Shown: in pieces, positions 1 through 64,000 of the stretch | Layout: each line of letters opens with the position of its first letter | How positions within the stretch are numbered: position 1 is the first letter of the stretch | IMG/VR virus record: IMGVR_UViG_3300012000_000005 | Coordinates: 1-64,000 of that record | DNA length: 64,000 nucleotides | DNA from: a virus | Direction: 5' to 3' (one strand) | Notes under the pieces: generated by a model | What the model was told of the DNA's origin: nothing | What the model saw: the letters and a program-made list of their open reading frames with translations, nothing else | The model's database searches: none | Program-made: the position numbers and the translations under genes

Positions 1-233
1 TCAATGGTGCTCCAATCGAGTTGTGAAGCAAGGTTATTGTAGAGTCCGACCGCGTAGTCTTCCTCCATGTTACCTTCACGTACCTCTGACTTGAAGGTTG
101 TCTCTACCACATTGGATATGCGGTTAGATGTGTATTTGTTCGCTAAGTCGGTGGCGATAGTCTTAGCCTCTGCCACCTTCTCTTGAACGTCGCTATCGGT
201 GTAGATGTTCACACCGTCGGGCGTTGTAATCAC
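1..233 (-). CDS. Hypothetical early protein (partial, runs off window start)
   Basis: GTG at 233 after SD-like AAGGGGGA; open frame MITTPDGVNIYTDSDVQEKV... to position 1; read manually, not in ORF track. Confidence 0.7.
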   Translation of the reverse strand, partial: MITTPDGVNIYTDSDVQEKVAEAKTIATDLANKYTSNRISNVVETTFKSEVREGNMEEDYAVGLYNNLASQLDWSTI

Positions 234-332
234 TTGGGTATGTCCCCCTTGTCTCTTGTAAGAGGCTTTCTCTTACATAGGCTAATCTAATATAAGAATG
301 CGGCAATCTCTACTCACATTGGTAAATATTTG

Positions 333-477
333 ATAACAATTCCAGGGAAGTTATCCACAGGCTGCCGAGTTTGTGTTGGGCTGGCTGGCTATCTACTAAA
401 GCATTAGTAGATAGAGATAAGTAATAGCCAGCCAGCCAGCCCAACACAAACAAAAACCCCCGTGCTTGGCACGGGGG
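333..477. repeat. Intergenic cassette repeat unit 1: ATAACAAT, DnaA box, long hairpin, terminator
   Basis: TTATCCACA 351-359; perfect 22-bp inverted repeat 369-390/430-451; inner stem 389-399/404-414; GC hairpin 457-477 with T-tract on minus strand. Confidence 0.9.
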
Positions 478-492
478 CATTTGCTAGGCTTA

Positions 493-888
493 TTACAGCC
501 ATTGACTTACAGATTTATACACAGACGCTGGGACGCTCTGCTCGTTGGTCATACCCAACAACTTGATAGTCCTAGTAAGTTCTTCGTAATCACTATCGTG
601 ATACATACCTTGTGGTTTATCAGGTCGGTCAGGTGAAGCAGGAATAACAGCCTTATCAACAACGAACTCAATTTCTAGTGTGTTGTTCCACGAACGGAAG
701 CAGGTGTTCTTGACCTCTAACTTACCTTGCTTGGCTAACGCAACTACCTTCTCGGCAAACTTTGCGTTTTCCTTTTCATACTTTTCCTCTGCCTTCTTGT
801 ATTCGGCACGGAACTTGTCTTGCTCAGCAAGACGACTCTTGAGTGCGTCCAATAGGACTACTCTATCTACCTTTATGGTGGTTGCCAT
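493..888 (-). CDS. Hypothetical early protein (131 aa)
   Basis: ATG after AAAGGGG SD; fills the interval between repeat units 1 and 2. Confidence 0.8.
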   Translation of the reverse strand: MATTIKVDRVVLLDALKSRLAEQDKFRAEYKKAEEKYEKENAKFAEKVVALAKQGKLEVKNTCFRSWNNTLEIEFVVDKAVIPASPDRPDKPQGMYHDSDYEELTRTIKLLGMTNEQSVPASVYKSVSQWL

Positions 889-977
889 AAAAGCCCCTTT
901 CTCTTGTATCGGTATCTCCGATAGGACTATCTAATCATTTCTTGTTATCTATCTCAAGCGTAGTAGGTATCTTTTGT

Positions 978-1121
978 ATAACGATTTCTCTGGAGTTATC
1001 CACAGGCAGATGTTTGTGTTGGGGCTTTATATATGGGCAGGAAAAGACAACTACCCTGCCCATAAGCTCATATAAAGCCCCAACACAAACAAGAGAGCCC
1101 CCCGCTGGGTGCGGGGGGCTC
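978..1121. repeat. Intergenic cassette repeat unit 2
   Basis: ATAACGAT 978-985; TTATCCACA 996-1004; perfect 22-bp inverted repeat 1011-1032/1070-1091; inner stem 1032-1041/1055-1064; terminator hairpin 1095-1121. Confidence 0.9.
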
Positions 1122-1135
1122 GGGGGCGTTACGCG

Positions 1136-2143
1136 TTACGCGTTAGCGAATTCGCGGACCGCGGATAGAATGCGTGCCTTTTCGGCATTTACCATGGCGT
1201 CAAACCCGCTAGCAGCAGCCTTGATTGCCTCGCCATTGGCGGTGCGTGATGGACGGAAATAGTCCAGGCGCTCAGTTAGCGCATTAAGCGCACCCCATGC
1301 GGTCCCGCGGATTCCGTCCTGCGTAGGCGCCTTGAAATATAGGTCATTCAAGACGTCGATTTTTTGCGCATGCTTAGTGACAGTGCCTTTTGGCGCATTA
1401 TCATCAAGCGGATATATAGCGGTGAGCAACTTACCCCATTGAACATTGTCAACTGGCGTTTCGAATAAAGCCTTAGCCATAGATTCGAATTCGTCCATGT
1501 GATTGAATGTTAGGCCTAGCACACGGCGGGCCTCAGCGACGCGTCCCTCAACTTTTAAAGTGTGGCGCACTTTAAAAGATTGCTTAGTGGACTTTAGCGC
1601 CATGTTCAGCGTGTTTTGGCATACGACGCGTACGGGCGTAATTGACGCCTGCACACTGGCGCTACCGTCATGTGAAGAATGCACTAGTAAATAAGTGACA
1701 GTCTTATCAGCGACACCTTGCGGGTCTAGAATGAATTCGCGAGGTACAACTAGGCTACCGAATACGATTCGGCCGTCCTTGATTGAGCCAGCGGATTCCC
1801 ATTTGGCGCCACCGTCCAAAATATTATCGCCAAAATTGAAGAGGTCCTCATTTTGGAATACGGAATAGCGGTCACCTACGACGGAAAGCACGTCAGTGCC
1901 AGCGTCGACGGGATTAGTACGCACAACATAGTTGAGCGCGGATTTAGTACGATACCCTGCAGGATAGATGACTGGCTCAAGACGTACATTCCAGTCATTA
2001 AGCAATGCGCCCTTGAGCATGTCCGCGGTAGTAATATCCGCGTCCACGTCGAAAGTTGCATTTGCTAACCCATGCCATGCAGGGGCGCCACGTAGGGCAA
2101 AAGCAACTTGCCCGTTTTCGTGAGTTTCGAGGTTATGAGCCAC
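1136..2143 (-). CDS. DUF932 / TIGR03299-like phage-plasmid protein
   Basis: Motifs AWHGL, SHDGS, TPVRVVCQNTL, VRHT, GTAWGALNALTE typical of DUF932; GTG start at 2143 follows AAAGGGGAG. Confidence 0.85.
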   Translation of the reverse strand: MAHNLETHENGQVAFALRGAPAWHGLANATFDVDADITTADMLKGALLNDWNVRLEPVIYPAGYRTKSALNYVVRTNPVDAGTDVLSVVGDRYSVFQNEDLFNFGDNILDGGAKWESAGSIKDGRIVFGSLVVPREFILDPQGVADKTVTYLLVHSSHDGSASVQASITPVRVVCQNTLNMALKSTKQSFKVRHTLKVEGRVAEARRVLGLTFNHMDEFESMAKALFETPVDNVQWGKLLTAIYPLDDNAPKGTVTKHAQKIDVLNDLYFKAPTQDGIRGTAWGALNALTERLDYFRPSRTANGEAIKAAASGFDAMVNAEKARILSAVREFANA

Positions 2144-2240
2144 GATTCTCCCCTTTCGCATAAGGATAGGCGGGTGCCTATCAATGGCCAGCCTATCATA
2201 GGACGCGCTAGTACTATCTCATTCTCTGCATAACATATTT

Positions 2241-2392
2241 ATAACAATCTCCAGATAGTTATCCACAGCCGCGAATGTTTGTGTTGGGCTGCTTATTGGG
2301 CACTAGGACTAGCTATAACGCCAGTTGCTAGTCCAGCCCAGAGCCATAAGCAGCCCAACACAAACAAAAAGCCCCGCATTTCTGCGGGGCTT
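2241..2392. repeat. Intergenic cassette repeat unit 3
   Basis: ATAACAAT 2241-2248; TTATCCACA 2259-2267; perfect 21-bp inverted repeat 2276-2296/2346-2366; inner stems; terminator hairpin 2369-2392. Confidence 0.9.
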
Positions 2393-2408
2393 CTTGGTTA
2401 GGGGGTTG

Positions 2409-2588
2409 TTACTTCACACCGCAAGCGGTGAGAAACTTATCCCTTTGAAAGTTAGCGTTATCTGCGCCGTAGATAATCGCCAACTCGTAGGCAACCTTCT
2501 TCAATACTTCTTCATTTGCGGGGTTCATCAGTTGTTTGATGATTTCCGCGTGCGCCTTGTAGGTGGCGCGGTGCCACTTAGTAGCCAT
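2409..2588 (-). CDS. Small hypothetical early protein (MATKWHRATY...)
   Basis: ATG at 2588 after GGAGG; C-terminal DNANFQRDKFLTACG resembles a common phage micro-protein motif. Confidence 0.7.
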   Translation of the reverse strand: MATKWHRATYKAHAEIIKQLMNPANEEVLKKVAYELAIIYGADNANFQRDKFLTACGVK

Positions 2589-2802
2589 GTTTTGCCTCCA
2601 AGTCTTCCTCAACTCGTGACTCAATCCATGAGTCATAAGCGTATTCCGCTTCTAACTTGTGCATGCGCTCGCAATCATCACAGACCGCGTCCGCTTGTCC
2701 TTCACTATAACCGCGAAACCAGCCAGCGCGGTAAGAGAAGAAGAAAACAACACCAGCAAGAATAAGGTCAATCATCAGATTGAAACCATTATAAAACATC
2801 AT
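2578..2802 (-). CDS. Small membrane-anchored hypothetical protein
   Basis: N-terminal hydrophobic segment; coupled to neighbours. Confidence 0.65.
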   Translation of the reverse strand: MMFYNGFNLMIDLILAGVVFFFSYRAGWFRGYSEGQADAVCDDCERMHKLEAEYAYDSWIESRVEEDLEAKHGY

Positions 2803-2942
2803 GCTGACACCTTCGCCTTCTGCTCATTGGCGCAATCGTAGCAAATGCGCTCGATTTGCTCCATGCACTCTAGAAGAAACGCATCTACTCCCGAGAATAC
2901 GATATTCTCAGAGGTATCACATACTCCACACTTGCCGAACAT
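2799..2942 (-). CDS. 47-aa putative zinc-binding protein (CxxC...CxxC)
   Basis: Manual translation MFGKCGVCDT...ICYDCANEQKAKVSA; first gene after the unit-4 promoter. Confidence 0.65.
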   Translation of the reverse strand: MFGKCGVCDTSENIVFSGVDAFLLECMEQIERICYDCANEQKAKVSA

Positions 2943-2986
2943 AACAACCTACCTATTCTATAAGCGCCCCTTGCGCTTATGAGATA

Positions 2987-3015
2987 ACACTACAACAACA
3001 CACCGACAACACCAA
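2987..3015 (-). promoter_or_regulatory. Sigma70-type promoter of cassette 4
   Basis: TTGGTG-N17-TAGTGT on minus strand, 6 nt before leader hairpin 2960-2980. Confidence 0.55.
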
Positions 3016-3035
3016 GCCGACACGATTACAGATTT

Positions 3036-3174
3036 ATAACAATTTCTAAAAGTTATCCACAATCTCTTCAACAACTCCCTATAGAACGGGGTGGGTGGGC
3101 CAACACAAACTTTGGCAGGCTTCGGGTTTGGCGCCCTAAATAATAAAGGCCCGAGGGGGAAGTCTCGGGCCTTT
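3036..3174. repeat. Degenerate cassette repeat unit 4
   Basis: ATAACAAT 3036-3043; TTATCCACA 3053-3061; only right arm CCAACACAAAC 3100-3110; terminator hairpin 3145-3174. Confidence 0.8.
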
Positions 3175-3177
3175 GGT

Positions 3178-3348
3178 CTAGAAACAACAACTCATTGTGC
3201 AATGAGGTTGATGTCCTCGTGTGAATGGTTCATGACTTGGGCCATGTCCTTCACATCTATCGCACCCAACTACGGCGCGGTATTCGTGAGGCTTATCGTT
3301 GCACCCATTAGCCTCCCAGGTGCAGACTCGTGTTTCATATTCAAGCAT
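3178..3348 (-). CDS. Small Cys/His-rich hypothetical protein
   Basis: ATG at 3348 overlapping upstream stop; CDRC and HCTMSCCF. Confidence 0.6.
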   Translation of the reverse strand: MLEYETRVCTWEANGCNDKPHEYRAVVGCDRCEGHGPSHEPFTRGHQPHCTMSCCF

Positions 3349-3568
3349 GGAGCTCAGACCTCCATTCCTTGTATAACACTTGGGCCCTGCGTGGGTGGGT
3401 GATGATTTCAATCGCCATGTCTATGGTGTAGAGAGTCTTGGTGTAGCGTATGCGTGGCTTATCCTCCATGAACCACATCAAGCGCCCCACTGGTGAGTTC
3501 AGGTCATGAGGCCCTACATAGCGAGCGCGTCGGCGCTCGCTAAGTAGGTCTAGAAATCGGGCAATCAT
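3341..3568 (-). CDS. Hypothetical protein (75 aa)
   Basis: ORF track; ATGA overlap with upstream gene. Confidence 0.65.
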   Translation of the reverse strand: MIARFLDLLSERRRARYVGPHDLNSPVGRLMWFMEDKPRIRYTKTLYTIDMAIEIITHPRRAQVLYKEWRSELHA

Positions 3569-3753
3569 GCGGAGGCCTTGATAGTGCCGACAATATCGGC
3601 GGCCTTCTGGAAACCATCAGCCATACCCTGAGAGTATGCGTTGCTTACAAGCCCTACTAGTAGAGACTCAACTGAGTTTCTAACATCAGGCGCGGTGAGT
3701 TTGAGAACAAGAGCGATAGCCTCGCTTCTAGCCTCGTTTTGACCTAGTGACAT
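3565..3753 (-). CDS. Hypothetical protein (62 aa), first gene of leftward block
   Basis: ATG after AGGGG SD and leader hairpin. Confidence 0.7.
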   Translation of the reverse strand: MSLGQNEARSEAIALVLKLTAPDVRNSVESLLVGLVSNAYSQGMADGFQKAADIVGTIKASA

Positions 3754-3794
3754 TTTATATCCCCTAACTAGTGAGCGCCTTGCTCACTGGGATA

Positions 3795-3823
3795 AACATA
3801 TGCGATAGCCCTAGCATACGCAA
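3795..3823 (-). promoter_or_regulatory. Sigma70-type promoter of cassette 5
   Basis: TTGCGT-N17-TATGTT on minus strand, 6 nt before leader hairpin 3770-3788. Confidence 0.6.
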
Positions 3824-3843
3824 GCGCACATGGTCTCAGATGT

Positions 3844-3895
3844 ATAACAATTTTATCCACATATCCACACCCCCCACCCTTAAGTCTGTGGATAA
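3844..3895. promoter_or_regulatory. DnaA-box cluster (unit 5) at divergence point
   Basis: ATAACAAT 3844-3851; TTATCCACA 3853-3861; ATATCCACA 3861-3869; TGTGGATAA 3887-3895. Confidence 0.8.
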
Positions 3896-4095
3896 CTAGG
3901 GACGCCGCCAGGCTTTACGAGCACCTACATATGGGTGGGGTGGGCAGTAGCCCGACGGCGCGATTGCGGTGGAGTCCCAAAATATTTTTAAAGGGTACAT
4001 TTACCAGGCAGTAGCCCCGCAGGGGATTTCATTAGCCGAATAAGTTCTTTGCGCTTACCCTTTTTAATTTAGATTGCCCTTTTACCCTATTTGCC

Positions 4096-4323
4096 GTGGA
4101 CTTCATTAACTTTCTGAGCGATAACCTGGATTGCCCTGGGCGTGTCGCACGTTTTGCTCGTATTATCTTTTCTGATGTACATAACGGATGTGGACGACTG
4201 GAGTGGGGAGCAGTCGCGTGGAAGGGACACTTTGAGGAAAAACACCCTGAAACTAGCCCACAGTTAATACATATGCTTACAGAGACTTATGTGACATATA
4301 TCCGTACGCTCAATCAAGAATAG
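4096..4323 (+). CDS. Hypothetical protein
   Basis: ORF track; first rightward ORF. Confidence 0.55.
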   Translation: MDFINFLSDNLDCPGRVARFARIIFSDVHNGCGRLEWGAVAWKGHFEEKHPETSPQLIHMLTETYVTYIRTLNQE

Positions 4324-4337
4324 GAGATACTTAAGTT

Positions 4338-4541
4338 ATGGAACCATTCGGCCCTATTGCAAAAGGCATCGTAAGCCGCTCCAATGATTCCCGTAGAGTC
4401 ATTGACCTATCCGCAACGCGGAGAGTTAAAGAACTTACGGGTAAGGTAGTCCCCATCGAGTTAGACAGGTCATCCCGCAACGCAGCTTTTGAAAAGCATG
4501 TTGATGAAGCTCTAAGGATGGGGAATCCCGATAAAAAATGA
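4338..4541 (+). CDS. Hypothetical protein
   Basis: ATG after AGGAG. Confidence 0.65.
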   Translation: MEPFGPIAKGIVSRSNDSRRVIDLSATRRVKELTGKVVPIELDRSSRNAAFEKHVDEALRMGNPDKK

Positions 4542-4631
4542 GCGACATCTGTAATAAGTGCGAACATAACTTAGACGCTTACGGACTTTGCACAGAGAAC
4601 GCTTGTTCATGTTTTTGTGAAAAGAGGAACT

Positions 4632-4892
4632 ATGGCTAAATCACCAGCGTGGCAACGCAAAGAAGGTAAGAACCCTAAAGGCGGTCTTAATGCAAAAGGC
4701 CGTGCCAGTGCAAAGGCAGAGGGACATAATCTAAAGCCACCAGTAAGCGCAAAGCAGGCTAAGAAGTCACCTAAGAGTGCTGCACGTCGTAAATCATTCT
4801 GCGCACGTATGGGCGGTATGCCAGGCGCAATGAAAAAGCCTAATGGAGAACCAACACGTAAAGCTCTCGCACTACGTAAATGGGATTGCTAA
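4632..4892 (+). CDS. Basic Lys-rich phage protein (DUF6321-like)
   Basis: MAKSPAWQRKEGKNPKGGLNAKGRAS...RRKSFCARM...ALRKWDC, a widespread phage family; ATG after GAGG. Confidence 0.75.
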   Translation: MAKSPAWQRKEGKNPKGGLNAKGRASAKAEGHNLKPPVSAKQAKKSPKSAARRKSFCARMGGMPGAMKKPNGEPTRKALALRKWDC

Positions 4893-5062
4893 TGACTCTC
4901 TCACACTGCCGTCATGTGTATGAAGAGACAGATGAGGACATCTGTAGCGCATGTGGTCGTCCTACCCATCGCACTGATTGGGAGTTACAGAACCTAATGA
5001 TGAAGAAGTGGTTAAAGGATAACCCTGACGCATGGAAGACCGTAGGGTGGTGGAGCATATGA
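4892..5062 (+). CDS. Small zinc-binding hypothetical protein
   Basis: CxH...CxxC; TAATG coupling. Confidence 0.6.
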   Translation: MTLSHCRHVYEETDEDICSACGRPTHRTDWELQNLMMKKWLKDNPDAWKTVGWWSI

Positions 5063-5307
5063 TTAACGACCCAGCGCTAGGACGCAATAAAGCTCAGCGT
5101 GCTTTTGGCAATGATATGCCAAATAAAAAAGGTGTAAACACGAAAAAAAAGCCTCCGTTGAAGCAGAAACGCAGTCGCGTCAATGAGTTTCGAAATGACC
5201 GTAATGGTATGTTTTCGGGTCCGCGTCCAACATATGGAAGATACAATGTATCTGAACAAGCGAGTGATGTTTTAAATAACTCATTCAGAAATCGAGGAGA
5301 ACGATAA
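5059..5307 (+). CDS. Basic hypothetical protein
   Basis: ATGA overlap, GGAG SD. Confidence 0.6.
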   Translation: MINDPALGRNKAQRAFGNDMPNKKGVNTKKKPPLKQKRSRVNEFRNDRNGMFSGPRPTYGRYNVSEQASDVLNNSFRNRGER

Positions 5308-5519
5308 TGTTACCAGCAATCGGAGCAGCAGTAGCAAGATTAGCACCAATGGTTGCACGAGTTGGTGGGTCTAGCGTTGGAAAGGCTGCAACACGCGGAG
5401 CAGTAACTGGAGTTGAACGTGGAGTAGCTGGTAGAGTAGCAAACATGGTACAAGGTCAAAAAGACGGAAATAACCAACAACAGCCACCACAGCAACCTTC
5501 ATATCCAAATTTTGTGTAA
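5307..5519 (+). CDS. Hypothetical protein
   Basis: TAATG coupling, AGGAG SD. Confidence 0.65.
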   Translation: MLPAIGAAVARLAPMVARVGGSSVGKAATRGAVTGVERGVAGRVANMVQGQKDGNNQQQPPQQPSYPNFV

Positions 5520-5674
5520 TGAAATCGAAAGACAGCCAGTTTCCTACATGCGATAATTGTGGGAGAGAAATTCGAGGAAAGGTTCTAAGTGTCAAGACTA
5601 AATCAGCTGACCAAACCTTTCATCCCGACCATCATGGATGTTCGGAAGCAAGCAGACCAAAGGATTCTAAGTAA
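5519..5674 (+). CDS. 51-aa putative zinc-binding protein
   Basis: Manual translation MKSKDSQFPTCDNCGRE...FHPDHHGC; coupled on both sides by TAATG. Confidence 0.6.
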   Translation: MKSKDSQFPTCDNCGREIRGKVLSVKTKSADQTFHPDHHGCSEASRPKDSK

Positions 5675-5964
5675 TGGCAACTACTAAGAAATTTGGACCT
5701 TACAAAGGCTCCAAAGAGAACGGAGGTCGTCCAATCTACGTCTACAAGAAAAAAGTAGGCGGTAAGTGGGTTACTACTTCGAAGAATAAGGCCCGTGCCG
5801 ATTATGAATCGAAGAATGGAAAACTACCTCGAGGGACAGATGTTGACCATAAAGATAACAACCACAGCAATGACTCTAAAGGAAACCTAAGAGCATTGAA
5901 GCACGGAAAGAACACGGCTAAGGAAAACAAGCGCCGCGCTGGTAAGAAGGAGAACGAGAAATAA
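5674..5964 (+). CDS. HNH endonuclease-like protein
   Basis: DVDHKDNNHSNDSKGNLR...KN motif. Confidence 0.7.
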   Translation: MATTKKFGPYKGSKENGGRPIYVYKKKVGGKWVTTSKNKARADYESKNGKLPRGTDVDHKDNNHSNDSKGNLRALKHGKNTAKENKRRAGKKENEK

Positions 5965-6248
5965 TGCCTATCTATCGTAAGGGCGATGACCTATCTGACC
6001 TACACAAGGCTGCTCTAGCACAGCAGATTGGTGAGGCTACTAAGCGTCGCAACATGACTGGTGCAGAGCTTACTGAATATGAATACAACACTGGTCGTAC
6101 TGGAGCTGAGCGCGTTCTAACAGCTGGTCCATCAACTGACCCACGCAGAGACATTATTGGTCCTGTAAGTGGCGACCATATGAAGCGTTTTGGTGCTCAA
6201 ATGCGTAATGCTAAAGCAACCAAAGAAAGAGAAATGAAGAGACGATAA
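5964..6248 (+). CDS. Hypothetical protein
   Basis: TAATG coupling. Confidence 0.65.
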   Translation: MPIYRKGDDLSDLHKAALAQQIGEATKRRNMTGAELTEYEYNTGRTGAERVLTAGPSTDPRRDIIGPVSGDHMKRFGAQMRNAKATKEREMKRR

Positions 6249-6604
6249 TGGATAAGCGTTCAGAGTCTCAATTTAAAGCTGTTGGCACACATGTTATTGC
6301 CCCAGCTAAAACTGGTGCAGGCGGCACTTGGGTAGAAAAATCTGGTAGCTCTAGAGTAGATGCTGGTACCCCACAAGATGTTATGAAGAACGTCGCTGCA
6401 ACTGGTCGTATGTTCCAAAAGCATAATGAAGCCCCAACAATGCGCGACCCAGAGATTCCTCGTTGGAGGGTTGAAGCTGGTGTTAGTGGAGATATCTCTC
6501 GCTCTGGGGTAGATGTAGCTACCAAAGAAGGTCGCCGTCAAGTAGCTTCTAAACTAGGTTTACCAAACAAGAAAGAATTTAGAGCAAAAAAGAAGAAAGG
6601 TTAA
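6248..6604 (+). CDS. Hypothetical basic protein
   Basis: TAATG coupling. Confidence 0.65.
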   Translation: MDKRSESQFKAVGTHVIAPAKTGAGGTWVEKSGSSRVDAGTPQDVMKNVAATGRMFQKHNEAPTMRDPEIPRWRVEAGVSGDISRSGVDVATKEGRRQVASKLGLPNKKEFRAKKKKG

Positions 6605-6606
6605 TC

Positions 6607-6804
6607 ATGGAGACTGTTGTAAAATCTAGAGAACTTACGACAGCGGACAGGTGTGACCTTTGCAGCGCTGCTGCTCAAGTCGTATTTACATTTGCAAATG
6701 GTGAGTTATATTTTTGCGGTCATCACGCAAAAGATAAACGTTCAGCACTTCTTAACCAATCAATAGATGTGTTTGACCCCTTAAATTATTTAAATCGTTT
6801 ATAA
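6607..6804 (+). CDS. Small actinobacterial-type zinc-finger protein
   Basis: LTTADRCDLC...GELYFCGHH motif common in Actinomycetota and their phages. Confidence 0.7.
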   Translation: METVVKSRELTTADRCDLCSAAAQVVFTFANGELYFCGHHAKDKRSALLNQSIDVFDPLNYLNRL

Positions 6805-6845
6805 TAAAATTTGTACTAACAAATTAATATTTAGGGGATAAATAA

Positions 6846-9521
6846 ATTATATTTCTGCGATTTTTCGCAGCACTATTCCTAGCAACATTTCTATTTTTAC
6901 TTGGTCAATCAACTGCGCATGCTGATGAACCTGCTACTGACCAGCAGGTCGTTTCCCCTGCCCCAAGCCCAGCTCCTGTAGATGGCGCTACCGTAACTAC
7001 TTCTTCTGGAGCCTTTCCACAACCAACGTCAACTCCTCAATCAACTGGTGAGAGTTCTTCAAGCTCTTCTTCAACTGGTTCAACTCCACAATCGTCTTCA
7101 ACTTCAGATACCTCATCGCCATCGCCCAGCCAATCGCCCATGCAATCGGCAGAGCCAGTATCCACGCCAACAAATAATCCTGAAACAATTACAGTTACCT
7201 CCGTACAGAATAAGATTGACACTGCAACTGCTACAGTCTCATCAACAAATATACCAACAACAGTCGCCTCTGACACTGCTGTTGTAACCGCTGTGGCACA
7301 AGCTACAGCGGCAATTCAAGATGCACAGACTTCTCTAAGTAACGCAACTCCTTTAGTGCAAGCAGCCGAAAGTGCTACAGCACTTATAGCACCTGCTGCA
7401 GCGGCTGTGGAAACCGCTACCACCACAGCTGCTGCCGCAGCTAATACTGTTACAACTCAAACTGCAGTTGTACAAGCTGCAACTGAAACTGTTGCTGCTA
7501 GACAAGAAGATGTAAATGTTGCAACTTCTGCAGTTACTACACAACAAGCAGTAGTAACGGAGGCCGTTATTACTAAGGCTGCGGCTGATGCTACTGTTGC
7601 TGCTAATACTCAACCAGGTCTTGATGTAAAAGTTACTCAGAACATTGGTTATAACAATGCTCCACCTGTAGAGGTAGGAACTACTACCTACACTGGAACT
7701 GCTGCTCAGATTAACTACAATTATGGTTTGGGTGGTCCCCCAAATACGTACCCAGAAGACTTTCAAATTAAATTCTCAGGACAGATTACGTCTAATACAA
7801 CTGGCAATATCCAGTTCTATGCTCCTGCAGATGACGGCGTAAAACTTTATCTAGATAATCAACTAGTTATTAATGACTGGTATGACAAAGGTGGCGGTGG
7901 TTCTATATCTGCTCCAGTAGCTTTTACAGCTAATACCCCTAAAGCTATTGTTCTTCATTTTTATGAGAACGGCGGAGGAGCAAACGTATCTTTGCGCTGG
8001 AATAGAGGTGCTGGTTGGGAAGTGGTTCCAGCTACAGCCTTGAGTCGTAGCAGCGCAACCCCTGAACAGCTAGCTGCAGCTCAAGCGGCTGCTACCGCAT
8101 TAAATACAGCTAATATAAATTTAAATAGTGCTACAGCAGCACAGTCAGTAGCAGAGACAGCACTTGCAGCAGCTCAGACCACACTAACAACAGAGACTCA
8201 AACATTGTCTAACCTCCAGGCTGAGAAAACTACTGCTGATGCTGCTGTTGTGTCAACTACTGCTGTTCTTACGCAGGTTACAAATGATGCGGCAACCGCT
8301 ACTTCCGCAGCTAATGCGGCTTTAAATACTGCTAATACTCTTGCTGATATTGCTGTTAATAAAGCAAACGCTATCGCTGTTCAGGTGTCCAGTACGAGCT
8401 CTCGTATTGAAGCGGAGGCTCAGGCTGCTGCGGCTGCTCAGGCTGCTGCGGCTGCTGCTGCGCAAGCTGCTGCTCAACAAGATGCTTCTTCTTCAACGCC
8501 AACTGTGCAACCAAATCCAAGTACTCCAACGTCTCCTTCTGACGGTGGGCCAACCACTCCTCCTCAGACAAATCCTCAAAACCCATCTACTGACCCTCTT
8601 CCTCCAACTGATACTGAACCTCAGCCCGATTCTCCATCTCAACCTGAAGGTCAGGAACAATCTCAAGAGCCTTCCGAAGATGGGGCTCAAAACCAAGAAT
8701 CCAATCAGGAATCTGACCAGAATCCTGAATCTCCTGACGAGCCAGAATCAACTGATGATACGCCTGAACAAGATGAGAATAACACATCTGATGATGGTAC
8801 TGATAGTTCCCAAGACTCATCTGAAGAACCTACAGACTCAGAAGAAGAACAGCAAACCACAGACCCAGAGTCACCAGAAACAGACCCCGAACAAAGCGGC
8901 GAAACTGACGAGTCTCAGAGCGAGAGTAATACTGAAGAATCAGAACAGCCACAGTCAGAAGAACAAGAGCAAGATAATCCGTTGGAAGAAACATCTTCTG
9001 ATAATACACCAGAAGAGGTAATAAGTGAAGCACTGGCTGATGGCAAACTTACTGAAGAGGAAAAAGCTGCCGTAGTAGAGGCTTTAGTTTCTAATTTAGA
9101 ACCTGGGGAAGCTGTTAGCGCTGAGGCTCTGAAGGAAGCTGGATTAACCTATGAGGACCTACCTCCTCAAACTCCAGTCAACGTTCGTACTGATGAGAAC
9201 GGTAATCCCGTTATAATTGAAGCAGAGGTTGCTGCGGCGCTAGTCTTATTAGAGAACCCCGCAGAACTTTTAGGCGCAATATTCGATGACCCAGGTCAGG
9301 TCCTTTTAGCACTCGGTTCTATCGGTGCTGATATGTCTCCAGAAGAACGAGAAGAAGCAACCAAAATGGTGGTTGCAACTGTCGTAGCAGCTGGAGCGGC
9401 TCTTAACGCAATCGGTGCAGCAGCTGGTGGCTCATCCGCACCAAGTGGTGGTGGAAGCAGTAACTCTGGAGGGGGAGGCCCTTCTGGAGAGAGTAAGGCC
9501 GTTAGGAGACGTAAGCCATGA
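6846..9521 (+). CDS. Secreted or membrane-anchored PA14-domain protein (about 891 aa, probable ATT start)
   Basis: Frame stays open upstream of the 7140 ATG to TAA at 6843 and encodes signal peptide IIFLRFFAALFLATFLFLLGQSTAHA/DE; PA14 motifs (FSGQI, ADDGVKLYLDNQLVINDW, FYENGGGA); acidic linker; C-terminal hydrophobic helix. Confidence 0.75.
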   Translation: MIFLRFFAALFLATFLFLLGQSTAHADEPATDQQVVSPAPSPAPVDGATVTTSSGAFPQPTSTPQSTGESSSSSSSTGSTPQSSSTSDTSSPSPSQSPMQSAEPVSTPTNNPETITVTSVQNKIDTATATVSSTNIPTTVASDTAVVTAVAQATAAIQDAQTSLSNATPLVQAAESATALIAPAAAAVETATTTAAAAANTVTTQTAVVQAATETVAARQEDVNVATSAVTTQQAVVTEAVITKAAADATVAANTQPGLDVKVTQNIGYNNAPPVEVGTTTYTGTAAQINYNYGLGGPPNTYPEDFQIKFSGQITSNTTGNIQFYAPADDGVKLYLDNQLVINDWYDKGGGGSISAPVAFTANTPKAIVLHFYENGGGANVSLRWNRGAGWEVVPATALSRSSATPEQLAAAQAAATALNTANINLNSATAAQSVAETALAAAQTTLTTETQTLSNLQAEKTTADAAVVSTTAVLTQVTNDAATATSAANAALNTANTLADIAVNKANAIAVQVSSTSSRIEAEAQAAAAAQAAAAAAAQAAAQQDASSSTPTVQPNPSTPTSPSDGGPTTPPQTNPQNPSTDPLPPTDTEPQPDSPSQPEGQEQSQEPSEDGAQNQESNQESDQNPESPDEPESTDDTPEQDENNTSDDGTDSSQDSSEEPTDSEEEQQTTDPESPETDPEQSGETDESQSESNTEESEQPQSEEQEQDNPLEETSSDNTPEEVISEALADGKLTEEEKAAVVEALVSNLEPGEAVSAEALKEAGLTYEDLPPQTPVNVRTDENGNPVIIEAEVAAALVLLENPAELLGAIFDDPGQVLLALGSIGADMSPEEREEATKMVVATVVAAGAALNAIGAAAGGSSAPSGGGSSNSGGGGPSGESKAVRRRKP

Positions 9522-9700
9522 ACCTAATTAAAAAGTTAGCAAAAGACTTTATTGAACAAACCTGGACACTTCTTGGAATGTTCATTGCATGGGTCGTCTT
9601 AGACGGTAGCGCTAAGACAGTAGTTGGGTATGCAATTTTGTTCAGCCTTGGTGCTTGGGCAATTACTTACCCTATTCGTAACCCAAAGGAAGAAGATTAA
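9518..9700 (+). CDS. Small 2-TM membrane protein
   Basis: Two hydrophobic segments; ATGA overlap with PA14 gene. Confidence 0.7.
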   Translation: MNLIKKLAKDFIEQTWTLLGMFIAWVVLDGSAKTVVGYAILFSLGAWAITYPIRNPKEED

Positions 9701-10110
9701 TGAAATCAATAGGTAATATTTTACTAAGAATTGTCGCTACTTTTGCGGCTAGCGGCCTTTCAGTTATTGGTGCTGGAGCAATTGCAGGCGTAGACACTTT
9801 AACAGCTGTTGCTGTTGCTGGTCTTACCGCTGTTGCCGCAGTCGTAGAGAAGCTAGCACGTGGCTTTATGAATGATGGCAAGCTTGACCTAGATGAGATT
9901 AACGCGGCATTTGCTGCAGTTGATACAAAGGCTAAGAGCGCGGCTGACCTTCAGGTAGAAGCTAAGCAAAACGGACACAACATCACAATTGCTGCTGGAA
10001 CAGGTGCAGTTAGTTATGCAGCCGCAGAAGCGGTATCCGCTGCCCCAGCTAAGGTTGGAAATCATCAACCAGACGCACATGACCCAGACGACGAGTGGGA
10101 TAAGGACTAG
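9700..10110 (+). CDS. Membrane protein (2 TM plus soluble tail)
   Basis: Hydrophobic N-terminal half; TAATG coupling. Confidence 0.7.
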   Translation: MKSIGNILLRIVATFAASGLSVIGAGAIAGVDTLTAVAVAGLTAVAAVVEKLARGFMNDGKLDLDEINAAFAAVDTKAKSAADLQVEAKQNGHNITIAAGTGAVSYAAAEAVSAAPAKVGNHQPDAHDPDDEWDKD

Positions 10111-10125
10111 TTCCTTAAAAACTAA

Positions 10126-10164
10126 GCCGCATAAGGCACCCTAACGGGTGCTTTATGCGGTTTT
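10126..10164 (+). terminator. Rho-independent terminator
   Basis: GCCGCATAAGGCACC-CTAAC-GGGTGCTTTATGCGGT followed by TTT. Confidence 0.7.
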
Positions 10165-10198
10165 ACTATTAGAAAGCACCTACAATCGGAGTATGACA

Positions 10199-10558
10199 AT
10201 GCTGAGTAAGGGATATAAGCGCTCTGGTGGGCAAGGTGGCGGCAGCAAAGGCGTAGCCGCAAGCGGAATTGAGGCTCTTAGCTCTAGAGCTAGCACTGGT
10301 TCTCGCAAGTCTATGCCAAAAATGGCATCAACCCAATCAGCAACTAAAGCAATTTACAAAAATAGAGCTAAAGAACAACAAAAAGCTAATAAATATGTAA
10401 AACCTAAGCCTGCTCCAGCTAAAAAAGCTCCTACAAAAAAGGCTACAAAGCCAAAAACAGAAAAACAGCTGTCTTCAGAGTACAAAAATGTAGGTTCCGA
10501 TACGTCAAACCTTCCACCAGTCGATTTAACAGGTAGACAGTTCAATGGCAAAGCGTAA
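10199..10558 (+). CDS. Lys-rich basic protein
   Basis: ATG 7 nt after GGAG; PAKKAPTKK repeats. Confidence 0.6.
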   Translation: MLSKGYKRSGGQGGGSKGVAASGIEALSSRASTGSRKSMPKMASTQSATKAIYKNRAKEQQKANKYVKPKPAPAKKAPTKKATKPKTEKQLSSEYKNVGSDTSNLPPVDLTGRQFNGKA

Positions 10559-10721
10559 AAGAAGCAAGGCTTCTATAAAATCAGAAATTACCGCCTCAAC
10601 TACCTCTCCAGTTAAGGCAGATAAGGCATCTCGCCAGTTTAGGGACCGTAAAACCTTTGTTATGTCACCTATTAAGCCTAAAGACACTCATGCGCTACAA
10701 TGGAGCCGTTGGTCTCCATGA
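10545..10721 (+). CDS. 58-aa basic hypothetical protein
   Basis: Manual translation MAKRKRSKAS...WSRWSP. Confidence 0.55.
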   Translation: MAKRKRSKASIKSEITASTTSPVKADKASRQFRDRKTFVMSPIKPKDTHALQWSRWSP

Positions 10722-10876
10722 GATATAAGGAGTTTTTACAAGCAGAGCCTAAACCAATACAGGTTCAAGACTCTAGATTTGGTTTACGTAAGTTCTTTAC
10801 AACAGATAAAGAAAAACCTAGTATTGTCGTCTGGAACCAGCCAGGCAAAGGACCAAATGGCGAAAGCCAGAATTAG
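10718..10876 (+). CDS. 52-aa hypothetical protein
   Basis: Manual translation MRYKEFLQAEP...; ATGA overlap. Confidence 0.55.
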   Translation: MRYKEFLQAEPKPIQVQDSRFGLRKFFTTDKEKPSIVVWNQPGKGPNGESQN

Positions 10877-10893
10877 TATTTGAAAGGACTACA

Positions 10894-11682
10894 ATGGCAG
10901 CATCATATCCAGGTTCGGTACGAGTATTTGATACAAAGTTTAATATCACCGACACTGTAGACGCTTCGCACCCTAACTCTTTACAAGAAGAAGTAGTTGC
11001 TATGCAGTCTATTATTGGTACAAACCCTCATGTTTCTACTGCTGCTAACCCTACAACCGCTTTTGTCGCTAGTTCCTTTACATACGGAAGCCTTTCTGCA
11101 CGTATTGCTAACATTGAAAACGGTGTTGTAGCCGATTCACACACTCAATATCTACGTAAAACTGCAGATGGTTTTACTAGTAATAGAGTTGACACTGGCA
11201 ACCAATCAAATGTTGGAGTTGTTGTACGAGGAACTCTAAATCAGTCTGCAAACCTCCAAGAATGGCAAAATAACATTGGAGTTGTTCAAGCAGCCGTTAC
11301 TCCAACTGGTTTATTTACTGGAACGGTAAATGCAGCCAATATTGTTGGTAGCGTAACCGCAATTCCTCAAGATGCAACAATTGAACAAAAATCTTCTAAT
11401 TTTTCATTAGTATTATCTGACAAAAACAAAGTATTTTGGTGTGTTAACACTGGAGCAACTTTAACTGTAACTATTCCCCTAAATGCTAGCCAAGCTTTTC
11501 CAACTGGCTCTCAAATGACGTTTATTCGTGGACAAAACCAAAATGTAACGTTTGTTGGAGAATCTGGCACGGTTGTATTAGGTGCAACTCCTGGTCCAAA
11601 CCTAAGAACGCAGTGGTCAGCAGCCACTCTTCTAAAGCTTGCTGAGAATACCTGGACTCTACTTGGCGATTTGAGCGCCTAA
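10894..11682 (+). CDS. Virion fibre adaptor or minor structural protein
   Basis: N-term ASYP...HPNSLQEEVVAMQ anchor and C-term LRTQWSAATLLK...WTLLGDL domain typical of phage fibre proteins. Confidence 0.65.
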   Translation: MAASYPGSVRVFDTKFNITDTVDASHPNSLQEEVVAMQSIIGTNPHVSTAANPTTAFVASSFTYGSLSARIANIENGVVADSHTQYLRKTADGFTSNRVDTGNQSNVGVVVRGTLNQSANLQEWQNNIGVVQAAVTPTGLFTGTVNAANIVGSVTAIPQDATIEQKSSNFSLVLSDKNKVFWCVNTGATLTVTIPLNASQAFPTGSQMTFIRGQNQNVTFVGESGTVVLGATPGPNLRTQWSAATLLKLAENTWTLLGDLSA

Positions 11683-13481
11683 TGTTAGTTAGAGTCGGTC
11701 CAGTTGACTCCCAGAAAAAGGTACCGCCTGGTTTAGCAACGCTAACCTCAGCAACTGATACTGGGTCTAATAGAAACTTTGATGATGGTTCATGTAACTT
11801 AACATGGACTGCGCCTACATTTGACGGAAAAACACCGCTTGTAGGCTATGACATTGTTGCTACTCCAGCTGACGGCGGCGCAGATGTTGTTACACAGGTT
11901 GGGCTAACAACAACTGGAAATATTACTGGTCTTCGTTCTGGTATTGAATATACTTACAAAGTTAGGGCTAGAAACCAAAGCAGTACTGGTTCTAACTCTT
12001 CTGGCAGAGGACCAATTAGAGCTACTACAAAGCCTAATATTCCTACAAACGTTTCAGCTGCTAATTTAAATACTGGAAGCACCGCATCAGTTTCATGGTC
12101 CGCCCCAGCTAACGGCGGTTCAACAATTACTCAATATACTGTAAAGATTGTTGGAACTAATACAACCCTAACAACTTCTAGCACTTCTCTTACTTTTACT
12201 GGATTAACTAACGGCAATAGTTATAGCTTTGTTGTTACTGCTACAAACGCAAACGGAACTAGTGCTGAATCAAACCCATCTGGTGTTATTGGTATCACTC
12301 AACCTGCTCCAGCACCAGCACCAGCTCCACCTTCTGGTGGTGGTGGGTGCACAAGTTGTCCACAAGACAGCGGAACTAGCTATTGTTCTGGAGCAAATTT
12401 AGTAATTAACCGAATAGACCCTTGTTGTGGAACAACACTATCGCCAAGAGTTGTTACAGTTAACGGCTGCGCTGCTCCAACTCCAACTGCTCCACCAGTA
12501 ACATGTTGCCAAGATGACGACGCAGGATTTTGCAGTGGCGGTACTTGGTTTCAAAATAGATTTGACCCTTGTGGTGGAGCTTATTGTGCCCCAAGAAATA
12601 CTGGAAGTCCTTGCGTCTCAACTGGGCCATCTGACGCAAACACTACTTATTGTGCATCAACTGCTTCGTTTGTTCCAACTTCGGGATATCCTGGAAACTG
12701 CCCAGGAGCTAGTACAGTAGTCGTAACACCAACTGCTCCTCCAGTAGTCATAACACCAACTGCTGCTCCAGTAACGCCAACTGCTGCTCCTGGACCTGAT
12801 GCTTTTGGTTGCCCACCTGGCACTGGTTTTGCTGGCGTTGGTCGAGGATGTATCCCTACTGGTCCTGTGACAGTAACACCAACTGCTGCTCCAGTAGTTG
12901 TAACCCCAACTCCACCATCTCAACCATTTGCACCTTGGCCAGAGTATTTCTACACGGGCGTTGGCGGTCCACCAGCAGCACCAGTACCAAGATACCCCTA
13001 CTACTGCTTATCTATTGACAGCATGATTCCTACTCCAAATGGAGATAAGAGATTAGCTGACTTAGTAATTGGTGACCAGATTATTTCTGCACGTTTTGAG
13101 GAAATTGACCCAGATGACCCAAATGCAGACTTAATTGTGGATACTTGGTCCTCAGACAGCTTTACCTATCGTGAGCTAGATATAACAACAATTGTTAATA
13201 TCAGAGAGTGGGAAGAGACTGGTCGTTATACTATTAACAATAGAATCCACGTAACAGGCACTCACCCATTTATTGCAAAAGAAGCCGCGGATGGGCGCTA
13301 TTACTATACTAGAGCTGCTCAGCTTGTAGAGGGTGATTTTTTATTTGATGGGGATTTAGAGACTTGGGTTCCCGTTACAAGTATTTCATATGCTCCAAAC
13401 ATTAGATTTAAAGTTCGTACTCTTAGCACTGAGCCCTATGATATGTTCTTCGCAGAGGGTATACTAGTTCACAACAAGTAA
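11682..13481 (+). CDS. FN3 x2 + Cys-rich and Pro-Thr-rich protein with C-terminal Hint domain
   Basis: FN3 signatures (WTAP...Y.YKVRARN; WSAP...YSFVVTATN); PTAAP repeats; Hint from C at 13005 (CLSIDSMI.TPNG, TGTHPF, VHNK-stop). Confidence 0.85.
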   Translation: MLVRVGPVDSQKKVPPGLATLTSATDTGSNRNFDDGSCNLTWTAPTFDGKTPLVGYDIVATPADGGADVVTQVGLTTTGNITGLRSGIEYTYKVRARNQSSTGSNSSGRGPIRATTKPNIPTNVSAANLNTGSTASVSWSAPANGGSTITQYTVKIVGTNTTLTTSSTSLTFTGLTNGNSYSFVVTATNANGTSAESNPSGVIGITQPAPAPAPAPPSGGGGCTSCPQDSGTSYCSGANLVINRIDPCCGTTLSPRVVTVNGCAAPTPTAPPVTCCQDDDAGFCSGGTWFQNRFDPCGGAYCAPRNTGSPCVSTGPSDANTTYCASTASFVPTSGYPGNCPGASTVVVTPTAPPVVITPTAAPVTPTAAPGPDAFGCPPGTGFAGVGRGCIPTGPVTVTPTAAPVVVTPTPPSQPFAPWPEYFYTGVGGPPAAPVPRYPYYCLSIDSMIPTPNGDKRLADLVIGDQIISARFEEIDPDDPNADLIVDTWSSDSFTYRELDITTIVNIREWEETGRYTINNRIHVTGTHPFIAKEAADGRYYYTRAAQLVEGDFLFDGDLETWVPVTSISYAPNIRFKVRTLSTEPYDMFFAEGILVHNK

Positions 13482-13491
13482 AGGACCTAAT

Positions 13492-14109
13492 ATGGAATCA
13501 AAAATCGTTGCACCAGGGATAGTCTTATTTGAGAACATAGTCCCTGACTATAAAGAGCTAGTACAGGAAATAGAAAAAGTAGGAAATTCACCATCTAAAG
13601 TAATTAGGTGGAAACGAGCTACTGTGGGTTCTCCTACCGCTGGAACTCAAATACACGAGGCTAGAACCAACTCCTCTATTCATCTTCAAGCTGAGTGGGC
13701 TACGGTTGAAAACCCAGATTTAAATGCTGGAGGACAGCTAGCGGTAAAGTTAATTAATAACATTCAAGATGCCTACAACAAATATAAAGAATATTATCCA
13801 TCAGTAAACTCTGGAGACCTTCCAGTAAGCCCTATTATTTTAAGGTATCAAACTGGTCAAAAATACGATATGCATGCAGATGCTGGCGGAGGAAATAACC
13901 GAGTATTATCTTTAGTTTGGTATGTAAATAACGAGTATGAAGGTGGAGAAATTGACTTCCCATACTTTGGATATAAGTTAAAGCCACCAGCTAATTCTAT
14001 GATTTTCTTTCCTTCTAACTACATTTATGCGCATATAGCTCACCCAGTAACTGACGGAACAAAGTATGCCGTGGTTATGTGGATATTGGAAGACACAACT
14101 CATTTATGA
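13492..14109 (+). CDS. 2OG-Fe(II) dioxygenase, prolyl 4-hydroxylase-like
   Basis: HAD...YEGGE.DF...FPS...H...PVTDGTKY: HxD...H triad and 2OG-binding Lys. Confidence 0.85.
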   Translation: MESKIVAPGIVLFENIVPDYKELVQEIEKVGNSPSKVIRWKRATVGSPTAGTQIHEARTNSSIHLQAEWATVENPDLNAGGQLAVKLINNIQDAYNKYKEYYPSVNSGDLPVSPIILRYQTGQKYDMHADAGGGNNRVLSLVWYVNNEYEGGEIDFPYFGYKLKPPANSMIFFPSNYIYAHIAHPVTDGTKYAVVMWILEDTTHL

Positions 14110-14699
14110 AATATTTTTCTGATGACGCAGATATGGGTACCCGCCCAATTGTAAAAGACCCAATTATAGTAAGTGACGTTCTAGAGCCAACTAGATTTGC
14201 AGAGGTTGTAGAAACGGTTACTAATTACCCATTGGATGAGCTTACTTACGATAGAAGTTTTGGCCGTTTTATGTTAAAGCCTGGGTCAAGCACCTTGCCA
14301 GACGACCTATTAAAGGAATGTCAGCAAAAAGCAAGAGATATATTTGACAGCCAAACTCTTCTACCTACATATGCCTGCTACGTAAAATACAAGGGTGCTA
14401 GAGCTAACTTATTGCGCCACAAAGACAGCAATGCTTGCACATATACAATTGACCTTTGTTTAACACAGATGGTTGAGTGGCCGCTATACGTTGAGGATAA
14501 AGAGTACATATTGCAGCCAAATCAAGCTCTATGTTTTTATGGAGAGGACCAAACTCATTGGCGCGGCCCATATCCAGAAAAAGACACAAATATAATAGAC
14601 ATGATATTTCTACATTATGCGGAGCCAGACCACTGGTATCACACCAAAGGAGCGGAGTACTACAAAACAATCATGGCTAGACAAAACGCTGTGATGTAA
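14106..14699 (+). CDS. 2OG-Fe(II) dioxygenase (phage type)
   Basis: HKD...C..T..L...WP...HWR...FLHY motif; ATGA overlap at 14106. Confidence 0.8.
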   Translation: MKYFSDDADMGTRPIVKDPIIVSDVLEPTRFAEVVETVTNYPLDELTYDRSFGRFMLKPGSSTLPDDLLKECQQKARDIFDSQTLLPTYACYVKYKGARANLLRHKDSNACTYTIDLCLTQMVEWPLYVEDKEYILQPNQALCFYGEDQTHWRGPYPEKDTNIIDMIFLHYAEPDHWYHTKGAEYYKTIMARQNAVM

Positions 14700-15427
14700 T
14701 GCCAGTAATTAAGTTCTATCCTACTGACGAGGAAGTAGGGGGTTTTGCCCCTCCACCAGTCCCCGTTCGCACAATGATGCCAGAATGGTTTAGAAAGCTT
14801 CCGCCTTACCTAACTCAAAAGCCAGAAGTTGTAAAGGCAATTGATGATTCCCCAAACGGTGGTCATTTTCTAAATGTAACTGGTAAAAAGTGCATGTCTA
14901 TGATTGATACGTTTACCACTGGGTATTACTTCTTATGTCCCGTAGATATATTTATAGACACGACAAATCCGAAAGACATTCAATTAAAATGGAGAAATCC
15001 TCGTTACGAGTTTATATTAACTCACAACCCAGAGCAGGTTGGAGATTACCCTGTAGATGATACCCTTTGTGAAGATATCTTAAGGTGGGTTCCATTTTGG
15101 TGTGCGGTAACTCCAGAAGGTTACAGTACGCTTATTATTACGCCCGCACATAGACCAGACCTGCCTTTTATAACAATGACTGGAATTATAGACACAGATA
15201 GCATGCCTTCTGCTGGCGCTTTACCTTTTCACATAAAGAAAAACTATAAAGGAATTATTAAGCGAGGAACCCCTATTGCTCAGGCTATACCCTTTAAAAG
15301 AGAAGAGTGGAGCTCTGAAATCATAGAGGAAAGAAGTCAAGAAGTTCGTGATAGGCTAAATCTGATAAATTCCTCCTTTTCAGGGATGTATCAAGAAAAT
15401 ATGTGGGAGAAGAAGACATTTAAATGA
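14699..15427 (+). CDS. Conserved phage protein (DUF6065-like), frequent neighbour of 2OG oxygenases
   Basis: PEWFRK...KKC...TPEGYS.L...PF....GIIDTD...IKRGTPIAQAIPFKRE. Confidence 0.6.
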   Translation: MPVIKFYPTDEEVGGFAPPPVPVRTMMPEWFRKLPPYLTQKPEVVKAIDDSPNGGHFLNVTGKKCMSMIDTFTTGYYFLCPVDIFIDTTNPKDIQLKWRNPRYEFILTHNPEQVGDYPVDDTLCEDILRWVPFWCAVTPEGYSTLIITPAHRPDLPFITMTGIIDTDSMPSAGALPFHIKKNYKGIIKRGTPIAQAIPFKREEWSSEIIEERSQEVRDRLNLINSSFSGMYQENMWEKKTFK

Positions 15428-15693
15428 GCAAAATTTCAGATAGATTTAGAAACAGTGATAAGGGTAAAAACCTTCCCAAACCAGTTAGGCCGTGGGATTT
15501 ACTAAAAACCTCTGAGCCTAGAGCAACTGATGACGTTGCTTCAGACAGGTTGTCTATCTGCAGGGCTTGTCCAGAGTTAATACCCCTTACTGGTCAATGT
15601 AAAAAATGTGGCTGCGTTATGCATTTAAAAGTAAAACTAGCAAAAGCCTACTGTCCACTTCATAAATGGGCCCCAACCCACGATACGGAATAA
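15424..15693 (+). CDS. Small Cys-rich metal-binding protein (DUF6171-like)
   Basis: R..IC..CP......QCKKCGC.M..K......CP..KW. Confidence 0.7.
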   Translation: MSKISDRFRNSDKGKNLPKPVRPWDLLKTSEPRATDDVASDRLSICRACPELIPLTGQCKKCGCVMHLKVKLAKAYCPLHKWAPTHDTE

Positions 15694-15695
15694 AA

Positions 15696-16718
15696 ATGAC
15701 CCCAAAACTGCTGGTAAGCATCGTAAACTACAAAGACCCAGAGTTTTTTGAAACTGTGAGGAGTCTTTGGGACACGTGCGACTTTAAAGACTCTATTGTG
15801 TTTTCTTTGGTAGATGAAGACGAGGCGCCTAAGGATTTTTCCTTTATTCCAGAAAAAAATTTAATTTACAGATATTTTCCTTCTGATAAGTACTACGGCG
15901 GCCTGTGCTGGGCAAGGAACTTAGCTACGCAAGTAGATTTTGATTACGAATACTTTGTTCAGTTTGACTCCCACAGTAGGGCTCGTAATGGGTGGGATAG
16001 AAAAGGGTACGAAAACTATAAATATATAGAAGCGGCATTTCCAGAAGAAAAAGTATTAATTTGCTATGCCCCTCCTTCCTATTTTATAGATAAAGAGGGG
16101 AACGTAAATTTAGAATTAGAAACCAACAAGTTTGGACAAAGAGCTACTTGGTATAAAGACTTAGTTCCAGGATATGAATTTCCTGGGTATAGAGAATTAA
16201 CTGGAACAGAGGTTGCGAAAACATATTGGACCACTTGTATGTACATATTTGCTCCATATGCGTGGATAGATGAAGTTGGAGTAGATGGGGTTGGAGCTTT
16301 TAGTACTGAAGAGTTCAATCAATCTATAAGAACATTTTCAAAAGGTTGGTCCATATATGCAATTGGGGCCAGAGACGTTTTTCATCAACACCACGACTCT
16401 TGGGGACGAAACTATACAAAGGCAGCTTTACGGCCTTGGGGTGATGAAAGAGAAAACGCTTATTGGGACCATGTACTAAGTGCTACTAACCACCTTGGCA
16501 GACTTCTAGCTGGGTTAGAAGACGTGCCCATAGAAAAAGTAAAAGAGTTTTTTAAAGTGACTGAAATAGATGAGCGTTTCTTAGGTATGTCAGATGCTTA
16601 CTACGACATGGTTAATGCACGAGGTAAGGCTCTGGGAATGCCACCAAGACCAAACAGAAACGGTATGCCCCCTCTACCCTCTCCAGACGCACCAGTATTT
16701 AAGCCTGACAGACCGTAA
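15696..16718 (+). CDS. GlcNAc transferase, Gnt1/GT60-like (Skp1-hydroxyproline GlcNAc-transferase family)
   Basis: VSIVNYKDPE...T..SL, G.CWARN, FVQFDSHSR...WD, EE....IR.FS.GW.IY match the GT60 pattern. Confidence 0.7.
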   Translation: MTPKLLVSIVNYKDPEFFETVRSLWDTCDFKDSIVFSLVDEDEAPKDFSFIPEKNLIYRYFPSDKYYGGLCWARNLATQVDFDYEYFVQFDSHSRARNGWDRKGYENYKYIEAAFPEEKVLICYAPPSYFIDKEGNVNLELETNKFGQRATWYKDLVPGYEFPGYRELTGTEVAKTYWTTCMYIFAPYAWIDEVGVDGVGAFSTEEFNQSIRTFSKGWSIYAIGARDVFHQHHDSWGRNYTKAALRPWGDERENAYWDHVLSATNHLGRLLAGLEDVPIEKVKEFFKVTEIDERFLGMSDAYYDMVNARGKALGMPPRPNRNGMPPLPSPDAPVFKPDRP

Positions 16719-16733
16719 ATACTCTTAGACAAT
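16698..16733 (+). promoter_or_regulatory. Putative late promoter motif
   Basis: GCCTGAC-N18-GACAAT; same spacing at four other sites. Confidence 0.55.
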
Positions 16734-16789
16734 AGGTAAGGCGCCCCCGATATCAGGCGTTCACTACCACTCTAGAGAATAGGTACAAA

Positions 16790-17761
16790 ATGGCAACAGA
16801 TTCTTCAGGTCAGCAGGCCGTTGATTTTGTATGGGGTAACTTCCCTATGCAACCCAACGATGACCGTGCAGCGACCGTAACTAACACAGGTGGGTCTACT
16901 GGCGACTATGGCTGGGCACAGACCACTTTGGTTGCAAGTGCTCGCCTTGATGCAGCATTAGACAACCACGCAAATGCAGAAGCGGGTTGGTCAGGTTATC
17001 CAACATTTATCGCAGGAGCAGGTAACTATATGGTTACTGAAGCTTCAGGTAACGGAACAACCGTAACCTACAAGTCCCAAAACAATCTTGCTGCAGGAGA
17101 TACAGTAAACATTACTGGTCTTACAGCATCTGGTTACAACCTTTCAAACGCAACTGTAGCTAGCGCAAACGCTCTTCAGTTCACAGTAACAAACGCAGCA
17201 AACGGTGGCCTTATTACAGGTCAGCGCGGTAAGGTTGAGTCAACAACTGCTCTAACAGCAGCTGATGGCGTAGGTCTTGGAAACATTATCGTTCCAAATG
17301 TTCTTGGTACAACCACAGCATTTGCTGTTGATGCTCTTCGTGATGCAGGCTACGAATTGGCTAATATCACCACAGCATCGGCTGCTGCTAACGCACGCAC
17401 CAACATCACTCGCTTCAATGCCACAAGCGCTACAGTTGCAGTTATTTACGCTACAAGCGCAAACACCAACTACCCAACAGGCACCAAGGTCACACTTGTT
17501 GCAGGAACTCCAGCTGGCGTAAGCCCAGTCAACCTTCCAGCATACGCACTTGGTACTTGGACAGTTACAGGTTCTGCAGGCGCAGGTCAGATTACTGTTT
17601 CAGGTTCTGGCTTTACAGTTGCAGACACAACTGGCATCAATGCAACTGGAACACTCGGCGGAGCAAATGGCACCATCAGAACCCAGAGCACTGCAGCAAA
17701 CGCAGCAGGCATTGCTACAACCGCAACAATTACCATCACCCCTTGGGCAAACGCTTCTTAA
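16790..17761 (+). CDS. PASTA-like domain virion protein
   Basis: VDFVWGNFPMQPNDDR N-terminus; VPNVLG.T...A..AL..AG and GTIRTQS halves of a PASTA-like repeat. Confidence 0.6.
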   Translation: MATDSSGQQAVDFVWGNFPMQPNDDRAATVTNTGGSTGDYGWAQTTLVASARLDAALDNHANAEAGWSGYPTFIAGAGNYMVTEASGNGTTVTYKSQNNLAAGDTVNITGLTASGYNLSNATVASANALQFTVTNAANGGLITGQRGKVESTTALTAADGVGLGNIIVPNVLGTTTAFAVDALRDAGYELANITTASAAANARTNITRFNATSATVAVIYATSANTNYPTGTKVTLVAGTPAGVSPVNLPAYALGTWTVTGSAGAGQITVSGSGFTVADTTGINATGTLGGANGTIRTQSTAANAAGIATTATITITPWANAS

Positions 17762-17775
17762 TAGCGGCCCAAATA

Positions 17776-17808
17776 GAAAGGCCCCCCGCGTTCTGCAGGG
17801 GGCCTTTC
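17776..17808. terminator. Bidirectional terminator between convergent genes
   Basis: GAAAGGCCCCC...GGGGGCCTTTC. Confidence 0.8.
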
Positions 17809-17818
17809 CTCTTTCAAG

Positions 17819-18367
17819 CTAGTTTATTGTCGGAAACTCCTTATAGAAGTCTTCAAATCTTTCTCCATTTTTCTGTCCTGGATACACCTTCCACGATGTC
17901 CAGTCTGCGCCTCCGTTTGACATGTGGTACGCAATTTGTGCGTTAGTCACGGGGTCAAGCAGTTCTTTATTAGATTGTAGGTTGAATTTTTCTCGCCTAT
18001 CCGCTCCTAGGTCACCAAGCATATTGATTTGGAAGATGCCATATGAGTTATCTCCCGTATTCGTATTGTCGTTGTGGGCAATAGGTCGGCCGTTGGATTC
18101 TTTCATCGCAACAGCCCAAGCAGTCCTGAGGGCCTTTCCCTCAAACCCGACTGCTTGAAGCAGGTCTTTAAGTTCCGCCTTGTCTAATGACTTGGCATTC
18201 CTAAAGTCAGCTAACGGGTCTTCGACTACGACTATAGGTCGCACCGCTTCTTGTGTACCCACATCTGCTCTTGCTGCTGCAATTACAAATGGGCTACCAA
18301 TCAGTACCATGACATAAGCCATGATAACCGCCAGTTGGCTGGTTTGCTCTTTGCTGATATTAAGCAT
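17819..18367 (-). CDS. Lysozyme-like transglycosylase with N-terminal TM or signal anchor
   Basis: AVAMKES (catalytic Glu), SYGIFQINM, DPVTNA.IAY, W..W. Confidence 0.85.
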   Translation of the reverse strand: MLNISKEQTSQLAVIMAYVMVLIGSPFVIAAARADVGTQEAVRPIVVVEDPLADFRNAKSLDKAELKDLLQAVGFEGKALRTAWAVAMKESNGRPIAHNDNTNTGDNSYGIFQINMLGDLGADRREKFNLQSNKELLDPVTNAQIAYHMSNGGADWTSWKVYPGQKNGERFEDFYKEFPTIN

Positions 18368-18601
18368 TTAATTGCTCCTCTCAGTAGTGGCAAAAGGCTC
18401 CATTGCTGGAGCCTTTCAGGTTCTAGACTGCCACAGAGTTACAGCAATGGTCAAGTTAAGCCACGCATAGAAAAAATAATTTTTTTACGCTGACATAATC
18501 AAAATCTCAGTATTTAATATAAATACGGTATTTCTGCATTTTATTGCTGCACGGACGACATACACGCGTATTCTAATTTAAACTACCATGGGGAGCAGTA
18601 A

Positions 18602-18847
18602 ATGTCTTTTGCAGAATGGGCCGCTACGCTAGCTAGCTTGTCAGCTTTTGGAGCCGCAATCATCGCGGCCACATCTTGGATACTAAAGAATTACCTAAAG
18701 AACTTTGTTCACGAGTTGAAGCCCAATGGAGGCTCCTCAATAAAAGACACCGTCAATAAGATTCACTTGGAGCTCACTGACCTCCGCATCTCGGTAGCCC
18801 GTCTAGAGGGTCGCTTTTCTCAACACCTAGAAGACGGAAAAGAGTAA
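18602..18847 (+). CDS. Single-TM membrane protein (lysis cassette)
   Basis: TM helix followed by ELKPNGGSS.KD coiled coil, typical of actinophage lysis regions. Confidence 0.65.
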   Translation: MSFAEWAATLASLSAFGAAIIAATSWILKNYLKNFVHELKPNGGSSIKDTVNKIHLELTDLRISVARLEGRFSQHLEDGKE

Positions 18848-18882
18848 TTTAGCCTGACATTACATTTCTCCTGGGGCACACT
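18848..18882 (+). promoter_or_regulatory. Putative late promoter motif
   Basis: TTTAGCCTGAC-N18-CACACT. Confidence 0.55.
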
Positions 18883-18908
18883 AGTAGGTGACCTAAAAGG
18901 AGATTTTG

Positions 18909-19466
18909 ATGGCAGAACAAGGTACCGCCGCCCGACTCGTAGAAGTCGCGCTTGGCGAAGTTGGCTATGTTGAAGGTCCTAAAGACAATGAGACCAAATA
19001 TGGCAAATTTACAAAAGCAAACTATCAGCCATGGTGTGGCAGCTTTGTAATGTGGTGCGCCAATGAGGCTGGCGTTAAAGTTCCTAATACTGTTTATACC
19101 CCAGCAGGCGCAGAAGCTTTTAAGAAAACTGGTCGCTGGCATGAAGATAATCCACAGCCTGGAGATGTCGTTTATTTTGATTTCCCTGCAGACGGCGTAG
19201 ACCGCATTTCTCACGTAGGTATTGTTGTTAAAGATAACGGTGATGGAACCGTAACCTGCATAGAAGGAAACACAGCAGGAGACCCTAAAGGTAATCAGCG
19301 CAACGGCGGCGAATGCTGCAAGAAAGTTCGCGCTTATAAGAAAAACAATGCTAAGAAACTTCAGGTCGGAATCGTTGGTTTCGGTCGCCCTAAATTTGCT
19401 GGAGGCGCTGCTGCGCCAGCATCAGAAGAAAAACTCTGTCCAACCTGCAAGCAGCCAGTTAAATAA
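18909..19466 (+). CDS. CHAP-domain endolysin
   Basis: QPWCGSFV (catalytic Cys), SHVGIV (His), IEGNT. Confidence 0.85.
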   Translation: MAEQGTAARLVEVALGEVGYVEGPKDNETKYGKFTKANYQPWCGSFVMWCANEAGVKVPNTVYTPAGAEAFKKTGRWHEDNPQPGDVVYFDFPADGVDRISHVGIVVKDNGDGTVTCIEGNTAGDPKGNQRNGGECCKKVRAYKKNNAKKLQVGIVGFGRPKFAGGAAAPASEEKLCPTCKQPVK

Positions 19467-19476
19467 GGAGCTATAT

Positions 19477-19758
19477 ATGAACAAAGCGGTAATTGAATCC
19501 TACGCACGCAACTTGTTAGGTCAAGTTATTGGTGCGGTAATGATTGTTATGCAGACAAGTGGAGCAGCGACCCCTCTAGCGTTTGGCTCATCAGAGTGGC
19601 TTTTAGTTGCAAACGCACTATGGGCATCGTTAGTACCTGTTGCACTTCGTTGGGTTAATAAGAAAGACCCAGCATTTGGCCGAGTTGCAGACGCAGCGGC
19701 AAAAGAAATTACAAAAAAGATTGCAGCTGAAGTTAAAAAATCAGCTAAGAAGAAGTAA
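19477..19758 (+). CDS. Putative holin
   Basis: Two TM segments, RWVNKKDPAFG, basic C-tail; follows endolysin; AAGGAG SD. Confidence 0.65.
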   Translation: MNKAVIESYARNLLGQVIGAVMIVMQTSGAATPLAFGSSEWLLVANALWASLVPVALRWVNKKDPAFGRVADAAAKEITKKIAAEVKKSAKKK

Positions 19759-19769
19759 GGAAAAGACAC

Positions 19770-19997
19770 ATGGCAAGCAAAATTCAATGCGATAACTGCG
19801 ATAACTCCGCATCCTATACATGTGCAGACCCAGGTGTAAACCCTGTTAACTACTGCACAGACTGTCTTCCAACCTGGCTGCTGCAAAGAGCCGAGGCTGG
19901 TCACTTCCCATTAGTTGAACAGCTTCCAGACTCTGATAAACCAAAGAAGAAGGCTGAAGCAAAGGCAGAAGCGTCTTCGGCAGATGAAGGTAATTAG
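19770..19997 (+). CDS. Zinc-finger hypothetical protein
   Basis: CDNC...YCTDCLP. Confidence 0.65.
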   Translation: MASKIQCDNCDNSASYTCADPGVNPVNYCTDCLPTWLLQRAEAGHFPLVEQLPDSDKPKKKAEAKAEASSADEGN

Positions 19998-20265
19998 AAA
20001 ACAGGCTGTACAGGTACACCCAGTACCAGACCGTATAACTGAGCCTCAGGGCCCTTTTCCTAGAGAACTATTTAGGGAACAGAGGATAGTCACTGACTAT
20101 CAATCTGCCTATGATGAAGATGGGTCAGACGTACCTATCGGCGGCACTGTTCAAAATAACTTTGAACGCGTAATGCGTTGTGCCCGTTGTTTTGAAAAAG
20201 TGCTACAGTCTGAGACTAAAGACCATGTTTGCGAGGACGTAGCCGAAGATGCCGAAGAAGAATAG
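19984..20265 (+). CDS. Hypothetical protein with CxxC...HxC
   Basis: ATG 19984 overlapping upstream gene. Confidence 0.6.
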   Translation: MKVIRKQAVQVHPVPDRITEPQGPFPRELFREQRIVTDYQSAYDEDGSDVPIGGTVQNNFERVMRCARCFEKVLQSETKDHVCEDVAEDAEEE

Positions 20266-20734
20266 CGGTTATTACAAACGCTCCGCCGATAACGCAAATC
20301 GAGTACTAAACCTATCTCAGGCATTTGCTGAAAAACTTGGCGTTCAATCTCCAATTGATAAGGCGTTCTCTGCCGCTATCCCCATGGAAGTTTCTCAGGG
20401 GTTTAGACAAAGGTCTGCTAACACTACTAACCCTTCACGCCCAAGAGCGCAAGCAATTGCTTATCATTCAGAAACTAAAGTTTTGTATGTGGTATTTAGA
20501 GACGGTACTTGGTGGGAGTATAGAAATTGCCCACCTATACATTGGCAAAACTTACAGACAACAGAATCAACTGGTAAATATCTAAGAGAAAGCGGCTTGG
20601 ACAAATGGCCAGATATGGGACCAGCAAACGTCTCGGACTTACCAGAGGATGGTGGACTTTCCGCATCTTCTAAAGAGATGTTAAGTTATGCAGCTGAAGT
20701 ATCAAAAAGAATGCAGGCAGATACGGAGTTCTAA
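20249..20734 (+). CDS. KTSC-domain protein
   Basis: AIAY......L.V.FRDG..WEY..P...W..L....S.GKY. Confidence 0.75.
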   Translation: MPKKNSGYYKRSADNANRVLNLSQAFAEKLGVQSPIDKAFSAAIPMEVSQGFRQRSANTTNPSRPRAQAIAYHSETKVLYVVFRDGTWWEYRNCPPIHWQNLQTTESTGKYLRESGLDKWPDMGPANVSDLPEDGGLSASSKEMLSYAAEVSKRMQADTEF

Positions 20735-20737
20735 TAT

Positions 20738-21028
20738 ATGAAGTCAATCGGACCACTATACGTTGGCAAACTTAGATATTGGCATAAAAAAGCCCTACCC
20801 ATTCTAGAAATAGGTTCTACCCAAGAAACAGACTTCCCATACAGGAAAGGGAAGTGTTTAGTATTTAGAGCCCCGTTTACTGAGCCTGGTTATTACTGTG
20901 GGGTGTTTTATAAAACCCCAAACGTGGCGCCTGATGACGACGACACTATTGATAGGCTATTCTTAGATGCCATGAAAGGCAGAAAAGCCTGGGTACCTGA
21001 GGACGGAGCATATGATGAGTTTTTTTAA
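20738..21028 (+). CDS. Hypothetical protein
   Basis: ORF track, operon position. Confidence 0.65.
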   Translation: MKSIGPLYVGKLRYWHKKALPILEIGSTQETDFPYRKGKCLVFRAPFTEPGYYCGVFYKTPNVAPDDDDTIDRLFLDAMKGRKAWVPEDGAYDEFF

Positions 21029-21257
21029 AAAAGAACCGTGGGTAAAACCTTTCCCTGAAAAAGTGGCTAAAAGAGTATCTAGGATTCCAACAGCTGAGTT
21101 AGAAATGTGGGCTGAGCAGGCTCTGATTGAGATATCCAAGTGTTTATCTGGATATTCAAAGAAAAGGGACCAGGTTTACATTGATGAGGCCCTAAAGGGC
21201 TCTGAGGCCCTCCACGCAGTAGTTGACGAGTTGCATCGCCGAGTGACTATCAAATAG
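21012..21257 (+). CDS. Hypothetical protein
   Basis: ORF track, GGAG SD. Confidence 0.65.
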   Translation: MMSFFKKEPWVKPFPEKVAKRVSRIPTAELEMWAEQALIEISKCLSGYSKKRDQVYIDEALKGSEALHAVVDELHRRVTIK

Positions 21258-21361
21258 GATTATGATAGAATTGGCTCTGCCTCTCTCTTCCTCTCCCGTG
21301 TGATGGCCAAAGAACCTGGGTTTCAACATCCAGGTTTTTTGTTTTCCTCTAAACTTTCCAT

Positions 21362-22963
21362 ATGGAGAATTACAACGTGCTAGAAGATGAAGAAGACGAC
21401 CAATTTTTTCCAGACGATGAGCTGGAAGATGAAGACAGTGTTCCCGAAGAGGTTGAAGAAGAAGAGCTTGATGAACTCTCTAAAGAGTTTGTAAAAAAGC
21501 TTGTAGATAAAACAATTACTTTTATGAACGCCCTTGTTGGGCATGAGTTACACCCATATCAAATGCCTCTTGCGCGTCGCATCATTGAGTCTGTAATTAT
21601 TAACGACGGTGAAGAAATTACTGCGTTAGCAGCCCGTCAGTCAGGTAAATCAGAAACTATTGCTAACACCGTAGCAACATTGATGGTTCTTTTGCCACGT
21701 CTTGCAAAAATGTACCCAGACTTACTAGGTCAGTTTAAAGACGGTATTTGGGTAGGCATGTTTGCTCCCGTTGAAGGTCAGGTAGAAACACTATTTGGTA
21801 GAACTGTTAATAGGCTTACTAGTGAGCGTGCACAAGAGATTTTAGGCGACCCAGAGATTGATGATTCTCTTGGCAAGGTCCCTGGAGTTACACGACAGAT
21901 TAAACTTAAAAACTCAAGCAGTAGCCTTATGATGATGACTGCTAACCCGCGTGCAAAGATTGAGTCTAAATCCTTCCACCTTATTGTTATTGACGAGTGT
22001 CAAGAAGCAGACGACTTTGTAGTATCTAAATCTATCTCTCCTATGTTGGCGTACTACTCAGGAACTATGGTTAAGACTGGTACACCAACAACTTCTAAGA
22101 ATAACTTTTACCGCTCTATTCAGTTAAACAAGCGCAGACAAACAGCAAGGTCTGTACGTATGAATCATTTTGAGTGGGACTATAAAGACGTTTCTAAGTT
22201 CAACGCTAACTACGCAAAGTTCATCAAGAAAGAGATGTTGCGTATCGGTGAGGACTCTGACGAGTTCCAGATGTCGTATAACTGCAAGTGGTTACTAGAA
22301 CGAGGTATGTTTGTAACCTCAGCTATTATGGATGAGCTTGGTGACACTTCTCAGGAAACCGTTAAGGCTTGGCACCGTTCTCCAGTGGTAGTTGGTATTG
22401 ACCCAGCCCGTAAGTTAGACTCTACAGTTGTAACAGTTGTCTGGGTAGATTGGGACCGCCCAGATGAGTTTGGATATTTTGACCACAGGGTCCTTAATTG
22501 GCTGGAGCTACAAGGTGATGACTGGGAAGACCAATATTTTCAAATTACTAACTTCTTGGGTAATTATGACGTACTTGCTGTTGGCGTTGACGCTAACGGC
22601 GTGGGTGATGCGGTTGCACAAAGACTCAAGCTCCTCCTCCCACGAGCAGAGGTTCATGCCTTAACTAGTAGCCAACCTGAACAATCTAAACGTTGGAAAC
22701 ACTTAAAAGCACTAATTGACAGGCGAATGATTGGATGGCCTGCACACGCCAAAACTAGAAGACTGCGCACATGGAAGCGTTTTTACCAACAAATGACAGA
22801 TTTGGAAACTAAATTTACAGGACCAAACTTTCTTGCCCATGCCCCTGACGAAGCCCATGCCCACGATGATTATGCCGATAGTTTGGCCATAGCCGTATCC
22901 CTAACCTTGGATATGACCATGCCTTCTGTAGAGGTCTCTACGTCCCCGTTCTTTTCTAGGTAG
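21362..22963 (+). CDS. terL: Terminase large subunit
   Basis: Walker A ARQSGKS, Walker B LIVIDE, GTP motif, nuclease GIDPA and HDDYADS. Confidence 0.92.
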   Translation: MENYNVLEDEEDDQFFPDDELEDEDSVPEEVEEEELDELSKEFVKKLVDKTITFMNALVGHELHPYQMPLARRIIESVIINDGEEITALAARQSGKSETIANTVATLMVLLPRLAKMYPDLLGQFKDGIWVGMFAPVEGQVETLFGRTVNRLTSERAQEILGDPEIDDSLGKVPGVTRQIKLKNSSSSLMMMTANPRAKIESKSFHLIVIDECQEADDFVVSKSISPMLAYYSGTMVKTGTPTTSKNNFYRSIQLNKRRQTARSVRMNHFEWDYKDVSKFNANYAKFIKKEMLRIGEDSDEFQMSYNCKWLLERGMFVTSAIMDELGDTSQETVKAWHRSPVVVGIDPARKLDSTVVTVVWVDWDRPDEFGYFDHRVLNWLELQGDDWEDQYFQITNFLGNYDVLAVGVDANGVGDAVAQRLKLLLPRAEVHALTSSQPEQSKRWKHLKALIDRRMIGWPAHAKTRRLRTWKRFYQQMTDLETKFTGPNFLAHAPDEAHAHDDYADSLAIAVSLTLDMTMPSVEVSTSPFFSR

Positions 22964-22970
22964 TTACCAC

Positions 22971-23005
22971 TTTAGCCTGACTTTACGGCCAATACGTAGG
23001 ACACT
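22971..23005 (+). promoter_or_regulatory. Putative late promoter motif
   Basis: TTTAGCCTGAC-N18-GACACT. Confidence 0.55.
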
Positions 23006-23045
23006 TTTATACGAGGTCCTCAACCCTTTAATAAGGAGTATAAAA

Positions 23046-23444
23046 ATGGCAATTGCCCCAACACCTAAGTTCCCTGAGCGTCCAGGAAATATTTACGACC
23101 GTAAAGTTTCCGCAGCGACTCCTGGACAGCGCGGCCCACTTCGTTTTGAAGAAGGCCTAGCAACAGATACAGATATCCCAACACAGTTTACTAACGGCGC
23201 TATGCAAGGCTACGAGCCAGCTGCAGGACGCCCTAATCGTAACAAGCCAGTGCACACAAAGACCGCAGAAGAAACAATGCGCGAACGTGCACATGTTGGT
23301 TCAGCTGCATGGGTAGAAGCACCACAGAATCTCTCAGAGTTTTCTTCAGGCGCTTTTGCAGACCACGGCGACAACCGCTTCGAACAAGAAGTTCGCAACG
23401 GCGCTCGCCAGTACAAGTCTAACCCAGCAGTAGTCGAAGACTAA
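23046..23444 (+). CDS. Conserved hypothetical head-region protein
   Basis: Strong AAGGAG SD; between terminase and portal. Confidence 0.75.
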   Translation: MAIAPTPKFPERPGNIYDRKVSAATPGQRGPLRFEEGLATDTDIPTQFTNGAMQGYEPAAGRPNRNKPVHTKTAEETMRERAHVGSAAWVEAPQNLSEFSSGAFADHGDNRFEQEVRNGARQYKSNPAVVED

Positions 23445-23509
23445 AAAAGAGTCCGCGCCACCCCTGCACCGTATCTAAGTGCAGGGTTGGCTCTCTTTAA
23501 GGATTAACT

Positions 23510-23818
23510 ATGGCACTGATTCAAGGTAAAGAAGTAAAGAAGACGGAAAAGCAGGAACCTGCTAATCCAAAACTTTACAACATGGTTGTTGCGCAGGCTC
23601 GCGCCAAATTCACCACTTATCCTTCCCCTGCCGCTGCTCACTGGGTTCGTTCTCGTTACAATCAACTTGGTGGTCAATATGTTAAATCCAAGAGGGAAGT
23701 AGACCCTCGTTTTCGCGACTACGCCGCTGAAGAAAAGAAAAAGAAGGAAGACCAGCAAAAAAAGAAGGTCACCAAGAAAGTGGGTAAGGGTAATATCAGA
23801 GGCGAACGCTTCCGCTAA
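23510..23818 (+). CDS. Basic hypothetical protein
   Basis: NPKLY...A.AKF..YPSP.A..WV...Y...GG motif. Confidence 0.7.
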   Translation: MALIQGKEVKKTEKQEPANPKLYNMVVAQARAKFTTYPSPAAAHWVRSRYNQLGGQYVKSKREVDPRFRDYAAEEKKKKEDQQKKKVTKKVGKGNIRGERFR

Positions 23819-23869
23819 TATAAATAGCGTGGTACCCTTTCCTGGTTGTTTTTAGAAAAAGGTGGATAG

Positions 23870-25576
23870 TTGAGCGGCATTGATTTTTCTCCCCCAAGTT
23901 ATAGGGCAGCGTCCTCTGACTTAACTATTTCCATTTCCCCGCTAGGATTGGTGGAACTTGCAGATGAAGAATTTGAAGTTCATGGTCCGCGTCTTAATCG
24001 TTATTCTCTTAACTGGGCTATGTATTTGGGCCACCATTACTCCTATCGCCGCCAGGTTGGCGATGCACAGTTAGTACTTAATTACTACAGAGCATTTACA
24101 GACTTTATTATTAACTTTACGTTTGGTAAAGGGGTTAACTTCCGTTCACCAAAAGAAACAGAAGCTATTGTTCCAGACATTCTAGAACGTGTTTGGGAAG
24201 TAGATAACAACAAGGCAACAGTCCTATGGGAAATGGGACAGCAGGGCACCGTGTCAGGAGACTGCTTTGTAAAGGTTGCATACGAAGAACCTTGGACAGA
24301 TACTTCAGGATTTCAGCATCCAGGTCGTGTTCGTATCCTCCCACTCAACGCGTCGTTCTGTTTTCCAGAGTTTCACCCACATGACCGTGAACGCCTTATT
24401 CGCTTTAAATTAAAGTATCGTTTTTGGGGTACTTCTCTTGAAGGCACACGTCAAGTGTTTACCTATACTGAAATCCTCACTGATGACATTATTGAGGAGT
24501 ATATAAATGATGAACTCATTGACTCGCGCCCTAACCCGCTTGGTGTTATTCCCATTGTTCATATTCCAAATGTTCGCGTTAGCGGTTCTCCTTGGGGCCT
24601 TGCTGATTGCCATGACGTTATTAATATTAACCGCACTTATAACGAAACTGCTACTGATATTGCTGACATCGTTAATTATCACGCTGCGCCCGTTACCGTC
24701 ATCATCGGTGCAAAAGCTTCTCAGCTTGAGAAGGGTGCTAATAAAGTCTGGGGCGGATTACCAAAAGACGCAAAGGTAGAAAACCTAGAAGGCGGAGCAC
24801 AAGGACTTAAGGGTGCTATGGAATTCCTAGCAATGCTTAAGAAGTCTATGCACGAAATGATTGGTGTACCTGAAACAGCACTTGGTCAGGCTCAGCCTAT
24901 TTCTAACACATCAGGCGTTGCGCTATCTATTCAGTTCCAGCCTTTGATGAACCGCTACCACCAAAAGATTATTCAATATGCTCGCGGTCTAGAAAGAATT
25001 AATGACCTAATTCTTCGCAGTATTGCTATTAAAGAACCAGAGATGATGGTTTGGGACCCAACCCGCAACGTTAAATTAAAGAAGGGCCAGGTAGACAGGC
25101 TTGACCCACATGACCCTCTAACTTACTTAACCTACGTTCATTTCCCACAGCCATTGCCGTTAGATAAGCTTATTGCTCTTAACGAAGTTCAATCCATGCT
25201 TTCCCTTGGTCTTGAGTCCAAGGAAGGCGCCCTTCGTACTTTGGGAGAAGAGTTCCCAACAGAGAAACTTAACGAAATTCGTCAAGAGCTTCTTGATGAC
25301 GCTACAGCCGATGGCGCCCTTAAGTTGTTACAGACTCAAATTGAGCAGGAAATTGCAGAGCTTACAGGCACTATGCCTAACCCAGAAACTGGCGGTAAGC
25401 CTGGTCAACCTCTACAGCCAGGGGCCGCTGGTGCTCCTGCCGTCCTACCACCAACTATAGACGAAGCCCTAACCGCAGCAGATATGGGTGAGGCTGACTT
25501 ACGCAACAAGTTGGTAACCGAAGCTTATGGAACCGTCCTCCCACAGAGGCGAGTACCAGAAGAGTACGAAAAGTAA
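23870..25576 (+). CDS. Portal protein (SPP1 gp6-like)
   Basis: Size, position, NPLGVIPIVH.PN and SGVAL motifs. Confidence 0.85.
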   Translation: MSGIDFSPPSYRAASSDLTISISPLGLVELADEEFEVHGPRLNRYSLNWAMYLGHHYSYRRQVGDAQLVLNYYRAFTDFIINFTFGKGVNFRSPKETEAIVPDILERVWEVDNNKATVLWEMGQQGTVSGDCFVKVAYEEPWTDTSGFQHPGRVRILPLNASFCFPEFHPHDRERLIRFKLKYRFWGTSLEGTRQVFTYTEILTDDIIEEYINDELIDSRPNPLGVIPIVHIPNVRVSGSPWGLADCHDVININRTYNETATDIADIVNYHAAPVTVIIGAKASQLEKGANKVWGGLPKDAKVENLEGGAQGLKGAMEFLAMLKKSMHEMIGVPETALGQAQPISNTSGVALSIQFQPLMNRYHQKIIQYARGLERINDLILRSIAIKEPEMMVWDPTRNVKLKKGQVDRLDPHDPLTYLTYVHFPQPLPLDKLIALNEVQSMLSLGLESKEGALRTLGEEFPTEKLNEIRQELLDDATADGALKLLQTQIEQEIAELTGTMPNPETGGKPGQPLQPGAAGAPAVLPPTIDEALTAADMGEADLRNKLVTEAYGTVLPQRRVPEEYEK

Positions 25577-25681
25577 AGCGTTTACGCAGACATTTTCGTA
25601 TTAAAACGCAAAAATAGAAACAACGTTAGGTCATACGTGCTCTCACATCGGATAACGACCCCTAGAATGTAAAGGATACAT

Positions 25682-26461
25682 ATGGAAACAGCACAAGCTA
25701 ATGCTGAGGCCTTTGCGGCTGAAGCAGGGACAGTTCCAGTCGTAGCTGAGTCGTCAGGCAACTCTGTTGTCGCTGACGCACCTACTACTAAGGCAACTTC
25801 CAAGTTTTATACGGAAGATGATTTGGCTAGAGTTCGTAGCCAAGAAAAGGAAAAACTCTATCCTCAGATTGACAAGCTGAAGGAAGAACTAGACACTCTT
25901 AAGAAAGAACGTGAAGCAGAACTTGCAGCACGTGCAGCTGAAGCAGAAGCAAAAGCTAAAGCACAGCAAGAAGCTCTTGAGAATGACATGGATGTTCGTT
26001 CTTTACTTAAAACTAAGGAACAAGAGTGGCAGGAGCAGTTGGAGCGTGAGCGCCAAGAGCGTGAACGTGCCTTTGCTCTTCTGGAACGCGAAAAGTCTTT
26101 TGCTGACCTCCAGAACTACCGCACACAGCGTGTAGACAGCGAACGCGAAAACATTATTCCTGAACTCATTGACCTCATTAGCGGAAATACTCGCGAAGAG
26201 ATTGATGCATCAGTTGAAGGATTAAAAGAGCGTTCAGCAAGAATTCTTGAATCTGCGCAAAGTGCGATGCAGAACGCAAGGAGAGAAATGACGGGGACAA
26301 GGGTAACCACCCCGCCAGCTGGACCACTGGACACACAATCGGACCAAAGAAACTTCACGGCTGAAGATATTCAGTCAATGTCGATGAACGAATACGCAAA
26401 ATACAGAGAACGAATCATGAGCGACGCCGCTCGTGGTAAGTCTCGCGGCTTGTTCGGTTAA
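25682..26461 (+). CDS. Capsid scaffolding protein
   Basis: Coiled-coil, acidic; immediately upstream of major capsid gene. Confidence 0.75.
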   Translation: METAQANAEAFAAEAGTVPVVAESSGNSVVADAPTTKATSKFYTEDDLARVRSQEKEKLYPQIDKLKEELDTLKKEREAELAARAAEAEAKAKAQQEALENDMDVRSLLKTKEQEWQEQLERERQERERAFALLEREKSFADLQNYRTQRVDSERENIIPELIDLISGNTREEIDASVEGLKERSARILESAQSAMQNARREMTGTRVTTPPAGPLDTQSDQRNFTAEDIQSMSMNEYAKYRERIMSDAARGKSRGLFG

Positions 26462-26504
26462 ACCCAACAAATCCAAAACCAACCTAATAAGGAGTCACAA
26501 GTAA

Positions 26505-27575
26505 ATGGCATCTGGTATTACGGGTACTGGCAACCTTGCCGCAGCCCCAACAGCATACTCAGGTACTAACACCCAGCTGACTCAGGCGATTCAGACAATC
26601 TGGTCCAAGGAAATCTTGTTCCAGGCTATGCCTATCCTTCGCTTTGAGCAGTTCGCAGTCAAGAAGACTGAACTTGGTGTTGCACCTGGTCTACAGATTA
26701 ATTTCCTACGCTACAACAACCTCGGCTTCGCTAACAGCCTTGTTGAAGGTGTTCGTATGCAGACAAACGCATTGACTGCACAGCAGTTCTCAATCACAGT
26801 AACCGAGCATGGTTATGCTCTTGCTGTTTCTGAACTTCTTCTCAATGCATCATTCGATGACGTAATGGCTTCAGCCTCACGTCTTCTCGGTCGTAACATG
26901 GCTATCTACCTAGACCAGCTATCACGCGACACACTATATGCAGCAACTTCTACCATTTATGGTGAAGACCGCAGCAACCTCTCAGCAGTCAACAACTGGT
27001 ATGCATACGGTACAACCGCTGCTAACCGTGCTGCAATGACTGGCGCTAGCTATTTGACACCACACACTGTCAAGGACGCAGTTGAGAGCCTATCAACCAA
27101 GAACATCCCACGCCTCGGCGAAACATACGTTGCGTTTGTTCACCCACACCAGAGCCGTAGCCTACGCGATAACCCAGAGTTCATCGAAGTTACCAAGTAC
27201 GCTGCTCCAGGCAACTTCATGCTTGGCGAAATCGGCCGTCTATATGACTGCGTATTCATTGAGACCACACAGGTCCTCAAGGTCGCAGGCGGTGCTGGTA
27301 CTAACTACACCACAGATACAACTGTTGCTAACCCAACAGTAACTCCTGGTGGCGGTTACATCACACCTGCAACAAAGACAGGTAACGGACAGTCTGACCG
27401 TTATGCAGCTATCTTCATTGGAGATAACGCATTCGGACACGCAATCTCTCTTCCAGTCGAACTCCGCGATGGCGGTATTCTTGACTTCGGTCGTGAGCAT
27501 GCTCTTGCTTGGTACTCAATCTTCGGTCTTGGTCTAATCACTGACCAGTCTGTAATTATTGCAGAAACCAACTAA
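26505..27575 (+). CDS. Major capsid protein (N4 gp56-like HK97 fold)
   Basis: L.EGV, E.G, YVAFVHP, GEIGRL..C.FIET, DFGR...LAWY; optimised codons. Confidence 0.9.
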   Translation: MASGITGTGNLAAAPTAYSGTNTQLTQAIQTIWSKEILFQAMPILRFEQFAVKKTELGVAPGLQINFLRYNNLGFANSLVEGVRMQTNALTAQQFSITVTEHGYALAVSELLLNASFDDVMASASRLLGRNMAIYLDQLSRDTLYAATSTIYGEDRSNLSAVNNWYAYGTTAANRAAMTGASYLTPHTVKDAVESLSTKNIPRLGETYVAFVHPHQSRSLRDNPEFIEVTKYAAPGNFMLGEIGRLYDCVFIETTQVLKVAGGAGTNYTTDTTVANPTVTPGGGYITPATKTGNGQSDRYAAIFIGDNAFGHAISLPVELRDGGILDFGREHALAWYSIFGLGLITDQSVIIAETN

Positions 27576-27583
27576 TTCAAGCG

Positions 27584-27608
27584 GGGGGCGGTCTTAAAAA
27601 CCGCCCCC
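27584..27608 (+). terminator. Stem-loop after major capsid gene
   Basis: GGGGGCGGT-CTTAAAA-ACCGCCCCC. Confidence 0.65.
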
Positions 27609-27647
27609 TACTTACCCCCCATCGAGTTATTAATTAGGAGAACACAA

Positions 27648-28013
27648 ATGGCAAGTAAAGTAAAACCAACTGATGTTACTGGACGTAGTCGCGAAAAGCT
27701 TGCAGCTGATAATGCTGAAGCGCTGGCAGCTCGTGCACAGGAAATGTCCATGGCTACTGCCGAAGCACAAATTAAACTGGAAACAGAAGTAGTTGACGCT
27801 ACTGTTCCAAACAGACCAACTGTTATTGTTGATGACCCAACAGTTATTGACAAGAGTGATGAGTCAGTCGTTATTCGTGTCGTAGAAGACATTGAGTCAA
27901 TGACTCTTGGAGCAGGAAACTACTACAGCTTTAAAGCTGGACAAAAATATAAAGTGTCTCGTCAAGTTGCTCAGCACCTTGAGGAAAAAGGCTATCTAGC
28001 TGGAGTTATCTAA
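27648..28013 (+). CDS. Head-associated hypothetical protein
   Basis: AGGAG SD; position after capsid gene. Confidence 0.7.
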   Translation: MASKVKPTDVTGRSREKLAADNAEALAARAQEMSMATAEAQIKLETEVVDATVPNRPTVIVDDPTVIDKSDESVVIRVVEDIESMTLGAGNYYSFKAGQKYKVSRQVAQHLEEKGYLAGVI

Positions 28014-28099
28014 GCTAGGGACTTACACTTAATTCGGCGGAGCGGCGGACAGAAATGTCCGCTGTTTCGTTAGTCAATGTAGTAAAGGAGATGAATTAA

Positions 28100-29158
28100 G
28101 TGGCTTTAATGTCCGACCTAGTGTCGAGAGTACGTCTTGAACTAGGAGACCTACCTAAAGAATTTAATTTTGTCACCACCGCTGATGGTGCTACGAAAGA
28201 TTTTTATTTAAATACCAAGCCAGTAGAACCGTACACTCTTTATGTTACCGTTCTTGACGCGGCTGTTCCTGCCCCTTCTGGTTATAAATTAGAAAAAGAC
28301 CAGGGCATAATTCATTTTAGAGAACCACTAGACGCTGGAAACATTCTTAGTGTTCACGGAGTTAGCTACAGATACTTTACGGACTCCGATATTGAACGCT
28401 TTATTAACACTGCTATAGACCAGCACACTCACGAGCGTACCGATAAATACGGAACTCGTGTAACAATTAAAAGTATTGAACCTGTAGAAGAATATCCAAT
28501 TGCTATCCTTGCAGTTATTGAAGCTCTATGGGCACTATCAACCGATGCTGCTTTTGATATTAACATCATGGCTCCAGATGGCGTGATGATTCCTCGTTCT
28601 CAAAGATATGAACAGTTAACTAATATGGTTAACCAACGTTGGGAACAATACAAGCAACTATGCGCCGCTCTTAATATTGGCCTATGGCGTATTCAAATTG
28701 GAACTCTACGTCGTACTAGCCGACGTACTAATAAGCTTGTTCCTATCTATATTGGTCAGGAGATTGACGACAGTAGAAAGCCAGAGAGAGTTTGGCTTCC
28801 TAACGATGTCCTTGGCTATACACCTCCTCCAACTACCGCAGAGGTTTTTGACATTGTTATGTACCAGGGCGACTATTACGAGCAAATTATTGATTTTGCC
28901 TTTGATGTTACTGGTATTGATTGGAAGGCGGAAATCCGTACTTATCCAAATTCACCAGCTAGATATGCCACCTTTGATGTTACAATTCTAAATGCGGCAC
29001 AGGGAAGAATTAAGATATCGTTAAATAGCGATAAAACTAAATATCTGCCTGTTCGTGCGTTTTGGGATTTACAAGCAACCAGGGCAAATGACCCTACCTG
29101 GGAGCACACATATTTAAAGGGTCAGGTATTTGTAACCCAACAGGTAACGGTGGATTAG
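28100..29158 (+). CDS. Head-tail connector (neck) protein
   Basis: RVRLELGD...FTDSDI adaptor-like N-terminus; position. Confidence 0.6.
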
Positions 29159-29159
29159 A

Positions 29160-31637
29160 GTGGCTCCAGAAGAACTTTATGTAGTAGGTCCAGATAACAG
29201 CGCTTGGTACCCAACCGCTACTGGTCCGACTTCTCCTGCTCCTACAGGCGGTACTGGTCCTACTGGACCAACTGGCCCTACTGGTAGAACAGGTGCAACA
29301 GGACCAGCAGGTGCAACGGGTGCTGCTGGCGTTTCTGTAACAGGTCCTCAAGGTCCAACTGGCGCGCCAGGACCAACTGGTCCACAAGGTATCCAAGGTA
29401 ACGCTGGTCCAACTGGTGCAACTGGTCCTTCTGGTATTTCTGGTCTTCAAGGACCTACTGGTCCCACTGGACCATCTGGACAAGTAATCACTATTCGTGG
29501 TGAGTACCCAACACTTAATGATTTACAAACAGCACATCCAACTGGTAATCCAGGCGATGCTTATCTTCTTGCTAATGGCAATTTAATTATTTGGAACCCT
29601 ACGTTAAACGGGCCATCCACTGGTGGTTGGCAAAACGTAGGTAATCTAGAAGGACCAACTGGTCCTGCTGGAGTAACAGGTCCTACTGGTCCACGCGGAC
29701 AGCAAGGTGTACAAGGTCCTGTTGGTAATACTGGTACAACAGGTGATACTGGTCCTACTGGTCCGCAAGGCCCAACAGGTCCACAAGGTGCACGTGGTGA
29801 GACTGGTCCTATCGGTCCTACTGGTGTTGCTGGTCTTGTTGGACCAACAGGTGCTACTGGTGCACAAGGTCTTTCTATTACTGGCCCTACTGGTCCTCAA
29901 GGTAAGTCATTAACACTTCTCGGAAGTTTTGCTGATTTACAAGCACTAAACCTTGCGTATCCTCCAATAACACTTAAAGCTGGCGACACAGCTTTTATTG
30001 GAACTACATTCTATTACTGGAATCCATCCCCTGGTATTTGGGTTGCTACTTCCAATTTGATTGGACCTACAGGTCCTACAGGTGCCGTCGGTCCTACAGG
30101 TGCCGCATCAAACGTAACTGGTCCTACTGGTTTAACTGGAGCTACTGGTGCACAGGGTCCTATTGGTCCAACAGGTCCTCAAGGAAATATTGGTGCCACT
30201 GGTCCAACTGGAGCAGCATCAACGGTTCCTGGTCCTACTGGTCCTACTGGAACTACGCGCCCAGTAACAAGCGTTACATTTACAAGTCGAGGTGTTTGGA
30301 GTTCCTTAGGAACTTACGTATTAAATGATGGAGTTACTTACAACTCTGAAACATGGGTATTAACAAACGTTTCACAATTTACTGTTGGTACCGCACCTAA
30401 CGCTGATGGAAGCGGATGGGCACTTTATGTAAAAGGTGCTACAGGTGCTACGGGTCCTCAAGGTTCTGCTGGTCTTCCAGGTGCAATTGGTCCTACAGGT
30501 GCTCAAGGTCCACAAGGTATTCAAGGCCCTACTGGTCCACAGGGTACAGCAGGTACTCCAGGTTCTGTTGGTACCGCGGGTGCTACAGGTCCTACTGGTC
30601 CTCAAGGTGCTGGAATCTTTATTCTTGGTTCCTACAACTCATTAAGCGATTTACAAACAGCGCATCCAATTGGTGCAACTGGCGACGGTTATCTTGTTAA
30701 CGGTGTTCTATTTGTATGGGCTGGTTCTAACTGGGCAAGTGCTGGTGCAATTCAAGGACCAACAGGTGCTCAAGGTATTCAAGGTATCCAAGGTGCAACT
30801 GGTCCTAAAGGAGATACTGGTCCACAAGGACCTCAAGGTATTCAAGGAATTCAAGGACCAGTTGGTCCTACTGGCTTAACTGGTGCGACTGGTGCGCAAG
30901 GAACTCAAGGTCTTCAAGGTCTTCAAGGTGTAACAGGTCCTACAGGTCCGCAAGGTCCTCAAGGTGTTACTGGTCCAACAGGTATTCAGGGACGCGGTCT
31001 TGCAATTCTTGGTTCGTTTGATACGTTCCAACAATTAACTGCAACCATAACCAATCCTGCAACTGGTGACGGTTATTTAATTCAAGGTCAGTTATATATT
31101 TGGCAAGGTACTGCGTGGATTAACGCAGGCTTTGTTCAAGGCCCAACAGGTCCTACTGGACAAACAGGTATTCAAGGTCCTACAGGTGCAACTGGTGCGG
31201 CTTCAACTGTTCCAGGTCCTACTGGTGCTACAGGCCCAACTCCATTTACCGTTATTGGTACTTGGCAAAGTGGAATTTCATATCAACCTGGTCAAGCCGT
31301 TTTCTATGACACCCCAACATTAAAAGGAACGTACCTACGCAGAAACAACAATTCTACTGCTGGCATTACTCCTTTAGAAGACCCAGCTGGTTGGCAAGTA
31401 ATTGTTGCTGCAACTATTGGACCAACTGGAGCTACAGGTCCACAAGGTTTAACTGGTCTACAAGGTCCAACTGGTTCTCAAGGTATTCAGGGTGTAACAG
31501 GACCAACAGGAAGTCAGGGTTTACTAGGTCCAACAGGCCCTACAGGCACTACACTACTTAATGTAGATGGTGGCGGCCCTGCAACAAATTATGGCGGAGT
31601 TATAACCATCAACGGAGGAGACGTGAGCGGTAACTAA
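29160..31637 (+). CDS. Collagen-like fibre protein
   Basis: Extensive Gly-X-Y (GPT/GAT/GPQ) runs interrupted by repeated globular modules. Confidence 0.9.
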
Positions 31638-32050
31638 TGGCAATTAAATTACAATTACGTCGTGGTACGGCGTCAGAATGGTCAACAACTAACCCTCTTC
31701 TTTCCGAAGGTGAACTAGGTCTTGAGCTTGACACTGGAAAGTTTAAAGTTGGCAATGGAACTCAAAACTGGAATGCGTTAGTATATGCATCTGGTATACA
31801 GGGACCTACAGGACCACAAGGACCAGCAGGCTCAAACGGCGCTGCAGGTGCAAACGGTTCTGCGGGACCACAAGGACCAACAGGCTTGCGTGGACCAACA
31901 GGTGCACAAGGCCCCGCTGGAGACGGTGGAGTTGGTCAACTACTTGCTATGGATGCGCAGTTAGAACTTGGAATATTCTTTCCGCGTTATTCACAGACAC
32001 GTACTACTACTGTTGTACAAACCGTTATTCCACCAATTTCGCTTATCTAG
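31637..32050 (+). CDS. Short collagen-like protein with Mtd/hyaluronidase-type N-terminal domain
   Basis: QLRRGT..EW...NP.L..GE.G.E.DT.K.KVGNG followed by Gly-X-Y. Confidence 0.8.
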
Positions 32051-32064
32051 GAAGGTAACAATTA

Positions 32065-35000
32065 ATGGCACGTAATATTGCGCCCGAGGATTATGTATTT
32101 AATCCGACTCTTAAGACTATTACTATTGAGCGCTACATCAAGAAAATTCACATCTTCCTTATTGTTAACGCAACAACTAATCAGATTCTTTTTAACTTTT
32201 CTGACCCAGATAAAAAAGCTACGGTCAGCTATATATATCCAGACACAAGCGTATCTAATCCTTACGGAGAAACTAACTATAAAACTGTAATTCAGTTAGA
32301 CGCAGCTATTAGCACAGCGGGTATGACCGCTAATGACACACTTCAAATTGTTGTTGATGATGAGCACCAGAAGGTCACATTTGATGACACCTTTATTGAC
32401 GGAGCGCAGAAGCTTCGTACATCTAGCCCTCAGTCACTTATGGATACTGACTTTGAATACTCAGTACAGCCATCTAAATGGGAGGCGCTATTCCTTCACA
32501 ACAACTACCCATCATTCTTCCCTAAAGGAACTGGTGGTAACTCCCTTGACATCGTGTCTATGACTGGTAATGGAGTTAGACCACGTTCTACTATGACAGT
32601 TACAACTGCGCTTCCTCACGGTCTAACCCCAGGACAGGTAGTATCTGTTCAAGAAACTCTTAACTATCTTGCAGAGGGTACCTCTCTTGTAACTTCAGCG
32701 CCTACCCCTGAAACTTTTACATACACAGCTCGTGGAGTTGTTTCGGGAGACGTTCTTTCTGGAACGCTTACTAGCGTATACGGTGGAGACATTTTTGACG
32801 GCGCTCACATTCCTGGAGGTAACTTCCCAATTGGTGGAGTTAGCACTCTAAAAGATTGGAGAGCTACTACAGACGGTGCGGCACCAGTTTCAAAAGTAAC
32901 AGTTCAATTTGAACAGCCACACGGTGTTTATCCAGGAGCACTTATTGTTGTTACTGGTACAAACAGCTTTGATGGTAACTGGTCAGTAAGCGAAGTTCCA
33001 ACAACAAGAACATTATCCTTTCAATTAGACCGTCAGCAGTCTGCTGTGTCAGTTCCTAATACAGCATTAATTCTTACAAAAGGCGACGGATATATCGTAC
33101 ACAGGCCATTTGATGGCGGAGTTTCTTTGACAACTGGTACTAATACAATGGGTAACCAAGTTATTCGTCAAACCCGCCGTTACTTCCGCTACCAGTCTGG
33201 TAAGGGCATTCAGTTCTCAACTGGTGCTCAATTAACTCCAGTATTTGACGTAGAGCAAATGTACTTAAATGGCGGAGCAATTGGACCAGCTATTGTTACA
33301 GTTAAGACTGTACAAGACCATGGTCTACAAGCTGGTGTAGGTATTCAGGTTGAAGGCGTTATTACCCGTGGAGCTTATAATCCTTTTAATGGTGATAACT
33401 TTGTTGTTACTGAAATTATTGATGTTAACACATTTACCTATGCAGTAAATCTAACTCAAACAGTTTCTTTAACTGACCAGAACCCAGCGGGTGTTAACGT
33501 ATACGTACACGCTCGTACTTGGTACGGAGCTGTTACTCGCGCTGGTATGTTTGATGACCAAAATGGTTTCTTCTTTGAATATGACGGAACAAAAATGTAT
33601 GCTTGCCGTCGTCACTCTGAAAAAGAAGCTATTGGACGTATTAACGTAACTAAAGACTCAAGTTTTGTTACTGGTTTATCTACTCAGTTCCGCAAACAGC
33701 TTGTAGTTGGTCAATCAATTGTTATTAAGGGCGCTACATATAGAGTTGTTCAAATTAACTCTGCAACATCCATGAATATTGCCCCTGCTTACAAAGGAAC
33801 GTCTGGTCTTCGTACAAGATTTATGATTACACAGAACGAAAGAATTCCTCAAGAAGAGTGGAACATTGACCGTTTTGACGGTACAGGACCATCTGGTTAC
33901 AAGATGGATATTGGCCGCATGCAGATGATTTATATCGACTATACCTGGTACGGTGCTGGAACTATTCGTTGGGGTATGCGTGGCGTAAATGGAAAGATTG
34001 TTTGGTGCCATAGACTACCTATGAACAACGTCAATAACGCCGCCTATCAGCGTTCAGGTAACTTGCCTGCACGTTATGAAGTATCTAACGACCCTGGTTA
34101 TTTTTCACGTATGTTAGCTGGTGGCTCCGCTGGAGTTATTGGAACACAACTTGGGCCTGATGACAATGTTCTGTGGGTAGAAAACACGGCAGATTGGCCA
34201 GCCGCTGGTTATGTTTGGGTTAGAGATGATACCAACTGCGAAATTATGCGCTACTCTTCAGTAGGAGCGTACGACCCAGTAAAGAAATGCGCACCTATCT
34301 TTATCGCAGAACGTAGAGCATCTGTTACACAAATTTATCCAGATATTCCATTTACTTTTTCTGGAACAAAGTCACGTGTAACATTTACCCCAGATTCCTC
34401 ATTTACTGGTGTTGGAGGAAATCCTCAGGTAGCAGTTCAGTCAATTACTCAAAATTGCGCACCTATCATTAGCCACTGGGGTTCCTCAGTTATTATGGAC
34501 GGTAGGTTTGACGATGACTCAAGCTTTATCTTTACTGGTGGTATGACAAAGCTTCTTAGCGTAGCAGCAGGTGTTCAAAGACCTCTTATTGCTATTCGTT
34601 TGGCACCGACCGTAGATAACGCTATTGCACGTAACTATGGTATTAGAGAGTTAACTAACCGAATGCAATTAAAGTTAAACTCTATTGGTGTTACTACTAA
34701 CGGACAGTTCCGTATAGATGGCTTACTAAACCCAAACAAACTCGAATACACTAGATGGACCGCGGCCCAGATGACTACAACTCGTTCGTCTGTAACTGGA
34801 GCATCTGGCGTTAACACTATTACTATTGCTGATACCTCAGGTACTAACGGTATTGTTCCTGGAATGTTGGTAACAGGAACTGGTATTGGTTCAGGAGCTA
34901 CTATTGCTTCTGTAGCCGCAAACAGAGTAACTTTGTCGGTTGCAAACTCGGGAACTGTTTCTGGAACTATTACCTTTACGCCTCGTTCTGGTTTAGCTGG

Positions 35001-35361
35001 AATTCCAGATGATTGGGGTCGTGACCTCGTTGGTTCTGGTTCTTTGGCTCAGATTATCTACTTTGATAACACTGGTCCTGGAGCTGGTAACGCCCAAACT
35101 GCCTCAGGCCTTGTCACGGGTGGAGACTCTGTAGCGTCTTTCTACTCAGAAAATGGCGCTGGTGGCACCAACTACAACATCTCTAACTATGACCTAAGTA
35201 AAATTAGGGACCTTGGTAACTCAATTCTTAGCGGAAATGGCAATGTATCTAGCCCATCATACCCAAATGGCCCAGACCTACTTGTTATTGCCGCGACAAA
35301 TATCGGTACCGCATCAGCCAATATTGCCGCTCGTATCTCATGGACTGAGGCTCAGGCATAA
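32065..35361 (+). CDS. Large virion structural or fibre protein
   Basis: Repeated T..PHG...G..V.V modules; RQTRRYFRYQSGKG lectin-like region. Confidence 0.7.
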   Translation: MARNIAPEDYVFNPTLKTITIERYIKKIHIFLIVNATTNQILFNFSDPDKKATVSYIYPDTSVSNPYGETNYKTVIQLDAAISTAGMTANDTLQIVVDDEHQKVTFDDTFIDGAQKLRTSSPQSLMDTDFEYSVQPSKWEALFLHNNYPSFFPKGTGGNSLDIVSMTGNGVRPRSTMTVTTALPHGLTPGQVVSVQETLNYLAEGTSLVTSAPTPETFTYTARGVVSGDVLSGTLTSVYGGDIFDGAHIPGGNFPIGGVSTLKDWRATTDGAAPVSKVTVQFEQPHGVYPGALIVVTGTNSFDGNWSVSEVPTTRTLSFQLDRQQSAVSVPNTALILTKGDGYIVHRPFDGGVSLTTGTNTMGNQVIRQTRRYFRYQSGKGIQFSTGAQLTPVFDVEQMYLNGGAIGPAIVTVKTVQDHGLQAGVGIQVEGVITRGAYNPFNGDNFVVTEIIDVNTFTYAVNLTQTVSLTDQNPAGVNVYVHARTWYGAVTRAGMFDDQNGFFFEYDGTKMYACRRHSEKEAIGRINVTKDSSFVTGLSTQFRKQLVVGQSIVIKGATYRVVQINSATSMNIAPAYKGTSGLRTRFMITQNERIPQEEWNIDRFDGTGPSGYKMDIGRMQMIYIDYTWYGAGTIRWGMRGVNGKIVWCHRLPMNNVNNAAYQRSGNLPARYEVSNDPGYFSRMLAGGSAGVIGTQLGPDDNVLWVENTADWPAAGYVWVRDDTNCEIMRYSSVGAYDPVKKCAPIFIAERRASVTQIYPDIPFTFSGTKSRVTFTPDSSFTGVGGNPQVAVQSITQNCAPIISHWGSSVIMDGRFDDDSSFIFTGGMTKLLSVAAGVQRPLIAIRLAPTVDNAIARNYGIRELTNRMQLKLNSIGVTTNGQFRIDGLLNPNKLEYTRWTAAQMTTTRSSVTGASGVNTITIADTSGTNGIVPGMLVTGTGIGSGATIASVAANRVTLSVANSGTVSGTITFTPRSGLAGIPDDWGRDLVGSGSLAQIIYFDNTGPGAGNAQTASGLVTGGDSVASFYSENGAGGTNYNISNYDLSKIRDLGNSILSGNGNVSSPSYPNGPDLLVIAATNIGTASANIAARISWTEAQA

Positions 35362-35435
35362 TGTCCACGGTTTACTATGGCAAGACATTTAAAAATGCTA
35401 CACTTTTAATAACCTCGGAAGGTAGGTAATAACAC

Positions 35436-35774
35436 ATGCCCGATTACTCATCGCTGTCTACGCAGATTACTGCTGTTAAGACAGAGATTACAGATAGTCT
35501 TGCAGCGAGCACATATACCGCACAGGACCTTGTGTTCGTCGCCAAGGCATTAGAAACCCTTGGCAGCCTGCTAGGGGTAAACGACATTGTTGCTGCAACC
35601 GCAGACCGCGTCACAGCAATTACAACTGCTGGTACCTCACAAGTTGCTGCTGTTAACTCAGCTGGCACTACACAGGTTTCTGCAGTTAACACTGCAGGAA
35701 ATACAAAGATAGCTGCTATCCAAGCGGAGTCAGCTAACTTAACCAATCTAGCTTATATAGGAGTACTAGCATAA
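35436..35774 (+). CDS. Small fibre-associated protein
   Basis: AGT.QV.AVN repeats. Confidence 0.65.
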   Translation: MPDYSSLSTQITAVKTEITDSLAASTYTAQDLVFVAKALETLGSLLGVNDIVAATADRVTAITTAGTSQVAAVNSAGTTQVSAVNTAGNTKIAAIQAESANLTNLAYIGVLA

Positions 35775-36079
35775 TGCCAACTACAGTTACACGTTTTAGA
35801 GCAGGTACTGCTGGAACTACAGATGGCTCTGCCTACTCTGTTCCTGCAAGTAATACTGCAATTATTACTAATGTAAATCTTTCAAACAAGACAGGTGCTA
35901 CACGCACAGTCACCGTTACTGTTGGTGGCTTTTCGTACTGCACAGGTCTACAGGTACCGCCAAACGGTACTGTAAACTTCGATACTCGCACAGTGTTGAA
36001 TGCCACAGAAACCATTACAGTTACGGCAGATGTTGCATCTGCAGTTGACTTTTTGATTTCTGGCGTTTTAATTTCTTAA
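35774..36079 (+). CDS. Small beta-sandwich virion protein
   Basis: Y.VPA..TA.I....L.N pattern; TAATG coupling. Confidence 0.65.
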   Translation: MPTTVTRFRAGTAGTTDGSAYSVPASNTAIITNVNLSNKTGATRTVTVTVGGFSYCTGLQVPPNGTVNFDTRTVLNATETITVTADVASAVDFLISGVLIS

Positions 36080-36105
36080 CAACCAGGTAAAGGACAGGTA
36101 TATAA

Positions 36106-39100
36106 ATGGCTATTAGTTCAAGCAAAGAATTTATCGTATTTCCTAACGATAATTCTGGTCGCGTTTACGTTAAAGAGCAGGCCTTTACAGCCAGTGGTAC
36201 CTGGACAGTTCCTGCTGGTGTAACAAGCGCTCAAATCATCCTCGTTGGTGGAGGTGGCGGCGGTGGAGGCGGAAGCCAAAACGTCGCGGGCGGCGGTGGC
36301 GGTGGCGGACAGGTAATTGTTCGTAACCTCGACGTTAATCCACTACAGACCTACACTGTAACAATTGGTGCAGGTGGTCAGGGCGGTCTTGGCGCTCAGA
36401 CTGGTGCAGCTGATGAAACAAGCACACTTCCAGGCGGTAACGGTACTCCTACCTCATTTGGAAACATTACAGTTGCAAACCTTTTGACAAATACAGACTT
36501 TGATTACAACATTCTTGGCTGGGAACCAGACATTACTTTCCGTTCTGCCACTGGTATTTCTGGTCAGTCTGGTATCACCGTATATCCTAATGCTGCTGGT
36601 ATTTCAGTAGGTCAGATTGTATCTGGTGGTAACATTGCTGGTGGTGCGGTTGTTCAGTCTATTACTGGAAACGTAGTAGCGCTATCTCTTGCTAACACAG
36701 GTACAGTGAGCGGTATTATTCGTTTTGACAACGATACTGTTCGTCTACGTCCATCTAACGTATTCTTTAATAACATCTCAGGTGGCGGTGACACAACTAA
36801 CCCACAGACATCAAATACCCCAGGTTCACCATATTTCCAGAACCTATCTAACAACATTTTGATGCCTGAACTATCACAGCTTGAAGAAGCAGCCCTTATC
36901 ACGAACAATAACATTCGTCAGTATGGAACTGCGCTTTCTACCTTTACCATTACCAACGCTGGTGTTCCTACCAAGTTGGCAGAAATGGCTGGCGGATACG
37001 CTAAGTTAGCAACGGGTGTATTAACTGCAACATCAATTACTTTGGATAGCACACTAAATGTTTATCCAGGTATGTCTATTTCAGGAAATGGTTTCCAAGC
37101 TGGAACTACTGTTCTTAGCGTAGATAGCAGCACAGCGATTACAATTTCTGCTGCACTTACATCGCCATTAACTGCCAGTGCTTGTACTGTTTCTTACACA
37201 GGCGCTACTGGTGCTAACGCCCTTATTTGCGGTACTAGCTCCTCAACAGCGTCGGGTAACCCAACATGGGTTCAGTTCTCTAACATGAACTCAACCAGCA
37301 CTTCAAACGGTCTTCAGACATCTGCAGGTTTCCAGGGAGTTCCATATATCCCAGGCACTACCTACACAATGTCTGCTTATGTTTCTACAAACGTAAATAT
37401 CAGCACCTCAACACCAATCCTATTCCAGATTCGTTCAGCGGGAGCTTCTCGTAACGCTATCTCCAGCACTTCATATCAGGGCGGCTCTAACTCAGCAACC
37501 ACTGACTCTATTGATGCTGGTACCGCTAACGGTTTCTTTGTGCGTCAAGCAACTCCAGCAGCCTTGAGTGGGTACGGTGGTTCCTTCTCAACTACAGCTA
37601 ACGCAGGCAACAACTCCACAACAATTACTGTTGCTGATGCAAGCGGTATTTTGCAGAGCATGACCATCACAGGTTCAGGTATTCAGTCAAACACTACAGT
37701 ATCTTCTATTGTGGGAAACACTGTTACTATAAGCCTTCCAACAAACGCTGTTATTACTAACGGTGCTGTTTCATTCAACTCTGGAAACTCTCAGGTACTT
37801 GGTTCAAACGTTACTCCTAGCCAAACACCATGGCGCCGTATCTCAGCAACCTTTACCACACCAACAATTGCAACCACACTTGCTAACAGCATTTATGCGT
37901 TTGGTTCAACACCTCAGTTTATTCACCCAGTAATCATGCTTCAGCAGGGTTCTGTAAACTACTGGTTTGATAACATCCAGCTTGAAGTTGGTAATACAAC
38001 TACAACTTGGCGTCCACCTGTATACCGTGAGGCACAAGCACTTGTTGCTATGTCTAACAACGCACAGGGCGGAAACCTTGAGGCTTCACACCGATTTGTA
38101 AGGTCAGTAGCTGGTACTCAGTACTCAGGTTCTGCATTCGTTGTTGATATGGGTACAGCTAACCAGTACCGTCCAGTGCGTGGATTTATCGAGTTTTTTG
38201 ATAGAGACTACAACTCACTGCTTCGTACAGAAGGCAGCAACGTATTCTTGCCAATCTCTGGTGTTTCAGCGCTAACTCAGCAAATGCCTAACGTTACTTA
38301 TCCAGTACGTGTAGGTGTGACAGCTACAGCTCCTGTTAACACTGCTTGGATGAAGTTTGGTGTCTTTAAGCTTAACGGCACTCAATCAGCTTCAGCTAAC
38401 GCAATTGAACTTGCAATCATGGCTCCACAGCTTGAGGCTGCAGCAGTCCCAACTATTTACAAAGAAGCTGACGGCGTTAACTTTGTATACGCTGGACAAG
38501 CTGGTGTCACACCAATTGTTACAGCAGCAACCATCTCTGCAGAAGGTGGCGGAGGCGGCGGAACATATAACGCTAACTCACTAGTTTGGCAGTACGGTCT
38601 AGAAGGCGGCAACAACGGCGGTCACGCTGCACGTAACGCCCACACTTCTATGACTCTTGCTGGCGGTGGCGCTGGTTCAGGTTCTGCAGGTGGCAACGCG
38701 CTTTCATACATGCCTGGATTCTCAGGCGGTAACACCACTGGTGGTTCTAACATCACTACAGGTACAGCTCAGCAAACATGGCCACTTCGTGGAAACTACG
38801 GTGGTGGCGCATTCTGGCAGACTGGTACAGGCTCAGCTAACATCCCAGGTTGGGGTGGAGACGGTGGTCTTGGACAGTTAATTAACAGTATTAACAGCGG
38901 TTCGCCTATTGGCCTCGCACTTGGTGGCGGTGGCGGTGGCGCTGGCTGGAGCTCTAACTCACAATTCCAAACTTCTCCAGGTCGCGGAAACGGTGGCGGT
39001 GGTAAGGGTGCAGGTACTTGGATTCTTAACCAGTCTGCTGCAACTGCTGATTACTACGCACGTGGCCTTGATGGTATTGCTAACACTGGCGGCGGAGGCG

Positions 39101-39756
39101 GCGGTGGAGGTTCAAACTGGTCCAACGACCCAGCTACCTTCATTAACCACGCAGCTGCAAACGTTGCTGTTAACTATGAAGCGCTATCTGCTGAATACTT
39201 CAAGTGGACACCTATTTACAACGCAACAATCGTTATCTCAGGACAGGCTGGTTTCTACGGTTCAAACGTTCTACGTGTGACTATTCAAGATGTTGGTAAT
39301 GCAAAAATTACTACCACATGGCAGTCATTCCCAATTCTTCCACGCATCCCACTATTCTTCTCAGGTGTGGCTGCACGTCTAACAACTGCTCCTGGTGGTG
39401 TGACATCTTCACAGTTCCCAGGTCTTGCTAAGCGCGTACGTCCAACAGTTCGTTGGAAGAATGACCGTAACATTGTTCTTCGTGAAGACCGTCCAGATTT
39501 CAACATTGTATTTGCTGGTACTAACGCCATCACTTACCTTGGCGCAGCAGGTGCTACATCTGGTTCATGGTTAACTCTTCAGGCTCCAGCTGACGCATCA
39601 TTCTTTGATGTATGCTGGGAATTCCTATACTTTGATGCTGGCGACATCGTTGATGTTGACCTTGGTGGATGCCAGTATCAGGGCTATAAGTCAGACGGCG
39701 GTAACGGTGCTGACGGTTATGCTCTAATCCGCTGGTTTGACAAAGCAGTTCTATAA
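36106..39756 (+). CDS. Glycine-rich tail fibre or receptor-binding protein
   Basis: FTASGTWTVPAGV..GGGGGG domain enclosing CBM-like inserts; C-term G.NGADG...IRW. Confidence 0.75.
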   Translation: MAISSSKEFIVFPNDNSGRVYVKEQAFTASGTWTVPAGVTSAQIILVGGGGGGGGGSQNVAGGGGGGGQVIVRNLDVNPLQTYTVTIGAGGQGGLGAQTGAADETSTLPGGNGTPTSFGNITVANLLTNTDFDYNILGWEPDITFRSATGISGQSGITVYPNAAGISVGQIVSGGNIAGGAVVQSITGNVVALSLANTGTVSGIIRFDNDTVRLRPSNVFFNNISGGGDTTNPQTSNTPGSPYFQNLSNNILMPELSQLEEAALITNNNIRQYGTALSTFTITNAGVPTKLAEMAGGYAKLATGVLTATSITLDSTLNVYPGMSISGNGFQAGTTVLSVDSSTAITISAALTSPLTASACTVSYTGATGANALICGTSSSTASGNPTWVQFSNMNSTSTSNGLQTSAGFQGVPYIPGTTYTMSAYVSTNVNISTSTPILFQIRSAGASRNAISSTSYQGGSNSATTDSIDAGTANGFFVRQATPAALSGYGGSFSTTANAGNNSTTITVADASGILQSMTITGSGIQSNTTVSSIVGNTVTISLPTNAVITNGAVSFNSGNSQVLGSNVTPSQTPWRRISATFTTPTIATTLANSIYAFGSTPQFIHPVIMLQQGSVNYWFDNIQLEVGNTTTTWRPPVYREAQALVAMSNNAQGGNLEASHRFVRSVAGTQYSGSAFVVDMGTANQYRPVRGFIEFFDRDYNSLLRTEGSNVFLPISGVSALTQQMPNVTYPVRVGVTATAPVNTAWMKFGVFKLNGTQSASANAIELAIMAPQLEAAAVPTIYKEADGVNFVYAGQAGVTPIVTAATISAEGGGGGGTYNANSLVWQYGLEGGNNGGHAARNAHTSMTLAGGGAGSGSAGGNALSYMPGFSGGNTTGGSNITTGTAQQTWPLRGNYGGGAFWQTGTGSANIPGWGGDGGLGQLINSINSGSPIGLALGGGGGGAGWSSNSQFQTSPGRGNGGGGKGAGTWILNQSAATADYYARGLDGIANTGGGGGGGGSNWSNDPATFINHAAANVAVNYEALSAEYFKWTPIYNATIVISGQAGFYGSNVLRVTIQDVGNAKITTTWQSFPILPRIPLFFSGVAARLTTAPGGVTSSQFPGLAKRVRPTVRWKNDRNIVLREDRPDFNIVFAGTNAITYLGAAGATSGSWLTLQAPADASFFDVCWEFLYFDAGDIVDVDLGGCQYQGYKSDGGNGADGYALIRWFDKAVL

Positions 39757-39766
39757 GGAGTAACTA

Positions 39767-40072
39767 ATGGCTAAATATGCACTGATTGACGGAACACTTG
39801 TAAACTCTGTAGTTGTAGCCGACTCCGAGGAAGGTCTCGGAGTTATGGCTTCACTATTTGAGGTTATAGATGTTACGGCATTAGTTCCACAGCCTTCAAA
39901 GGGCTGGGCATACGAAGGTGGGATTTTTTATCCTCCTAAGTTGACAGACGCCGCTAAAGCACTGTGGGATGGAAAAACATTCACAGACCCTAATATTATC
40001 GATGCAGAGGTTGTAGAAGAAACCCCTGCTATCGAAGAAACACCTGCAACTTCTAGTAGAAAGAGAAAGTAA
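39767..40072 (+). CDS. Fibre assembly chaperone-like protein
   Basis: YALID...V.SVVVA...GW.Y.GG.F.PP; follows glycine-rich fibre. Confidence 0.6.
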   Translation: MAKYALIDGTLVNSVVVADSEEGLGVMASLFEVIDVTALVPQPSKGWAYEGGIFYPPKLTDAAKALWDGKTFTDPNIIDAEVVEETPAIEETPATSSRKRK

Positions 40073-40456
40073 ATGGCAATATCATCATCGCCTACGGTGT
40101 TGACCCAGTCTAACGACGCCTACATCAACGCTGGACATACTGGACGTTTGCAGACCTTTTCTGCATCAACTGGTGCAGTAAGTATCAACGTAACTAACGG
40201 ACCTTTTGTCCGTATTGCAAACCCTGTCGGTGCGGTTACCGTAACCTTTGTTGGTATTCCAACTGGTTATGGAAACCTGTGGCAGGTAGAAGTTGCTAGC
40301 CGTGGAGCTAATGCTGTTGCATTTAACAACATCATTTGGGACGGTGGCTCAGCCCCAACTTTAGCTTCAGGTACTAATAAGACTGTTCTTGAGTTCTACT
40401 CATGGGACGGCGGTACCCAAATCTTCGGTCGCGTTAAGTTTGCAACCCTAGCTTAA
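40073..40456 (+). CDS. Small fibre-tip-like protein
   Basis: W.GG.APTL...F.S.DGGT motif; MAISSS N-terminus shared with the 36106 protein. Confidence 0.6.
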   Translation: MAISSSPTVLTQSNDAYINAGHTGRLQTFSASTGAVSINVTNGPFVRIANPVGAVTVTFVGIPTGYGNLWQVEVASRGANAVAFNNIIWDGGSAPTLASGTNKTVLEFYSWDGGTQIFGRVKFATLA

Positions 40457-40467
40457 TTTATAGAAAT

Positions 40468-40504
40468 AGCTCCCCGCCGTCCCCAGGGACTGGCGGGGCT
40501 TTTC
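40468..40504 (+). terminator. Rho-independent terminator
   Basis: CCCCGCC-GTCCC-CA-GGGAC-T-GGCGGGG then CTTTT. Confidence 0.7.
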
Positions 40505-40526
40505 TATTTAAAGGTACAATTAATTT

Positions 40527-41585
40527 ATGAAAATAGCCGTATACACCATCGCATTAAATGAAGAACAGTTTGTAGAACGCTGGTATAAATCAGCTAAGGA
40601 TGCTGACTATCTCATGATTGCTGACACAGGCTCTGTTGATGAGACTGTAAGTAAGGCTGAAGCCCTAGGAATTGTGTGCCACAAAATTAGCATACGTCCG
40701 TGGCGCTTTGATGACGCCCGCAATGCTGCCCTTGCTTTATTACCTGACAACATTGACTATTGCATATCTTTAGATATGGACGAGTTGCTGGCACCAGGTT
40801 GGAGAAAGGAAATGGAAAAAGTTCCAAAAGGCTCTACACGTATACGCTACGACTACACCTGGAACTTTAACGACGACGGCACCCCAGGCTTAACATTTGG
40901 CGGAGATAAGATTCATGCACGTCACGGTTATCGTTGGGTTCATCCTGTTCATGAGTGCTTGTATACAGACCGTATAGAAGAAAAAGAATACTGGTCTAAG
41001 TTAGGACTGTGGCACAAAGCTGATAACTCTAAATCCCGTGGGCAGTACCTACCTCTTCTTAAACTGTCAATAGAAGAAGACCCAGATAATGACCGTAACG
41101 CCTACTACTACGCTCGAGAGTTATTCTTTCACGGACAGTACGAAGAAGCTAAGGTTCAGTTTGAACGTCACCTTTCCCTGCCAAAAGCTATATGGAAAGC
41201 TGAACGCGCATCGTCTATGCGCTACATAGCCAAGTGTTCTACAGACGAGGCAGAAAAAATTAAATGGTGGAAATTAGCAACTCAAGAAGCACCTGGTAGA
41301 AGAGAGGGGTATGTTGAGTGGGCTAACTACCACTACGACAAAGGTAACTTTACAGAGTGTCTACATCTGTGCAAAAAAGCACTTAATATTAAAGAACGAG
41401 ATATGGACTATTTAAATGAAGCATTTGCTTGGGGCCCTTTGCCTTACGACTTAGCCGCTGTATGTTCCTTTTGGCTTGGTGAAAAAGAAAAAGCGGTTGA
41501 ATATGCGGAGAAGGCGGTAGAGCTAGACCCGACAAATGAGAGATTAAAGAGTAACCTAGAACTTTGTAGGAAGGAGATTGCCTAA
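40527..41585 (+). CDS. GT2 glycosyltransferase with TPR repeats
   Basis: IALNEE, DTGS.D, FDDARN, LDMDE, VHE; C-terminal TPR helices. Confidence 0.9.
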   Translation: MKIAVYTIALNEEQFVERWYKSAKDADYLMIADTGSVDETVSKAEALGIVCHKISIRPWRFDDARNAALALLPDNIDYCISLDMDELLAPGWRKEMEKVPKGSTRIRYDYTWNFNDDGTPGLTFGGDKIHARHGYRWVHPVHECLYTDRIEEKEYWSKLGLWHKADNSKSRGQYLPLLKLSIEEDPDNDRNAYYYARELFFHGQYEEAKVQFERHLSLPKAIWKAERASSMRYIAKCSTDEAEKIKWWKLATQEAPGRREGYVEWANYHYDKGNFTECLHLCKKALNIKERDMDYLNEAFAWGPLPYDLAAVCSFWLGEKEKAVEYAEKAVELDPTNERLKSNLELCRKEIA

Positions 41586-42106
41586 TGAGAGGTCACACCC
41601 CAGGCGGTCGTTTTGACGCTGACTTTGAAACCACCGACCTATTAAAAGGTGTAGACCACGACCTCAAGTACCCAGTGGGTACAAAGGCTCTCTGGTATGT
41701 GTGGAACCCTGCGGCAACTGTAGTTGACCCTATCTACGACACTGGTCAAGATATAACCAATAACCTTGGTGGCAAAAGGTGGCTTGGTCCTTATGAACTT
41801 CCTGTAGTTAGAGCAGTTATCACTCAAGGTCAAGCTAAGACTTCGGCGGTCGGTTACTACAACGCGGATGAGCTTCACCTTACTCTTAACATTGAAGACG
41901 TTGAAAGAATTGCTCCTGGTGTTATTGCAAACCCAGATAGGCAAAACCGCGGTCGTCTAATCTGGAAGAACCAGGTATATCGTCCATATGCTGTTCAAGA
42001 ACGCGGCATTGTTGCTGAAAGATTCACCCTACTGGTAGTAGACTGTATACAGGTCATGCCAGAAGAAATGGTTAATGACCCACAATTTTTAGCGTACGCT
42101 AACTAG
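41585..42106 (+). CDS. Head closure or neck protein
   Basis: Position and size; beta-rich. Confidence 0.5.
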   Translation: MRGHTPGGRFDADFETTDLLKGVDHDLKYPVGTKALWYVWNPAATVVDPIYDTGQDITNNLGGKRWLGPYELPVVRAVITQGQAKTSAVGYYNADELHLTLNIEDVERIAPGVIANPDRQNRGRLIWKNQVYRPYAVQERGIVAERFTLLVVDCIQVMPEEMVNDPQFLAYAN

Positions 42107-42114
42107 GAGGCAAC

Positions 42115-42396
42115 ATGCTAAATCATTCAGCGTTTACAGTAGGTACTAGTCCAGTTTTACTTGTAACTATTGGACCAAAAGAACCCACCACTACAGTCAC
42201 AATTGTTAACGACGATAACAACTCTATCTATGTTGGCGATGCTCAGGTTGCCACATCTGGAGCAGATAAAGGCCTTACTATAAAGAAGGACTCTGCTTAT
42301 AGATTTGACCTTAACGCTGGGGACAAGCTGTATGCAATAACGGCTACACCTACAGCTGCCAACGCCGTATCTATTGTCTATTCATCATTGTTCTAG
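42115..42396 (+). CDS. Small structural protein
   Basis: GGAGG SD; beta-rich IYVG...G....L..GDKLYAI. Confidence 0.6.
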   Translation: MLNHSAFTVGTSPVLLVTIGPKEPTTTVTIVNDDNNSIYVGDAQVATSGADKGLTIKKDSAYRFDLNAGDKLYAITATPTAANAVSIVYSSLF

Positions 42397-42405
42397 GAGT
42401 AATAT

Positions 42406-42570
42406 ATGAAAGGCAAATCTAAAGTAGAAAAGGTTATGCACGAGTACAAAGCTGGTACTTTAAAGTCTGGTAAAAAAGGTCCTGGTAAAGGACCTAAAGT
42501 AAAGTCCAAAAAACAGGCTATAGCAATTGCTATGTCTGAAGCTGGTATGTCAAAGAAGAAGAAAAAATAA
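42406..42570 (+). CDS. Lys-rich micro-protein (DUF6496-like)
   Basis: Manual translation MKGKSKVEKVMHEYKAGTLKSG...KQAIAIAMSEAG. Confidence 0.75.
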   Translation: MKGKSKVEKVMHEYKAGTLKSGKKGPGKGPKVKSKKQAIAIAMSEAGMSKKKKK

Positions 42571-42791
42571 TGGCACAAAAAGAAAAACCAGCCAAGCTTC
42601 TTGCTGGTGGAGCACCGCACGTTGTCTATAAAAAAGACAAAAAAGTGATTGTTGACCACCTTGGTAAGAAGGGTGGCAAAAACGACAAAATAAATCTAAC
42701 CCAAAAAGGCGGAGCTAAGACAGTGAAGCAAGGGGTTAAGGCGGTAAAAAACTGGCATTCAAAGAATGCCCATCGTAGTCAGGGACGCTAA
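42570..42791 (+). CDS. Lys-rich micro-protein
   Basis: TAATG coupling. Confidence 0.7.
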   Translation: MAQKEKPAKLLAGGAPHVVYKKDKKVIVDHLGKKGGKNDKINLTQKGGAKTVKQGVKAVKNWHSKNAHRSQGR

Positions 42792-42961
42792 TGGCTAAAA
42801 AAGAAAAACCAGTTTGGGAGAAGAAGGACCCAACCCCAGGCAAATCTAGTAAACTATCTAAGAAGCAGAAATCCTCTGCTAAGGCTAGGGCGAAGGCAGC
42901 AGGCCGTCCCTATCCCAACCTCGTCGACAACATGGCTGCTGCAAGAAAGAAGAAAAAATAA
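42791..42961 (+). CDS. Lys-rich micro-protein
   Basis: Manual translation ...AKARAKAAGRPYPNLVDNMAAARKKKK. Confidence 0.7.
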   Translation: MAKKEKPVWEKKDPTPGKSSKLSKKQKSSAKARAKAAGRPYPNLVDNMAAARKKKK

Positions 42962-43092
42962 TGTGCGCAACATGTGGATGCATGGGCAGCAAGAAGTCTG
43001 CTAAGAAGGCTCCAGCAAAGAAGGCAGCAGCTAAGAAGGCTGCAGCTAAGAAAATGCCAGCTTTCCTAAAGAAGGCTGCAAAGAAGAAGTAA
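42961..43092 (+). CDS. Histone H1-like micro-protein with CxxCxC N-terminus
   Basis: Manual translation MCATCGCMGSKKSAKKAPAKKAAAKKAAAKK... Confidence 0.7.
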   Translation: MCATCGCMGSKKSAKKAPAKKAAAKKAAAKKMPAFLKKAAKKK

Positions 43093-43093
43093 C

Positions 43094-43363
43094 ATGGCTA
43101 AAACTCCGTCCTTCATGAAGGGCAAATACACTAAGTCCAAAGATGAAAAGATGGACGCCCGTCTTATGAGAAAGGGCGGCATCACTGATAAAGATGATAA
43201 GGCTGAGTTCCATAAGATGGACAAAGCCCACGGCAAAAAGAAGAAGCCAAAGACTATTGCCGAAGATAAGAAGATTGACCTAGGCATTATTAAAAAGGTC
43301 AAGAAGAAAGAAAAGGCTGAGGAAAAAGCCGAAGCCAAGGCAGAAAAAAAGAAAAAGAAGTAA
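43094..43363 (+). CDS. Lys-rich micro-protein
   Basis: ORF track. Confidence 0.7.
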   Translation: MAKTPSFMKGKYTKSKDEKMDARLMRKGGITDKDDKAEFHKMDKAHGKKKKPKTIAEDKKIDLGIIKKVKKKEKAEEKAEAKAEKKKKK

Positions 43364-43471
43364 CCGCTTAGGGGTCCCAAAAGGGCCCCTTTGCTTTATC
43401 CTAGTTAGTGAGCCCATGCGGGGCTCAAAGCACCACCCCTGCGTTTACCCTGCTACTCCTACAGGAGCACC

Positions 43472-43633
43472 ATGCCTGAAGATAACAAGATAAGTAAAGC
43501 TTCCGATGTGGAATTCATCGAGGCTTTAGCCGAAGCCAATAAAGGCTCGGGCGCTGGCGTGTGGAAAGCACTTGTAATAGGAGCAGTAACGCGAGGGATT
43601 ATTAACGGTGTTACCAACAAGCGTCGTAAATAA
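43472..43633 (+). CDS. 53-aa hypothetical protein
   Basis: AGGAG SD; manual translation MPEDNKISKASDVEF... Confidence 0.55.
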   Translation: MPEDNKISKASDVEFIEALAEANKGSGAGVWKALVIGAVTRGIINGVTNKRRK

Positions 43634-43931
43634 TTTTAATTCTAAGCTGTCGTCATCATCAATCTCGTTGACAGCCGAGCTTCGTCGTCACGCTCTCAAT
43701 CGAGGCTGGCCTAGTGAGATAGTCAATTCCTTAGCGGTCGTTAAAAACGGCGGCTTACTTGACATTACTTACCCAGAACAGTTTCGTACACAGATAGAGA
43801 ACTTAGAGTATGGCGATGGTCCTAACCCACCCTCACCTGTTCTTCGTTCTTTTAACTACAGGGCAGACCAACTAGCTGAAGACATCTACGAGGAAACTCA
43901 CGAGTCACTAATAGAAGCGAGCAGGATATAA
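43608..43931 (+). CDS. Putative tail completion protein
   Basis: LEYG...P.PV motif; position. Confidence 0.5.
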   Translation: MLPTSVVNNFNSKLSSSSISLTAELRRHALNRGWPSEIVNSLAVVKNGGLLDITYPEQFRTQIENLEYGDGPNPPSPVLRSFNYRADQLAEDIYEETHESLIEASRI

Positions 43932-43932
43932 C

Positions 43933-44574
43933 ATGGGTAACCCATTTATTATTGCTGAGGACTTAGCCTTAAAAACCCTGTTACAAGGAATGACTGTGTC
44001 AGATGAGAAGAACGCATCTCGTCAAGTTAAGGTGTGGTTTGGGTACCCAGACGTTGAAGTCAGAGCCCAAGAATTCCCATTTGTAACTATTGACTTAATT
44101 GACATGTTACCCGCAAACGATAGGCAAACCTCAGGAATGCTTACCGACAATGATTACAGAGGAACAATATCCCCTGTAAACAATAGGACCTACTCCTATG
44201 AAATACCAGTAGCTTTTGATTTGGTCTATCAGATTACGACCTACGCGAGAAATCCGCGACATGATAGGGCCATCATTCATCAGCTCACAACTAAGTTTCC
44301 ATCAAAGTACGGCGGCTTGTTAGTGCCTAATGAACTAGGTACTGAAACCTCAAGACGACACATGTTCCTTGATGGGTTTGCAAAGAGAGACGCAGTTGAC
44401 GGTGAGACTGGCAACCGCAGACTTCTTCGCAATGTCTACACAGTAAGAGTTGTTAGCGAACTTACCCCGCTTGCTGCAAAGATTGCTACCAAGCGTGTTG
44501 AGGAAGTTAACATCAACACTAACCCAGTGTCCGTACCACAAGCCGTAATCCCTGCAGGACTAACAAAACTCTAA
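43933..44574 (+). CDS. Tail terminator or sheath stabiliser
   Basis: P..FDLVYQITT motif; directly before sheath. Confidence 0.65.
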   Translation: MGNPFIIAEDLALKTLLQGMTVSDEKNASRQVKVWFGYPDVEVRAQEFPFVTIDLIDMLPANDRQTSGMLTDNDYRGTISPVNNRTYSYEIPVAFDLVYQITTYARNPRHDRAIIHQLTTKFPSKYGGLLVPNELGTETSRRHMFLDGFAKRDAVDGETGNRRLLRNVYTVRVVSELTPLAAKIATKRVEEVNINTNPVSVPQAVIPAGLTKL

Positions 44575-44613
44575 TACACGGTCACCAAAGTTTAAACAAA
44601 GGAGATATAACAA

Positions 44614-46116
44614 ATGGCAGTACTACGACCAGGGGTCTACGTCGAAGAGACGCTTAACCCTGTTGCACCTGTAGTTGGCCCGAACTCAGATTCTATTGGT
44701 GCTTTTATTGGCGCCAACGATAGAGGACCAGTTCTTACACCAACACTTGTAACTTCTTGGAGCCAGTATGTAACCCTATTTGGTTCTTGGAATACCAGTG
44801 CAACTAACAATTTACCTTTAGCTGTATACATGTTCTTTTCAAACGGCGGAAGCCAGTGCTACGTTGTTCGTATAACAAACAACGCTACAACCGCAACCCG
44901 TTCTTTGGCAGACCGTGCAGCAACACCATCTACAACCCTTCAAATTCAAGCAAAGAACGCTGGCGCTTGGGGTAACAACATTAACATTTCAGTAGTTAAC
45001 TCTGTTACATCAGGTCTCTTTGATTTGCTTGTTTACTACAACGGCAACACAGATGCTAACTTGGTAGAGCGTCACAATGACCTTTCCATGACAGCCTCTA
45101 ATGCTCGTTACGCACCAACAGCAGTAAACGCAGCATCAAATTACGTAGTTCTTACAGACCTAAACTCTGGAAACACTGGAGCTACTCGTAACCCAGCTGT
45201 TGTAACTAACCAAACTCTTGCTACTGGAAGCGCTGGAAGCGCCCTAGGAAACAATGATTATGGAACTGGTTTGCTAGCTCTTGACACTGTTAAGCAATCT
45301 TTGATTCTTAACGTTCCAGGAGTATCAAACGTTCCTGTCATTAATGCAGCAATTGGTTATGCAAACTTTAGACAAGATGTTTTTGTTGTTATTGATGGAG
45401 TATACGATGTAGTTTCTACACAGCTTGCTCTTGCTTCTCAATATACATCTAGCTCATTAGCTGCAGTTTACTATCCAAACCTATTGATATCTGACCCAAC
45501 AACCGCTGTTGGTTCTGGTTCTGGACGTACTGTTGCAGTAGGTTCTGGAGCTGCAGTTGTAGGTTTGATTAGCTCAACAGATGCATCACGCGGAGTGTTT
45601 AAAGCACCAGCGGGCTTGCAGGCACGTCTTGCAGGAGTTGTATCAGTTGTTACTCTAACTAATGCTGAACTTGATAACCTTAACTCAGCAGCGGCACCAG
45701 TAAATGCAATTAAGTTTGTACCTGGTTCTGGATTTGTTGTTATGGGTTCAAGAACACTTAAGCCTGGATACGTAGACAAGTACGTACCAGTACGCCGCAC
45801 ACTTATTTATCTACGTAAGGCTCTTACAGACCTTACTGAGTTTGCCATCTTTGAACCAAACGACGAAGCTTTATGGCGTCGTCTTGAAGCCAGCGTTAGT
45901 ACATTCCTAACAGACTTCTGGAGCAAGGGCGGTCTACGAGGCACAACACCTCAAGCAGCATTCTTTGTTAAGGTTGATGCAGAAAACAACCCACAAAGCT
46001 CAATTGATAATGGATATGTAAACATCGAAGTCGGTGTTGCATTACAGCGTCCAGCTGAGTTCATCATCATTAAAATCGGTCAGTTTGACGGTGGAACCAC
46101 CGTTACTGTGGCGTAA
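44614..46116 (+). CDS. Tail sheath protein
   Basis: PGVYVEE, FF.NGG..CYVVR, RGVFKAPAG, YVPVRR, FEPND, PAEFI. Confidence 0.95.
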   Translation: MAVLRPGVYVEETLNPVAPVVGPNSDSIGAFIGANDRGPVLTPTLVTSWSQYVTLFGSWNTSATNNLPLAVYMFFSNGGSQCYVVRITNNATTATRSLADRAATPSTTLQIQAKNAGAWGNNINISVVNSVTSGLFDLLVYYNGNTDANLVERHNDLSMTASNARYAPTAVNAASNYVVLTDLNSGNTGATRNPAVVTNQTLATGSAGSALGNNDYGTGLLALDTVKQSLILNVPGVSNVPVINAAIGYANFRQDVFVVIDGVYDVVSTQLALASQYTSSSLAAVYYPNLLISDPTTAVGSGSGRTVAVGSGAAVVGLISSTDASRGVFKAPAGLQARLAGVVSVVTLTNAELDNLNSAAAPVNAIKFVPGSGFVVMGSRTLKPGYVDKYVPVRRTLIYLRKALTDLTEFAIFEPNDEALWRRLEASVSTFLTDFWSKGGLRGTTPQAAFFVKVDAENNPQSSIDNGYVNIEVGVALQRPAEFIIIKIGQFDGGTTVTVA

Positions 46117-46131
46117 AGGAGATAACCACAA

Positions 46132-46722
46132 ATGGCTAGCAGCATAATCAACCGCCACTCAACCTTGGCAACAGACCCGTTACGTTCGTTTCGGTTCTTT
46201 GCTCAGTTTGAGGCAGCTAAAGAAGGCGGCGTGTTTAATAACAAACTCGTCACTTGGTCAGGCGGCTTTAGCAACATCAGTGGTTTGAGCGTTAATACTC
46301 AGGCCATCCAATACCGTGAAGGCGGTTACAACACCACAGTACACCAGGTACCAGGTATGACTACCTTTACACCAATTACATTCCAGCGTGGAGTTCTTGA
46401 CGGAAATGACCAGGCAATCACATGGATGCGCGGACTTTTTGCTGCTGCAGCTGGTGAGGGTCTTAAGGTTGAAGCTGGCAAAGGCTTCCGCGTAAACATT
46501 AAGGTGTTTGTAGCAGACCATCCAAACTCAGGTCCTACAGACGTTCAGCGCTACAAGATGGGCTTCAAGATTCATAACGCCTGGATTACTGCGCTAAACT
46601 ATACAGACCTTAATGCAGCAGACGGAGCAATCTTGTTTGAGTCAATGACACTCGTTCATGAAGGACTATCAGTGTTCTTTACAGACGATGATGGCAAAGA
46701 CCCAGCAGGTCTCATTTCTTAA
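46132..46722 (+). CDS. Tail tube protein (T4 gp19-like)
   Basis: DP...F.F, YREGG, PG...F..IT..RG, NAW, E...LVHEG. Confidence 0.9.
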   Translation: MASSIINRHSTLATDPLRSFRFFAQFEAAKEGGVFNNKLVTWSGGFSNISGLSVNTQAIQYREGGYNTTVHQVPGMTTFTPITFQRGVLDGNDQAITWMRGLFAAAAGEGLKVEAGKGFRVNIKVFVADHPNSGPTDVQRYKMGFKIHNAWITALNYTDLNAADGAILFESMTLVHEGLSVFFTDDDGKDPAGLIS

Positions 46723-46749
46723 TTAACAACAACTTTAGGAGTATAAATC

Positions 46750-47544
46750 GTGCCAGATATTATTACTGATGCAGAACTTGTAAATAAATTCGCAGCAAAG
46801 GCGATGGAGGAGCCCGCACAAGTCATTAAGACGCGGGCCCCTTCAGAGTCAGAAGTATCTTTGCCAGGCGGCTTCTTAGAAGCTAATGGTGAAGTTATCA
46901 AGACAGTCGAGGTGAGGGAACTTACTGGAGCTGATGAAGAAGCAGTTGCTAAAGCTGGTTCTTCAGGCAAAGCACTTGACGTGCTATTGCAGAGGGGTCT
47001 AGCAAAAATTGGGTCTAGGACTGTAGAAAAAGAAGACCTAAACTCACTTCTTGCTGGAGATAGAGACGCAATTCTTTTAGGTATTAGAAGAGTTACGTTT
47101 GGTGACGATATGGAAATCGGTTACCGTTGCCGCACTTGCGGTGAGGAACAGAGAGACTCATTGTTACTAAGTAAAGATGTACCTGTTGTTTCTCTAGAAG
47201 ACCGTGCTCAAGAGGGCACTTTTGAAGTAGAGACTAAGAAGGGTACAGCAGTTGTTGCTTTACCAAATGGTATTACACAGCGCAAGCTGATGGAAAACAT
47301 TGATAAGACAACAGCAGAAATTAATACCTTGTTACTATCTGGATGCATTGTTTCACTAAACGGCTCACCATCTTCTGGAGCTTCTACTGCCCTATCACTA
47401 GGTATGGCGGATAGAACAAAAATCGTTGATGAGATTATCAAACGTAACCCAGGCCCACGCCTAGGGGAGGTGAAGAAGGCTTGTCAGGCATGCGGTGAAG
47501 ACGTACTTCTACCGCTTAGCTTGCTAGATTTGTTTCGCCTTTAG
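46750..47544 (+). CDS. Tail assembly chaperone (baseplate hub assembly-like)
   Basis: VRELTGADEE, GDRD..L..IR..TFG, two CxxC pairs. Confidence 0.75.
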   Translation: MPDIITDAELVNKFAAKAMEEPAQVIKTRAPSESEVSLPGGFLEANGEVIKTVEVRELTGADEEAVAKAGSSGKALDVLLQRGLAKIGSRTVEKEDLNSLLAGDRDAILLGIRRVTFGDDMEIGYRCRTCGEEQRDSLLLSKDVPVVSLEDRAQEGTFEVETKKGTAVVALPNGITQRKLMENIDKTTAEINTLLLSGCIVSLNGSPSSGASTALSLGMADRTKIVDEIIKRNPGPRLGEVKKACQACGEDVLLPLSLLDLFRL

Positions 47545-47683
47545 TGAAGCAGATTACGAAAGCCTACTAGACCAATACGAGATTCTTACTAGAACTTTTG
47601 TTGGTTGGACACTTACAGAGATTCGTGGGCTCTCACCTAGAGAGCGCATGAACTGGTTAGAGCGGTCGAAAAGGACAAGATAG
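47540..47683 (+). CDS. Probable +1 frameshift extension of tail chaperone
   Basis: Start-less +1 frame FSEADYESLLDQYE...GWTLTEIRGLSPRERMNWLE; begins at CTT-TAG. Confidence 0.6.
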   Translation, partial: FSEADYESLLDQYEILTRTFVGWTLTEIRGLSPRERMNWLERSKRTR

Positions 47684-47686
47684 TAA

Positions 47687-49963
47687 ATGGATTCTAAGCA
47701 AGGCCTAAACTTAGGCGGCTCCCATAGCGGCGCTGCTGCAAGTAACATGCAACGGTTTGAGTCTTCTGCTCGAGGCGCAAATAATAACTTGCTGCAAATG
47801 GCAAGTACGCTTCAGAGCAGAATTTTGCCTACCCTCTCATCTGCTGAGCAGATGCTTGCTCGTTTAGGTTCTCGCGCTAAAAATGTTTTCTCTGGTATGG
47901 GTGGCGGCGGTAGTTCTAATACCGTCATGGCACAACCTACCTTCTCTAATACTGGTAACAATACAACTCCTGGCGGACCTACTCCACCATCTGGTGGTGG
48001 GGGTGGTGGCGGTGGTGGCACTGCACAACCTGCGGGTAACCAGCCTAGAGGCAACACAGTATTTCAACAGCCAGCTAATACTGCTGGAACAATTGCAGCC
48101 GCAGCGGTTACCGCTGGTGGTATTGCTATGCCTTCAGTTGATGAAGCATTCAGAATGCAGTTATACACTGCACGTGGCGGACTTGTTCTTGGCGGAGCCT
48201 ATGGAAGAGCAGGCGGAACATATAACGGTGTAGGACAAGCAATCAGCGGTAGTGGCGCCAGTTCTTACAACGACACTAGAGATTTATTAAATAGAATGGC
48301 CAAGTCAGGCACAGTAAAAGATGAGTTTGACGCTGCTCGTTCTTTGCAGGTAATGCGACAAAGCGGATTATATGGAGGCTCTTCAGCAAATGCTGCACAG
48401 CTTGCCATGGGCGCTGCACAGATGTCTAACCTAACTCCTGGTATTGGAGTTGAAGGTGCTATGCAAGCACAGGGCGCTGTACAACGTGGACGTTCCGTAA
48501 ACATGTTGAGAGCAGTTGGTATTCGTATTCGTGATGACCAAGGCAACATGAAACCACTACCTCAAATTATTGATGAGTTGTGGATGAAGCTTGAAAGAGA
48601 AAAGCGTAAGAACGGCGGTAGTGGCAGCACGCTACGAGACGTACAGATATCTTTGCAACCAGGTAATGCTCTTGCAACCATGCTTGATAACCTATTTGGA
48701 AATGACCCATACCTAAGAGCTCAAGTAGAAGACGGTCTTTTGTTTAAAGCTCAAAGCGGCGGCATGAGTATGTCTGACCCAAGAGTCTCAAAGAAAATGG
48801 AACAATTAGGATTTACAACTTTTGCTGCCAAGATGCAGAGCCAAAGAACAGCACAAGCAGCAGAGTTTATCTCTCAAACTGCTCCAGCTATGGCTGATGC
48901 TAAAGGTAGAGCTGACCAAATTGTTTCATACATTAGCGGTTTCTTTACTGAAGTAGAAAAGTTTACAGGTTTAATTAGTGCATTGGGCGCTACTAAAGGG
49001 TTCTTTGAAACTCTTGGCGGTGCTGGTAAGGGAGGCCTTGGAGGCTTCTTTGCTTCGTTAATTCCAAATCCAATTGCCTCTGCTATTTCTAATATATTTA
49101 AAGCTGACGGCGGTCCTGTAGAAGAACAGCGTCCGTATATTGTCGGCGAGCGCGGTCCAGAACTATTTATGCCTAAGACAGATGGCGTAATTATTCCTAA
49201 CGATGAACTAAAGAACTACCCATTCCGACATGCTGGTGGCGCCGTAAAAGGAAAAAAGGGACACATAGAGTTAAACGATAAGTCTTCTAATGAAGACTTT
49301 GCTAAAGCTATGTTGTTACATTTAAATGCGCCTATGACTAAAGATGCTATTGAAGCTTTGAAGATATGGCAAAACTTTGAAGGCGGACACTTCCAAAACT
49401 CTGCTAAGTACAATCCTCTTAACACTACATATGATAAGTACTCTAACAAATCTATGAATAGTGTTGGGGTAAAGATTTACAATAGTTGGGATGATGGACT
49501 ACACGCAACTATTGAAACTCTTACTGGAGCTAAAGCTGGAGCACGAGGTTACTCAGATATTGTTAAAGCTTTACAAAGCGGAGCTAATAAAGAAGAGATT
49601 CTTGCTGCAATTAATAATTCAGCTTGGGTAACAGGTAAGACTGGTCAGAACCCATATAAGTTTAGTAAAAACCAAAGTGCGTCTGATTTCTCTGGTTTCT
49701 CTGGAATGTCTCCAAAAGATGGTGGGTTTACTGGTAGCGATAGATACGCTGGTTTTTGGGATGACTTTACAAAAGGATTTTGGGAAAGCTCAAAGAAGAT
49801 GCAGCAACAAGCCGCAGCTCAAGGAGCTCAAACAACTAATAACTACAATATGGGCGGAGTTGCAATTAAGGTAGATGGCTCAAGTGGTGCACTAGGTATT
49901 GCAGAGGCACTTAAAAAAGCTTTATCAGACAAAGACCTATTTAAACAAGTGATGGGGTCATAA
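47687..49963 (+). CDS. Tape measure protein with C-terminal lysozyme-like domain
   Basis: ADGGPV...YIVGERGPELF; W..FEGG...NPLNTT...GL.AT..TL. Confidence 0.8.
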   Translation: MDSKQGLNLGGSHSGAAASNMQRFESSARGANNNLLQMASTLQSRILPTLSSAEQMLARLGSRAKNVFSGMGGGGSSNTVMAQPTFSNTGNNTTPGGPTPPSGGGGGGGGGTAQPAGNQPRGNTVFQQPANTAGTIAAAAVTAGGIAMPSVDEAFRMQLYTARGGLVLGGAYGRAGGTYNGVGQAISGSGASSYNDTRDLLNRMAKSGTVKDEFDAARSLQVMRQSGLYGGSSANAAQLAMGAAQMSNLTPGIGVEGAMQAQGAVQRGRSVNMLRAVGIRIRDDQGNMKPLPQIIDELWMKLEREKRKNGGSGSTLRDVQISLQPGNALATMLDNLFGNDPYLRAQVEDGLLFKAQSGGMSMSDPRVSKKMEQLGFTTFAAKMQSQRTAQAAEFISQTAPAMADAKGRADQIVSYISGFFTEVEKFTGLISALGATKGFFETLGGAGKGGLGGFFASLIPNPIASAISNIFKADGGPVEEQRPYIVGERGPELFMPKTDGVIIPNDELKNYPFRHAGGAVKGKKGHIELNDKSSNEDFAKAMLLHLNAPMTKDAIEALKIWQNFEGGHFQNSAKYNPLNTTYDKYSNKSMNSVGVKIYNSWDDGLHATIETLTGAKAGARGYSDIVKALQSGANKEEILAAINNSAWVTGKTGQNPYKFSKNQSASDFSGFSGMSPKDGGFTGSDRYAGFWDDFTKGFWESSKKMQQQAAAQGAQTTNNYNMGGVAIKVDGSSGALGIAEALKKALSDKDLFKQVMGS

Positions 49964-51318
49964 TGCCAGTTCCATTAGCTGTTCCGTTAGCATTAGGTGC
50001 TATTAGAGTAGGCGCTGCAGTACTTGCTCGTTCTCGTGCGGTAAGCGCTGCAAAAATTGCAGTTAACGTTGCTACTAAAAGTAAAGCTGGTGGCACAGTA
50101 AAAACTGTTCTTAATAAGACTGTTAAGAATCCAACTGTTAAGACAGTTAGTGTTAGCGCTAAAGCGGCTAAAGGAACTGGTAAAGCAGCTACAGCCGTGG
50201 TAGCGCCGTCAATAGTAACTCGTGTTCTAGGATTTGCAAGAGCGGCTGGTCCTACCGCTGGTCCAGTGGGAACTGGTCTATCTGCATTAGCTGGTAGTGC
50301 TGCTTGGTATTTAACAAATAAAAAGAAAAAGAGCGGAACTAATTTAGGTAATAGACCGCTTGGTCAAGGAAGTAAAAAGGGCGGTAAGGGCGGAGACAGT
50401 GCATCTGGAACCCAACCAACTCCCGTAATACCTACACCTAACGGATTTAAATTTAACTTACCACCTCACAGTTGGAGTTTACCTACAAGACCTCAACTAG
50501 TAGTTCCTGGAATATCCAACAGCTTAGCTGAAAACGTAGTGCAACACGGACTTAGAAGAGGAAGACTTTGGTATTTTGATAATGCTGGAATTATATCTAG
50601 CTATGATTACGACACTGGCGAGCTAACTAGCGCAGCAAAAAAAGCAGAAGAAAGACGTAAAGATGGAACGTACCAGGGTGACAAAAGTACAATTACATAC
50701 AGCAAAGATATGTATAACTATGGATTCCAATTTCTTTGGAACCCAGAGTCAATCTCCCTTAGTGTTAACAGAAACATGGACGTAACTCCAACTGCAGCTG
50801 ACGTCTATACTTCTGTGTCTGGAGCATTCCCTGGGCAAGAAAGTATTTCTTTTACTGTTATCTTAGACAGAACAAATGACATGGCATGTATACGCGGTCA
50901 GTCTGGAACTTGGAAAGAATTTGCACCTTTTTATAGCAGTGGAAAACATCCATTAGCTGGCAATACCCCAACAATTGAGGAACAGATAGAAGAGCTTTCT
51001 CGTATTGGTACCATGCACGACATTGAGTATCTTTTAAAAGCTATTAACGGAGATGGTGTTTCAACCAAAGACCAACCTGGTGGTTGGACAAACTTATTAG
51101 GTAAGAAGACCGCAGACATTGGATACCTACAACCCTCTCTTCTTGCTTTTGAATTTGGTGGGGACCCCCTAGACCCTACTAACCAAAGCGCACTGTCCTA
51201 TGTAGGTTGGATTAGTTCTTTATCAGTAAATCACACGGCGTTCACTGAAGGCATGGTGCCAATTAGAAGCACCGTATCAATTGCCTTTGATTGCTTCGCT
51301 GGTTCGGCAATGGTATAG
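49963..51318 (+). CDS. Baseplate or tube-initiator protein
   Basis: FQFLWNPESI, YVGWISSLSV.HT.F...M.P.RS tube-like motifs. Confidence 0.6.
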   Translation: MPVPLAVPLALGAIRVGAAVLARSRAVSAAKIAVNVATKSKAGGTVKTVLNKTVKNPTVKTVSVSAKAAKGTGKAATAVVAPSIVTRVLGFARAAGPTAGPVGTGLSALAGSAAWYLTNKKKKSGTNLGNRPLGQGSKKGGKGGDSASGTQPTPVIPTPNGFKFNLPPHSWSLPTRPQLVVPGISNSLAENVVQHGLRRGRLWYFDNAGIISSYDYDTGELTSAAKKAEERRKDGTYQGDKSTITYSKDMYNYGFQFLWNPESISLSVNRNMDVTPTAADVYTSVSGAFPGQESISFTVILDRTNDMACIRGQSGTWKEFAPFYSSGKHPLAGNTPTIEEQIEELSRIGTMHDIEYLLKAINGDGVSTKDQPGGWTNLLGKKTADIGYLQPSLLAFEFGGDPLDPTNQSALSYVGWISSLSVNHTAFTEGMVPIRSTVSIAFDCFAGSAMV

Positions 51319-51326
51319 GAGTAGAC

Positions 51327-51608
51327 ATGTCTATATTTTCAGGTTCTCGATATGAGTATTCAACTGTTGACTTTTTTTCAGTGGTTGCAGGTGAATCAGA
51401 AAACCCTACAGTGTTCTATGAGTTTGATGACCTAGGCCTTACCTCGTATCAAAACCACAGATACCTATCTGGTGAACGTCTAGACCAACTTGCATATCGT
51501 TATTACAGCCGTCCTGAAATGTGGTGGATAATTGCTGAGTACAATCCGCAAATTGACGACCATGAAAATATTCCTAATGGAACAATATTAAGGATACCTA
51601 GTGTCTAA
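51327..51608 (+). CDS. LysM-like baseplate protein (P2 gpX-like)
   Basis: GERLDQLAYRYY..P..WW.IA.YNP......I..GT.LRIP. Confidence 0.8.
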   Translation: MSIFSGSRYEYSTVDFFSVVAGESENPTVFYEFDDLGLTSYQNHRYLSGERLDQLAYRYYSRPEMWWIIAEYNPQIDDHENIPNGTILRIPSV

Positions 51609-52947
51609 TTTTATATCTATTAGATTTCCTAATGCGTCTGTAAATCCAACATACGTTTATTCATTAACCCTGCATCAAAAGTTTTATGAACATGAAATGA
51701 TTTCTATGACTTTTAAAGACTGGGCATACTCTTTTGATAATGTTAAACCTGGTACACCAGTTGAGATTGTGTTAAGGTCAGCAAAAGATAGCAGAGATTT
51801 TTATGGGTACGTTCACCACGTTGAAGCAGATAAAACTCCAGGAAAAGACTTTGCTACTGTCCACTGTATTGGTGGCTCCTTCCCTTTAAAACAATCAAGT
51901 CAATTGTCATACAAAAATGTAACAGCAAACATGGTTGTAGAAGAGCTAGCAAATAAACATGGACTTGTTGCTATTGCAGAACCTCATCCACGCATATTCC
52001 AACAAATATCTCACCCAGGATTAACAGATTGGCAAATGCTTGTAAAACTTGCAAAGCAAGTTGGGTGGGGATTACGTTCAGAAAATACAGAAATTTACTT
52101 TCAACCACTACTAGAAGACTATAAGACGTACCGAGCTCAGGCCCCTAGATTTTTTCAAAAGCCTGTTGGTCATGGGTTTGGTGGTATCTATAGTTTTACT
52201 CCAATTATTGGAGACTCTATAAATTACGATGGCGACGTTAAAGCTGCAGTTGCTGTAGGCGGTGTGGACAAAACTACTAAGTCCGCATTAAAAACCACTA
52301 GACAAAAAAGACGCAAGGTAACCAGACGCAGGACTCAAGATGAGTTCTTTGATAGATACAACACTGATGCAGTTGCTCCTAGCCTTGAGATTATGGATTA
52401 CGAAGCTGAAGCAGCAGAGTTAAGAAACGCATTTCCATACAGAGCCACGGTTAAGGTTATTGGACAAACACGTTTAAGACCAGGAATGCCAGTGTACCTA
52501 GGAAACCTTGGTAAAGATTATTCTGGTTTTTGGACCGTGCTTGGTGCAGAACACCACTACGAGGAAACTCAAACAAAAGTCTATACATATACAACCACAC
52601 TAACTGTTGGAACCGACTCTCTTGGTGGGGCAGTTCGTTGGGATGACGGAGAAACAATTGAATCCCCAGATGCAGAAACAAAGAGAGTTATTGTTCCTGG
52701 TAAAAGACAGACTAGACAAAGACCAAAAACAAAACTAGTTAGAACTGGTATAAAAATCGGTCCTCAAACTAAAGGCAGTTTTGGAAAAATACAAAATAGG
52801 CCTAAAATAGTTAGTGCCAAAAATAGTACTGCTGTTTGGAAGACTGGTTCTAAAAACCTATCTAAATCTAAATTAGCTAACCCAGAAAAGAAACGCTCAC
52901 CCGTAATAGCAGCTAGAGTACAAAAAGCAGCAGCGAGGACCAGATGA
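51601..52947 (+). CDS. Baseplate hub protein (gpD/gp27-like)
   Basis: Q...TDW..L..LA...G; G...LRPG..V.L.....SG.W.V. Confidence 0.75.
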   Translation: MSNFISIRFPNASVNPTYVYSLTLHQKFYEHEMISMTFKDWAYSFDNVKPGTPVEIVLRSAKDSRDFYGYVHHVEADKTPGKDFATVHCIGGSFPLKQSSQLSYKNVTANMVVEELANKHGLVAIAEPHPRIFQQISHPGLTDWQMLVKLAKQVGWGLRSENTEIYFQPLLEDYKTYRAQAPRFFQKPVGHGFGGIYSFTPIIGDSINYDGDVKAAVAVGGVDKTTKSALKTTRQKRRKVTRRRTQDEFFDRYNTDAVAPSLEIMDYEAEAAELRNAFPYRATVKVIGQTRLRPGMPVYLGNLGKDYSGFWTVLGAEHHYEETQTKVYTYTTTLTVGTDSLGGAVRWDDGETIESPDAETKRVIVPGKRQTRQRPKTKLVRTGIKIGPQTKGSFGKIQNRPKIVSAKNSTAVWKTGSKNLSKSKLANPEKKRSPVIAARVQKAAARTR

Positions 52948-53489
52948 AAAACTATAACGAAAAGTTTTACGGTCTATATGAGGGCATTTGCTCAGACGTA
53001 GATGACCCAGATAAAGAAAACCGTATTAAGTTACAGGTTCCGCAGGTGCTTGGTGAAGACATTACTGAATGGGCTAGACCCTGCCTTCCTGTAACCTCTA
53101 ATAGCAACCACCCAGACCATAAAAAACATTTAGCATCTGAGGTTGCGGCTTTGTTACAGGCTCACGCTAATCACTCTGAGACTATTGGGACTACCAGCAA
53201 CGGTGTTCCTGGCGTTACTGGAGGAGGTTCTCATAGCCACTCTATTACTATTAACCTTGCTCACACCAATAACCACACTGGTAAGAGCCCAGACACTACA
53301 TACTTTTTAGACCACCCACACAAGACAGACCCTAACGAAGACAATAAACACAACGATGACCAAGAAATAACAACGGACCAACCACACCACACCCCACACA
53401 GACTGGTACCAAAGCTTGGTCAAAAAGTGTGGGTTATGTTTATTGGTGGGGACCCTAACTTTCCAGTATGGATGGGAGTAGAACTCTAA
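52944..53489 (+). CDS. Baseplate spike protein, gp5/gpV OB-fold with His-rich insertion
   Basis: YG.Y.G......DP....RIK..VP...WARPC...VP..GQ.VWV.F.GGD..FPVW.G. Confidence 0.8.
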   Translation: MKNYNEKFYGLYEGICSDVDDPDKENRIKLQVPQVLGEDITEWARPCLPVTSNSNHPDHKKHLASEVAALLQAHANHSETIGTTSNGVPGVTGGGSHSHSITINLAHTNNHTGKSPDTTYFLDHPHKTDPNEDNKHNDDQEITTDQPHHTPHRLVPKLGQKVWVMFIGGDPNFPVWMGVEL

Positions 53490-53893
53490 TGGAAACACCA
53501 GCAGCAATATCTTTGCCCTTTTCATTTAACTCTAACGGCTCATTGACCGTTAGCACAGACCCTAAAAAGATATGGCAAGACCGAGTAACTATTGCGGTCA
53601 TGACTTACTTTGGAGAAAGGGTGATGCGCCCTAACTACGGAAGCGGTGCAAAAGGCGCGGTGTTTGAAAACGCCGATACCGCTAAGTCTGTTATTAACGA
53701 GGCTGTAAGCAAGGCATTCTCAGTATGGCTATCTCCGCTAAAGCTTACAAACATTCAATACAAGTACGAGAACAATCAGGTTGATAGCTTTGAAGTGTTT
53801 TATACATACGGCGGTGGCGGTATAGCAGAGAGTGTAACTATCAATACTGCTATCCTAAGCAGGGCTGCAGAACAGGTACTGGAGGTTAGATAA
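53489..53893 (+). CDS. Baseplate wedge protein gp25-like
   Basis: T..GERVMRP.YG. Confidence 0.85.
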   Translation: METPAAISLPFSFNSNGSLTVSTDPKKIWQDRVTIAVMTYFGERVMRPNYGSGAKGAVFENADTAKSVINEAVSKAFSVWLSPLKLTNIQYKYENNQVDSFEVFYTYGGGGIAESVTINTAILSRAAEQVLEVR

Positions 53894-55605
53894 TGGCAGA
53901 ACAAAACTATATCCCGCAGGTTGACTATACCTCTAGGGACTACGCAGCTCTTAGGGAAGATTTAACTGAGTTAATACCTTTCTTTGCTCCGCAATGGACA
54001 AACAGAGACCCATCTGACTTTGGCATGGCCATCTTAGAGTTGTTCTCTTATGTAGCTGATGGTTTACATTTCTATATAGACAGAACAGTGAACGAGTCTT
54101 TTATTGATACCGCTAGCCAAAGAGAAAGCGTGCTTCAGATTGCTCAGCTGTTGGGATATACACCAACAAAGACTACCCCGTCTACAGTACTGCTTACTTT
54201 TCAAAATTCAACAGCCAGCATTATTACTGTTCCAGCTAAAACAAAAGTTGCTGCTAACGTAACTAACAACGGAGTTGTGACACAGGTAATCTTTGAAACA
54301 GATTCTGCAGTTCAGGTTCCAGCTAAATCTTTAGGTAATAACGGCTCAGCTACAGTAATAGCTACACAAGGTGAGACTGTATACGATGAGGTTATTGGAA
54401 CATCTGACGGAACAGCAAACCAAGAGTTTGAGTTGTCAGAAAGCCCAGTAATTAATGGAAGCATAACTGTAAATGTTAACGGCGTTATTTATACCGAGGT
54501 TCCATATTTGGTTGACTACAGTGGATATGACCCTGTGTTTTCTACTTACACTAACTCAGAAAAAACAACCTTTATCAAATTTGGAGACAGCATTAGTGGA
54601 CGCATTCCGTTAAACGGAGTGCAAATGACTGCTACCTACAGAGTAGGTGGTGGTCTTCTTGGAAATATTCCAGCTAACACAATTAAGTTTATTAAAACAA
54701 ATGCTGTAGCAGGTTTATCAGTTAACAACCAAGATGTTGGATTAGTATCTGGAGCTGCTGCTGGAGGAGCTGACGAAGAATCAACCGACTCTATTAGAGT
54801 CAACGCTCCAAAATCTATTAGAGCACTAAACAGAGCGGTATCTCTTTCAGACTACGCCTCTCTTGTAATTCAAGTAGCTGGCGTTGCTAAAGCTGTATCA
54901 ACAGCCGACGTGTATAGCAGCGTTACTGTTTATTTTGCCCCATACGGTGACAGCGGTCTACAAAGCGACGGTGTTACTTCTTCCCTAGTCTTTAATAATT
55001 TAAAGACAGAGATTGAAGAGTATTTAGTAGATAAAATTCCTGCTGGAACAACTATTACATTGCAGCCGCCATCATACGTAAACTGTACAGTTGTAGGAAG
55101 TATTATTGTTCTTCCAACATATAGACAAGACCAGGTTAAAGCTGCTGTTGAAGAAGCAGTACGAGACCTATTTGCTTTTGATAACGTTGTATTTAATGAC
55201 TACATTGGTTATACAGATGTACTAAAAACTATTGACTCTGTGGAAGGCGTAAGCCGAGCTAACCTACAAAAGCTTGTAAGAACTGCAAATGACCAAACAT
55301 TTACTATTAGTAATAAAGCGCTTAACAACAGCGTTGCGACTCTTACTACCTCTGTAAACCACAACATTACTGTAGGTCAGGTTGTTAGCGTTACAGGAGT
55401 TGATAGCACGTTTAACGGAATCTTTAGAGTTACTGCTAAGACTAACAACACATTTTCATTTGAGTGTGTTGCTACAAATGTTAGCTCTACCGCAGCTGTT
55501 GGTTCGGTAACTGTATACGAAGTTAACGACATTGAGTGCGCTAAGAGCGAGCTACCTCAACTATCTAGTCTAACCATTGCGGCCTCTGGAGGTATTGTTA
55601 TCTAA
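53893..55605 (+). CDS. Baseplate J/gp6-like wedge protein
   Basis: DYTSRDY, D.G..ILELF, GG.DEES...IR..AP......RAVS..DY. Confidence 0.9.
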   Translation: MAEQNYIPQVDYTSRDYAALREDLTELIPFFAPQWTNRDPSDFGMAILELFSYVADGLHFYIDRTVNESFIDTASQRESVLQIAQLLGYTPTKTTPSTVLLTFQNSTASIITVPAKTKVAANVTNNGVVTQVIFETDSAVQVPAKSLGNNGSATVIATQGETVYDEVIGTSDGTANQEFELSESPVINGSITVNVNGVIYTEVPYLVDYSGYDPVFSTYTNSEKTTFIKFGDSISGRIPLNGVQMTATYRVGGGLLGNIPANTIKFIKTNAVAGLSVNNQDVGLVSGAAAGGADEESTDSIRVNAPKSIRALNRAVSLSDYASLVIQVAGVAKAVSTADVYSSVTVYFAPYGDSGLQSDGVTSSLVFNNLKTEIEEYLVDKIPAGTTITLQPPSYVNCTVVGSIIVLPTYRQDQVKAAVEEAVRDLFAFDNVVFNDYIGYTDVLKTIDSVEGVSRANLQKLVRTANDQTFTISNKALNNSVATLTTSVNHNITVGQVVSVTGVDSTFNGIFRVTAKTNNTFSFECVATNVSSTAAVGSVTVYEVNDIECAKSELPQLSSLTIAASGGIVI

Positions 55606-58391
55606 TGGCACGTTACGGTCTTGATTACTATAGCGCTAAAAGTTTTCCTTTAAGCTATTACGGTCCTGACTCCCCAATCAGCTTTGTTGCTGAAGACTTT
55701 TTTGGTCAATCTGTGGGGTATGGTCAGGTAAACCTTACTTGGATTACCCCTACTGGAGCCTGGGCTAAACTTCGTATTGTAAAAAACAAGTACGGTTACC
55801 CAATTAACATAAACGATGGTCAAACAATATTTGAAACTACTAGGGGAAATGACCCTCAGTTTTACGTAGATGTAAATAGACCAAACGAACCTAAAGTATT
55901 TTACTATTCAGTTTTTGTTTTTGAAACTACTCAACTCTCTTGGGTACTAGCTGGAAGAACAACTGGTCTATCTGTCTATAACTATGGAACACAGACTCGT
56001 TTATACGACTATTTACCAGATGTAATGAAACTTGTATCACCGTATTCTGCTGGTTCTAGCACAGACAACAAAGACCTAAAAGACTTTTTATCTGTGTTTG
56101 GGTTTAAGTTTGACTATATTAAATCATTGGCTCAACTATCTAAAGAAAAGTACAATACCGAAAAAACAGTTGGCGTCCTTATCCCGCCATTACTAAATCA
56201 ATTTGGCATTACCTATGAGCCTGAGATTGGGTTTGAACGCTCAAGAGTTCTTCTAAGAGATGTTCTGCTTATTGAAAAAACTAAAGGCAGCCGTGACGGA
56301 TTAAAGAGTTACATAAAGGGGTTCACTGGTTGGGGAGTTCCACAACCACTTGCAACTACTCCAAACCCACCTGTAGAAGGAATAACCGTAAGTCACAACA
56401 TAATGTTGGACTATAACGATTCTTCTTTTGAGGAAGGTATTGGACACTGGACCTCTCCAAACTCATCAGCTTTGCTTTCTCAAGTTGGAAGAAAAGACAT
56501 CTCAGCAGTTGCTATTTCTAGTAATCAAGCTCGTTTAAAAATTGGTGCCCACGGGTTTGGAGTTGGACAAGAAATATTTATATTTAACTGTCCGTTCCCT
56601 ATCTTTAATAGTCCCGTAACCACTAAGACTATTACATCAGTAGATACAGATTCTATTTATTTTGCACTTACCGCAGCAGACTTTCCATTAAGAAACGCTT
56701 ATAACTTTGCAATTGATGAGTATCCATATGTTCTTCCTAATCCAAATCCTTGGGTAGAGAACACAACTCCAGCTCTTTTTCCAAATAAACGAAAAGGAAT
56801 ACTTGCTGTTAAGAATGCTAATGCAACACAGTCTGCAGAAATTTATATCTCCTGTGGAGACGCAAAACCTGTCACATTAGGTATACCAGTAAAAACAGGT
56901 ATTCAATATACATTTAGCGGGTACACAGCCTCTAGTGGAGCGGGTCGCTCTATACAGGCATCTATTAAATGGTATGACAGATTTGGCGCGTTGATGTCTA
57001 CCACTACAGGCACTGGCGTAACCAACACTACAAACGCATTTAGTGCTAGACCGTTTGTAACAGACCGTGCGCCTACTCGTTTATTCTTAAACGCTATTAC
57101 TAAGCCAGGAAGCGGGTATGTAAACGGTTCTTATACCAATGTGCCTTTAGTGTACGTATCTGGTAAGCAACCAACCATTGCTCCATTAGCAAATATATTT
57201 GTTGACAACGGAGCTGTGGCATCTATCTCTATCCCTAATGGTGGAGCTGGTGCCGATACAACCACAGTCTTTACTGTAAGCAATACTAACCTTGGAGGAA
57301 CTGGCTCTGGTTTTGAAATCACTGTACAAAGATGTCAAGAGTGTTATTACGCAGTTCCTCAATTTGTTTTATCTTCTGTAGGTGCTGGAAACAGCAACGA
57401 GTATCACTACTTTGATGCCTGCCAGTTTGAACAGGCAACTTCAGTGACCTCGTACGATGACGCTAGAACAGTTCACCTTACGCTAAAAGCCAACCGTATT
57501 AACGAATTATTAAATCCTAGGTTTGAGTCGCCCTATACCCCCTGGTCTGTAACCAACGCTACGGCTACAGTTGTTAGCGGAAGTGCTGAGCCTAACTTAG
57601 ACTCGTATCAGATTACCTCCAAGGTAGTAACTGGTGGGGTTGCAACATTGACTACGGATGTAGTTCATACATTTAAATCAAACGACTCTGTTGTTATTGA
57701 GAATATGGGTGCGCCTTTTGACGGAGTAAAGGTTTTAAACTCTGCTGGAGATAACGTTATTTCTTTCCCTGTCACAGGCGGTAATGTAACTAAAACGGTC
57801 ACTACAGGACAGGTTTATAAATCTGGAAATGCTCTACGAGTTACCTCTTCTGGAACTACTCAAGTACTTGTTAAGTCAACTACAACTAGCGCTGACTTAA
57901 CTAACATTCACTATCCAGACACAGCATATAGCTTTAGTTCTTATGTAAAAGCTGGCCAGGCTGGTGTTTCGGTTTCCGCGGCAATTGTTTGGTACAACAG
58001 CAATAAGACTGTTATATCTACTTCTCAGGGAACTTCTAGAGCCGCTTCAACAACTGGGTGGGTGAGACCTTCTGTAACCGCCATAGCTCCGTCTAATGCA
58101 GCTTATGCACACGTACAGCTGGTGTGGGAGCCTGCGGCACCTGGAAACATTATCTATACAGACGCTGCTCTATTTGAAAATAGCTTCTTTGTATTAGATT
58201 ACTTTGACGGTAGCACTGGCTTTAGCTCAACAGCTGAGCTCTTCTGGGAAGGCAGCACCCCTAACGCTGGGCGCAGCCATTACTACAAGAACCGAGTCTC
58301 TATTGAAAAGCGCCTTAACGCGGGTGCCCTTGATGAGTATGTTGGACTGGGGGCATCGTACGCCGTTTACCTGGCACAGCCAAAGACGTAG
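55605..58391 (+). CDS. Baseplate wedge or tail protein (P2 gpI-like) with CBM-like domains
   Basis: LY.YLP....L..FL..FG, KG...G...YI...TGW; later CBM-like repeats. Confidence 0.7.
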   Translation: MARYGLDYYSAKSFPLSYYGPDSPISFVAEDFFGQSVGYGQVNLTWITPTGAWAKLRIVKNKYGYPININDGQTIFETTRGNDPQFYVDVNRPNEPKVFYYSVFVFETTQLSWVLAGRTTGLSVYNYGTQTRLYDYLPDVMKLVSPYSAGSSTDNKDLKDFLSVFGFKFDYIKSLAQLSKEKYNTEKTVGVLIPPLLNQFGITYEPEIGFERSRVLLRDVLLIEKTKGSRDGLKSYIKGFTGWGVPQPLATTPNPPVEGITVSHNIMLDYNDSSFEEGIGHWTSPNSSALLSQVGRKDISAVAISSNQARLKIGAHGFGVGQEIFIFNCPFPIFNSPVTTKTITSVDTDSIYFALTAADFPLRNAYNFAIDEYPYVLPNPNPWVENTTPALFPNKRKGILAVKNANATQSAEIYISCGDAKPVTLGIPVKTGIQYTFSGYTASSGAGRSIQASIKWYDRFGALMSTTTGTGVTNTTNAFSARPFVTDRAPTRLFLNAITKPGSGYVNGSYTNVPLVYVSGKQPTIAPLANIFVDNGAVASISIPNGGAGADTTTVFTVSNTNLGGTGSGFEITVQRCQECYYAVPQFVLSSVGAGNSNEYHYFDACQFEQATSVTSYDDARTVHLTLKANRINELLNPRFESPYTPWSVTNATATVVSGSAEPNLDSYQITSKVVTGGVATLTTDVVHTFKSNDSVVIENMGAPFDGVKVLNSAGDNVISFPVTGGNVTKTVTTGQVYKSGNALRVTSSGTTQVLVKSTTTSADLTNIHYPDTAYSFSSYVKAGQAGVSVSAAIVWYNSNKTVISTSQGTSRAASTTGWVRPSVTAIAPSNAAYAHVQLVWEPAAPGNIIYTDAALFENSFFVLDYFDGSTGFSSTAELFWEGSTPNAGRSHYYKNRVSIEKRLNAGALDEYVGLGASYAVYLAQPKT

Positions 58392-58403
58392 TAGGATAGC
58401 GGC

Positions 58404-58685
58404 ATGCTAGACCTGATATTGATTGGTTGTTTTACGGGATTTCTATTGGCGACGATAGAGCCGTTAATTTCTATTCTGAGTATATTTATCAGTAATAGGG
58501 TTATGAACGCTATTTCCTCAATTCTTTTTTCAAGCATTGCAACATGGTTAGTTGAAGTTTCAACTATCAAAGGTTTTATTCTGTATGCGGTAGCAGGAGC
58601 TTTCCTAGGCTCTGCCCTATTGGCAGCAGTTGAACGTGTGGCAACTTATCGCCCAGCCGTTGTGCAATCCCTAAGAGAACAGTAG
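58404..58685 (+). CDS. Small multi-TM membrane protein
   Basis: Three hydrophobic segments. Confidence 0.65.
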   Translation: MLDLILIGCFTGFLLATIEPLISILSIFISNRVMNAISSILFSSIATWLVEVSTIKGFILYAVAGAFLGSALLAAVERVATYRPAVVQSLREQ

Positions 58686-58712
58686 TATCGGGTCTCCATA
58701 CAAGGAGGACCT

Positions 58713-59372
58713 ATGTCTAAATATTTTGTAATCGTTGCTGGTAACGGCACAACTAGCAGAGCAAACATAGAAGCTCTGATGGAAGACTATTACTATGCAA
58801 ACGGTGAGGGTGGAACTCTTCTTCTTCCCTACACTGATAAACCATCTCAAGGCCAAGTCTTTGCTGCACAGTATGCAAAAGACAATGGCAAAGATATTGT
58901 TGTCTTTGCTCCAGAGGGGGCGTCTCACGACAGCATCCCATCATCTAGTGCTGTACTAACTACTGAACCTTTTGCTTCTGCTGCCGATGAGGCAAAGGGA
59001 AATAACCCATCCGCCTTTATTCTGTGGGCAGATGAAGACGGCGACTCACAAGTAATACTTACTCACTGTAGAGATGCAAACATCCCGTGTTTTGATTTAA
59101 CTAATGGTCTTGGACCTTTGACCGCAACTAAAGACGCGGTACCTGTTGTTACCCCTGTTGTACCTAAACAAGAACAACTTCCTATTGCTGAGGTAGAAAC
59201 CGAAGAAGAGGAAGAGGAGGATGAAGAGGAAGACGACGAGGAGTATGAAGAGGACGAAGAGGAGCTGGAAGACCTAGACGGCCTCTATGAGGGCGTTGAG
59301 GCGGTAGCTCGAATCTTTGCTAAGGTACTGATTGAGGAGTGGAATAAGGCGAATGAAAAACCTAAGCCCTAA
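58713..59372 (+). CDS. Hypothetical protein with long acidic tract
   Basis: AGGAGG SD; poly-E/D near C-terminus. Confidence 0.7.
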   Translation: MSKYFVIVAGNGTTSRANIEALMEDYYYANGEGGTLLLPYTDKPSQGQVFAAQYAKDNGKDIVVFAPEGASHDSIPSSSAVLTTEPFASAADEAKGNNPSAFILWADEDGDSQVILTHCRDANIPCFDLTNGLGPLTATKDAVPVVTPVVPKQEQLPIAEVETEEEEEEDEEEDDEEYEEDEEELEDLDGLYEGVEAVARIFAKVLIEEWNKANEKPKP

Positions 59373-60261
59373 GGCCCTAGGCCTGCTGGTACATATAAAC
59401 CGATACGGGGCTATAAACGGCGCTGAGGGCCTTGCAGAGGCCTTTGGTACTGGGGTTAAGTCCGTCCGTACAGGCCTTACGGAACTCCGCTCTAATGGCC
59501 TTATAAGCCTTTCTAAGGGGCGTACAGGCAACGGTCATTACTGGTCTGAGGTCCTGATTACGGAGGCTGGTCAGGCTGTGGTAGAACGGTATGCCGAAAT
59601 GGCACACGGACGGAGTGCCAAAAAGGCACCCCGACGGAGTGCCAAAACAGGCAACTACATATCACCGAATAGCCACTCAGCTAATACTCCGTATAGTAAG
59701 AGAGCTAATTCAATATTAAAAGAGGGTCGGACGGAGTCCGACGAGAAAGAAGAATTTGATAAAGTCCCAATGCCGATAGGAGAGCAAATGCAAAGAGACC
59801 CAGACGACGAAGCCGAGGCCAAGAAAAAGTGGGAAGAAGAAACTCGGATAAAGCGTCGCGAAGCCAAAGAGTCTCGTCGTGTAGAAAAGATTAAACACAT
59901 TGCTTCCCGTCCCGTTGAAGACTGGACCCCGACTCAGTTAGCAGAATACTTTGCTGACCACATGAAGCAGATGAACTGGAAGATTGCTGAGTGGACTAGT
60001 CGTAGTGGGTTTAAGGGTGGCATTGAAAACCTGCGCATGAATCACAACACTAATGGGGTTATCGAAAAAGAATTGATTGATAGGTTCTTTTCAACTATTA
60101 AACATGACAAGGGACTTGACAACCCAGACCTCATATGGCGTATGTTTATCAAACGGGCACCGCAGATGTTAAATGATGCTAAGGCTTCTTTGAGAACTGA
60201 TAAAGACGTTGTAGCATTAAGAGAACAGGCTTCTAAATCATGGGAAGGTCTTGATGTATAA
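59353..60261 (+). CDS. HTH replication initiator-like protein
   Basis: N-terminal wHTH (LAEAFGTG.KSVR.GL.EL...GLI); directly upstream of DnaC-like ATPase; internal iterons. Confidence 0.65.
   Translation: MKNLSPKALGLLVHINRYGAINGAEGLAEAFGTGVKSVRTGLTELRSNGLISLSKGRTGNGHYWSEVLITEAGQAVVERYAEMAHGRSAKKAPRRSAKTGNYISPNSHSANTPYSKRANSILKEGRTESDEKEEFDKVPMPIGEQMQRDPDDEAEAKKKWEEETRIKRREAKESRRVEKIKHIASRPVEDWTPTQLAEYFADHMKQMNWKIAEWTSRSGFKGGIENLRMNHNTNGVIEKELIDRFFSTIKHDKGLDNPDLIWRMFIKRAPQMLNDAKASLRTDKDVVALREQASKSWEGLDV
59586..59653. repeat. Three 24-bp-period iteron-like repeats (candidate origin)
   Basis: ACGG..TGCC.AAA..GGCA with CGG at 59587, 59611 and 59635. Confidence 0.65.
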
Positions 60262-60943
60262 GTTAGAAGAGCAAAAGATTCGCCGTCGTACTTGGATACA
60301 GGCAGCAAACATTCCACCCGCTATGCAAGGCTGGAGATTAGAAGATTGCGTAGAGTCTGACCCAGAGGATAAAACAAAAATCATTCGTTGGATTAAGGCT
60401 GTAGAAAAGGGTTTGGTTATTAGGGCTGTTGGTAACAAGGCATGTGGCAAAGGGTTGTTGTTAGATGGAAACCCAGGCCGAGGCAAGACCACGTTGGCTT
60501 TAGCCACTTTACAGGAGATGATGCTCACTCTTCCTATAGAAGCTTTTAGTGTAAAAGATGGCGATACTCTTACAAAACCTTGCTATTTCATGACTTTCAA
60601 CGACTTTTTGGAACTTAAAGGTTCCATGATGGATGACCCGACAGATGCACAGGACACGCTCTATCATGGTGTCTTAGGAGAATGCTTGGCTGACGCCTAC
60701 AACATTCGTATACTTGTACTAGACGATGTTGGTAAGGAACACGCTGGGCTCTCTGGGTGGCAGAAGAATATGCTTCATCATCTTCTTCGCACTCGTTTTA
60801 ACAACGGACTACCTACTATCGTTACAACAAACGTAAAACTAGAAGATTGGGCAGGCCTCTACGGTGATGCTACAGAAAGTTTCGCACGTGGAGCTTTTGC
60901 CTATTTACCAATCGTGGCAGAAAAAGGAGACCTACGTCGATGA
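60254..60943 (+). CDS. DnaC/IstB-like AAA+ helicase loader
   Basis: GNPGRGKT, LVLDDVGKE, RFNNGLPTIVTTN. Confidence 0.85.
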   Translation: MYKLEEQKIRRRTWIQAANIPPAMQGWRLEDCVESDPEDKTKIIRWIKAVEKGLVIRAVGNKACGKGLLLDGNPGRGKTTLALATLQEMMLTLPIEAFSVKDGDTLTKPCYFMTFNDFLELKGSMMDDPTDAQDTLYHGVLGECLADAYNIRILVLDDVGKEHAGLSGWQKNMLHHLLRTRFNNGLPTIVTTNVKLEDWAGLYGDATESFARGAFAYLPIVAEKGDLRR

Positions 60944-61254
60944 GGAATGCGGTGAATGAAGAACTAAGACTAGTGCAGGTGTTCCTGAGTCAGTCTCAGA
61001 CGCCTGGACCAGGTATCTTTGAAGTGTCGGTTCAAGAAGGAACCGATAAATTGTTCTGCACATGCCCAGGATTCAGTGGACGAGGTTCTTGTAAACATAC
61101 AAAGTTTGTCAAAGCCCGTATTGAAAATAACAACGGCAACTATCCTCTAGAAATATCTAATCGTGCATCGAAAGAAGATGCAGACAAAGCGCGGTCTTCT
61201 AATTCACGGTTCCGCGAGTTCATTATAAAGTTCGGTAAGATAGAGGTATTCTAA
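60940..61254 (+). CDS. SWIM zinc-finger protein
   Basis: CTCPGF....CKH. Confidence 0.75.
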   Translation: MRNAVNEELRLVQVFLSQSQTPGPGIFEVSVQEGTDKLFCTCPGFSGRGSCKHTKFVKARIENNNGNYPLEISNRASKEDADKARSSNSRFREFIIKFGKIEVF

Positions 61255-61258
61255 CCCC

Positions 61259-61666
61259 GTGAAGCACGGGGACATAAGTAACGAACTGCCAAAAAGAATA
61301 CTCGTTACTACAGACATATTTTTACGAATTGAACTTACGAAGCAGCGCAAGTTTAAAATTATTCCTACCATAAAGGTAGACAAAAAAGTTGACCGAGCTG
61401 TCCTTAGTTGGCTATACCTGTACACATCTAGGACAGGAACAACACTAGAGCTTATTTCTTATGAGCTTAATGAAAATGATTTACAAGATTTTGTAGATGG
61501 ACTTGACAGACTAGGCACTAATCCATTTAGATACTTTACAGCATACCAATCGGTACAACACTTGGTTCAAGAGTTACCACTCAGACCTGAGGTTGTTGGT
61601 GTCGTTGATATACAATCAAGGATGCTAATGTACGGGCACTGGGGACGTAACATAAACGAACTATGA
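61259..61666 (+). CDS. Hypothetical protein
   Basis: ORF track, overlap with helicase start. Confidence 0.65.
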   Translation: MKHGDISNELPKRILVTTDIFLRIELTKQRKFKIIPTIKVDKKVDRAVLSWLYLYTSRTGTTLELISYELNENDLQDFVDGLDRLGTNPFRYFTAYQSVQHLVQELPLRPEVVGVVDIQSRMLMYGHWGRNINEL

Positions 61667-62886
61667 ATAATGAAACTAGATTACTAAGCAAAGTCCTAGA
61701 GGACAGGTCCATAACCCTATTGTTTGATAGGGGTGCAAGCGACCAGTGGTTTGTAGACCCAGAAAATAAAAACATATGGAAGTTAGTTCGTGAGCATTAC
61801 TTTGCTTATGGAGAGGTTCCAAGCCTTGATGTTATTACCGCTAGTTATCCAAACTATAAATTAACTCAGGCACAAGACAGCCTTGAGTATCTCGTAGATG
61901 CTGTTATTGATGAGAGACGCAGAGCATCAACTATTAAGATGGTTGATACTGCTATCAAGCACATAGAAAAACAAGACCATGAAACAGCGCTTCTTGCAAT
62001 TCAATCAAGCCTTAGCCAACTTGAGGCTGACGGTCTTAGTGGCACTAGCGATTTAGATTTAACAGTCGATGCACAAAAACGCTATGACGAATACGAATAC
62101 CGAAAGAACAACCCAGGTCTATTAGGTGTTGCAACTGGTTTTAATACTATGGACCAGGCAACAGGCGGATTACAGAACGGTCAGTTGATTGTTATCGTGG
62201 CTCCTCCAAAGACTGGTAAGTCAACTCTTGCGTTGCAGATTGCACAGAACGTTCATATGAAAGACAAGAGAGTTATGTTCCAGTCATTTGAGATGAGCAA
62301 CCACGAGCAGCTGACTCGTTACGATGCAATGAGAGCAAGGGTTTCACACAGTCGTCTTATTAACGGTTTACTTACACCAGAAGAAGAAGGACGTTACAAA
62401 GCAAAGCTTGCAAGCATTGAGAAGATGAGAGAAAAGTTTTGGTTAGTTGACTCAGCAGCGGGCATGACTGTCACTGGCATCTCCAGCAAGATACAGGTGT
62501 TGCATCCAGACGTTGTATTTATTGACGGTACATACTTGATGATTGACGAGCAGACTGGAGAGGCAAATACTCCGCAGGCTATTACCAACATTACTCGTAG
62601 CTTGAAACGCATGGCACAAAGGTTTAAGGTACCCATTGTTATTTCCACTCAGGCATTGAAGTGGAAGATGAAAAAGGGACAAGTAACTGCAGACTCAATT
62701 GGTTACTCCTCTTCTTTTCATCAAGATGCAGACGTAATATTTGGACTACAAAGAGAGGATGAAGCAGTGGACGACACTCGCGTACTAAAGATTCTAGACA
62801 GCCGTAACTCTGGCCGTGGCGAAGTAACACTTATGTGGGACTGGAACAACGGTCAATTCCGCGAACTAGAAAATGATGACCTATGA
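61663..62886 (+). CDS. dnaB: DnaB-like replicative helicase
   Basis: APPKTGKS, SFEMS, VVFIDG, LK.MA.....PIV..TQ, QDAD. Confidence 0.9.
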   Translation: MNNETRLLSKVLEDRSITLLFDRGASDQWFVDPENKNIWKLVREHYFAYGEVPSLDVITASYPNYKLTQAQDSLEYLVDAVIDERRRASTIKMVDTAIKHIEKQDHETALLAIQSSLSQLEADGLSGTSDLDLTVDAQKRYDEYEYRKNNPGLLGVATGFNTMDQATGGLQNGQLIVIVAPPKTGKSTLALQIAQNVHMKDKRVMFQSFEMSNHEQLTRYDAMRARVSHSRLINGLLTPEEEGRYKAKLASIEKMREKFWLVDSAAGMTVTGISSKIQVLHPDVVFIDGTYLMIDEQTGEANTPQAITNITRSLKRMAQRFKVPIVISTQALKWKMKKGQVTADSIGYSSSFHQDADVIFGLQREDEAVDDTRVLKILDSRNSGRGEVTLMWDWNNGQFRELENDDL

Positions 62887-63830
62887 CATTAAACGAGATG
62901 CAGGAAACGTTAGAGAGGTTAGGCCTTGAAGTCGTATCCACTAGAGGCTCAGAAATCCAAAGCTATTGTCCAGCACATGTTGAAAGAACAGGTCACGAGG
63001 ACAGAAACCCATCGTGGTGGATTAACGCTGATACAGGTGCACATATCTGTTTCTCATGCCACTACAAAGGTGGACTGCTGTCATTGGTTTCCTATATTCA
63101 AAAGTGGGACTTCGACAAATCTAAAGAGTGGCTTAATGACGGGTCATCTAACCTTGCGGCTTCTTTACAAAAAGCAATCAAACCAAAAAAAGTATTTGAA
63201 GACATTACTTACATAACCGAGTCAATGCTTGCGGCTTTTATTGACCCGCCAGCAGATGCACTTGCCTCACGCGGTCTTACATTGGCTGCAGCGCAAGAGT
63301 ATGAAGTTCTATGGAGTGAAAGACACAGCAATTGGATTACTGTTATTCGTGACCCACACACCCATAAGTTATTGGGGTGGCAAGAAAAAGGTCACAAGTC
63401 TAGATTCTTTAGAAACCAGCCTGTTGGGGTACCAAAGAGCGCAACGTTATTTGGTTACAAGCAATACAAAGGTGGGGACATGATTATTGTTGAGTCTCCG
63501 CTAGATGTAGTAAGAATGGCATCTGTTGGTATCAAAGGTGGGGTCAGCACTTACGGCTCTATGGTATCTATGCAACAGTTCAACCTAATGCGTGGAGCCG
63601 ATAGGGTTATTTTTGCTATGGACAACGATAAGGCTGGTCAAGACTCGTCAGTAAACTTGTTGATTCTTGCACAGGAATATGGCACAGACGCTTGGTTCTT
63701 TAATTACAGCAACACGGACATGAAGGATGTTGGCGCTATGAGCAAGTCTGAGATAGTCTATGGATTAGAGAACGCACGCCATATGGTAAATGGAAAGAAA
63801 GCACTAAGAGGAGAACATGCCGTTACGTAG
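62883..63830 (+). CDS. DNA primase (Zn finger + TOPRIM)
   Basis: CPAH...D..PS...CFSC; IVESPLD, DND.AG, KDVG. Confidence 0.9.
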   Translation: MTLNEMQETLERLGLEVVSTRGSEIQSYCPAHVERTGHEDRNPSWWINADTGAHICFSCHYKGGLLSLVSYIQKWDFDKSKEWLNDGSSNLAASLQKAIKPKKVFEDITYITESMLAAFIDPPADALASRGLTLAAAQEYEVLWSERHSNWITVIRDPHTHKLLGWQEKGHKSRFFRNQPVGVPKSATLFGYKQYKGGDMIIVESPLDVVRMASVGIKGGVSTYGSMVSMQQFNLMRGADRVIFAMDNDKAGQDSSVNLLILAQEYGTDAWFFNYSNTDMKDVGAMSKSEIVYGLENARHMVNGKKALRGEHAVT

Positions 63831-64000
63831 GATAAAGAAAAGACCAGCTTGGATATTTGATGTAGATGGAACATTGGCTAACGTAGATTCAATATTAAAG
63901 TACATAGTTAACAAAGATGACACTGATGATTTTAAGAAAGATTTTGATAAGTTCCACAGAGAATCCGTCCATGTTCCACCCCATCCTCATGTGGTGGACA
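63817..64000 (+). CDS. HAD-family phosphatase, PNK 3'-phosphatase-like (partial)
   Basis: ATG after GAGGAG; WIFDVDGTLA motif I. Confidence 0.75.
   Translation, partial: MPLRRIKKRPAWIFDVDGTLANVDSILKYIVNKDDTDDFKKDFDKFHRESVHVPPHPHVVD

Follow-up and report, generated by a model that had tools for sequence, protein, structure and literature searches.

Long DNA palindromes between the early gene cassettes of an uncultured 95-kb phage

In a clade of uncultured, freshwater-type phages of ~95 kb, every cassette boundary is marked by a paired element whose arms covary perfectly, and natural variants show exchange at the edges of this element. We describe it here from a phage record of 95,461 bp (99%-complete genome), starting from the 64-kb stretch of this record that was analysed as a whole (the window). 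Three inverted repeats of 79–89 nt lie at the sites proposed in a first-pass annotation made from the sequence, and they have the perfect outer arms described there (Table 1). The outer 12 bp of the arms (GTTTGTGTTGGG and its complement) are common to all three, and the rest of each arm is unrelated between the copies, yet complementary to its partner. The reported inner stem and one-sided bulge are also present, with the bulge on the 3' side of the plus strand and hence on the 5' side in gene direction, as is a fourth copy consisting of a lone right arm (3099–3110). The window contains six exact copies of the 12-mer, each within a palindrome arm. This orphan arm, with one mismatch, represents its seventh copy in the window, and a single further one-mismatch copy is found in the whole record (95262–95273). 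Folded as RNA, the three palindromes reach −50 to −57 kcal/mol (z = −9.6 to −11.3), and as single-stranded DNA they reach −31.5 to −34.3 kcal/mol (z = −9.3 to −11.9), equally for both strands.

The cassette genes are located on the minus strand, which corrects the frame of the first-pass annotation, and in gene direction each junction runs from the gene through its terminator, the palindrome and the promoter to the next gene, the T-run of the terminator reaching into the 5' arm of the palindrome. The first-pass annotation had placed each hairpin between a terminator and the next promoter. All promoters listed in Table 1 are putative, as they were called from a conserved two-block motif with an extended −10 that a sigma-70 scan did not flag. 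Among the cassette proteins, a known family was found for the DUF932 protein alone, and homologues of its gene are located in the terminal repeats of Streptomyces phages. In another clade, the orphan half-unit of the array start is reversed. The array is adjoined by parS-like palindromes and by non-coding DNA rich in repeats, and no ParB was found in the phage.

Table 1. Cassette genes, palindromes and associated signals at the array, in order of window position
Feature	Position	Strand	Description
Cassette gene, 5' part, family c3	3..233	minus	cut by contig end; very acidic protein, ~160 aa
Putative early promoter/operator block	330..360	minus	TGTGGATAAC box, ~10 nt, extended −10; 8 nt downstream of palindrome 1 (gene direction)
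Boundary palindrome 1	369..451		perfect 22-bp arms, 17-nt one-sided bulge, 9-bp inner stem
Intrinsic terminator of 131-aa gene	456..478	minus	T-run extends into 5' arm of palindrome 1
Cassette gene c10	493..888	minus	131 aa, no known family
Same putative promoter block	975..1005	minus	downstream of palindrome 2
Boundary palindrome 2	1012..1090		perfect 21-bp arms, 6-nt bulge, inner stem-loop
Intrinsic terminator of DUF932 gene	1095..1121	minus	abuts palindrome 2
Cassette gene c1	1136..2161	minus	341 aa, DUF932 / phrog_1221
Same putative promoter block	2238..2268	minus	downstream of palindrome 3
Boundary palindrome 3	2277..2365		perfect 20-bp arms
Intrinsic terminator of three-small-ORF cassette	2365..2396	minus	abuts palindrome 3
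Cassette of three small ORFs	2409..2942	minus	75, 74 and 47 aa; no known families
Same putative promoter block	3033..3061	minus	downstream of orphan half-unit
Orphan half-unit, array start	3080..3110		end box and CCCACCC-type repeat, without partner arm
Terminator upstream of orphan half-unit	3145..3174	minus	

The same element is found in ~20 related IMG/VR phage contigs and in more than 100 metagenome contigs, with a single array of four to six elements per genome. Within the subclade of this phage the inverted repeat is extended to a perfect palindrome of 18–26 bp; related clades include units that have 11-bp ends alone, with no significant inner structure. Arm lengths are bimodal (~11 bp, or 19–36 bp and perfect), with no imperfect intermediates. 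In 38–40 distinct copies, all outer-stem cells are Watson–Crick pairs (684/684 and 758/758). Ten of the 19 pairs vary, with 128 two-sided changes versus no one-sided change and no G-U pair in 758 cells, and none of 500 shuffles matched the observed pairing. Pairing is therefore kept independently of sequence, as had been suggested from the three copies in the window, but the hairpin ends are not invariant as was then believed, since the end boxes covary too. Variants of the end box coexist in one genome, and every unit is nevertheless self-complementary, its left and right boxes always being the same variant. Orthologues of palindrome 2 in contigs L009 and L018 likewise show compensated changes. 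The 5' halves are GT-rich and of low complexity, the 3' arms are mere complements of them, and similar interiors are found at different junctions. The motif AGCT was considered as a nick site displayed by the hairpin. It was dropped as a candidate because the 23 of 38 interiors that contain it have it in bulge, loop or stem alike. In the 71 units that could be oriented, the element always precedes the conserved promoter box, at a spacing of 2 to 36 nt, and in 38 of them T occupies at least four of the six bases before the element, representing the terminator tail. The distance between the two boxes of a unit ranges from ~40 to 120 bp.

As the first-pass annotation had envisaged, relatives carry different genes between conserved hairpins. 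Orthologous palindromes of this phage (G000) and L018 enclose different genes, with c10 replaced by two other genes in L018, and the breakpoints lie ~35 nt past one palindrome, just after the promoter, and in the first bases of the next one, within its 5' arm. In the near-identical contig L016, the interior of palindrome 3 has been replaced wholesale between near-identical flanks. L027 contains an extra palindrome-flanked cassette that is missing from L017, genomes that are 97% identical differ by entire units, with a junction that is nearly precise, cassette order varies among contigs, and in L022 one cassette lies between two related palindromes in direct order. Comparison shows the element and the adjacent conserved promoter to be the joints at which relatives have exchanged, gained and lost both cassettes and palindrome interiors. 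Because related phages swapped genes exactly there, the palindromes mark exchangeable modules, although breakpoints at the palindrome are partly expected anyway, as its interior is hypervariable. The exchange most likely proceeded by the general (RecA-type) recombination of the phage acting on short conserved sequence, a route already suggested for PeSL (promoter-early stem-loop) cassettes of T4-type phages, and not by a dedicated site-specific recombinase. The phage encodes RecA, and its 99%-complete record yielded no Phage_integrase (PF00589) match, no serine recombinase or resolvase, no HUH enzyme (Y1_Tnp) and no other transposase; among 20 further replication-module proteins, nothing was recognisable except one MerR/HTH_17 protein.

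We tentatively favour the reading that the palindromes are hairpin or cruciform boundary elements acting at the DNA level, a variant of the PeSL-type (promoter-early stem-loop) promoter/stem-loop cassettes of T4-like phages. The early-gene cassettes would form a chain of self-contained units with elements at the boundaries, each element comprising two inverted 11–12-bp boxes held complementary to each other. When the strands open at a replication fork, or under negative supercoiling of the DNA immediately preceding a strong early promoter, the element may adopt an intrastrand hairpin or a cruciform, and a postulated protein would read the conserved base of the stem and thereby separate neighbouring transcription units. 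The Watson–Crick-only pairing, together with the equal folding of both strands as DNA, points to a DNA rather than an RNA signal, and the coexisting box variants within invariably self-complementary units speak against a pair of independent B-DNA sites. Several features count against this DNA-hairpin reading. Cruciform extrusion would be kinetically hard, with the arms 17–50 nt apart and the spacer partly unpaired. The spacing to the promoter box varies so widely that a phased role of the activator type is unlikely, and the long arms are not essential to the role of the boxes, as related clades carry units with the 11-bp ends only. Furthermore, six of the 11-bp-end units have T opposite G at position 9 in gene orientation and never C opposite A, which is what sense-strand RNA or single-stranded DNA would tolerate. 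Finally, templated (fold-back) correction could maintain the arms as perfect complements even in the absence of selection on structure.

An RNA element is a rather unlikely alternative, in which transcripts reading through the terminator would fold the hairpin for cutting or binding by RNase III of the host or by a factor of the phage, uncoupling the cassettes or setting mRNA stability in the manner of the T7 early RNase III sites or lambda sib. Perfect helices of 20 bp or more are classic targets of RNase III, the palindrome lies on the transcribed side directly behind the terminator, most copies have the bulge on one and the same side with respect to the genes, and the T opposite G in the other clade is confined to the sense orientation (6 vs 0). 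Average RNA folding is also better on the sense strand by 3 kcal/mol, with 53 versus 12 G-U pairs, but composition-matched shuffles fully reproduce this difference, so we attribute it to GT skew instead of selection and rejected it as a signal. The stems themselves lack any G-U or one-sided change, although 40 of 440 predicted pairs in the neighbouring terminator stems are G-U, and bimodal arms without imperfect stems are unlike usual RNA stems. Moreover, the strong terminator before every element means that little RNA is expected to contain it, and an RNase III gene is absent from the phage. The same separate terminators show that termination does not account for the hairpins, on which the first-pass annotation was right. 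Its alternative of a family of small structured RNAs finds no room for a sense promoter, and an antisense small RNA was rejected because the mirror-image promoter is weak and two of three antisense "terminators" have no U tails. No Rfam family reached its gathering threshold; the best match was Phe_leader (44.8 bits vs a threshold of 55), and the sub-threshold matches, comprising leader peptides and plant miRNA-precursor look-alikes, were set aside as reflecting a long hairpin plus terminator. It is likewise conceivable, if improbable, that the two 11-bp boxes alone are functional, being read as duplex DNA by a regulator or roadblock in a stoperator-like manner, and that the long palindrome is a mutational by-product left by fold-back template switches from one inverted box to the other. 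This would fit the units of other clades that keep the boxes without extended arms or inner structure, the orphan single boxes at array starts in either orientation, the simple GT-rich 5' halves with plainly complementary 3' arms, and the two classes of arm length. Independent duplex sites, however, need not share the same variant within each unit while variants coexist in the genome, though templated homogenisation could bring this about, and the wide ranges of box-to-box and box-to-promoter distances are awkward for a fixed protein bridge.

The remaining explanations concern mobility or the genome as a whole. We consider it distinctly unlikely that a structure-specific DNA transaction with no known enzyme acts on the palindromes, whereby cleavage or exchange across the stem of an extruded hairpin would swap a whole interior or a cassette in a single event and leave the arms complementary; this would be a recombinase-independent phage counterpart of integron shuffling, acting on first-expressed, probably anti-defence genes. 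Integron-like sites in the strict sense, at which a recombinase acting on folded hairpins excises and inserts cassettes, are highly improbable, even though conserved ends with variable palindromic interiors, the consistent asymmetry, a special unit at the array start, the gain, loss and reordering of cassettes among relatives and the directly ordered palindromes of L022 would all agree with them. The enzymatic mechanism entertained in the first-pass annotation lacks a tyrosine or serine recombinase or Y1 HUH enzyme in the 99%-complete genome, the stems have no extrahelical bases, the ends are unlike attC core sites, one class of breakpoint falls after the promoter and outside the hairpin, and only about five gene families dominate the 109 junctions. 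Sites for genome entry, replication priming or packaging, such as pause sites of stepwise injection or hairpin priming sites, are very unlikely as well. The array lies within the first-expressed block beside parS-like palindromes and repeats, and DUF932 homologues occupy phage terminal repeats, but the array is internal in complete relatives, which assemble as circles, nothing links four to six sites at exact terminator–promoter junctions to entry or replication, and Streptomyces phage Jay2Jay, which carries its DUF932 homologue in the terminal repeat, has no comparable hairpins. Least probable of all are selfish miniature mobile palindromes (MITE/REPIN-like) that target terminator tails. Whole-unit presence or absence with near-precise junctions and the recurrence of similar interiors at different junctions could be read in this way, but copied elements would share their arms, which differ here between copies. 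In addition, no target-site duplication was seen flanking the elements, a transposase is absent from the phage, each genome has the elements in a single array only, and among 185,579 bacterial genomes the pattern matched in two unrelated-looking places only; a host REP family was rejected. A blastn search against cultured phages gave no match, the nearest cultured relatives being Streptomyces phages with 40% PolA identity, and a literature search with the box sequence returned unrelated primers only.

Small early genes with promoters of their own house the host-takeover and anti-defence functions of phages. To our knowledge, little is understood of their exchange outside the PeSL model. If a protein reads the hairpins, they would represent a new kind of boundary or recombination signal and a practical flag for accessory early-gene cassettes in metagenomic phage genomes.

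Among known systems, integron attC sites resemble the element in that structure is conserved over sequence, the ends are fixed and the interiors vary in sequence and length, and the sites lie between cassettes with a consistent asymmetry. attC sites have core sites at their ends (RYYYAAC ... GTTRRRY), are recombined by IntI as imperfect stems with extrahelical bases and an unpaired central spacer, and separate promoterless cassettes expressed from Pc. In contrast, the ends here read GTTTGTG ... CACAAAC, with GTT/AAC outermost rather than innermost, the outer 18–26 bp are perfect in all 38–40 distinct copies, no IntI is present, and each cassette comes with a conserved promoter block and a terminator of its own. 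REP/BIME, REPIN, Correia and other MITE-type repeats are also intergenic, palindromic, often located beside terminators and able to form long hairpins. Unlike REP/REPIN-RAYT systems, the present element is not accompanied by a RAYT/Y1 transposase and occurs as one array per phage genome while being essentially absent from bacteria; unlike MITEs, its copies share only the outer 11–12 bp, the inner arm is copy-specific but compensated, and there is no flanking duplication. The early RNase III sites of T7 and lambda sib are, like the element, long hairpins between or after phage early genes. These lie within transcripts and contain internal loops and non-Watson–Crick pairs, whereas the elements described here stand behind terminators and are perfect on both strands. 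The stoperators of cluster A mycobacteriophages, single asymmetric 13-bp sites read by one protein, are similarly short conserved words repeated in intergenic gaps along a phage genome, but here the boxes are paired, inverted, kept complementary and extended as a palindrome.

The PeSL of T4-type phages is a composite intergenic module of ~100 bp, in which an early promoter and a stem-loop are repeated between small early or accessory genes, and relatives show gene insertion, deletion and replacement at these modules with no dedicated recombinase (PMC2839356, PMC4122927). Its short stem-loop, which includes G-T pairs, overlaps the promoter and itself acts as the terminator or attenuator (PMC2839356, PMC4122927). 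PeSL cassettes are further characterised by excised mini-circles that arise between adjacent modules. The element of the present phage, which is unrelated to T4, differs in that a separate terminator is followed by an extra palindrome of 60–90 nt with fixed ends, strictly Watson–Crick covarying arms (G-T in 0/758 cells) and a hypervariable interior. It is nevertheless like PeSL in that the palindrome and the promoter block are conserved as a unit at each junction, close relatives show indels and replacements at these modules, and a dedicated recombinase is absent.

All three palindromes of the early-gene array carry perfect arms (22, 21 and 20 bp in palindromes 1, 2 and 3) that share only the outer 12 bp, confirming the long hairpins with fixed ends described in the first-pass annotation. 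Their RNA folding lies far beyond chance (z about -10 to -11), and as single-stranded DNA both strands fold equally far beyond chance. Throughout the record, the 12-mer of this end box is confined to these arms, except for two one-mismatch boxes in the special units that bracket the array, an orphan half-unit and a 107-nt "terminal unit". In these special units, the end box is fused to CCCACCC repeats, which form G-tracts on the complementary strand (four in the related contig L018), and two small hairpins; the orientation of the orphan half-unit is opposite between two clades. The 5' arms of the palindromes are GT-rich (68% G+T), with GTGTG and GGCTG enriched. RecA prefers GT-rich DNA, which makes this composition a lead rather than a test.

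A covariance-type search of phage and metagenome contigs had been proposed; searching with the end-box pattern recovered the element widely, in 21 stretches of about 19 IMG/VR contigs and in >120 metagenome contigs. The units form a single array of 4-6 per genome, and this also holds for two complete genomes of ~96-98 kb. Watson-Crick pairs occupy positions 1-18 from the ends without exception (684/684; 38 distinct copies), and when 40 distinct copies are aligned, every one of the 758 cells over the 19 outer pairs is paired, compared with 32-46% in slid-alignment controls. Ten of these 19 pairs vary, through 128 two-sided and no one-sided changes (shuffles as good, 0/500), bearing out the earlier claim that pairing is kept while sequence varies. 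Between phages that are 75-85% identical, orthologous palindromes differ through compensated single pairs. The "invariant" ends covary as well, with two variant boxes each having a matching partner, and one genome contains three end-box variants, all units being self-complementary. Other phage clades (L040, L073, L129, L153, L154 and others) have the same end boxes around a non-palindromic interior that is GT-rich in its 5' half and has CTCGCT repeats in its 3' half. A palindrome with 22-bp arms and the same 12-bp ends was also found in an Acetobacteraceae MAG (L032), in an apparently chromosomal spacer that lies upstream of an asparaginase-like gene, and may be a chance occurrence or a distant relative.

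Read in gene direction, each unit opens with a promoter block; an 80-110-nt leader then precedes one to three small genes, and a GC-rich intrinsic terminator is followed by the palindrome. The palindrome begins at once within the T-rich terminator tail, and the next promoter block comes 2-14 nt after it. The conserved promoter block consists of a TGTGGATAAC box, a spacer of about 10 nt and an extended -10. Every early promoter contains a perfect DnaA-box 9-mer (TTATCCACA on the + strand), which is limited to this block within the 95-kb genome. This box forms one half of a dyad (GATAAC, 11-12 nt, GTTATM) that overlaps both the -35 and the -10 position. Relatives have back-to-back pairs, an arrangement that suggests the operator of a dimeric regulator as much as host DnaA. 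A 157-aa MerR/HTH_17 (excisionase-like) protein, the one small DNA binder recognised in the replication module, is a candidate reader of the dyad or boxes. Each cassette leader has a small stem-loop and, after it, a purine-rich ribosome-binding stretch that is conserved (AAGAGA..AAGGGG type). Two related phages (L010 and L022) carry a canonical bacterial parS palindrome of the TGTTTCACGTGAAACA type adjoining the terminal unit or a palindrome; the equivalent place in this phage holds a differently centred 16-bp palindrome, and no ParB_N gene was found in it.

Positions of features in the window, in the full record (G000) and in related contig stretches (L-numbers; L008 covers the right end of G000)
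Feature	Sequence	Position	Strand
Palindromes 1, 2, 3	window	369-451, 1012-1090, 2277-2365	
131-aa gene	window	493-888	
DUF932 gene	window	1136-2161	-
Cassette leaders	window	240-300, 890-960, 2165-2235	-
Early promoter DnaA-box sites	window; G000	330-360, 975-1005, 2238-2268, 3033-3061, 3853-3895; 95012	
Orphan half-unit	window	3080-3110	
Terminal unit	G000; L008	95262-95368; 1501-1607	
MerR/HTH_17 gene	G000	68287-68760	+
AAA_5 and VWA genes	G000	91527-94888	-
16-bp palindrome	L008	1621-1640	
parS	L010	7608 (sense coordinate)	
parS	L022	12296 (sense coordinate)	
MAG palindrome	L032	303-373	

The record (95,461 bp; completeness 99%, CheckV), of which the window makes up the first 64 kb, belongs to a tailed phage encoding a contractile-tail baseplate, terminase, SPP1-type portal, PolA, RecA, SNF2 helicase and class II ribonucleotide reductase. 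Zero blastn matches to cultured phages indicate that it has no close cultured relative, and the top PolA identity (40%) is to Streptomyces phages. Minus-strand genes run from 3753 to 1, and the same block extends past the contig ends as far as ~89 kb. The contig break falls within the array (window 1-233 and the right end of the record), and ~1.3 kb is absent compared to L023 and L011 (the remainder of the acidic-protein gene, a fourth palindrome and three or four genes); thus, the record is not quite complete and both ends are assembly breaks. The first large genes past the array, encoding an AAA_5 (MoxR/CobS-like) ATPase and a VWA protein, are kept in all related contigs. Besides ORFans, the cassettes themselves encode a DUF932 protein and a very acidic one, a content that would fit an early host-takeover or anti-defence block. 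Homologues of the 341-aa DUF932 protein (E 7e-52) with about 49% identity occur in Streptomyces phages such as Jay2Jay, inside the terminal repeats at 1.2-2.6 kb from the left end.

Related genomes differ in the genes between conserved hairpins, a comparison that the first-pass annotation had proposed. In L018, orthologues of palindromes 2 and 1 bound a pair of other genes where G000 has the 131-aa gene, and homology to G000 ends about 35 nt past palindrome 2, at the promoter, and returns 3 nt before palindrome 1. L016 is near-identical to G000 on both flanks of palindrome 3, the interior of which is swapped for an unrelated, likewise perfect palindrome, with differences beginning inside the 5' box and fading just past the promoter. 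L011 (97% identical) has lost the terminal unit by a clean 114-nt deletion, L027 contains an extra palindrome-flanked cassette absent from L017, and the DUF932 gene and another cassette stand in inverted order in different lineages. These patterns indicate two alternating module types that are exchanged separately, one of palindrome plus promoter and the other of leader, gene and terminator. Cassette-gene diversity is moderate: the genes that come first after each of 109 junctions belong to 27 families, five of them dominant.

G-U pairs are wholly absent from the outer stems, compared with 40 in 440 predicted pairs of the adjoining terminators. A sense-strand folding advantage is apparent, yet exactly matched by composition-matched shuffles, and arm lengths in the wider metagenome set are bimodal, with either the 11-bp boxes alone or perfect arms of 19-36 bp paired and no imperfect stems. 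Together with the equal folding of both strands, these observations point to DNA and fit upkeep of the palindrome at the DNA level, where both strands may be required to fold (cruciform) or the arms may be corrected against one another by fold-back templating. Units of other clades pull the other way, as they retain the boxes without significant inner structure, and in six of them, possibly of common ancestry, box position 9 has T opposite G in gene orientation (C opposite A 0 times). An RNA processing site acting on read-through transcripts would accommodate these six units, but is unlikely in view of the observations pointing to DNA. Equally unlikely are boxes acting as duplex DNA, with palindromy a templating by-product; this would be compatible with structureless interiors. 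A known Rfam family had also been considered, and none fits the palindromes.

The recombinase or HUH nuclease expected for hairpin recombination did not appear: no tyrosine recombinase, serine recombinase, Y1 transposase, RNase III or ParB was found in the genome, and no junction nuclease was recognisable among the proteins scanned. Integron-like site-specific recombination, which would produce cassette exchange, is thereby very improbable, and a mobile MITE-like element, to which the clean absence of the terminal unit from L011 might be ascribed, is the least probable reading, with a single array per genome. Genome entry, replication or packaging sites would hardly call for a place between terminator and promoter in each unit; we regard them as improbable. 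Tentatively, we favour a boundary element that acts as a DNA hairpin or cruciform, the conserved base of which would be read by a putative protein, while box and promoter would supply short homologies at which general recombination, perhaps with the phage-encoded RecA, swaps modules. Such exchange has been proposed for the promoter-early stem-loop (PeSL) cassettes of T4-type phages (PMC2839356, PMC4122927). The defining features of attC sites, REP/REPIN and MITEs are absent from the element, whereas it has its logic in common with PeSL cassettes, to which it adds a separate long palindrome that covaries strictly by Watson-Crick pairing and has fixed ends. We therefore class it as a novel form of PeSL-like cassette boundary.

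Follow-up and report, generated by a model that had tools for sequence, protein, structure and literature searches.

Why would a phage place the binding site of a bacterial replication initiator again and again between the genes of a single module? In the window analyzed here, a 64,000-nt stretch of a 95,461-bp viral contig, the 9-mer TTATCCACA occurs six times, while 0.53 copies are expected, and none of 100 shuffled sequences reached six. The copies start at 351, 996, 2259, 3053 and 3853 on the plus strand and at 3887 on the minus strand, and all six fall between ORFs, so that the six perfect 9-mers in 3.6 kb reported by the initial annotation, together with their intergenic placement, were fully recovered. 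The whole contig holds only one further copy, at 95012, accompanied by ATAACGAT at 94994, and one more box falls in an assembly gap. All seven copies on the contig are perfect, intergenic matches to the DnaA box consensus TTWTNCACA (PMC5835720), of which TTATCCACA is the ideal form. They belong to one minus-strand cassette module, along which successive boxes lie 0.6–1.3 kb apart, one per cassette, and six of the seven share the same orientation relative to transcription; in three relatives, too, the boxes are restricted to the intergenic DNA of one module. As the units are paralogous and share one ancestor, the seven copies do not represent seven independent events.

Read on the transcribed strand, a unit consists of a terminator, a long hairpin, the box (as TGTGGATAA), a gap of 9–10 nt, the element WYGTTAT, a second GTTAT-like word 11 nt beyond it and a predicted sigma-A-type promoter of the form -35/N17/TANNNT (Table 1). 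Unit 4 retains a single hairpin arm, at 3100–3110, and no known RNA family scored above threshold in any of the units. The fifth unit is organized differently: its perfect box at 3853 adjoins ATAACAAT at a distance of 1 nt, and the usual 9-nt position is taken by a one-mismatch box at 3861, an overlapping two-box layout that is kept in relatives. With the inverted box at 3887, this divergent region (3853–3895) holds three boxes in 43 nt, and an AT-rich run lies about 90 nt away. The inverted pair is also present in the relatives L029 and L148.

Table 1. Coordinates (window numbering) of boxes, associated elements and predicted promoters
Feature	Unit	Position	Strand	Detail
DnaA-type box	1	351..359	-	TGTGGATAA on transcribed strand
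DnaA-type box	2	996..1004	-	
DnaA-type box	3	2259..2267	-	
DnaA-type box	4	3053..3061	-	
Overlapping box pair	5	3853..3869	-	perfect 3853–3861; one-mismatch ATATCCACA 3861–3869
Inverted box		3887..3895	+	faces plus-strand genes; with 3853 gives TTATCCACA-N25-TGTGGATAA
WYGTTAT element	1	333..340	-	second GTTAT-like word 11 nt downstream
WYGTTAT element	other units	978–985, 2241–2248, 3036–3043, 3844–3851	-	
Long hairpin	1	369..451	-	fixed arms GTTTGTGTTGGG/CCCAACACAAAC
Long hairpin, further copies		1011–1091, 2276–2366	-	
Intrinsic terminator	1	456..478	-	of upstream cassette
Intrinsic terminator, further copies		1095–1121, 2365–2396, 3145–3174	-	
Predicted sigma-A-type promoter	1	284..312	-	TAGAGA-N17-TAGATT
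Predicted promoter	2	928..957	-	TTGAGA-N18-TAGATA, read by eye
Predicted promoter	3	2195..2222	-	ATGAGA-N16-TATGAT
Predicted promoter	4	2987..3015	-	TTGGTG-N17-TAGTGT
Predicted promoter	5	3795..3823	-	TTGCGT-N17-TATGTT

The initial annotation had placed a box upstream of every early promoter; a box does stand at every cassette-type unit, while the word early was an assumption. Among 28 distinct units, 19 contain a separate -35/N17/TANNNT arrangement 20 nt past GTTAT, and the TANNNT hexamer, which lies 43 nt past the end of GTTAT, is retained in orthologues despite changed letters; the -10 hexamer predicted for unit 4, for instance, reads TATTGT, TAGTTT or TAGTCT in them. The TANNNT scan gave no match for unit 2, whose predicted promoter would be weaker because it lacks a T at -7. 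In lineage A (box, 9–10 nt, WYGTTAT, about 20 nt, -35, N17, TANNNT), the box occupies a fixed position within regulatory reach of the predicted promoter, and this geometry would put the box centre near -79, about 80 bases upstream of the predicted start, and not at the -35. The sequence GTGTC adjoins the -35 in the relative G006 and in unit 4, the only unit of the window in which this is seen.

To what extent are these elements conserved? The relatives compared were fragments of 10–64 kb. In close relatives the 9-mer is almost invariant while the spacers diverge: the block conserved at 2 bits is the 9-mer itself, spacer and outer flanks are variable, and in lineage A the 9–10-nt gap to WYGTTAT is kept while its letters change. 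The box is also present in a relative at 52% identity, but it is missing from lineage C (G007/G008) at 65% identity, in which the hairpin and the GTTAT pair are kept, so that the box is dispensable for the unit; of the three lineages, A and B carry it and C does not. In G006 the distance between box and promoter differs, and canonical TTGACA-N17-TATAAT promoters follow the boxes. Secondary boxes in the relatives include TTATTCACA, TTATACACA and TTTTCCACA; three of seven secondary variants fit TTWTNCACA, against 15% expected (a hand estimate, p ~0.07). A megablast search of GenBank phages returned no close relatives. The terminase is common to the BRock group of Streptomyces phages and Bacillus phage BCD7 (41–55%), in which the box cluster is absent, and metagenome-assembled (MAG) contigs with a similar NrdJ lack the composite motif.

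The second motif of the initial annotation, ATAAC(A/G)AT, does lie 9–10 nt from the box in units 1–4 (10 nt in units 1–3 and 9 nt in unit 4), but the gap within the proposed ATAAC/GTTAT dyad is N12 in units 1–3 and N11 in unit 4 rather than N12/13. As a unit, the dyad did not survive comparison: lineage A spaces the words by N12/N11 and G006 by N3, and G007/G008 have a direct repeat, ATAAC-N6-ATAAC. Furthermore, the TGTG part of the box is not mirrored by any symmetric counterpart. Since the spacing is not conserved across lineages, a dimeric protein binding the whole dyad is unlikely, and we rejected a dimeric repressor operator of the form ATAAC-N12-GTTAT.

The phage encodes WhiB, which indicates an actinobacterial host, its NrdJ is closest to those of Micrococcales and its terminase to those of Streptomyces phages. 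Judging from WhiB, NrdJ and G+C, the host would be a freshwater actinobacterium. In small-genome freshwater actinobacteria, exactly TTATCCACA is found around dnaA, with flanks as in the phage (CAGCCTGTGGATAAC): the dnaA loci of 31 genomes from an actinobacterial order with 1.2–2.2-Mb genomes contain 69 perfect copies in 81 kb, where 0.6 are expected. The site upstream of dnaA in this order reads CAGCC-TGTGGATAAC-AT-TGTGGATAG; its flanks equal those of phage unit 1, its 12-nt tandem equals that of G006, and the acI-like genomes examined have tandem boxes directly before dnaA. A whole genome of this order has only 5–14 perfect boxes, compared with seven on the phage contig. Extending the earlier statement that the window has no dnaA gene, we found no DnaA C-terminal domain (domain IV, Bac_DnaA_C) encoded anywhere in the contig and rejected a phage-encoded DnaA-like reader on this basis.

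These observations lead us to propose, with a probability of about one half, that host DnaA binds the boxes and gates transcription of the cassettes, whose genes would probably be tied in this way to the replication state of the host. Each cassette of the minus-strand module would be its own transcription unit, read from a sigma-A-type promoter with a weak -35 that is preceded by the tandem GTTAT words (at about -59 and -48) and by the box near -79, and its transcript would start about 56 nt downstream of GTTAT. DnaA occupying the boxes would act as an upstream co-regulator, such that cassette transcription would track how much free DnaA an infected actinobacterial cell contains. Activation is the favoured sign of the effect, given the weak -35 hexamers and the position of the site upstream of them. 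The coupling to host DnaA suggested by the initial annotation is partly supported. Most of the refuting conditions named there turned out in its favour, given the near-invariance of the box in close relatives and the varying dyad, and it gains from the separate promoter behind the box and from the identity of 9-mer and flanks with host-type dnaA sites; it loses from the box-less lineage and from WhiB and the MerR-like protein as candidate readers. An elaboration of this reading, in which DnaA would be both switch and clock, strikes us as unlikely: one incoming genome would bring 7–8 boxes of the highest affinity, roughly the number on an entire small host chromosome, free DnaA would switch the cassette promoters on, and as phage DNA multiplied, the boxes would outnumber DnaA, starving the host origin and, through diluted occupancy, shutting the cassettes off again. 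Titration as a second effect is plausible.

The boxes might, however, be read by something other than DnaA. A phage protein, or another host protein, could recognize TGTGGATAAC, alone or with GTTAT, the identity with the DnaA box being coincidence or mimicry; the phage encodes, at 68287–68760, a MerR/HTH_17-like protein besides WhiB, and most of its small proteins have no family. That the box is always accompanied by two GTTAT words and a hairpin arm, and that lineage C retains these words and the hairpin without it, would suit such a reader. We nevertheless consider it rather unlikely, as sequence and extent of the conserved block are those of the 9-mer, the flanks equal those of the dnaA-proximal box in candidate host-type genomes, and the dyad spacing varies; moreover, wherever DnaA reads TTATCCACA, it would bind a perfect box in any case. 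The site is asymmetric and occurs in both orientations and in tandem, which fits a monomeric site reader such as DnaA and does not fit a -35 hexamer. The latter point bears on the view that the box is core promoter, with TGGATA as -35, TGnTATAAA as extended -10, or an alternative sigma factor in play. Units 3 and 4 do allow a TGGATA-N16-TATAAA reading, but nearly all units have TATNNA after GTTAT, a hexamer without T at -7; a better promoter of constant geometry lies 20 nt downstream, boxes stand at other distances in G006, and no sigma factor was found among the phage proteins. We therefore rejected the pairing of the box as -35 with GTTATA as -10. ECF-type and sigma-28-type promoters were likewise rejected for misfitting spacing, the AAC-to-YGTT distance of 11–12 nt being too short for ECF-type promoters, and for want of an encoded sigma factor. 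A core-promoter role is very improbable.

Alternatively, DnaA would bind, with the boxes selected as a sink drawing DnaA away from the host origin while phage DNA accumulates or, at 3853–3895, as a recruiter of DnaA for phage replication, their link to promoters being a by-product of the duplication of one control unit. The numbers lend this some weight, since 5–14 perfect boxes per host-type genome face seven on the contig plus the one in the assembly gap, and tandem perfect boxes are common among viral contigs. The phage also encodes a DnaB-like helicase, a primase and PolA and has no recognised initiator, and the divergent region combines its closely packed boxes with the nearby AT-rich run. 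Yet a dispersal of one box per cassette does not resemble datA or an origin, and 3853–3895 has no AT-rich unwinding element beside it; the gap to WYGTTAT, constant in lineage A despite the diverging spacer, and the shared orientation of six of the seven boxes to transcription also speak against this reading. Selection as a sink or recruiter in place of promoter control is accordingly improbable in our view.

Regulation of transcription by DnaA, as proposed here, has precedent in bacteria: it acts as a transcription factor in E. coli (dnaA autoregulation, nrdAB, mioC), B. subtilis (dnaA, sda) and Caulobacter (gcrA, ftsZ). The phage units resemble these promoters in having consensus boxes near a promoter; what sets them apart is their location on a phage, with a single box in each cassette some 80 nt ahead of the predicted start and combined with tandem GTTAT words. 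Phages also borrow sites of host regulators, as in the LexA boxes of temperate phages and the PhoB boxes of cyanophages. There, too, the word of a host transcription factor serves to sense host state; here, however, the replication initiator would take the part of the regulator, and the site recurs across one module. DnaA-dependent origins such as P1 oriR and pSC101 share with datA, whose titration of DnaA is reviewed in PMC5835720, high-affinity boxes able to sequester or recruit DnaA. In contrast to datA, a locus of at most 1 kb, the phage boxes are dispersed at predicted promoters, and no IHF site, unwinding element or iterons were identified. A phage parallel is lambda, in which host DnaA acts on phage promoters according to footprinting evidence cited in PMC3985674. 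The boxes of lambda are few and imperfect and lie downstream of one or two origin-linked promoters, whereas the present phage has perfect boxes upstream of six or more separate predicted cassette promoters. Our literature search found no paper describing such a combination of host DnaA boxes and phage cassette promoters.

Because the site is a perfect match that recurs, is conserved and agrees with the host-type dnaA operator, the proposal lends itself unusually well to testing. If it is correct, a phage of lytic type that infects abundant freshwater actinobacteria would couple an accessory module to the replication initiator of its host, giving it a simple means to judge if exploiting a slow-growing cell would pay, and host replication could be blocked without a dedicated phage protein.

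The perfect 9-mer DnaA-type box TTATCCACA occurs six times in the window, where 0.53 copies would be expected; six were not reached in any shuffle, and one-mismatch copies showed no enrichment elsewhere than in the box-bearing stretch. The initial annotation had reported six perfect boxes, all intergenic, and both the number and the placement were confirmed, none of the copies lying inside an ORF. When the count was extended from the window (bases 1-64000) to the whole 95,461-bp IMG/VR record (completeness rating 99%), only one further copy was added (listed below with the other features), and 7/7 boxes of the record lie between ORFs. A tolerated position-5 variant, TTATACACA, is found just within the 3' end of a 131-aa gene, adjoining the unit 1 terminator, possibly by chance.

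Positions of control-region features and selected genes, and relatives by lineage
Feature	Position or members	Remarks
Box TTATCCACA	351, 996, 2259, 3053, 3853 (plus strand); 3887 (minus strand); 95012	95012 lies in the rest of the record
Variant TTATACACA	515-523	same orientation as boxes
Long hairpin	369-451, 1011-1091, 2276-2366; half copy 3100-3110; L155:8872-9098	between terminator and next box
GTTAT-N6-GTTAT	322-340, 967-985, 2230-2248, 3025-3043; also L154 (G006) and L155 intergenic regions	
MerR/HTH_17-like gene	68287-68760 (L123:4287-4760)	
WhiB-family gene	73649-73966 (L123:9649-9966)	
Lineage A	window phage; L034/L145; G010; G009	96-99% (L034/L145); 80-88% DNA identity to G000 across module (G010); 86% protein identity (G009)
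Lineage B	G006	52% protein identity, 40% G+C, 47.8-kb fragment
Lineage C	G007/G008	65% protein identity

The contig ends (window 1; 95461) are an assembly break within the cassette module rather than genome termini. In the related contig L034 (97% identical), the last and first bases of the present contig are separated by 1,841 nt (L034:6176-8016), which supply the remainder of the first gene (full length, 161 aa) and one more cassette, with a box of its own and ORFs of 177, 79 and 173 aa. Since L034 continues across the contig ends, the boxes mark one continuous minus-strand module, which extends from ~3753, through the break, down to ~89000. All genes of 1-3753 and 89000-94888 are on the minus strand, and plus-strand genes begin near 4096.

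Along the transcribed strand, each cassette unit runs from the previous cassette's stop codon through an intrinsic terminator and a long hairpin to TGTGGATAA, ~8-10 nt further on, which is followed by a 9-10-nt spacer, A-W-Y-GTTAT and a second GTTAT-like word 11 nt on. The long hairpin is very stable (z = -10 to -12), its arms being fixed (GTTTGTGTTGGG/CCCAACACAAAC) and its interior variable yet self-complementary, and is retained even in a box-less lineage; candidate roles are an insulator, an RNase III site, or a recombination site for cassette exchange. Of the 28 distinct units scanned from the window phage and close relatives, 19 have, 20 nt past GTTAT, a -35-like hexamer (TTGCGT, TTGGTG, TAGAGA or ATGAGA), a 16-18-nt spacer (mostly 17) and TANNNT, which is kept among orthologues despite letter changes (TAGTGT, TATTGT, TAGTTT, TAGTCT). 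A short 5' stem-loop and then a strong Shine-Dalgarno sequence lie 3' of this predicted promoter. Relative to the predicted start site, the box centre would be near -79, with the two GTTAT words around -59 and -48. The box as -35 element of a promoter using the hexamer right after the first GTTAT was ruled out, because that hexamer, TATNNA, has no T at -7.

Relatives were identified by scanning IMG/VR for the composite word, which yielded several contigs with 2-5 copies, and via homology to the DUF932 cassette protein; they fall into three lineages. The expectation that the box is conserved in relatives was borne out in lineages A and B but not in C. In lineage A, the 9-mer is invariant except in two units, while spacer and outer flanks diverge; the 2-bit block of the information profile is exactly the nine box bases, with weaker preferences for G at -3, C/G at +10 and T at +11. 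The lineage B phage carries four perfect boxes in 2.7 kb, two of them forming the tandem TGTGGATAAC-TC-TGTGGATAAC, upstream of GTTAT-N6-GTTAT and predicted canonical TTGACA-N17-TATAAT promoters. In this phage, several of these promoters have GGCGTGTC, the WhiA word GACAC read in reverse, directly against their -35; in the window, GTGTC is beside the -35 only in unit 4 (3016-3020). Lineage C retains the terminator, hairpin arms and ATAAC-N6-ATAAC, but the box is absent from both units seen. Boxes are limited to the cassette module in every box-bearing genome, and more distant phages sharing the terminase, the Streptomyces phage BRock group (55%) and Bacillus phage BCD7 (41%), have no box cluster.

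The ATAAC-N12/13-GTTAT dyad proposed initially did not survive this comparison. The box's own terminal GATAAC creates the appearance of a dyad, whose spacing varies from N12 or N11 (lineage A) to N3 (lineage B); in lineage C, the words are arranged as a direct repeat of opposite orientation, and no partner mirrors the TGTG half of the box. Common to all three lineages, in either orientation, is instead a GTTAT direct repeat of 11-bp period (GTTAT-N6-GTTAT), which, upstream of the -35, is the control region's most widely conserved word. Direct repeats with an 11-bp period are typical of tandem-binding winged-helix regulators.

As had been stated for dnaA, the phage encodes no recognisable DnaA domain IV, nor was a sigma factor found. 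WhiB and a MerR/HTH_17-like protein are its recognisable candidates for DNA binding, and the small proteins flanking the divergent region matched no DNA-binding family. SpoVS-like, proteasome-beta-like and Hsp20 genes are encoded in the WhiB/MerR-like region. The replication genes comprise a DnaB-like helicase, primase, PolA and RecA, with no recognised initiator among them.

The WhiB protein, an NrdJ whose closest matches are from Micrococcales, and the G+C content (40-49% over 2-kb windows, ~45% overall) together suggest that the host is likely a low-G+C actinobacterium. One NrdJ match is located in a 1.5-Mb freshwater Actinomycetota MAG, and the dnaA loci of 31 genomes (1.2-2.2 Mb) of that MAG's order contain 69 perfect TTATCCACA in 81 kb, against ~0.6 expected, and the high-G+C form TTGTCCACA just eight times. 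A tandem, CAGCC-TGTGGATAAC-AT-TGTGGATAG, presumably the autoregulatory operator, is conserved in these genomes ~20 nt upstream of dnaA's start codon; its flanks are identical to those of phage unit 1 (GCAGCCTGTGGATAAC), and the 12-nt tandem is identical to that of lineage B. An entire genome of the order contains just 5-14 perfect boxes, about the number carried by one phage genome. Further NrdJ homologues (62-76% identity) lie on five contigs (L128, L134, L136, L137, L142) in lake MAGs labelled Flavobacterium, Gammaproteobacteria, Luteolibacter, Cyclobacteriaceae and Beijerinckiaceae; they probably represent phage contigs that were misbinned, and the box-GTTAT motif is absent from the searched MAGs of L128, L136 and L137.

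DnaA is a known transcription factor (consensus TTWTNCACA; PMC5835720), and the DnaA-responsive lambda promoters near the origin carry DnaA-protected box-like sites (PMC3985674), whereas here perfect boxes precede each predicted module promoter, an arrangement for which our literature search found no paper. Tandem perfect boxes are common among viral contigs, more than 119 of which in IMG/VR contain two of them 2-4 nt apart, a count that looks high; that phages make use of DnaA is thus not rare in itself.

The sequence, geometry and conservation of the boxes, and their identity with host-type sites, were observed directly, and their best reading is that host DnaA would occupy the boxes as an upstream co-regulator of cassette promoters with a weak -35, acting jointly with whatever binds the GTTAT pair. 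The direction of this regulation, like its timing, is inferred; activation is favoured, although the sign is held with low certainty. As phage DNA replicates, its boxes would likely sequester DnaA as a side effect, and this sequestration could even be the role chiefly under selection.

Follow-up and report, generated by a model that had tools for sequence, protein, structure and literature searches.

The stretch of DNA analysed here (the window) comprises 64,000 nt from an uncultured lake phage, positions 1 to 64,000 of IMG/VR record IMGVR_UViG_3300012000_000005. The features discussed below are as follows.

10894-16718, + strand: cassette of seven co-directional genes, g1-g7
10894-11682, + strand: g1, 262 aa, tail-fibre-type domain (‘adaptor’), minor tail protein family phrog_8780 (2.7e-14)
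11682-13481, + strand: g2, 599 aa, candidate substrate, with FN3 domains (fn3, 2.6e-26) and 18 Cys
13005-13481, + strand: putative Hint/BIL-type autoprocessing domain at the C-terminus of g2, from weak profile matches and motifs
13492-14109, + strand: g3, 205 aa, prolyl-4-hydroxylase (P4H)-family 2OG/Fe(II) oxygenase (PF13640)
14106-14699, + strand: g4, 197 aa, second 2OG/Fe(II) oxygenase, from its fold and an invariant HxD...H
14699-15427, + strand: g5, 242 aa, phage protein, weakly DUF6065-like (phrog_7084, 1.8e-40)
15424-15693, + strand: g6, 89 aa, DUF6171 protein (PF19668, 28.4 bits versus a cut-off of 27)
15696-16718, + strand: g7, 340 aa, GT-A polypeptide HexNAc-transferase-like protein (Pfam family GlcNAc, PF11397)
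29160-31637, + strand: collagen-like tail fibre, 825 aa, GPT/GPQ triplets, possible second substrate, from collagen-like PHROG families and its sequence

All seven open reading frames of the cassette are present on the plus strand. In agreement with the original prediction of overlaps or gaps of at most 10 nt, the junctions given by the most plausible starts are −1, +10, −4, −1, −4 and +2 nt, and a gap of 71 nt separates g7 from the next gene. Translation of g4 probably begins at ATG 14106, in an ATGA overlap, rather than at GTG 14079. For g7, ATG 15696 was preferred to ATG 15666, which would give a protein of 350 aa, because it agrees with the homologues. No terminator-like sites were found on the plus strand between 10400 and 18000, and inspection by eye revealed no signal peptide or membrane segment in g2-g7. 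The original prediction had also named a fibre adaptor, an FN3/Cys-rich/PTAAP-repeat protein with Hint, a P4H-like and a second 2OG oxygenase, a DUF6065-like protein, a Cys-rich small protein and a GT60-like transferase. Profile searches and models confirmed these assignments, except that the Hint domain of g2 and the DUF6065 similarity of g5 proved weaker.

The g1 protein aligns with the C-terminal part of phrog_8780. In other lineages its domain is instead found as the N-terminal portion of the Pro/Thr/Cys-rich protein; using tblastn, g1 matches were obtained within the upstream Pro-rich ORFs of lineages L018, L022, L047, L055, L056 and L061. In g2, two FN3 domains (residues ~34-102 and 121-200) are followed by Pro-rich linkers at residues 207-222 (nt 12300-12347), 263-276, 346-372 (nt 12717-12797) and 394-441 (nt 12861-13004), between which lie small Cys-rich modules. 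Residues 200-445 contain the 18 Cys and 45 Pro, and the linkers, with motifs such as APAPAP, TPTAP and PTAAP, are equally rich in Thr and Pro. The putative Hint region begins with Cys442, contains a TGTH block and ends in VHN-K-stop without a +1 nucleophile. Cys1, [TS]xxH and HN are kept in the aligned C-termini from L014, L032 and L059. The profile matches of this region are weak (Intein_splicing, E 0.037, below the cut-off; TIGR01443, E 0.073), as is that to intein chain 6rpp (E 0.014), and the Hint call is accordingly weaker than the other domain calls.

The two oxygenases differ in how readily they are recognized. The g3 protein matches PF13640 at 1.1e-15 (58.8 bits, cut-off 27), and its best solved relatives are the Bacillus anthracis P4H 3itq (8.7e-7), PiuC and the PBCV-1 P4H 5c5t. 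Its invariant residues include H128, D130 and H181, and K/R occupies +10. A Pfam search with g4 gave no match. Its AlphaFold model (pLDDT 91.6) is a DSBH in which H105, D107, H151 and R153 are invariant, the basic residue R153 being off the usual +9/+10 position. Foldseek matches of this model include NMAD-1, PHD2, PhyA 6t8m and vCPH 5c5t (E ~1e-6), with AlkB-type NMAD-1 and ALKBH6 among the top ones, and VIA Z scores of ~15 tie among PiuC-like proteins, SnoN, HalB/BesD and PHD2. The modelled fold is thus not specific to prolyl hydroxylases, since it ties with small-molecule oxygenases and halogenases.

The family matched by g5, phrog_7084, is annotated as of unknown function. The match to DUF6065 (E 0.041) is below the cut-off, and DUF6065 is found on 12-23% of the members of the Atlas clusters for g5. 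No His-x-Asp...His triad is present in g5, and a profile comparison with g4 gave no similarity. Six Cys are invariant in g6 (46, 49, 59, 62, 64 and 77; CxxC...CxxCxC...C), which probably binds zinc and serves as a subunit of the transferase. A single 402-aa ORF in L060 and L062 joins the two proteins. Complex prediction gave a score of 0.83 for g6 with g7 and 0.00 for the best of three controls, with at least 78% contact agreement between runs and a partner pLDDT of at least 80. Of 80 solved complexes, 58 attain this mark, as do 2 of 110 mismatched pairs; these counts are only a rough reference here because our own alignments were used.

The g7 protein matches PF11397 ‘GlcNAc’ (GT60-type) at 9e-15 (55.4 bits, cut-off 21), although the match spans only positions 111-273 of 352. 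Its D101-S102-H103 is invariant, and this DxH motif, replacing DxD, is common to GT27 and GT60 (PMC7185993). The best PDB matches of the g7 model (pLDDT 86) are all GT27 polypeptide GalNAc transferases (E 4e-11, TM ~0.48); as modelled, g7 resembles enzymes acting on extended Pro/Thr-rich peptides. GT60 enzymes have no lectin domain, and their targets include both the hydroxyproline (Hyp) of Skp1 and the Thr/Ser of mucin-like repeats, onto which GlcNAc is added directly (PMC8724618).

In order to follow the gene set beyond the window, 67 related IMG/VR loci were grouped into 18 lineages at a threshold of 85% transferase identity; across these, transferase identity ranges from 43 to 99%. The neighbourhood, whose conservation the original prediction had proposed as a check, is conserved: g6 and g4 adjoin the transferase in 16 and 15 of the 18 lineages, respectively, g3 does so in 10 and g5 in five, including L029/L030 (order GT-g5-g3). 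The oxygenase most tightly linked to the transferase is therefore g4 and not the Pfam-recognizable P4H g3. Sixteen lineages retain sequence upstream, and in 13 of them a Pro/Thr/Cys-rich fibre-protein ORF, homologous or analogous to g2, lies one or two genes before the cassette. In these ORFs Pro + Thr reach up to 87%, the repeats include PTPTAP, PTPVAP and (TP)n, and there are 12-40 Cys. Of the 661 ORFs in these loci that are 150 aa or longer, only 43 reach the Pro density used as criterion (at least 30% Pro within a 60-residue window), mostly those at the upstream position. There are exceptions. L029/L030 have no Pro-rich neighbour; L059 has a less Pro-rich g2 homologue upstream (5e-31) and lacks g6, g3 and g4; and L062, with its g6-GT fusion, has no oxygenase and a poly-Thr/Ser neighbour low in Pro. 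Conservation extends to the module but not to its surroundings, since the PA14 protein and g8 of the window are common only to a close clade. In the metagenomic proteins P0050, P0052 and P0069, PF11397 domains are fused with PF13640/PF13661 oxygenase domains. Part of the co-location with fibre genes could be non-functional, because PT-rich linkers are frequent in fibre and surface proteins and accessory genes accumulate beside fibre genes.

We believe, with somewhat better than even confidence, that g3-g7 form a tailoring cassette acting on g2, the modular fibre protein of the phage itself. Since the gene set tracks such fibre proteins through many distantly related phages, it is probable that the phage hydroxylates its own fibre and coats it with sugar. 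The support comes throughout from comparative genomics and models; from the observed gene order, families, folds, catalytic motifs, adjacency and fusions, together with the predicted g6-g7 complex, we infer the substrate, the modified residues, the sugar and the biological effect. The enzymes would act on g2, for which g1 is the probable anchor, in the host cytoplasm, either ahead of virion assembly or in its course. One or both of g3 and g4 would hydroxylate residues, most probably proline, in the AP/TP-rich linkers between the FN3 and Cys-rich domains. The g7 protein, a putative retaining GT-A enzyme of the GT60/GT27 type with zinc-ribbon-like g6 as its bound subunit, would transfer HexNAc to the linkers, probably GlcNAc from UDP-GlcNAc. 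The sugar may be placed on the new hydroxyproline, in a Skp1-like order, or straight on threonine, as in mucins, and we consider the two about equally likely. This would give a beads-on-a-string appendage stiff spacers that are glycosylated and resist proteases, after which the Hint domain probably self-cleaves or transfers the new C-terminus of the fibre. The core of the original prediction, tailoring of the neighbouring Pro/Thr-rich appendage by these enzymes, is supported by conserved adjacency, GT-oxygenase fusions and a polypeptide-GT fold with DxH. The Hyp-GlcNAc chemistry that it specified is one of two candidates: GT60 enzymes also modify Thr/Ser, the linkers are just as Thr-rich, and L062 has no oxygenase. 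The ‘mucin/extensin-like stalk’ and its dependence on oxygen may follow, as we infer. If true, this would be the first such case for any bacterial virus, and our literature search found no paper describing such cassettes.

Other uses of these genes have to be weighed. The fibre-side location may be an accessory-gene hot spot, with g3-g7 serving host-directed or metabolic ends such as glycosylating a host protein or hydroxylating a host translation factor, in the way that Pseudomonas PPHD modifies EF-Tu. P4H-type genes rank with the most abundant ‘auxiliary’ genes of viruses, their use being termed cryptic (PMC9301287); distant relatives of g4 in cultured cyanophages (Kyanoviridae) and a pelagiphage lie in oxygenase arrays with no Pro-rich ORF alongside, and the g4 fold carries no substrate specificity. 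We consider this explanation unlikely, since the enzyme set tracks Pro/Thr-rich fibre proteins across lineages sharing little else, g3-g7 stand in one late-type block with the fibre genes, on the same strand and with translational coupling to them, and the transferase is similar to enzymes for extended Pro/Thr-rich peptides. Hypermodification of phage DNA or nucleotides, by base hydroxylation and then glycosylation (TET/JBP-type), is very improbable. Such modification by phage 2OG oxygenases and glycosyltransferases is known, and AlkB-type proteins are among the best matches of g4, but these tie with many others. Moreover, g3 belongs to the P4H family and not to TET/JBP or AlkB, every structural neighbour of g7 is a polypeptide transferase, and the cassette lies within the fibre module, not among replication genes.

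The hydroxylases might instead modify collagen-like fibres, stabilizing the triple helix as collagen P4Hs do, so that the PT-rich neighbour would not be the main substrate; the transferase may then glycosylate Thr of GPT triplets, as in Bacillus BclA, whose GPT repeats are glycosylated. The best solved relative of g3 is indeed a collagen-type P4H, the window encodes the 825-aa collagen-like fibre, and four of five related records examined have small collagen-like ORFs 2-5 kb upstream of the cassette. However, collagen P4Hs target the Y position (X-Pro-Gly), whereas Pro in the window's fibre is nearly all in the X position (G-P-T, G-P-Q). The collagen gene is also 12.5 kb away in the window, while the PT-rich gene abuts the cassette in most lineages, and no collagen match was found in the record of the close relative L009, which is 66% complete. 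We regard collagen as the main substrate as decidedly unlikely.

Modification of g2 by g3-g7 resembles several known systems in part. In the Skp1 pathway of Dictyostelium and Toxoplasma, the prolyl 4-hydroxylase PhyA is followed by Gnt1 (CAZy GT60). The phage likewise combines a cytoplasmic P4H-type 2OG oxygenase with a PF11397/GT60-type transferase having DxH and no lectin domain, which would act in the cytoplasm on a folded or assembling protein in an O2-dependent way. Unlike that pathway, the phage has no Skp1 and no extending glycosyltransferases (PgtA/AgtA-type), has two oxygenases plus the DUF6171 and DUF6065-like proteins, and in it the candidate substrate, a repetitive virion fibre, could be modified at dozens of places rather than at one proline; the Hyp linkage is a candidate only. 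Mucin-type O-glycosylation, by GT27 polypeptide GalNAc transferases and, in Dictyostelium and T. cruzi, GT60 polypeptide alpha-GlcNAc transferases, provides the best structural matches of g7; its enzymes have the DxH motif too, and the acceptors that they use are Thr/Pro-rich repeats resembling PTPTAP and (TP)n. They are type II membrane proteins of the Golgi, whereas g7 is soluble, phage-encoded, and paired with a Cys-rich small subunit and nearly always an oxygenase.

Among viruses, chlorovirus PBCV-1 encodes a P4H, vCPH (PDB 5c5t), matched by both g3 and g4, which is likely to target Pro-rich repeat proteins of the virus itself; its reported substrates are viral repeats of the (PAPK)n type (Eriksson et al. 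1999, as cited in PMC9301287 and PMC7019647). PBCV-1 differs in being a giant virus of eukaryotes in which no GT60 is linked to the P4H and the P4H gene does not adjoin a substrate gene, and a note cited in PMC7019647 records no hydroxyproline detected in its particles. Mycobacteriophages, phages of Actinobacteria, also decorate their own virion proteins using transferases encoded near structural genes: capsid and tail-tube subunits are reported to be glycosylated by phage-encoded glycosyltransferases (PMC11256854, PMC12582341). That system is experimentally shown, is not known to involve hydroxylases and modifies capsid and tail-tube C-termini, not fibre linkers. Hyp-O-glycosylation of plant and algal extensins and arabinogalactan-proteins differs in its transferase families (GT31, GT95 and GT96), its secretory location and its sugars, arabinose and galactose. 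The AP, TP and VP dipeptide repeats of the phage proteins nevertheless resemble the glycomodules of arabinogalactan-proteins, and there too a P4H precedes glycosylation, as in the Skp1-like order considered for the phage.

The original prediction described the region at 10894–16718 as a block of seven tightly packed genes with gaps or overlaps of at most 10 nt. This arrangement is real: with the most plausible starts, seven open reading frames follow one another on the + strand, with junctions ranging from −4 to +10 nt (−1, +10, −4, −1, −4 and +2 nt). No terminator-like site was found on the + strand between 10400 and 18000, and a DNA search of the g1–g7 block against cultured phages gave no match. 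The seven genes and the gene downstream (g8) encode the following products.

g1, + strand: adaptor, 262 aa, matching the C-terminal part of a minor tail protein family
g2, + strand: fibre protein and candidate substrate, 599 aa, with two FN3 domains, four Pro-rich linkers, Cys-rich modules and a C-terminal Hint-type domain
g3, + strand: P4H-family oxygenase, 205 aa (PF13640, 58.8 bits, cut-off 27)
g4, 14106 (ATG) to 14699, + strand: second 2OG oxygenase, 197 aa (DSBH model, pLDDT 91.6)
g5, + strand: phrog_7084 protein, 242 aa, iron triad absent
g6, + strand: DUF6171 protein, 89 aa (28.4 bits, cut-off 27; phrog_13558, 1.4e-16), with six invariant Cys
g7, + strand: PF11397 transferase
g8, 16790–17761: 323 aa, Ala/Thr/Gly-rich, without family

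The neighbourhood of the transferase was compared in 67 IMG/VR loci with g7 relatives, which were queried with all window proteins and form 18 lineages at 85% transferase identity; the evidence comes from IMG/VR loci throughout, and homologues also lie on 220-kb and 110-kb contigs outside this set. The conservation that the original prediction called for was seen. The small protein g6 adjoins the transferase in 16 of the 18 lineages, g4 in 15, g3 in 10 and g5 in 5. The PA14 protein, two 136-aa ORFs and g8, which also lie near the block, occur only in the close clade. Enough upstream sequence is available for 16 lineages, and 13 of them have a Pro-rich gene one or two places upstream of the cassette, where Pro-rich means 30% Pro or more over some stretch of 60 residues. 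Counting ORFs of 150 aa or longer in every frame of these loci, only 43 of 661 are as dense in Pro, and most of the 43 occupy the upstream position. The upstream ORFs contain up to 87% Pro + Thr, arranged in PTPTAPAP, PTPVAP, APVAP, PTPPSP or (TP)n repeats that are separated by small globular modules, often Cys-rich (12–40 Cys). Linker composition is conserved between lineages while linker sequences are not, and the presence of g3 showed no link with the type of repeat in the neighbour (PTPVA, PTPP or TP). Since the g1 domain forms the N-terminus of the upstream Pro-rich protein in several lineages, g1 and g2 of the window are together the counterpart of one fibre protein elsewhere.

The predicted make-up of g2 from FN3 domains, Cys-rich modules and Pro/Thr linkers was confirmed. 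The FN3 domains (fn3, 2.6e-26) are followed by the linkers QPAPAPAPAPP, AAPTPTAPPV, VTPTAPPVVITPTAAPVTPTAAP and VTPTAAPVVVTPTPP..., and the Cys-rich modules are small, with 18 Cys in the whole protein. The Hint domain proposed for the same protein holds at the level of motifs, with weak support from profiles. Cys442, T525-G-T-H528 and H597-N598 are present, and the N-terminal Cys, the TxxH block and the C-terminal HN are kept in three separate lineages (L014, L032 and L059), while the profile matches are all weak or below cut-off (Intein_splicing, 14.3 bits versus 35.8; TIGR01443, 13.4 versus 15.6; intein 6rpp, E 0.014). The protein ends in VHN-K-stop. A +1 nucleophile (Cys, Ser or Thr) after HN is absent, the residue being Lys in the window and L032 and Met in L059, which rules out a true splicing intein at the g2 C-terminus; with only this residue and the stop codon remaining, the domain would be of the autoprocessing type. 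Among the lineages compared it is present only in the window clade, the L031–L039 group and L059. Aromatic-Pro repeats stand immediately before the Hint domain in the window (12930–13004, PFAPWPEYFY), in L032 (about 6150–6290, (FFPP)n) and in L059 (about 5290–5440, (FSVFSFTP)n).

To the 3′ side of the cassette, g8 is only 61–73% identical in the related loci L005 and L006, where the adjoining enzymes are 95–98% identical; g8 may encode a fibre tip or a receptor-binding protein that evolves fast. To the 5′ side, the PA14-domain protein at 7140–9521 contains a Pro/Thr/Ser-rich acidic linker, in which 40 residues around residue 457 are 35% Pro, and the cassette may act on this linker too.

The assignment of g7 as a GT60-like transferase was upheld by the HMM search. 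The PF11397 ‘GlcNAc’ match scored 55.4 bits against a cut-off of 21 (53.9 bits in the genome search), spanning only profile positions 111–273 of 352, and a precomputed PF11397 match is found on 43 of 43 homologues (43–98% identity). The DxH motif, D101-S102-H103, is invariant in 19 sequences. The g7 model (pLDDT 86) has a GT-A fold, and its top PDB matches are all GT27 polypeptide GalNAc transferases, namely GalNAc-T1, T2, T3, T4, T7, T10 and T12 (E 4e-11, TM about 0.48 on the query); sequence and profile searches of g7 against PDB sequences gave no match, and the link to GT27 comes from the fold search only. The sister families GT27 and GT60 both carry DxH instead of DxD, and GT60 is confined to prokaryotes and protists (PMC7185993). 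GT60 members are polypeptide α-GlcNAc transferases without a lectin domain, whose acceptors are Ser/Thr of mucin-like repeats or, for Gnt1, the Skp1 hydroxyproline (PMC8724618). g7 likewise stops after the catalytic domain, without a ricin-type lectin domain. The literature thus supports g7 as a GT60-type enzyme, for which transfer of GlcNAc from UDP-GlcNAc to peptidyl Hyp or Thr/Ser is predicted. Neither g7 nor g2 had a tblastn match in 50,697 phage records (INPHARED), so the g7 subfamily is absent from the cultured phages in that collection, and no relative turned up when 185,579 species-representative genomes were scanned with an alignment of g7. Every transferase homologue ends in a conserved GMPPR, which is doubled in the window copy (16630–16718, GMPPRPNRNGMPPLP); this peptide may serve the hydroxylases for docking or as a pseudo-substrate.

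Both oxygenases were also recognized as such. In g3 the match above the PF13640 cut-off is accompanied by an invariant iron triad (H128, D130 and H181), with K191 (or R) at +10, the usual place of the basic 2OG-binding residue. Among solved structures it is closest to the B. anthracis P4H, PiuC-type hydroxylases and the PBCV-1 P4H; in the NCBIfam search its PKHD/PiuC-type matches were all sub-threshold, and no other cassette gene had a match above threshold. In contrast, Pfam gave no match to g4 at E ≤ 0.1, but the DSBH model of g4 and its invariant H105, D107 and H151 identify it as a 2OG oxygenase. The basic residue, R153, lies at +2, an atypical place since about +10 is expected. Foldseek and VIA place the g4 model among the 2OG oxygenases (Z about 15), where PHD2, TaPHD, PhyA and vCPH tie with PiuC-like, SnoN, HalB/BesD and AlkB-type folds at Z 13.5–15. 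Its language-model neighbours are clusters called P4H-domain proteins or carrying PF13640, and we take the P4H kinship that they suggest only as a lead. A profile–profile comparison of g3 and g4 found no similarity, so they are not recent duplicates. Both g3 and g4 are candidate peptidyl-proline hydroxylases.

Records of cultured cyanophages and pelagiphages, 63 in all, carry g4 relatives with 22–31% identity under the label ‘ferrochelatase’, which looks like a legacy misannotation, since the g4 model is a DSBH oxygenase. Arrays of 2OG-Fe(II) oxygenase genes, just downstream of tail-fibre genes, hold these relatives, as in two loci:

L070, Pelagibacter phage Mosig, 3931–7786
L071, Synechococcus phage S-T4, 4170–6811

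Such arrays behind fibre genes in Synechococcus phages (S-PM2, Syn30 and S-T4) and phage Mosig lend something to the idea that the cassette enzymes have a host-directed or accessory role, and no Pro-rich ORF was found beside them; we nevertheless regard that role as improbable. An alternative substrate for the hydroxylases would be collagen-like protein. The window encodes an 825-aa collagen-like fibre (29160–31637), in which long runs of GPT/GPQ/GPS triplets are broken by globular domains, and related phages have small collagen-like ORFs near the cassette. However, proline in the collagen-like sequences is mostly in the X position, almost always so in the window fibre, and that fibre does not adjoin the cassette. 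That the oxygenases and the transferase modify DNA is unlikely, as both the families involved and their place in a fibre module speak against it.

The two remaining genes of the cassette fared differently. The DUF6065 likeness of the original prediction stays below cut-off in g5, which scores 13.8 bits where 26.6 are needed; its language-model neighbours are viral clusters with DUF6065 on only 12–23% of members, and a profile–profile comparison with g4 found no similarity. The Cys-rich small protein g6, on the other hand, was verified by its DUF6171 match and its Cys residues. Independent signs couple g6 to the transferase. L060 (96–1304) and L062 (7746–8954) have a 402-aa ORF in which DUF6171 precedes the transferase as an N-terminal fusion. 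The complex prediction for g6 and g7 scored 0.83, compared with 0.00 for the best of three controls, with contact agreement between runs of at least 78% and partner pLDDT of at least 80. Of 80 solved complexes, 58 reached this mark, as did 2 of 110 mismatched pairs; the counts hold only roughly here because the alignments were our own. The prediction supports binding of g6 to g7. A profile search of 1.84 billion representatives recovered 2241 g7 relatives (cluster representatives). Three of these metagenomic proteins, P0050 (2461 aa), P0052 (1641 aa) and P0069 (935 aa), contain several PF11397 and PF13640/PF13661 oxygenase domains, and GT60-type and P4H-type domains thus repeatedly form one polypeptide; P0050 also has an AhpC/TSA peroxiredoxin domain.

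The whole virus record is 95,461 bp and about 99% complete, and the window is its first 64 kb. Terminase, portal, major capsid, tail sheath, tape measure and baseplate genes are all in the window, which indicates a phage with a contractile tail. Streptomyces phages such as BRock have a capsid protein 70% identical to the one encoded here, making an actinobacterial host plausible. No signal peptide or membrane segment was seen by eye in g2–g7, which would place every step in the cytoplasm of the host, where there is a supply of UDP-GlcNAc, Fe(II) and 2OG, plus O2 in aerobic hosts. The oxygenases would hydroxylate the g2 linkers, most probably on proline, the g6–g7 pair would add HexNAc to the linkers, and the Hint domain would probably cut itself off the fibre. 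The comparative evidence gives good support to the view that the cassette tailors the fibre protein next to it, and we hold this general mechanism with moderate confidence. Hydroxyproline and threonine are about equally likely as acceptor. The former is favored by the near-constant presence of an oxygenase with the transferase and by the fusion of the two kinds of domain, the latter by the structural kinship of g7 with mucin-type enzymes and by L062, which has Thr/Ser runs and no oxygenase. The 289-aa protein upstream of the fusion in L062 has poly-Thr and Ser/Thr/Gly tracts, a Cys-rich end and little Pro.

We found no description in the literature of a phage cassette with P4H and GT60-type enzymes. 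P4H genes are among the most abundant viral accessory genes in a Baltic Sea virus survey, where their use was called cryptic (PMC9301287). The set of substrate and enzymes found here is concrete and testable, since the fibre linkers, two oxygenases, transferase and small partner are encoded in one 5.8-kb block. If confirmed, hydroxylation and GT60-type glycosylation would join the short list of phage virion modifications, DUF6171 would gain a function, and a gene family that is widespread in cyanophages and pelagiphages would no longer be called ‘ferrochelatase’. The properties of the fibre would then depend on the oxygen, iron and 2-oxoglutarate of the infected cell, as might host range or particle stability.

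A more specific reading is a Skp1-type, O2-dependent path on phage fibres, in which AP/TP prolines are hydroxylated by g3/g4 and capped with α-GlcNAc by a GT60 enzyme that needs a DUF6171 zinc-ribbon subunit. We consider it possible but rather doubtful. If true, prokaryotic systems would gain their first case of hydroxyproline glycosylation, the many ‘cryptic’ P4H genes of aquatic phages would be explained, and the protist Skp1 pathway would have a possible origin in a prokaryotic virus. Skp1 itself is a eukaryotic protein. In the Skp1 pathway further glycosyltransferases extend the product, whereas the window has only one glycosyltransferase among the genes at 7140–17761, and the 95-kb genome has a single PF11397 match; the likeness does not reach to the extending enzymes. 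What stands of the proposed phage analogue is the tailoring of the neighbouring fibre, while Hyp-GlcNAc chemistry on the linkers is plausible only. Systems of a comparable kind are already known: the protist Skp1 pathway, mucin-type glycosylation, the PBCV-1 P4H and mycobacteriophage virion glycosylation.

What the first reader, a model, noticed from the sequence alone, without database searches (positions are those of the whole stretch)
13005..13481. C-terminal Hint domain that cannot splice canonically: autoprocessing or covalent ligation
Seen: Cys1 (YY/CLS), block B TGTH and terminal HN followed by a single Lys and stop, so there is no C-extein nucleophile and no homing endonuclease. Established: Hedgehog and BIL-type Hint domains form an N-terminal thioester that an external nucleophile resolves. 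Inference: the FN3/Pro-rich part is released, or covalently attached to another virion protein, lipid or small molecule.
Basis: partly seen in the sequence, partly recalled or inferred. Interest (0 to 1): 0.75.

Follow-up and report, generated by a model that had tools for sequence, protein, structure and literature searches.

The report
Self-excising Hint cap on phage fibre protein
A surface (tail-region) protein of an uncultured 95-kb phage ends in an intact intein-like "Hint" domain followed by a single, always-conserved lysine. The domain most likely cuts itself off after translation and may hand the protein's new end to that lysine, a maturation step not tested in any phage.

Summary
ORF 11682-13481 (599 aa) ends in a 158-aa domain (13005-13478) with Cys1 after YPYY, block-B TGTH, and His-Asn-Lys-stop.

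- **Fold and kinship.** AlphaFold gives a confident Hint fold (pLDDT 88). A family profile matches the C. thermocellum bacterial intein-like (BIL) domain 2LWY at 4e-18 and the Tetrahymena BIL2 domain at about 1e-15.
- **Conservation.** All 16 close homologues keep Cys1 and ...EGILVHNK-stop. dN/dS is 0.03-0.09, while the middle of the protein is hypervariable.
- **Wider family.** It belongs to a large set (272 representatives) of Hint domains, most of which sit at the extreme C-terminus of their protein; those with named or fetched context are phage proteins.
The lysine is not incidental. Among 80 distant HN-type caps, 79 have a Lys in the short tail (about 12 expected). Ser1/His-Asp caps have none.
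- **Precedent.** BIL2, the top Foldseek match, makes Lys-epsilon isopeptides.

My best reading is self-excision with the lysine as built-in acceptor. Plain hydrolysis is the main rival, and I found no evidence for trans-ligation.

The gene is followed by a prolyl-4-hydroxylase-like oxygenase, a probable second oxygenase, a DUF6065 protein, a small DUF6171 protein and a hydroxyproline-GlcNAc-transferase-family gene. The first three follow it at 47-50% identity in one distant relative (L016), and a related set (three oxygenases plus DUF6065) in another (L053).

The scan has noted similar Hint caps on other DNA before. I rate this a new variant of a known kind. No cleavage has been shown.

The parts
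11682..13481 (+). Whole gene, 599 aa: FN3 fibre-type protein with a C-terminal Hint cap
   Evidence: ORF. Sixteen full-architecture homologues, aligned as A1. The start overlaps the stop of the upstream gene (ATGA).
11682..12296 (+). aa 1-205: conserved N-terminus (..VDSQKKVPP..) and two fibronectin type III domains
   Evidence: Pfam fn3 at 2.6e-26 with two stretches. PHROG minor/major tail protein families match through the FN3 region.
12297..12923 (+). aa 206-414: hypervariable middle with 16 Cys in small repeated modules and Pro/Thr/Ala linkers (TPTAAPV type). It is 18% Pro and has no Lys.
   Evidence: Alignment A1 shows copy-number and sequence variation here. Composition.
12924..13004 (+). 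aa 415-441: conserved aromatic/proline pre-site, PWPEYFY..G.P.AP.P.YPYY. It becomes the new C-terminus after cleavage.
   Evidence: Several invariant columns in A1 (P415, P418, W419, Y422, Y424, G429, P431, A433, P434, P436, Y441), which is not the case in the variable middle. 30% Pro and 30% aromatic. Mostly low confidence in the AF2 model (block means 36, 44, 73 over the 27 pre-site residues; residues 1-17 below 50).
13005..13478 (+). aa 442-599: Hint (A-type-BIL-like) autoprocessing domain
   Evidence: Profile against PDB. AF2 and Foldseek. dN/dS 0.03-0.09 against relatives with saturated dS.
13005..13007 (+). Cys442 (Cys1), the predicted thioester nucleophile. The scissile bond is Tyr441-Cys442.
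   Evidence: Invariant in A1. Wherever the family alignment reaches position 1, the residue is Cys (60 of 60).
13254..13265 (+). Block B, T-G-T-H (Thr525, His528)
   Evidence: Across the family, Thr/Ser in 167 of 184 aligned stretches and His in 155 of 184.
13470..13481 (+). His597-Asn598-Lys599-stop: predicted Asn cyclisation site and one-residue 'C-extein'
   Evidence: Invariant in 17 sequences. The Lys codon and the stop codon vary (AAG TAA against AAA TAG in L016) while Lys-stop is kept. Lys statistics.
13492..14109 (+). Prolyl-4-hydroxylase-like 2OG-Fe(II) oxygenase, 11 nt downstream
   Evidence: PF13640 at 1.1e-15. Best PDB matches are B. anthracis P4H 3ITQ/5HV0 at 9e-7 and PBCV-1 P4H 5C5T. 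Adjacent in all relatives, including L016 at 50% identity.
14106..14699 (+). Probable second oxygenase-like protein (weak evidence)
   Evidence: Matches phrog_2954 at 1.5e-15 and phrog_3531 at 7e-8. The latter family is also matched by the P4H-like gene. The nearest named Atlas clusters are PF13640, at 0.91, which is a lead only. The start at 14106 rather than 14079 comes.
14699..15427 (+). DUF6065-like protein of unknown function. It travels with the cassette.
   Evidence: phrog_7084 at 1.8e-40. Atlas clusters carry DUF6065. Present after the Hint gene in L016 and L053. The fold is inconclusive.
15666..16718 (+). Glycosyltransferase of the PF11397 'GlcNAc' family. By my recollection of the Pfam entry, this is the family of the enzyme that glycosylates hydroxyproline of Skp1.
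   Evidence: PF11397 at 9e-15 against a cutoff of 21 bits. Present in close relatives but not detected in L016 or L053.
10894..11682 (+). Upstream gene, apparently translationally coupled. Its C-terminal part resembles minor tail proteins.
   Evidence: phrog_8780 minor tail protein at 2.7e-14. Syntenic in relatives.

Best explanation
The last 158 codons encode an active bacterial-intein-like (A-type BIL-like) Hint domain. It caps a surface-exposed, tail-region FN3 protein of an uncultured 95-kb contractile-tailed phage, and it most likely removes itself after translation.

Inferred mechanism:
1. Cys442 attacks the Tyr441 carbonyl (N-S acyl shift), giving a thioester.
2. The epsilon-amine of the terminal Lys599, which the Hint fold holds next to Cys1, captures the acyl group.
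3. Asn598 cyclises and frees the 157-aa Hint domain.

The mature protein (aa 1-441) would then end in its conserved aromatic/proline tail ...PRYPYY, joined to one lysine. This is in effect protein splicing with a one-residue C-extein, as the Tetrahymena BIL2 domain does with Lys side chains.

The P4H-like oxygenase(s), the DUF6065 protein and the Hyp-GlcNAc-transferase-family enzyme encoded just downstream probably modify the proline-rich part.

What is shown: sequence, fold, conservation, family-wide Lys linkage and gene neighbourhood. What is inferred: every chemical step.

My odds: self-cleavage at Cys1 about 0.75; lysine capture, given cleavage, about 0.55.
For: - **Domain identity.** Intact catalytic set at the stated coordinates. 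Hint fold at pLDDT 88, with best structural matches BIL2, the gp41-1 intein, BIL 2LWY and Hedgehog. The family profile hits 2LWY at 3.9e-18 and BIL2 at about 1e-15.
- **Selection.** Cys1, Thr525, His597, Asn598 and Lys599 are invariant in 17 sequences whose middle region is hypervariable. dN/dS is 0.03-0.09.
- **Position in the protein.** 272 representatives match at E<=1e-3. Of 132 full-length domain matches, most sit at the extreme C-terminus with 0-10 residues after His-Asn.
- **Lysine linkage.** 79 of 80 distant HN-type caps have Lys in the tail, against about 12 expected (about 22 at a 7% Lys background). For confirmed Cys1/HN caps the count is 55 of 56. The Lys lies at variable positions from +1 to about +8, which points to a side-chain role rather than an alpha-amine role. 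Ser1/His-Asp caps, which lack the cyclising Asn, have 0 of 8 (Fisher 1.4e-10).
- **Precedent.** BIL2 forms a Lys-epsilon isopeptide by splicing (PMC8616854). A-type BILs lack a +1 nucleophile, cleave, and sometimes splice by an alternative route (PMC5874633; PMC7765530).
- **Neighbourhood.** The P4H-like gene is 11 nt downstream. The three-gene cassette is kept in L016 at 47-50% identity. L053, a distant relative (FN3 34%, Hint 35% identity) with an (FFAPPx)n tail, also ends in Hint-HNK and is followed by P4H-like, DUF6065 and two more P4H-like genes.
Against: - No experiment exists on any member, and all chemistry is inferred from homology.
- One homologue has Gln for the block-B His.
- The benefit of adding a single lysine is unclear. 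The Lys could instead act as a general base, tune the Cys1 pKa, or serve folding.
- The tools did not give me model coordinates, so I could not measure the Lys-to-thioester distance.
- P4H-like genes accompany only 4 of 31 other cap lineages, so the link to the neighbours is specific to certain lineages. Those lineages include proteins that are not proline-rich (L030, L073).
- Virion location rests on FN3/tail-family matches and gene position only.
Confidence: 0.6

Rival explanations
1. Cleavage only. The Hint domain is a disposable C-terminal cap, working as an intramolecular chaperone or solubility guard for the sticky aromatic/proline tail. It forms the thioester, water hydrolyses it, and the protein is left ending in Tyr441-COOH. 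The lysine helps catalysis or Asn cyclisation but is not ligated.
For: Same domain evidence as the main explanation. N- and C-terminal cleavage is the commonest reported outcome for A-type BIL domains (PMC7765530; PMC5874633). C-terminal self-cleaving chaperone domains are established in phage fibres, for example the S74 domain (PMC7824862). An S74 domain even appears among the neighbours of other caps.
Against: It does not explain why Lys, at variable positions in the tail, is kept in 79 of 80 HN-type caps and is absent from the caps that lack the cyclising Asn. With only 1-8 residues after the Asn, there is no obvious reason to keep Asn cyclisation if the tail is never used.
Confidence: 0.25
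2. Trans-ligation. The thioester is resolved by an outside nucleophile, such as a Lys of another virion protein, a host cell-wall amine or a small molecule, so that the fibre becomes covalently attached.
For: BIL2 can pass its N-flank to several substrates (PMC8616854). Hedgehog uses an external nucleophile. Thioester chemistry permits it.
Against: - There is no adduct-recognition extension after the Hint domain, only one residue.
- No partner gene is conserved across the cap family apart from oxygenases in a minority of lineages.
- A labile thioester would be unlikely to survive in a free virion.
- The conserved cis lysine sits closer than any outside nucleophile.
Confidence: 0.1
3. The domain is catalytically silent and stays on the mature protein as a structural or binding module at the fibre tip.
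For: Some Hint-fold domains have lost activity. One homologue has Gln at the block-B His.
Against: Cys1, Thr, His-Asn and Lys are invariant. Purifying selection is strong on exactly the catalytic motifs. Sequence conservation peaks at the C-terminal motif.
Confidence: 0.05

Closest known systems
A-type bacterial intein-like (BIL) domains (Amitai 2003; Dassa 2004; C. thermocellum BIL, PDB 2LWY)
   Same: Hint fold, Cys1, block-B TxxH, C-terminal His-Asn, no Cys/Ser/Thr at +1 and no endonuclease. The domain sits in a hypervariable, non-essential surface-type protein. 2LWY is the best profile match in the PDB (3.9e-18) with target-normalised TM 0.82.
   Different: Classical A-type BILs lie inside bacterial secreted proteins and have a real C-flank. 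Here the C-flank is one lysine and the host is a phage fibre-type protein. The near-universal tail lysine is not part of the published definition as I know it. No Pfam Hint model reaches its cutoff.
BIL2 domain of the Tetrahymena thermophila BUBL1 polyubiquitin-like locus (PDB 6Y75, 6TMM; Chiarini 2021)
   Same: Top Foldseek match (E 4e-9) and second-best profile match. It resolves its thioester on a Lys epsilon-amine to give an isopeptide (PMC8616854), which is the chemistry proposed here.
   Different: It is eukaryotic, is flanked by ubiquitin-like domains on both sides, and its acceptor lysine lies in a folded C-flank or in other proteins. Identity is only 15-16%.
Hedgehog C-terminal autoprocessing (Hog) domain (PDB 1AT0)
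   Same: A Hint domain at the C-terminus of its protein that releases the N-terminal part through a Cys thioester. It is a clear structural match.
   Different: Hog has a sterol-recognition region after the Hint module and no terminal His-Asn. Here there is His-Asn-Lys and no extension.
Canonical mini-inteins (for example gp41-1, PDB 6QAZ)
   Same: Same fold and the same catalytic motifs.
   Different: Inteins interrupt conserved sites of essential proteins and need Cys/Ser/Thr at +1. Neither holds here.
Peptidase S74 intramolecular chaperone domain of phage tailspikes and fibres
   Same: A functional analogy only: a C-terminal domain of a phage fibre that cuts itself off during maturation (PMC7824862).
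   Different: Unrelated fold and Ser-Lys chemistry, with no thioester.

Membership tests
Hint superfamily | Hint (horseshoe beta) fold | tested here: met
   AF2 pLDDT 87.9. Foldseek gives 61 PDB matches at E<=1e-3, and all the listed top ones are BIL domains, inteins or Hedgehog.
Hint superfamily | N-terminal Cys/Ser nucleophile and block-B Thr-x-x-His | tested here: met
   Cys442 and T525-G-T-H528. Conserved in the close family and the wide family.
A-type BIL domain | C-terminal His-Asn with a non-nucleophilic +1 residue | tested here: met
   H597-N598 followed by Lys599. The definition is taken from PMC7765530 and PMC5874633.
A-type BIL domain | Located in a variable region of a non-conserved, surface or secreted type protein, with no endonuclease | tested here: met
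   The hypervariable Cys/Pro-rich region sits directly upstream. The domain is 158 aa with no insert.
A-type BIL domain | Closer in sequence to A-type BILs than to inteins, Hog or B-type BILs | tested here: inconclusive
   The best PDB profile hit is the C. thermocellum BIL. Against Pfam, however, members spread over Intein_splicing (25 of 58), PT-HINT (18), Hom_end_hint (12), Hint (4) and Hint_2 (4), all below cutoff for the window protein. I built no tree.
A-type BIL domain | Autocatalytic N- and/or C-terminal cleavage | not testable with these tools
   Needs expression of wild type against C442A and N598A.
Canonical intein | Cys/Ser/Thr at +1 and insertion in a conserved site of a host protein that is restored by splicing | tested here: not met
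   The +1 residue is Lys, followed by a stop. A second in-frame stop comes two codons later.
Hedgehog Hog domain | Sterol-recognition region after the Hint module | tested here: not met
   The protein ends one residue after the Hint domain.
Pretoxin HINT (PF07591) | Hint domain placed upstream of a C-terminal toxin domain | tested here: not met
   There is no domain downstream. PF07591 is not matched by the window protein, although 18 of 58 family members match it weakly.
BUBL-type BIL (Lys-isopeptide-forming) | Thioester resolved by a Lys epsilon-amine | not testable with these tools
   Indirect support only: the tail Lys is present in 79 of 80 HN-type caps, and BIL2 is the top Foldseek match.

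The most novel reading that the evidence does not exclude
Phages chemically finish a fibre tip in two coupled steps. First, dedicated 2OG oxygenases (and, in this lineage, a hydroxyproline-type glycosyltransferase) modify an aromatic/proline-rich tail. Second, a Hint cap excises itself by lysine-directed splicing. This leaves a C-terminal N-epsilon-acyl-lysine on a hydroxylated Tyr/Pro-rich tail, loosely comparable to mussel-adhesive peptides. It would be a self-contained, ATP-independent way to build a modified adhesive or receptor-binding tip.
Probability: 0.2. Interest if true: 0.8.

Novelty: new variant of a known kind. Interest (0 to 1): 0.6.

Why it matters
If the cap works as proposed, it adds a thioester-based, lysine-directed self-splicing step to the known ways in which phage fibres mature. 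Until now the known route is the S74 chaperone domain. It would also be a prokaryotic-virus counterpart of the BIL2 isopeptide chemistry.

The family is large (272 representatives at 50% identity clustering) and unannotated by the curated Pfam cutoffs. One experiment would therefore inform many phage tail and fibre genes and improve their annotation.

The adjacent P4H-like and Hyp-GlcNAc-transferase-family genes suggest post-translational hydroxylation and glycosylation of a phage structural protein. In the papers I could search, I found this described for chloroviruses but not for phages.

Small Hint caps that carry their own acceptor could also be useful protein-engineering tools.

Tried and rejected
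I took genomic context from the search for related loci and a DNA pattern scan instead.
- **The search for related loci with the diverse alignment A2** failed because no stretch was conserved enough. I replaced it with the pattern for FAxGxLVHNK. That pattern fixes Lys at +1, so I did not use those loci for the Lys statistics.
- **tblastn against 50,697 phage records.** The whole protein found nothing at 1e-5, and megablast of 11 kb found nothing. The domain alone gave only weak hits, to Phage NCTB, Yersinia phage fHe-Yen9-02 and one uncultured phage.
- **Canonical intein, Hog and PT-HINT membership** were all rejected on defining features (see the membership table).
- **Stop-codon readthrough or a hidden C-extein** was rejected: a second in-frame stop follows after two codons, and the next gene is in another frame.
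- **DUF6065-like neighbour.** AF2 gave only pLDDT 66, with weak dUTPase-like matches (E about 1e-3, TM 0.3-0.6). I draw no conclusion.
- **The 14106 ORF** had no PDB or NCBIfam match.
- **'Lysine desert' before Cys1.** There is no Lys in aa 156-441, and 14 of 17 homologues have 237-336 Lys-free residues. In the wide family, Arg is depleted too in the Gly/Pro-rich linkers, so I do not count this as evidence.
- **P4H association.** P4H-like genes lie directly adjacent in only 4 of 31 other cap lineages and within 2.5 kb in 2 of 23 internal-BIL loci. The association is real for some lineages but is not a general property of caps.
- **Literature.** Seven completed full-text searches found no paper describing C-terminal Hint caps on phage fibres. 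The library lacks most subscription journals. I could not read Amitai 2003, and Dassa 2004 was not held.

Full report
**What is there.** The window is the first 64 kb of a 95-kb IMG/VR virus record. It has a terminase, portal, tail sheath, tape-measure-like protein and collagen-like fibre genes. Its large terminase is 55% identical to that of Streptomyces phage BRock, so an actinobacterial host is a lead only.

ORF 11682-13481 (+) encodes 599 aa. The parts are:
- **aa 1-205:** a conserved N-terminus and two FN3 domains (Pfam 2.6e-26; PHROG tail families).
- **aa 206-414:** a hypervariable middle with 16 cysteines in small repeated modules and Pro/Thr/Ala linkers.
- **aa 415-441:** a conserved aromatic/proline pre-site, PWPEYFY..G.P.AP.P.YPYY.
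- **aa 442-599:** the domain in question.

**Observation check.** Cys442 follows YPYY. VTGTHPF supplies block B. The protein ends His-Asn-Lys-TAA. A second in-frame stop lies two codons later, and the next gene is in another frame.

Direct Pfam and NCBIfam hits are weak: Intein_splicing at 20 bits against a cutoff of 35.8, and intein_Cterm at 16.6 bits. Three stronger tests settle the fold:
- A profile of 58 relatives matches the C. thermocellum BIL domain 2LWY at 3.9e-18, Tetrahymena BIL2 at about 1e-15, and then many inteins.
- AlphaFold with that alignment gives pLDDT 87.9 and pTM 0.82. The pre-site residues are mostly of low confidence (block means 36, 44 and 73), which I read as flexible.
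- Foldseek returns BIL2 (4e-9), the gp41-1 intein, 2LWY (target-normalised TM 0.82) and Hedgehog 1AT0.

**Conservation.** Sixteen proteins share the architecture. Cys1, Thr525, His597, Asn598 and Lys599 are invariant, and the last 15 residues are almost identical, while the middle region differs in sequence and in module number. dN/dS of the Hint part is 0.03-0.09 against relatives with saturated synonymous change. In L016 the Lys and stop codons differ (AAA TAG) but Lys-stop is kept.

**A large family of C-terminal caps.** An exhaustive search found 272 representatives at E<=1e-3. Of 132 full-length domain matches, most end 0-10 residues after the His-Asn position, and 39 end exactly at the lysine.

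Among the 100 distant representatives with tails of 15 residues or fewer, 80 end in His-Asn. Of these, 79 have at least one Lys in the tail, where about 12 are expected (22 at a 7% Lys background). The Lys lies anywhere from +1 to about +8 and is often the last residue. For confirmed Cys1/His-Asn caps the count is 55 of 56.

The eight Ser1/His-Asp caps, which cannot cyclise an Asn, have no tail lysine. They have Lys at position -1 instead, in 8 of 8 cases. So the lysine travels with the Cys1 plus Asn-cyclisation chemistry.

BIL2, the top Foldseek match, is reported to splice onto a Lys epsilon-amine (PMC8616854). A-type BILs lack a +1 nucleophile, cleave at either end, and sometimes splice by an alternative route (PMC5874633; PMC7765530).

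**Mechanism I consider most likely.** None of the following steps has been shown.
1. An N-S acyl shift occurs at Tyr441-Cys442.
2. The Lys599 side chain captures the acyl group.
3. Asn598 cyclises.
4. The 157-aa Hint domain is released.

The mature protein would end ...PRYPYY-Lys. The main rival is plain hydrolysis. Trans-ligation to another molecule has no support: there is no recognition extension and no conserved partner.

**Neighbourhood.** Eleven nucleotides downstream lies a 2OG-Fe(II) oxygenase (PF13640, 1.1e-15). Its best solved relatives are bacterial and chlorovirus prolyl 4-hydroxylases. The genes that follow are:
- a probable second oxygenase-like gene;
- a DUF6065-like gene;
- a small DUF6171 protein;
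- a glycosyltransferase of family PF11397 (9e-15). By my recollection of the Pfam entry, this is the family of the enzyme that glycosylates hydroxyproline of Skp1.

The order is syntenic in 14 related contigs. In the most divergent one, L016, only the first three downstream genes are retained, at 47-50% identity.

A pattern scan for FAxGxLVHNK gave 80 more loci. Among 125 ORFs flanking 29 of the 31 unrelated cap genes it yielded, PF13640 was the commonest Pfam family, with 10 members. All ten lie within 2 kb of the cap gene, in 4 loci, and none in the 129 kb farther away. By locus, that is 4 of 31 caps and 2 of 23 internal BILs, so the link holds only for certain lineages.

L053 is the telling case. 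Its protein is a distant relative (FN3 34%, Hint 35% identity) with an (FFAPPx)n tail before Hint-HNK. It is followed by P4H-like, DUF6065 and two more P4H-like genes.

**Known or new.** UniProt/BFVD already auto-labels similar uncultured-phage proteins as 'Hint domain containing', 'Fibronectin type III', 'PASTA' or 'Collagen'. A cultured jumbo phage, Yersinia fHe-Yen9-02, has a collagen-like 'virion structural protein' that ends in such a cap beside tail-fibre genes. I found no paper on the arrangement.

Earlier notes of this scan describe similar caps, the tail lysine and a P4H battery on other DNA. I re-tested the lysine statistic, the BIL2 kinship and the P4H adjacency here, on independent data.

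**Limits.** There is no experimental evidence for cleavage. I had no access to model coordinates.

Noticed in passing
window 13492-16718: A P4H-like 2OG oxygenase, a probable second oxygenase, a DUF6065 protein, a DUF6171 zinc-ribbon-like protein and a PF11397 glycosyltransferase lie in a row. PF11397 is, as I recall, the Skp1 hydroxyproline GlcNAc-transferase family. Together they look like a proline-hydroxylation plus hydroxyproline-glycosylation gene set in a phage.
   Followed up: partly
proteins P0019-P0164: C-terminal Hint caps fall into three types. Cys1...His-Asn caps have Lys in the tail (55 of 56). Ser1...Tyr-Asn caps have an Arg/Lys-Glu tail. Ser1...His-Asp caps have no tail Lys but have Lys at position -1 in 8 of 8.
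   Followed up: partly
L030:976-3189 and L050:2-661: A protein ends in two Hint domains in tandem: ...LVHN-YKA-C... followed by ...LVHNKK-stop. It is not proline-rich, yet is flanked by four (L030) or two (L050) P4H-like genes.
   Followed up: partly
L053:10268-14245: A distant relative has three FN3 domains, an (FFAPPx)n repeat and Hint-HNK. It is followed by P4H-like, DUF6065-like, P4H-like and P4H-like genes. This matches the type reported earlier in this scan (e1-5956679).
   Followed up: partly
L018, L037, L021, L028, L033: The same ...FAxGxLVHNK motif also occurs inside very large tail proteins with long C-flanks that begin with Lys, and in tandem in L033. Capped and internal BIL domains therefore form a continuum in phage tail genes.
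   Followed up: no
window 14079-14699: The listed GTG start at 14079 is probably wrong. The ESM Atlas holds the protein from residue 10 on (ATG 14106), which overlaps the stop of the preceding gene by four bases.
   Followed up: partly
window 29160-31637 and 7140-9521: An 825-aa collagen-like tail fibre matches 45 PHROG families. A separate 793-aa protein carries a PA14 domain. These are further adhesin-type genes in the same phage.
   Followed up: no
window 11682-13004 (aa 156-441): There is no lysine in the 286 residues before Cys1, and 14 of 17 homologues have Lys-free stretches of 237-336 aa. In the wide family Arg is depleted there too, so this may be only linker composition.
   Followed up: yes
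window 21362-22963: The large terminase is 55% identical to that of Streptomyces phage BRock and related phages. This hints at an actinobacterial host, although no close phage genome is in the collection.
   Followed up: no
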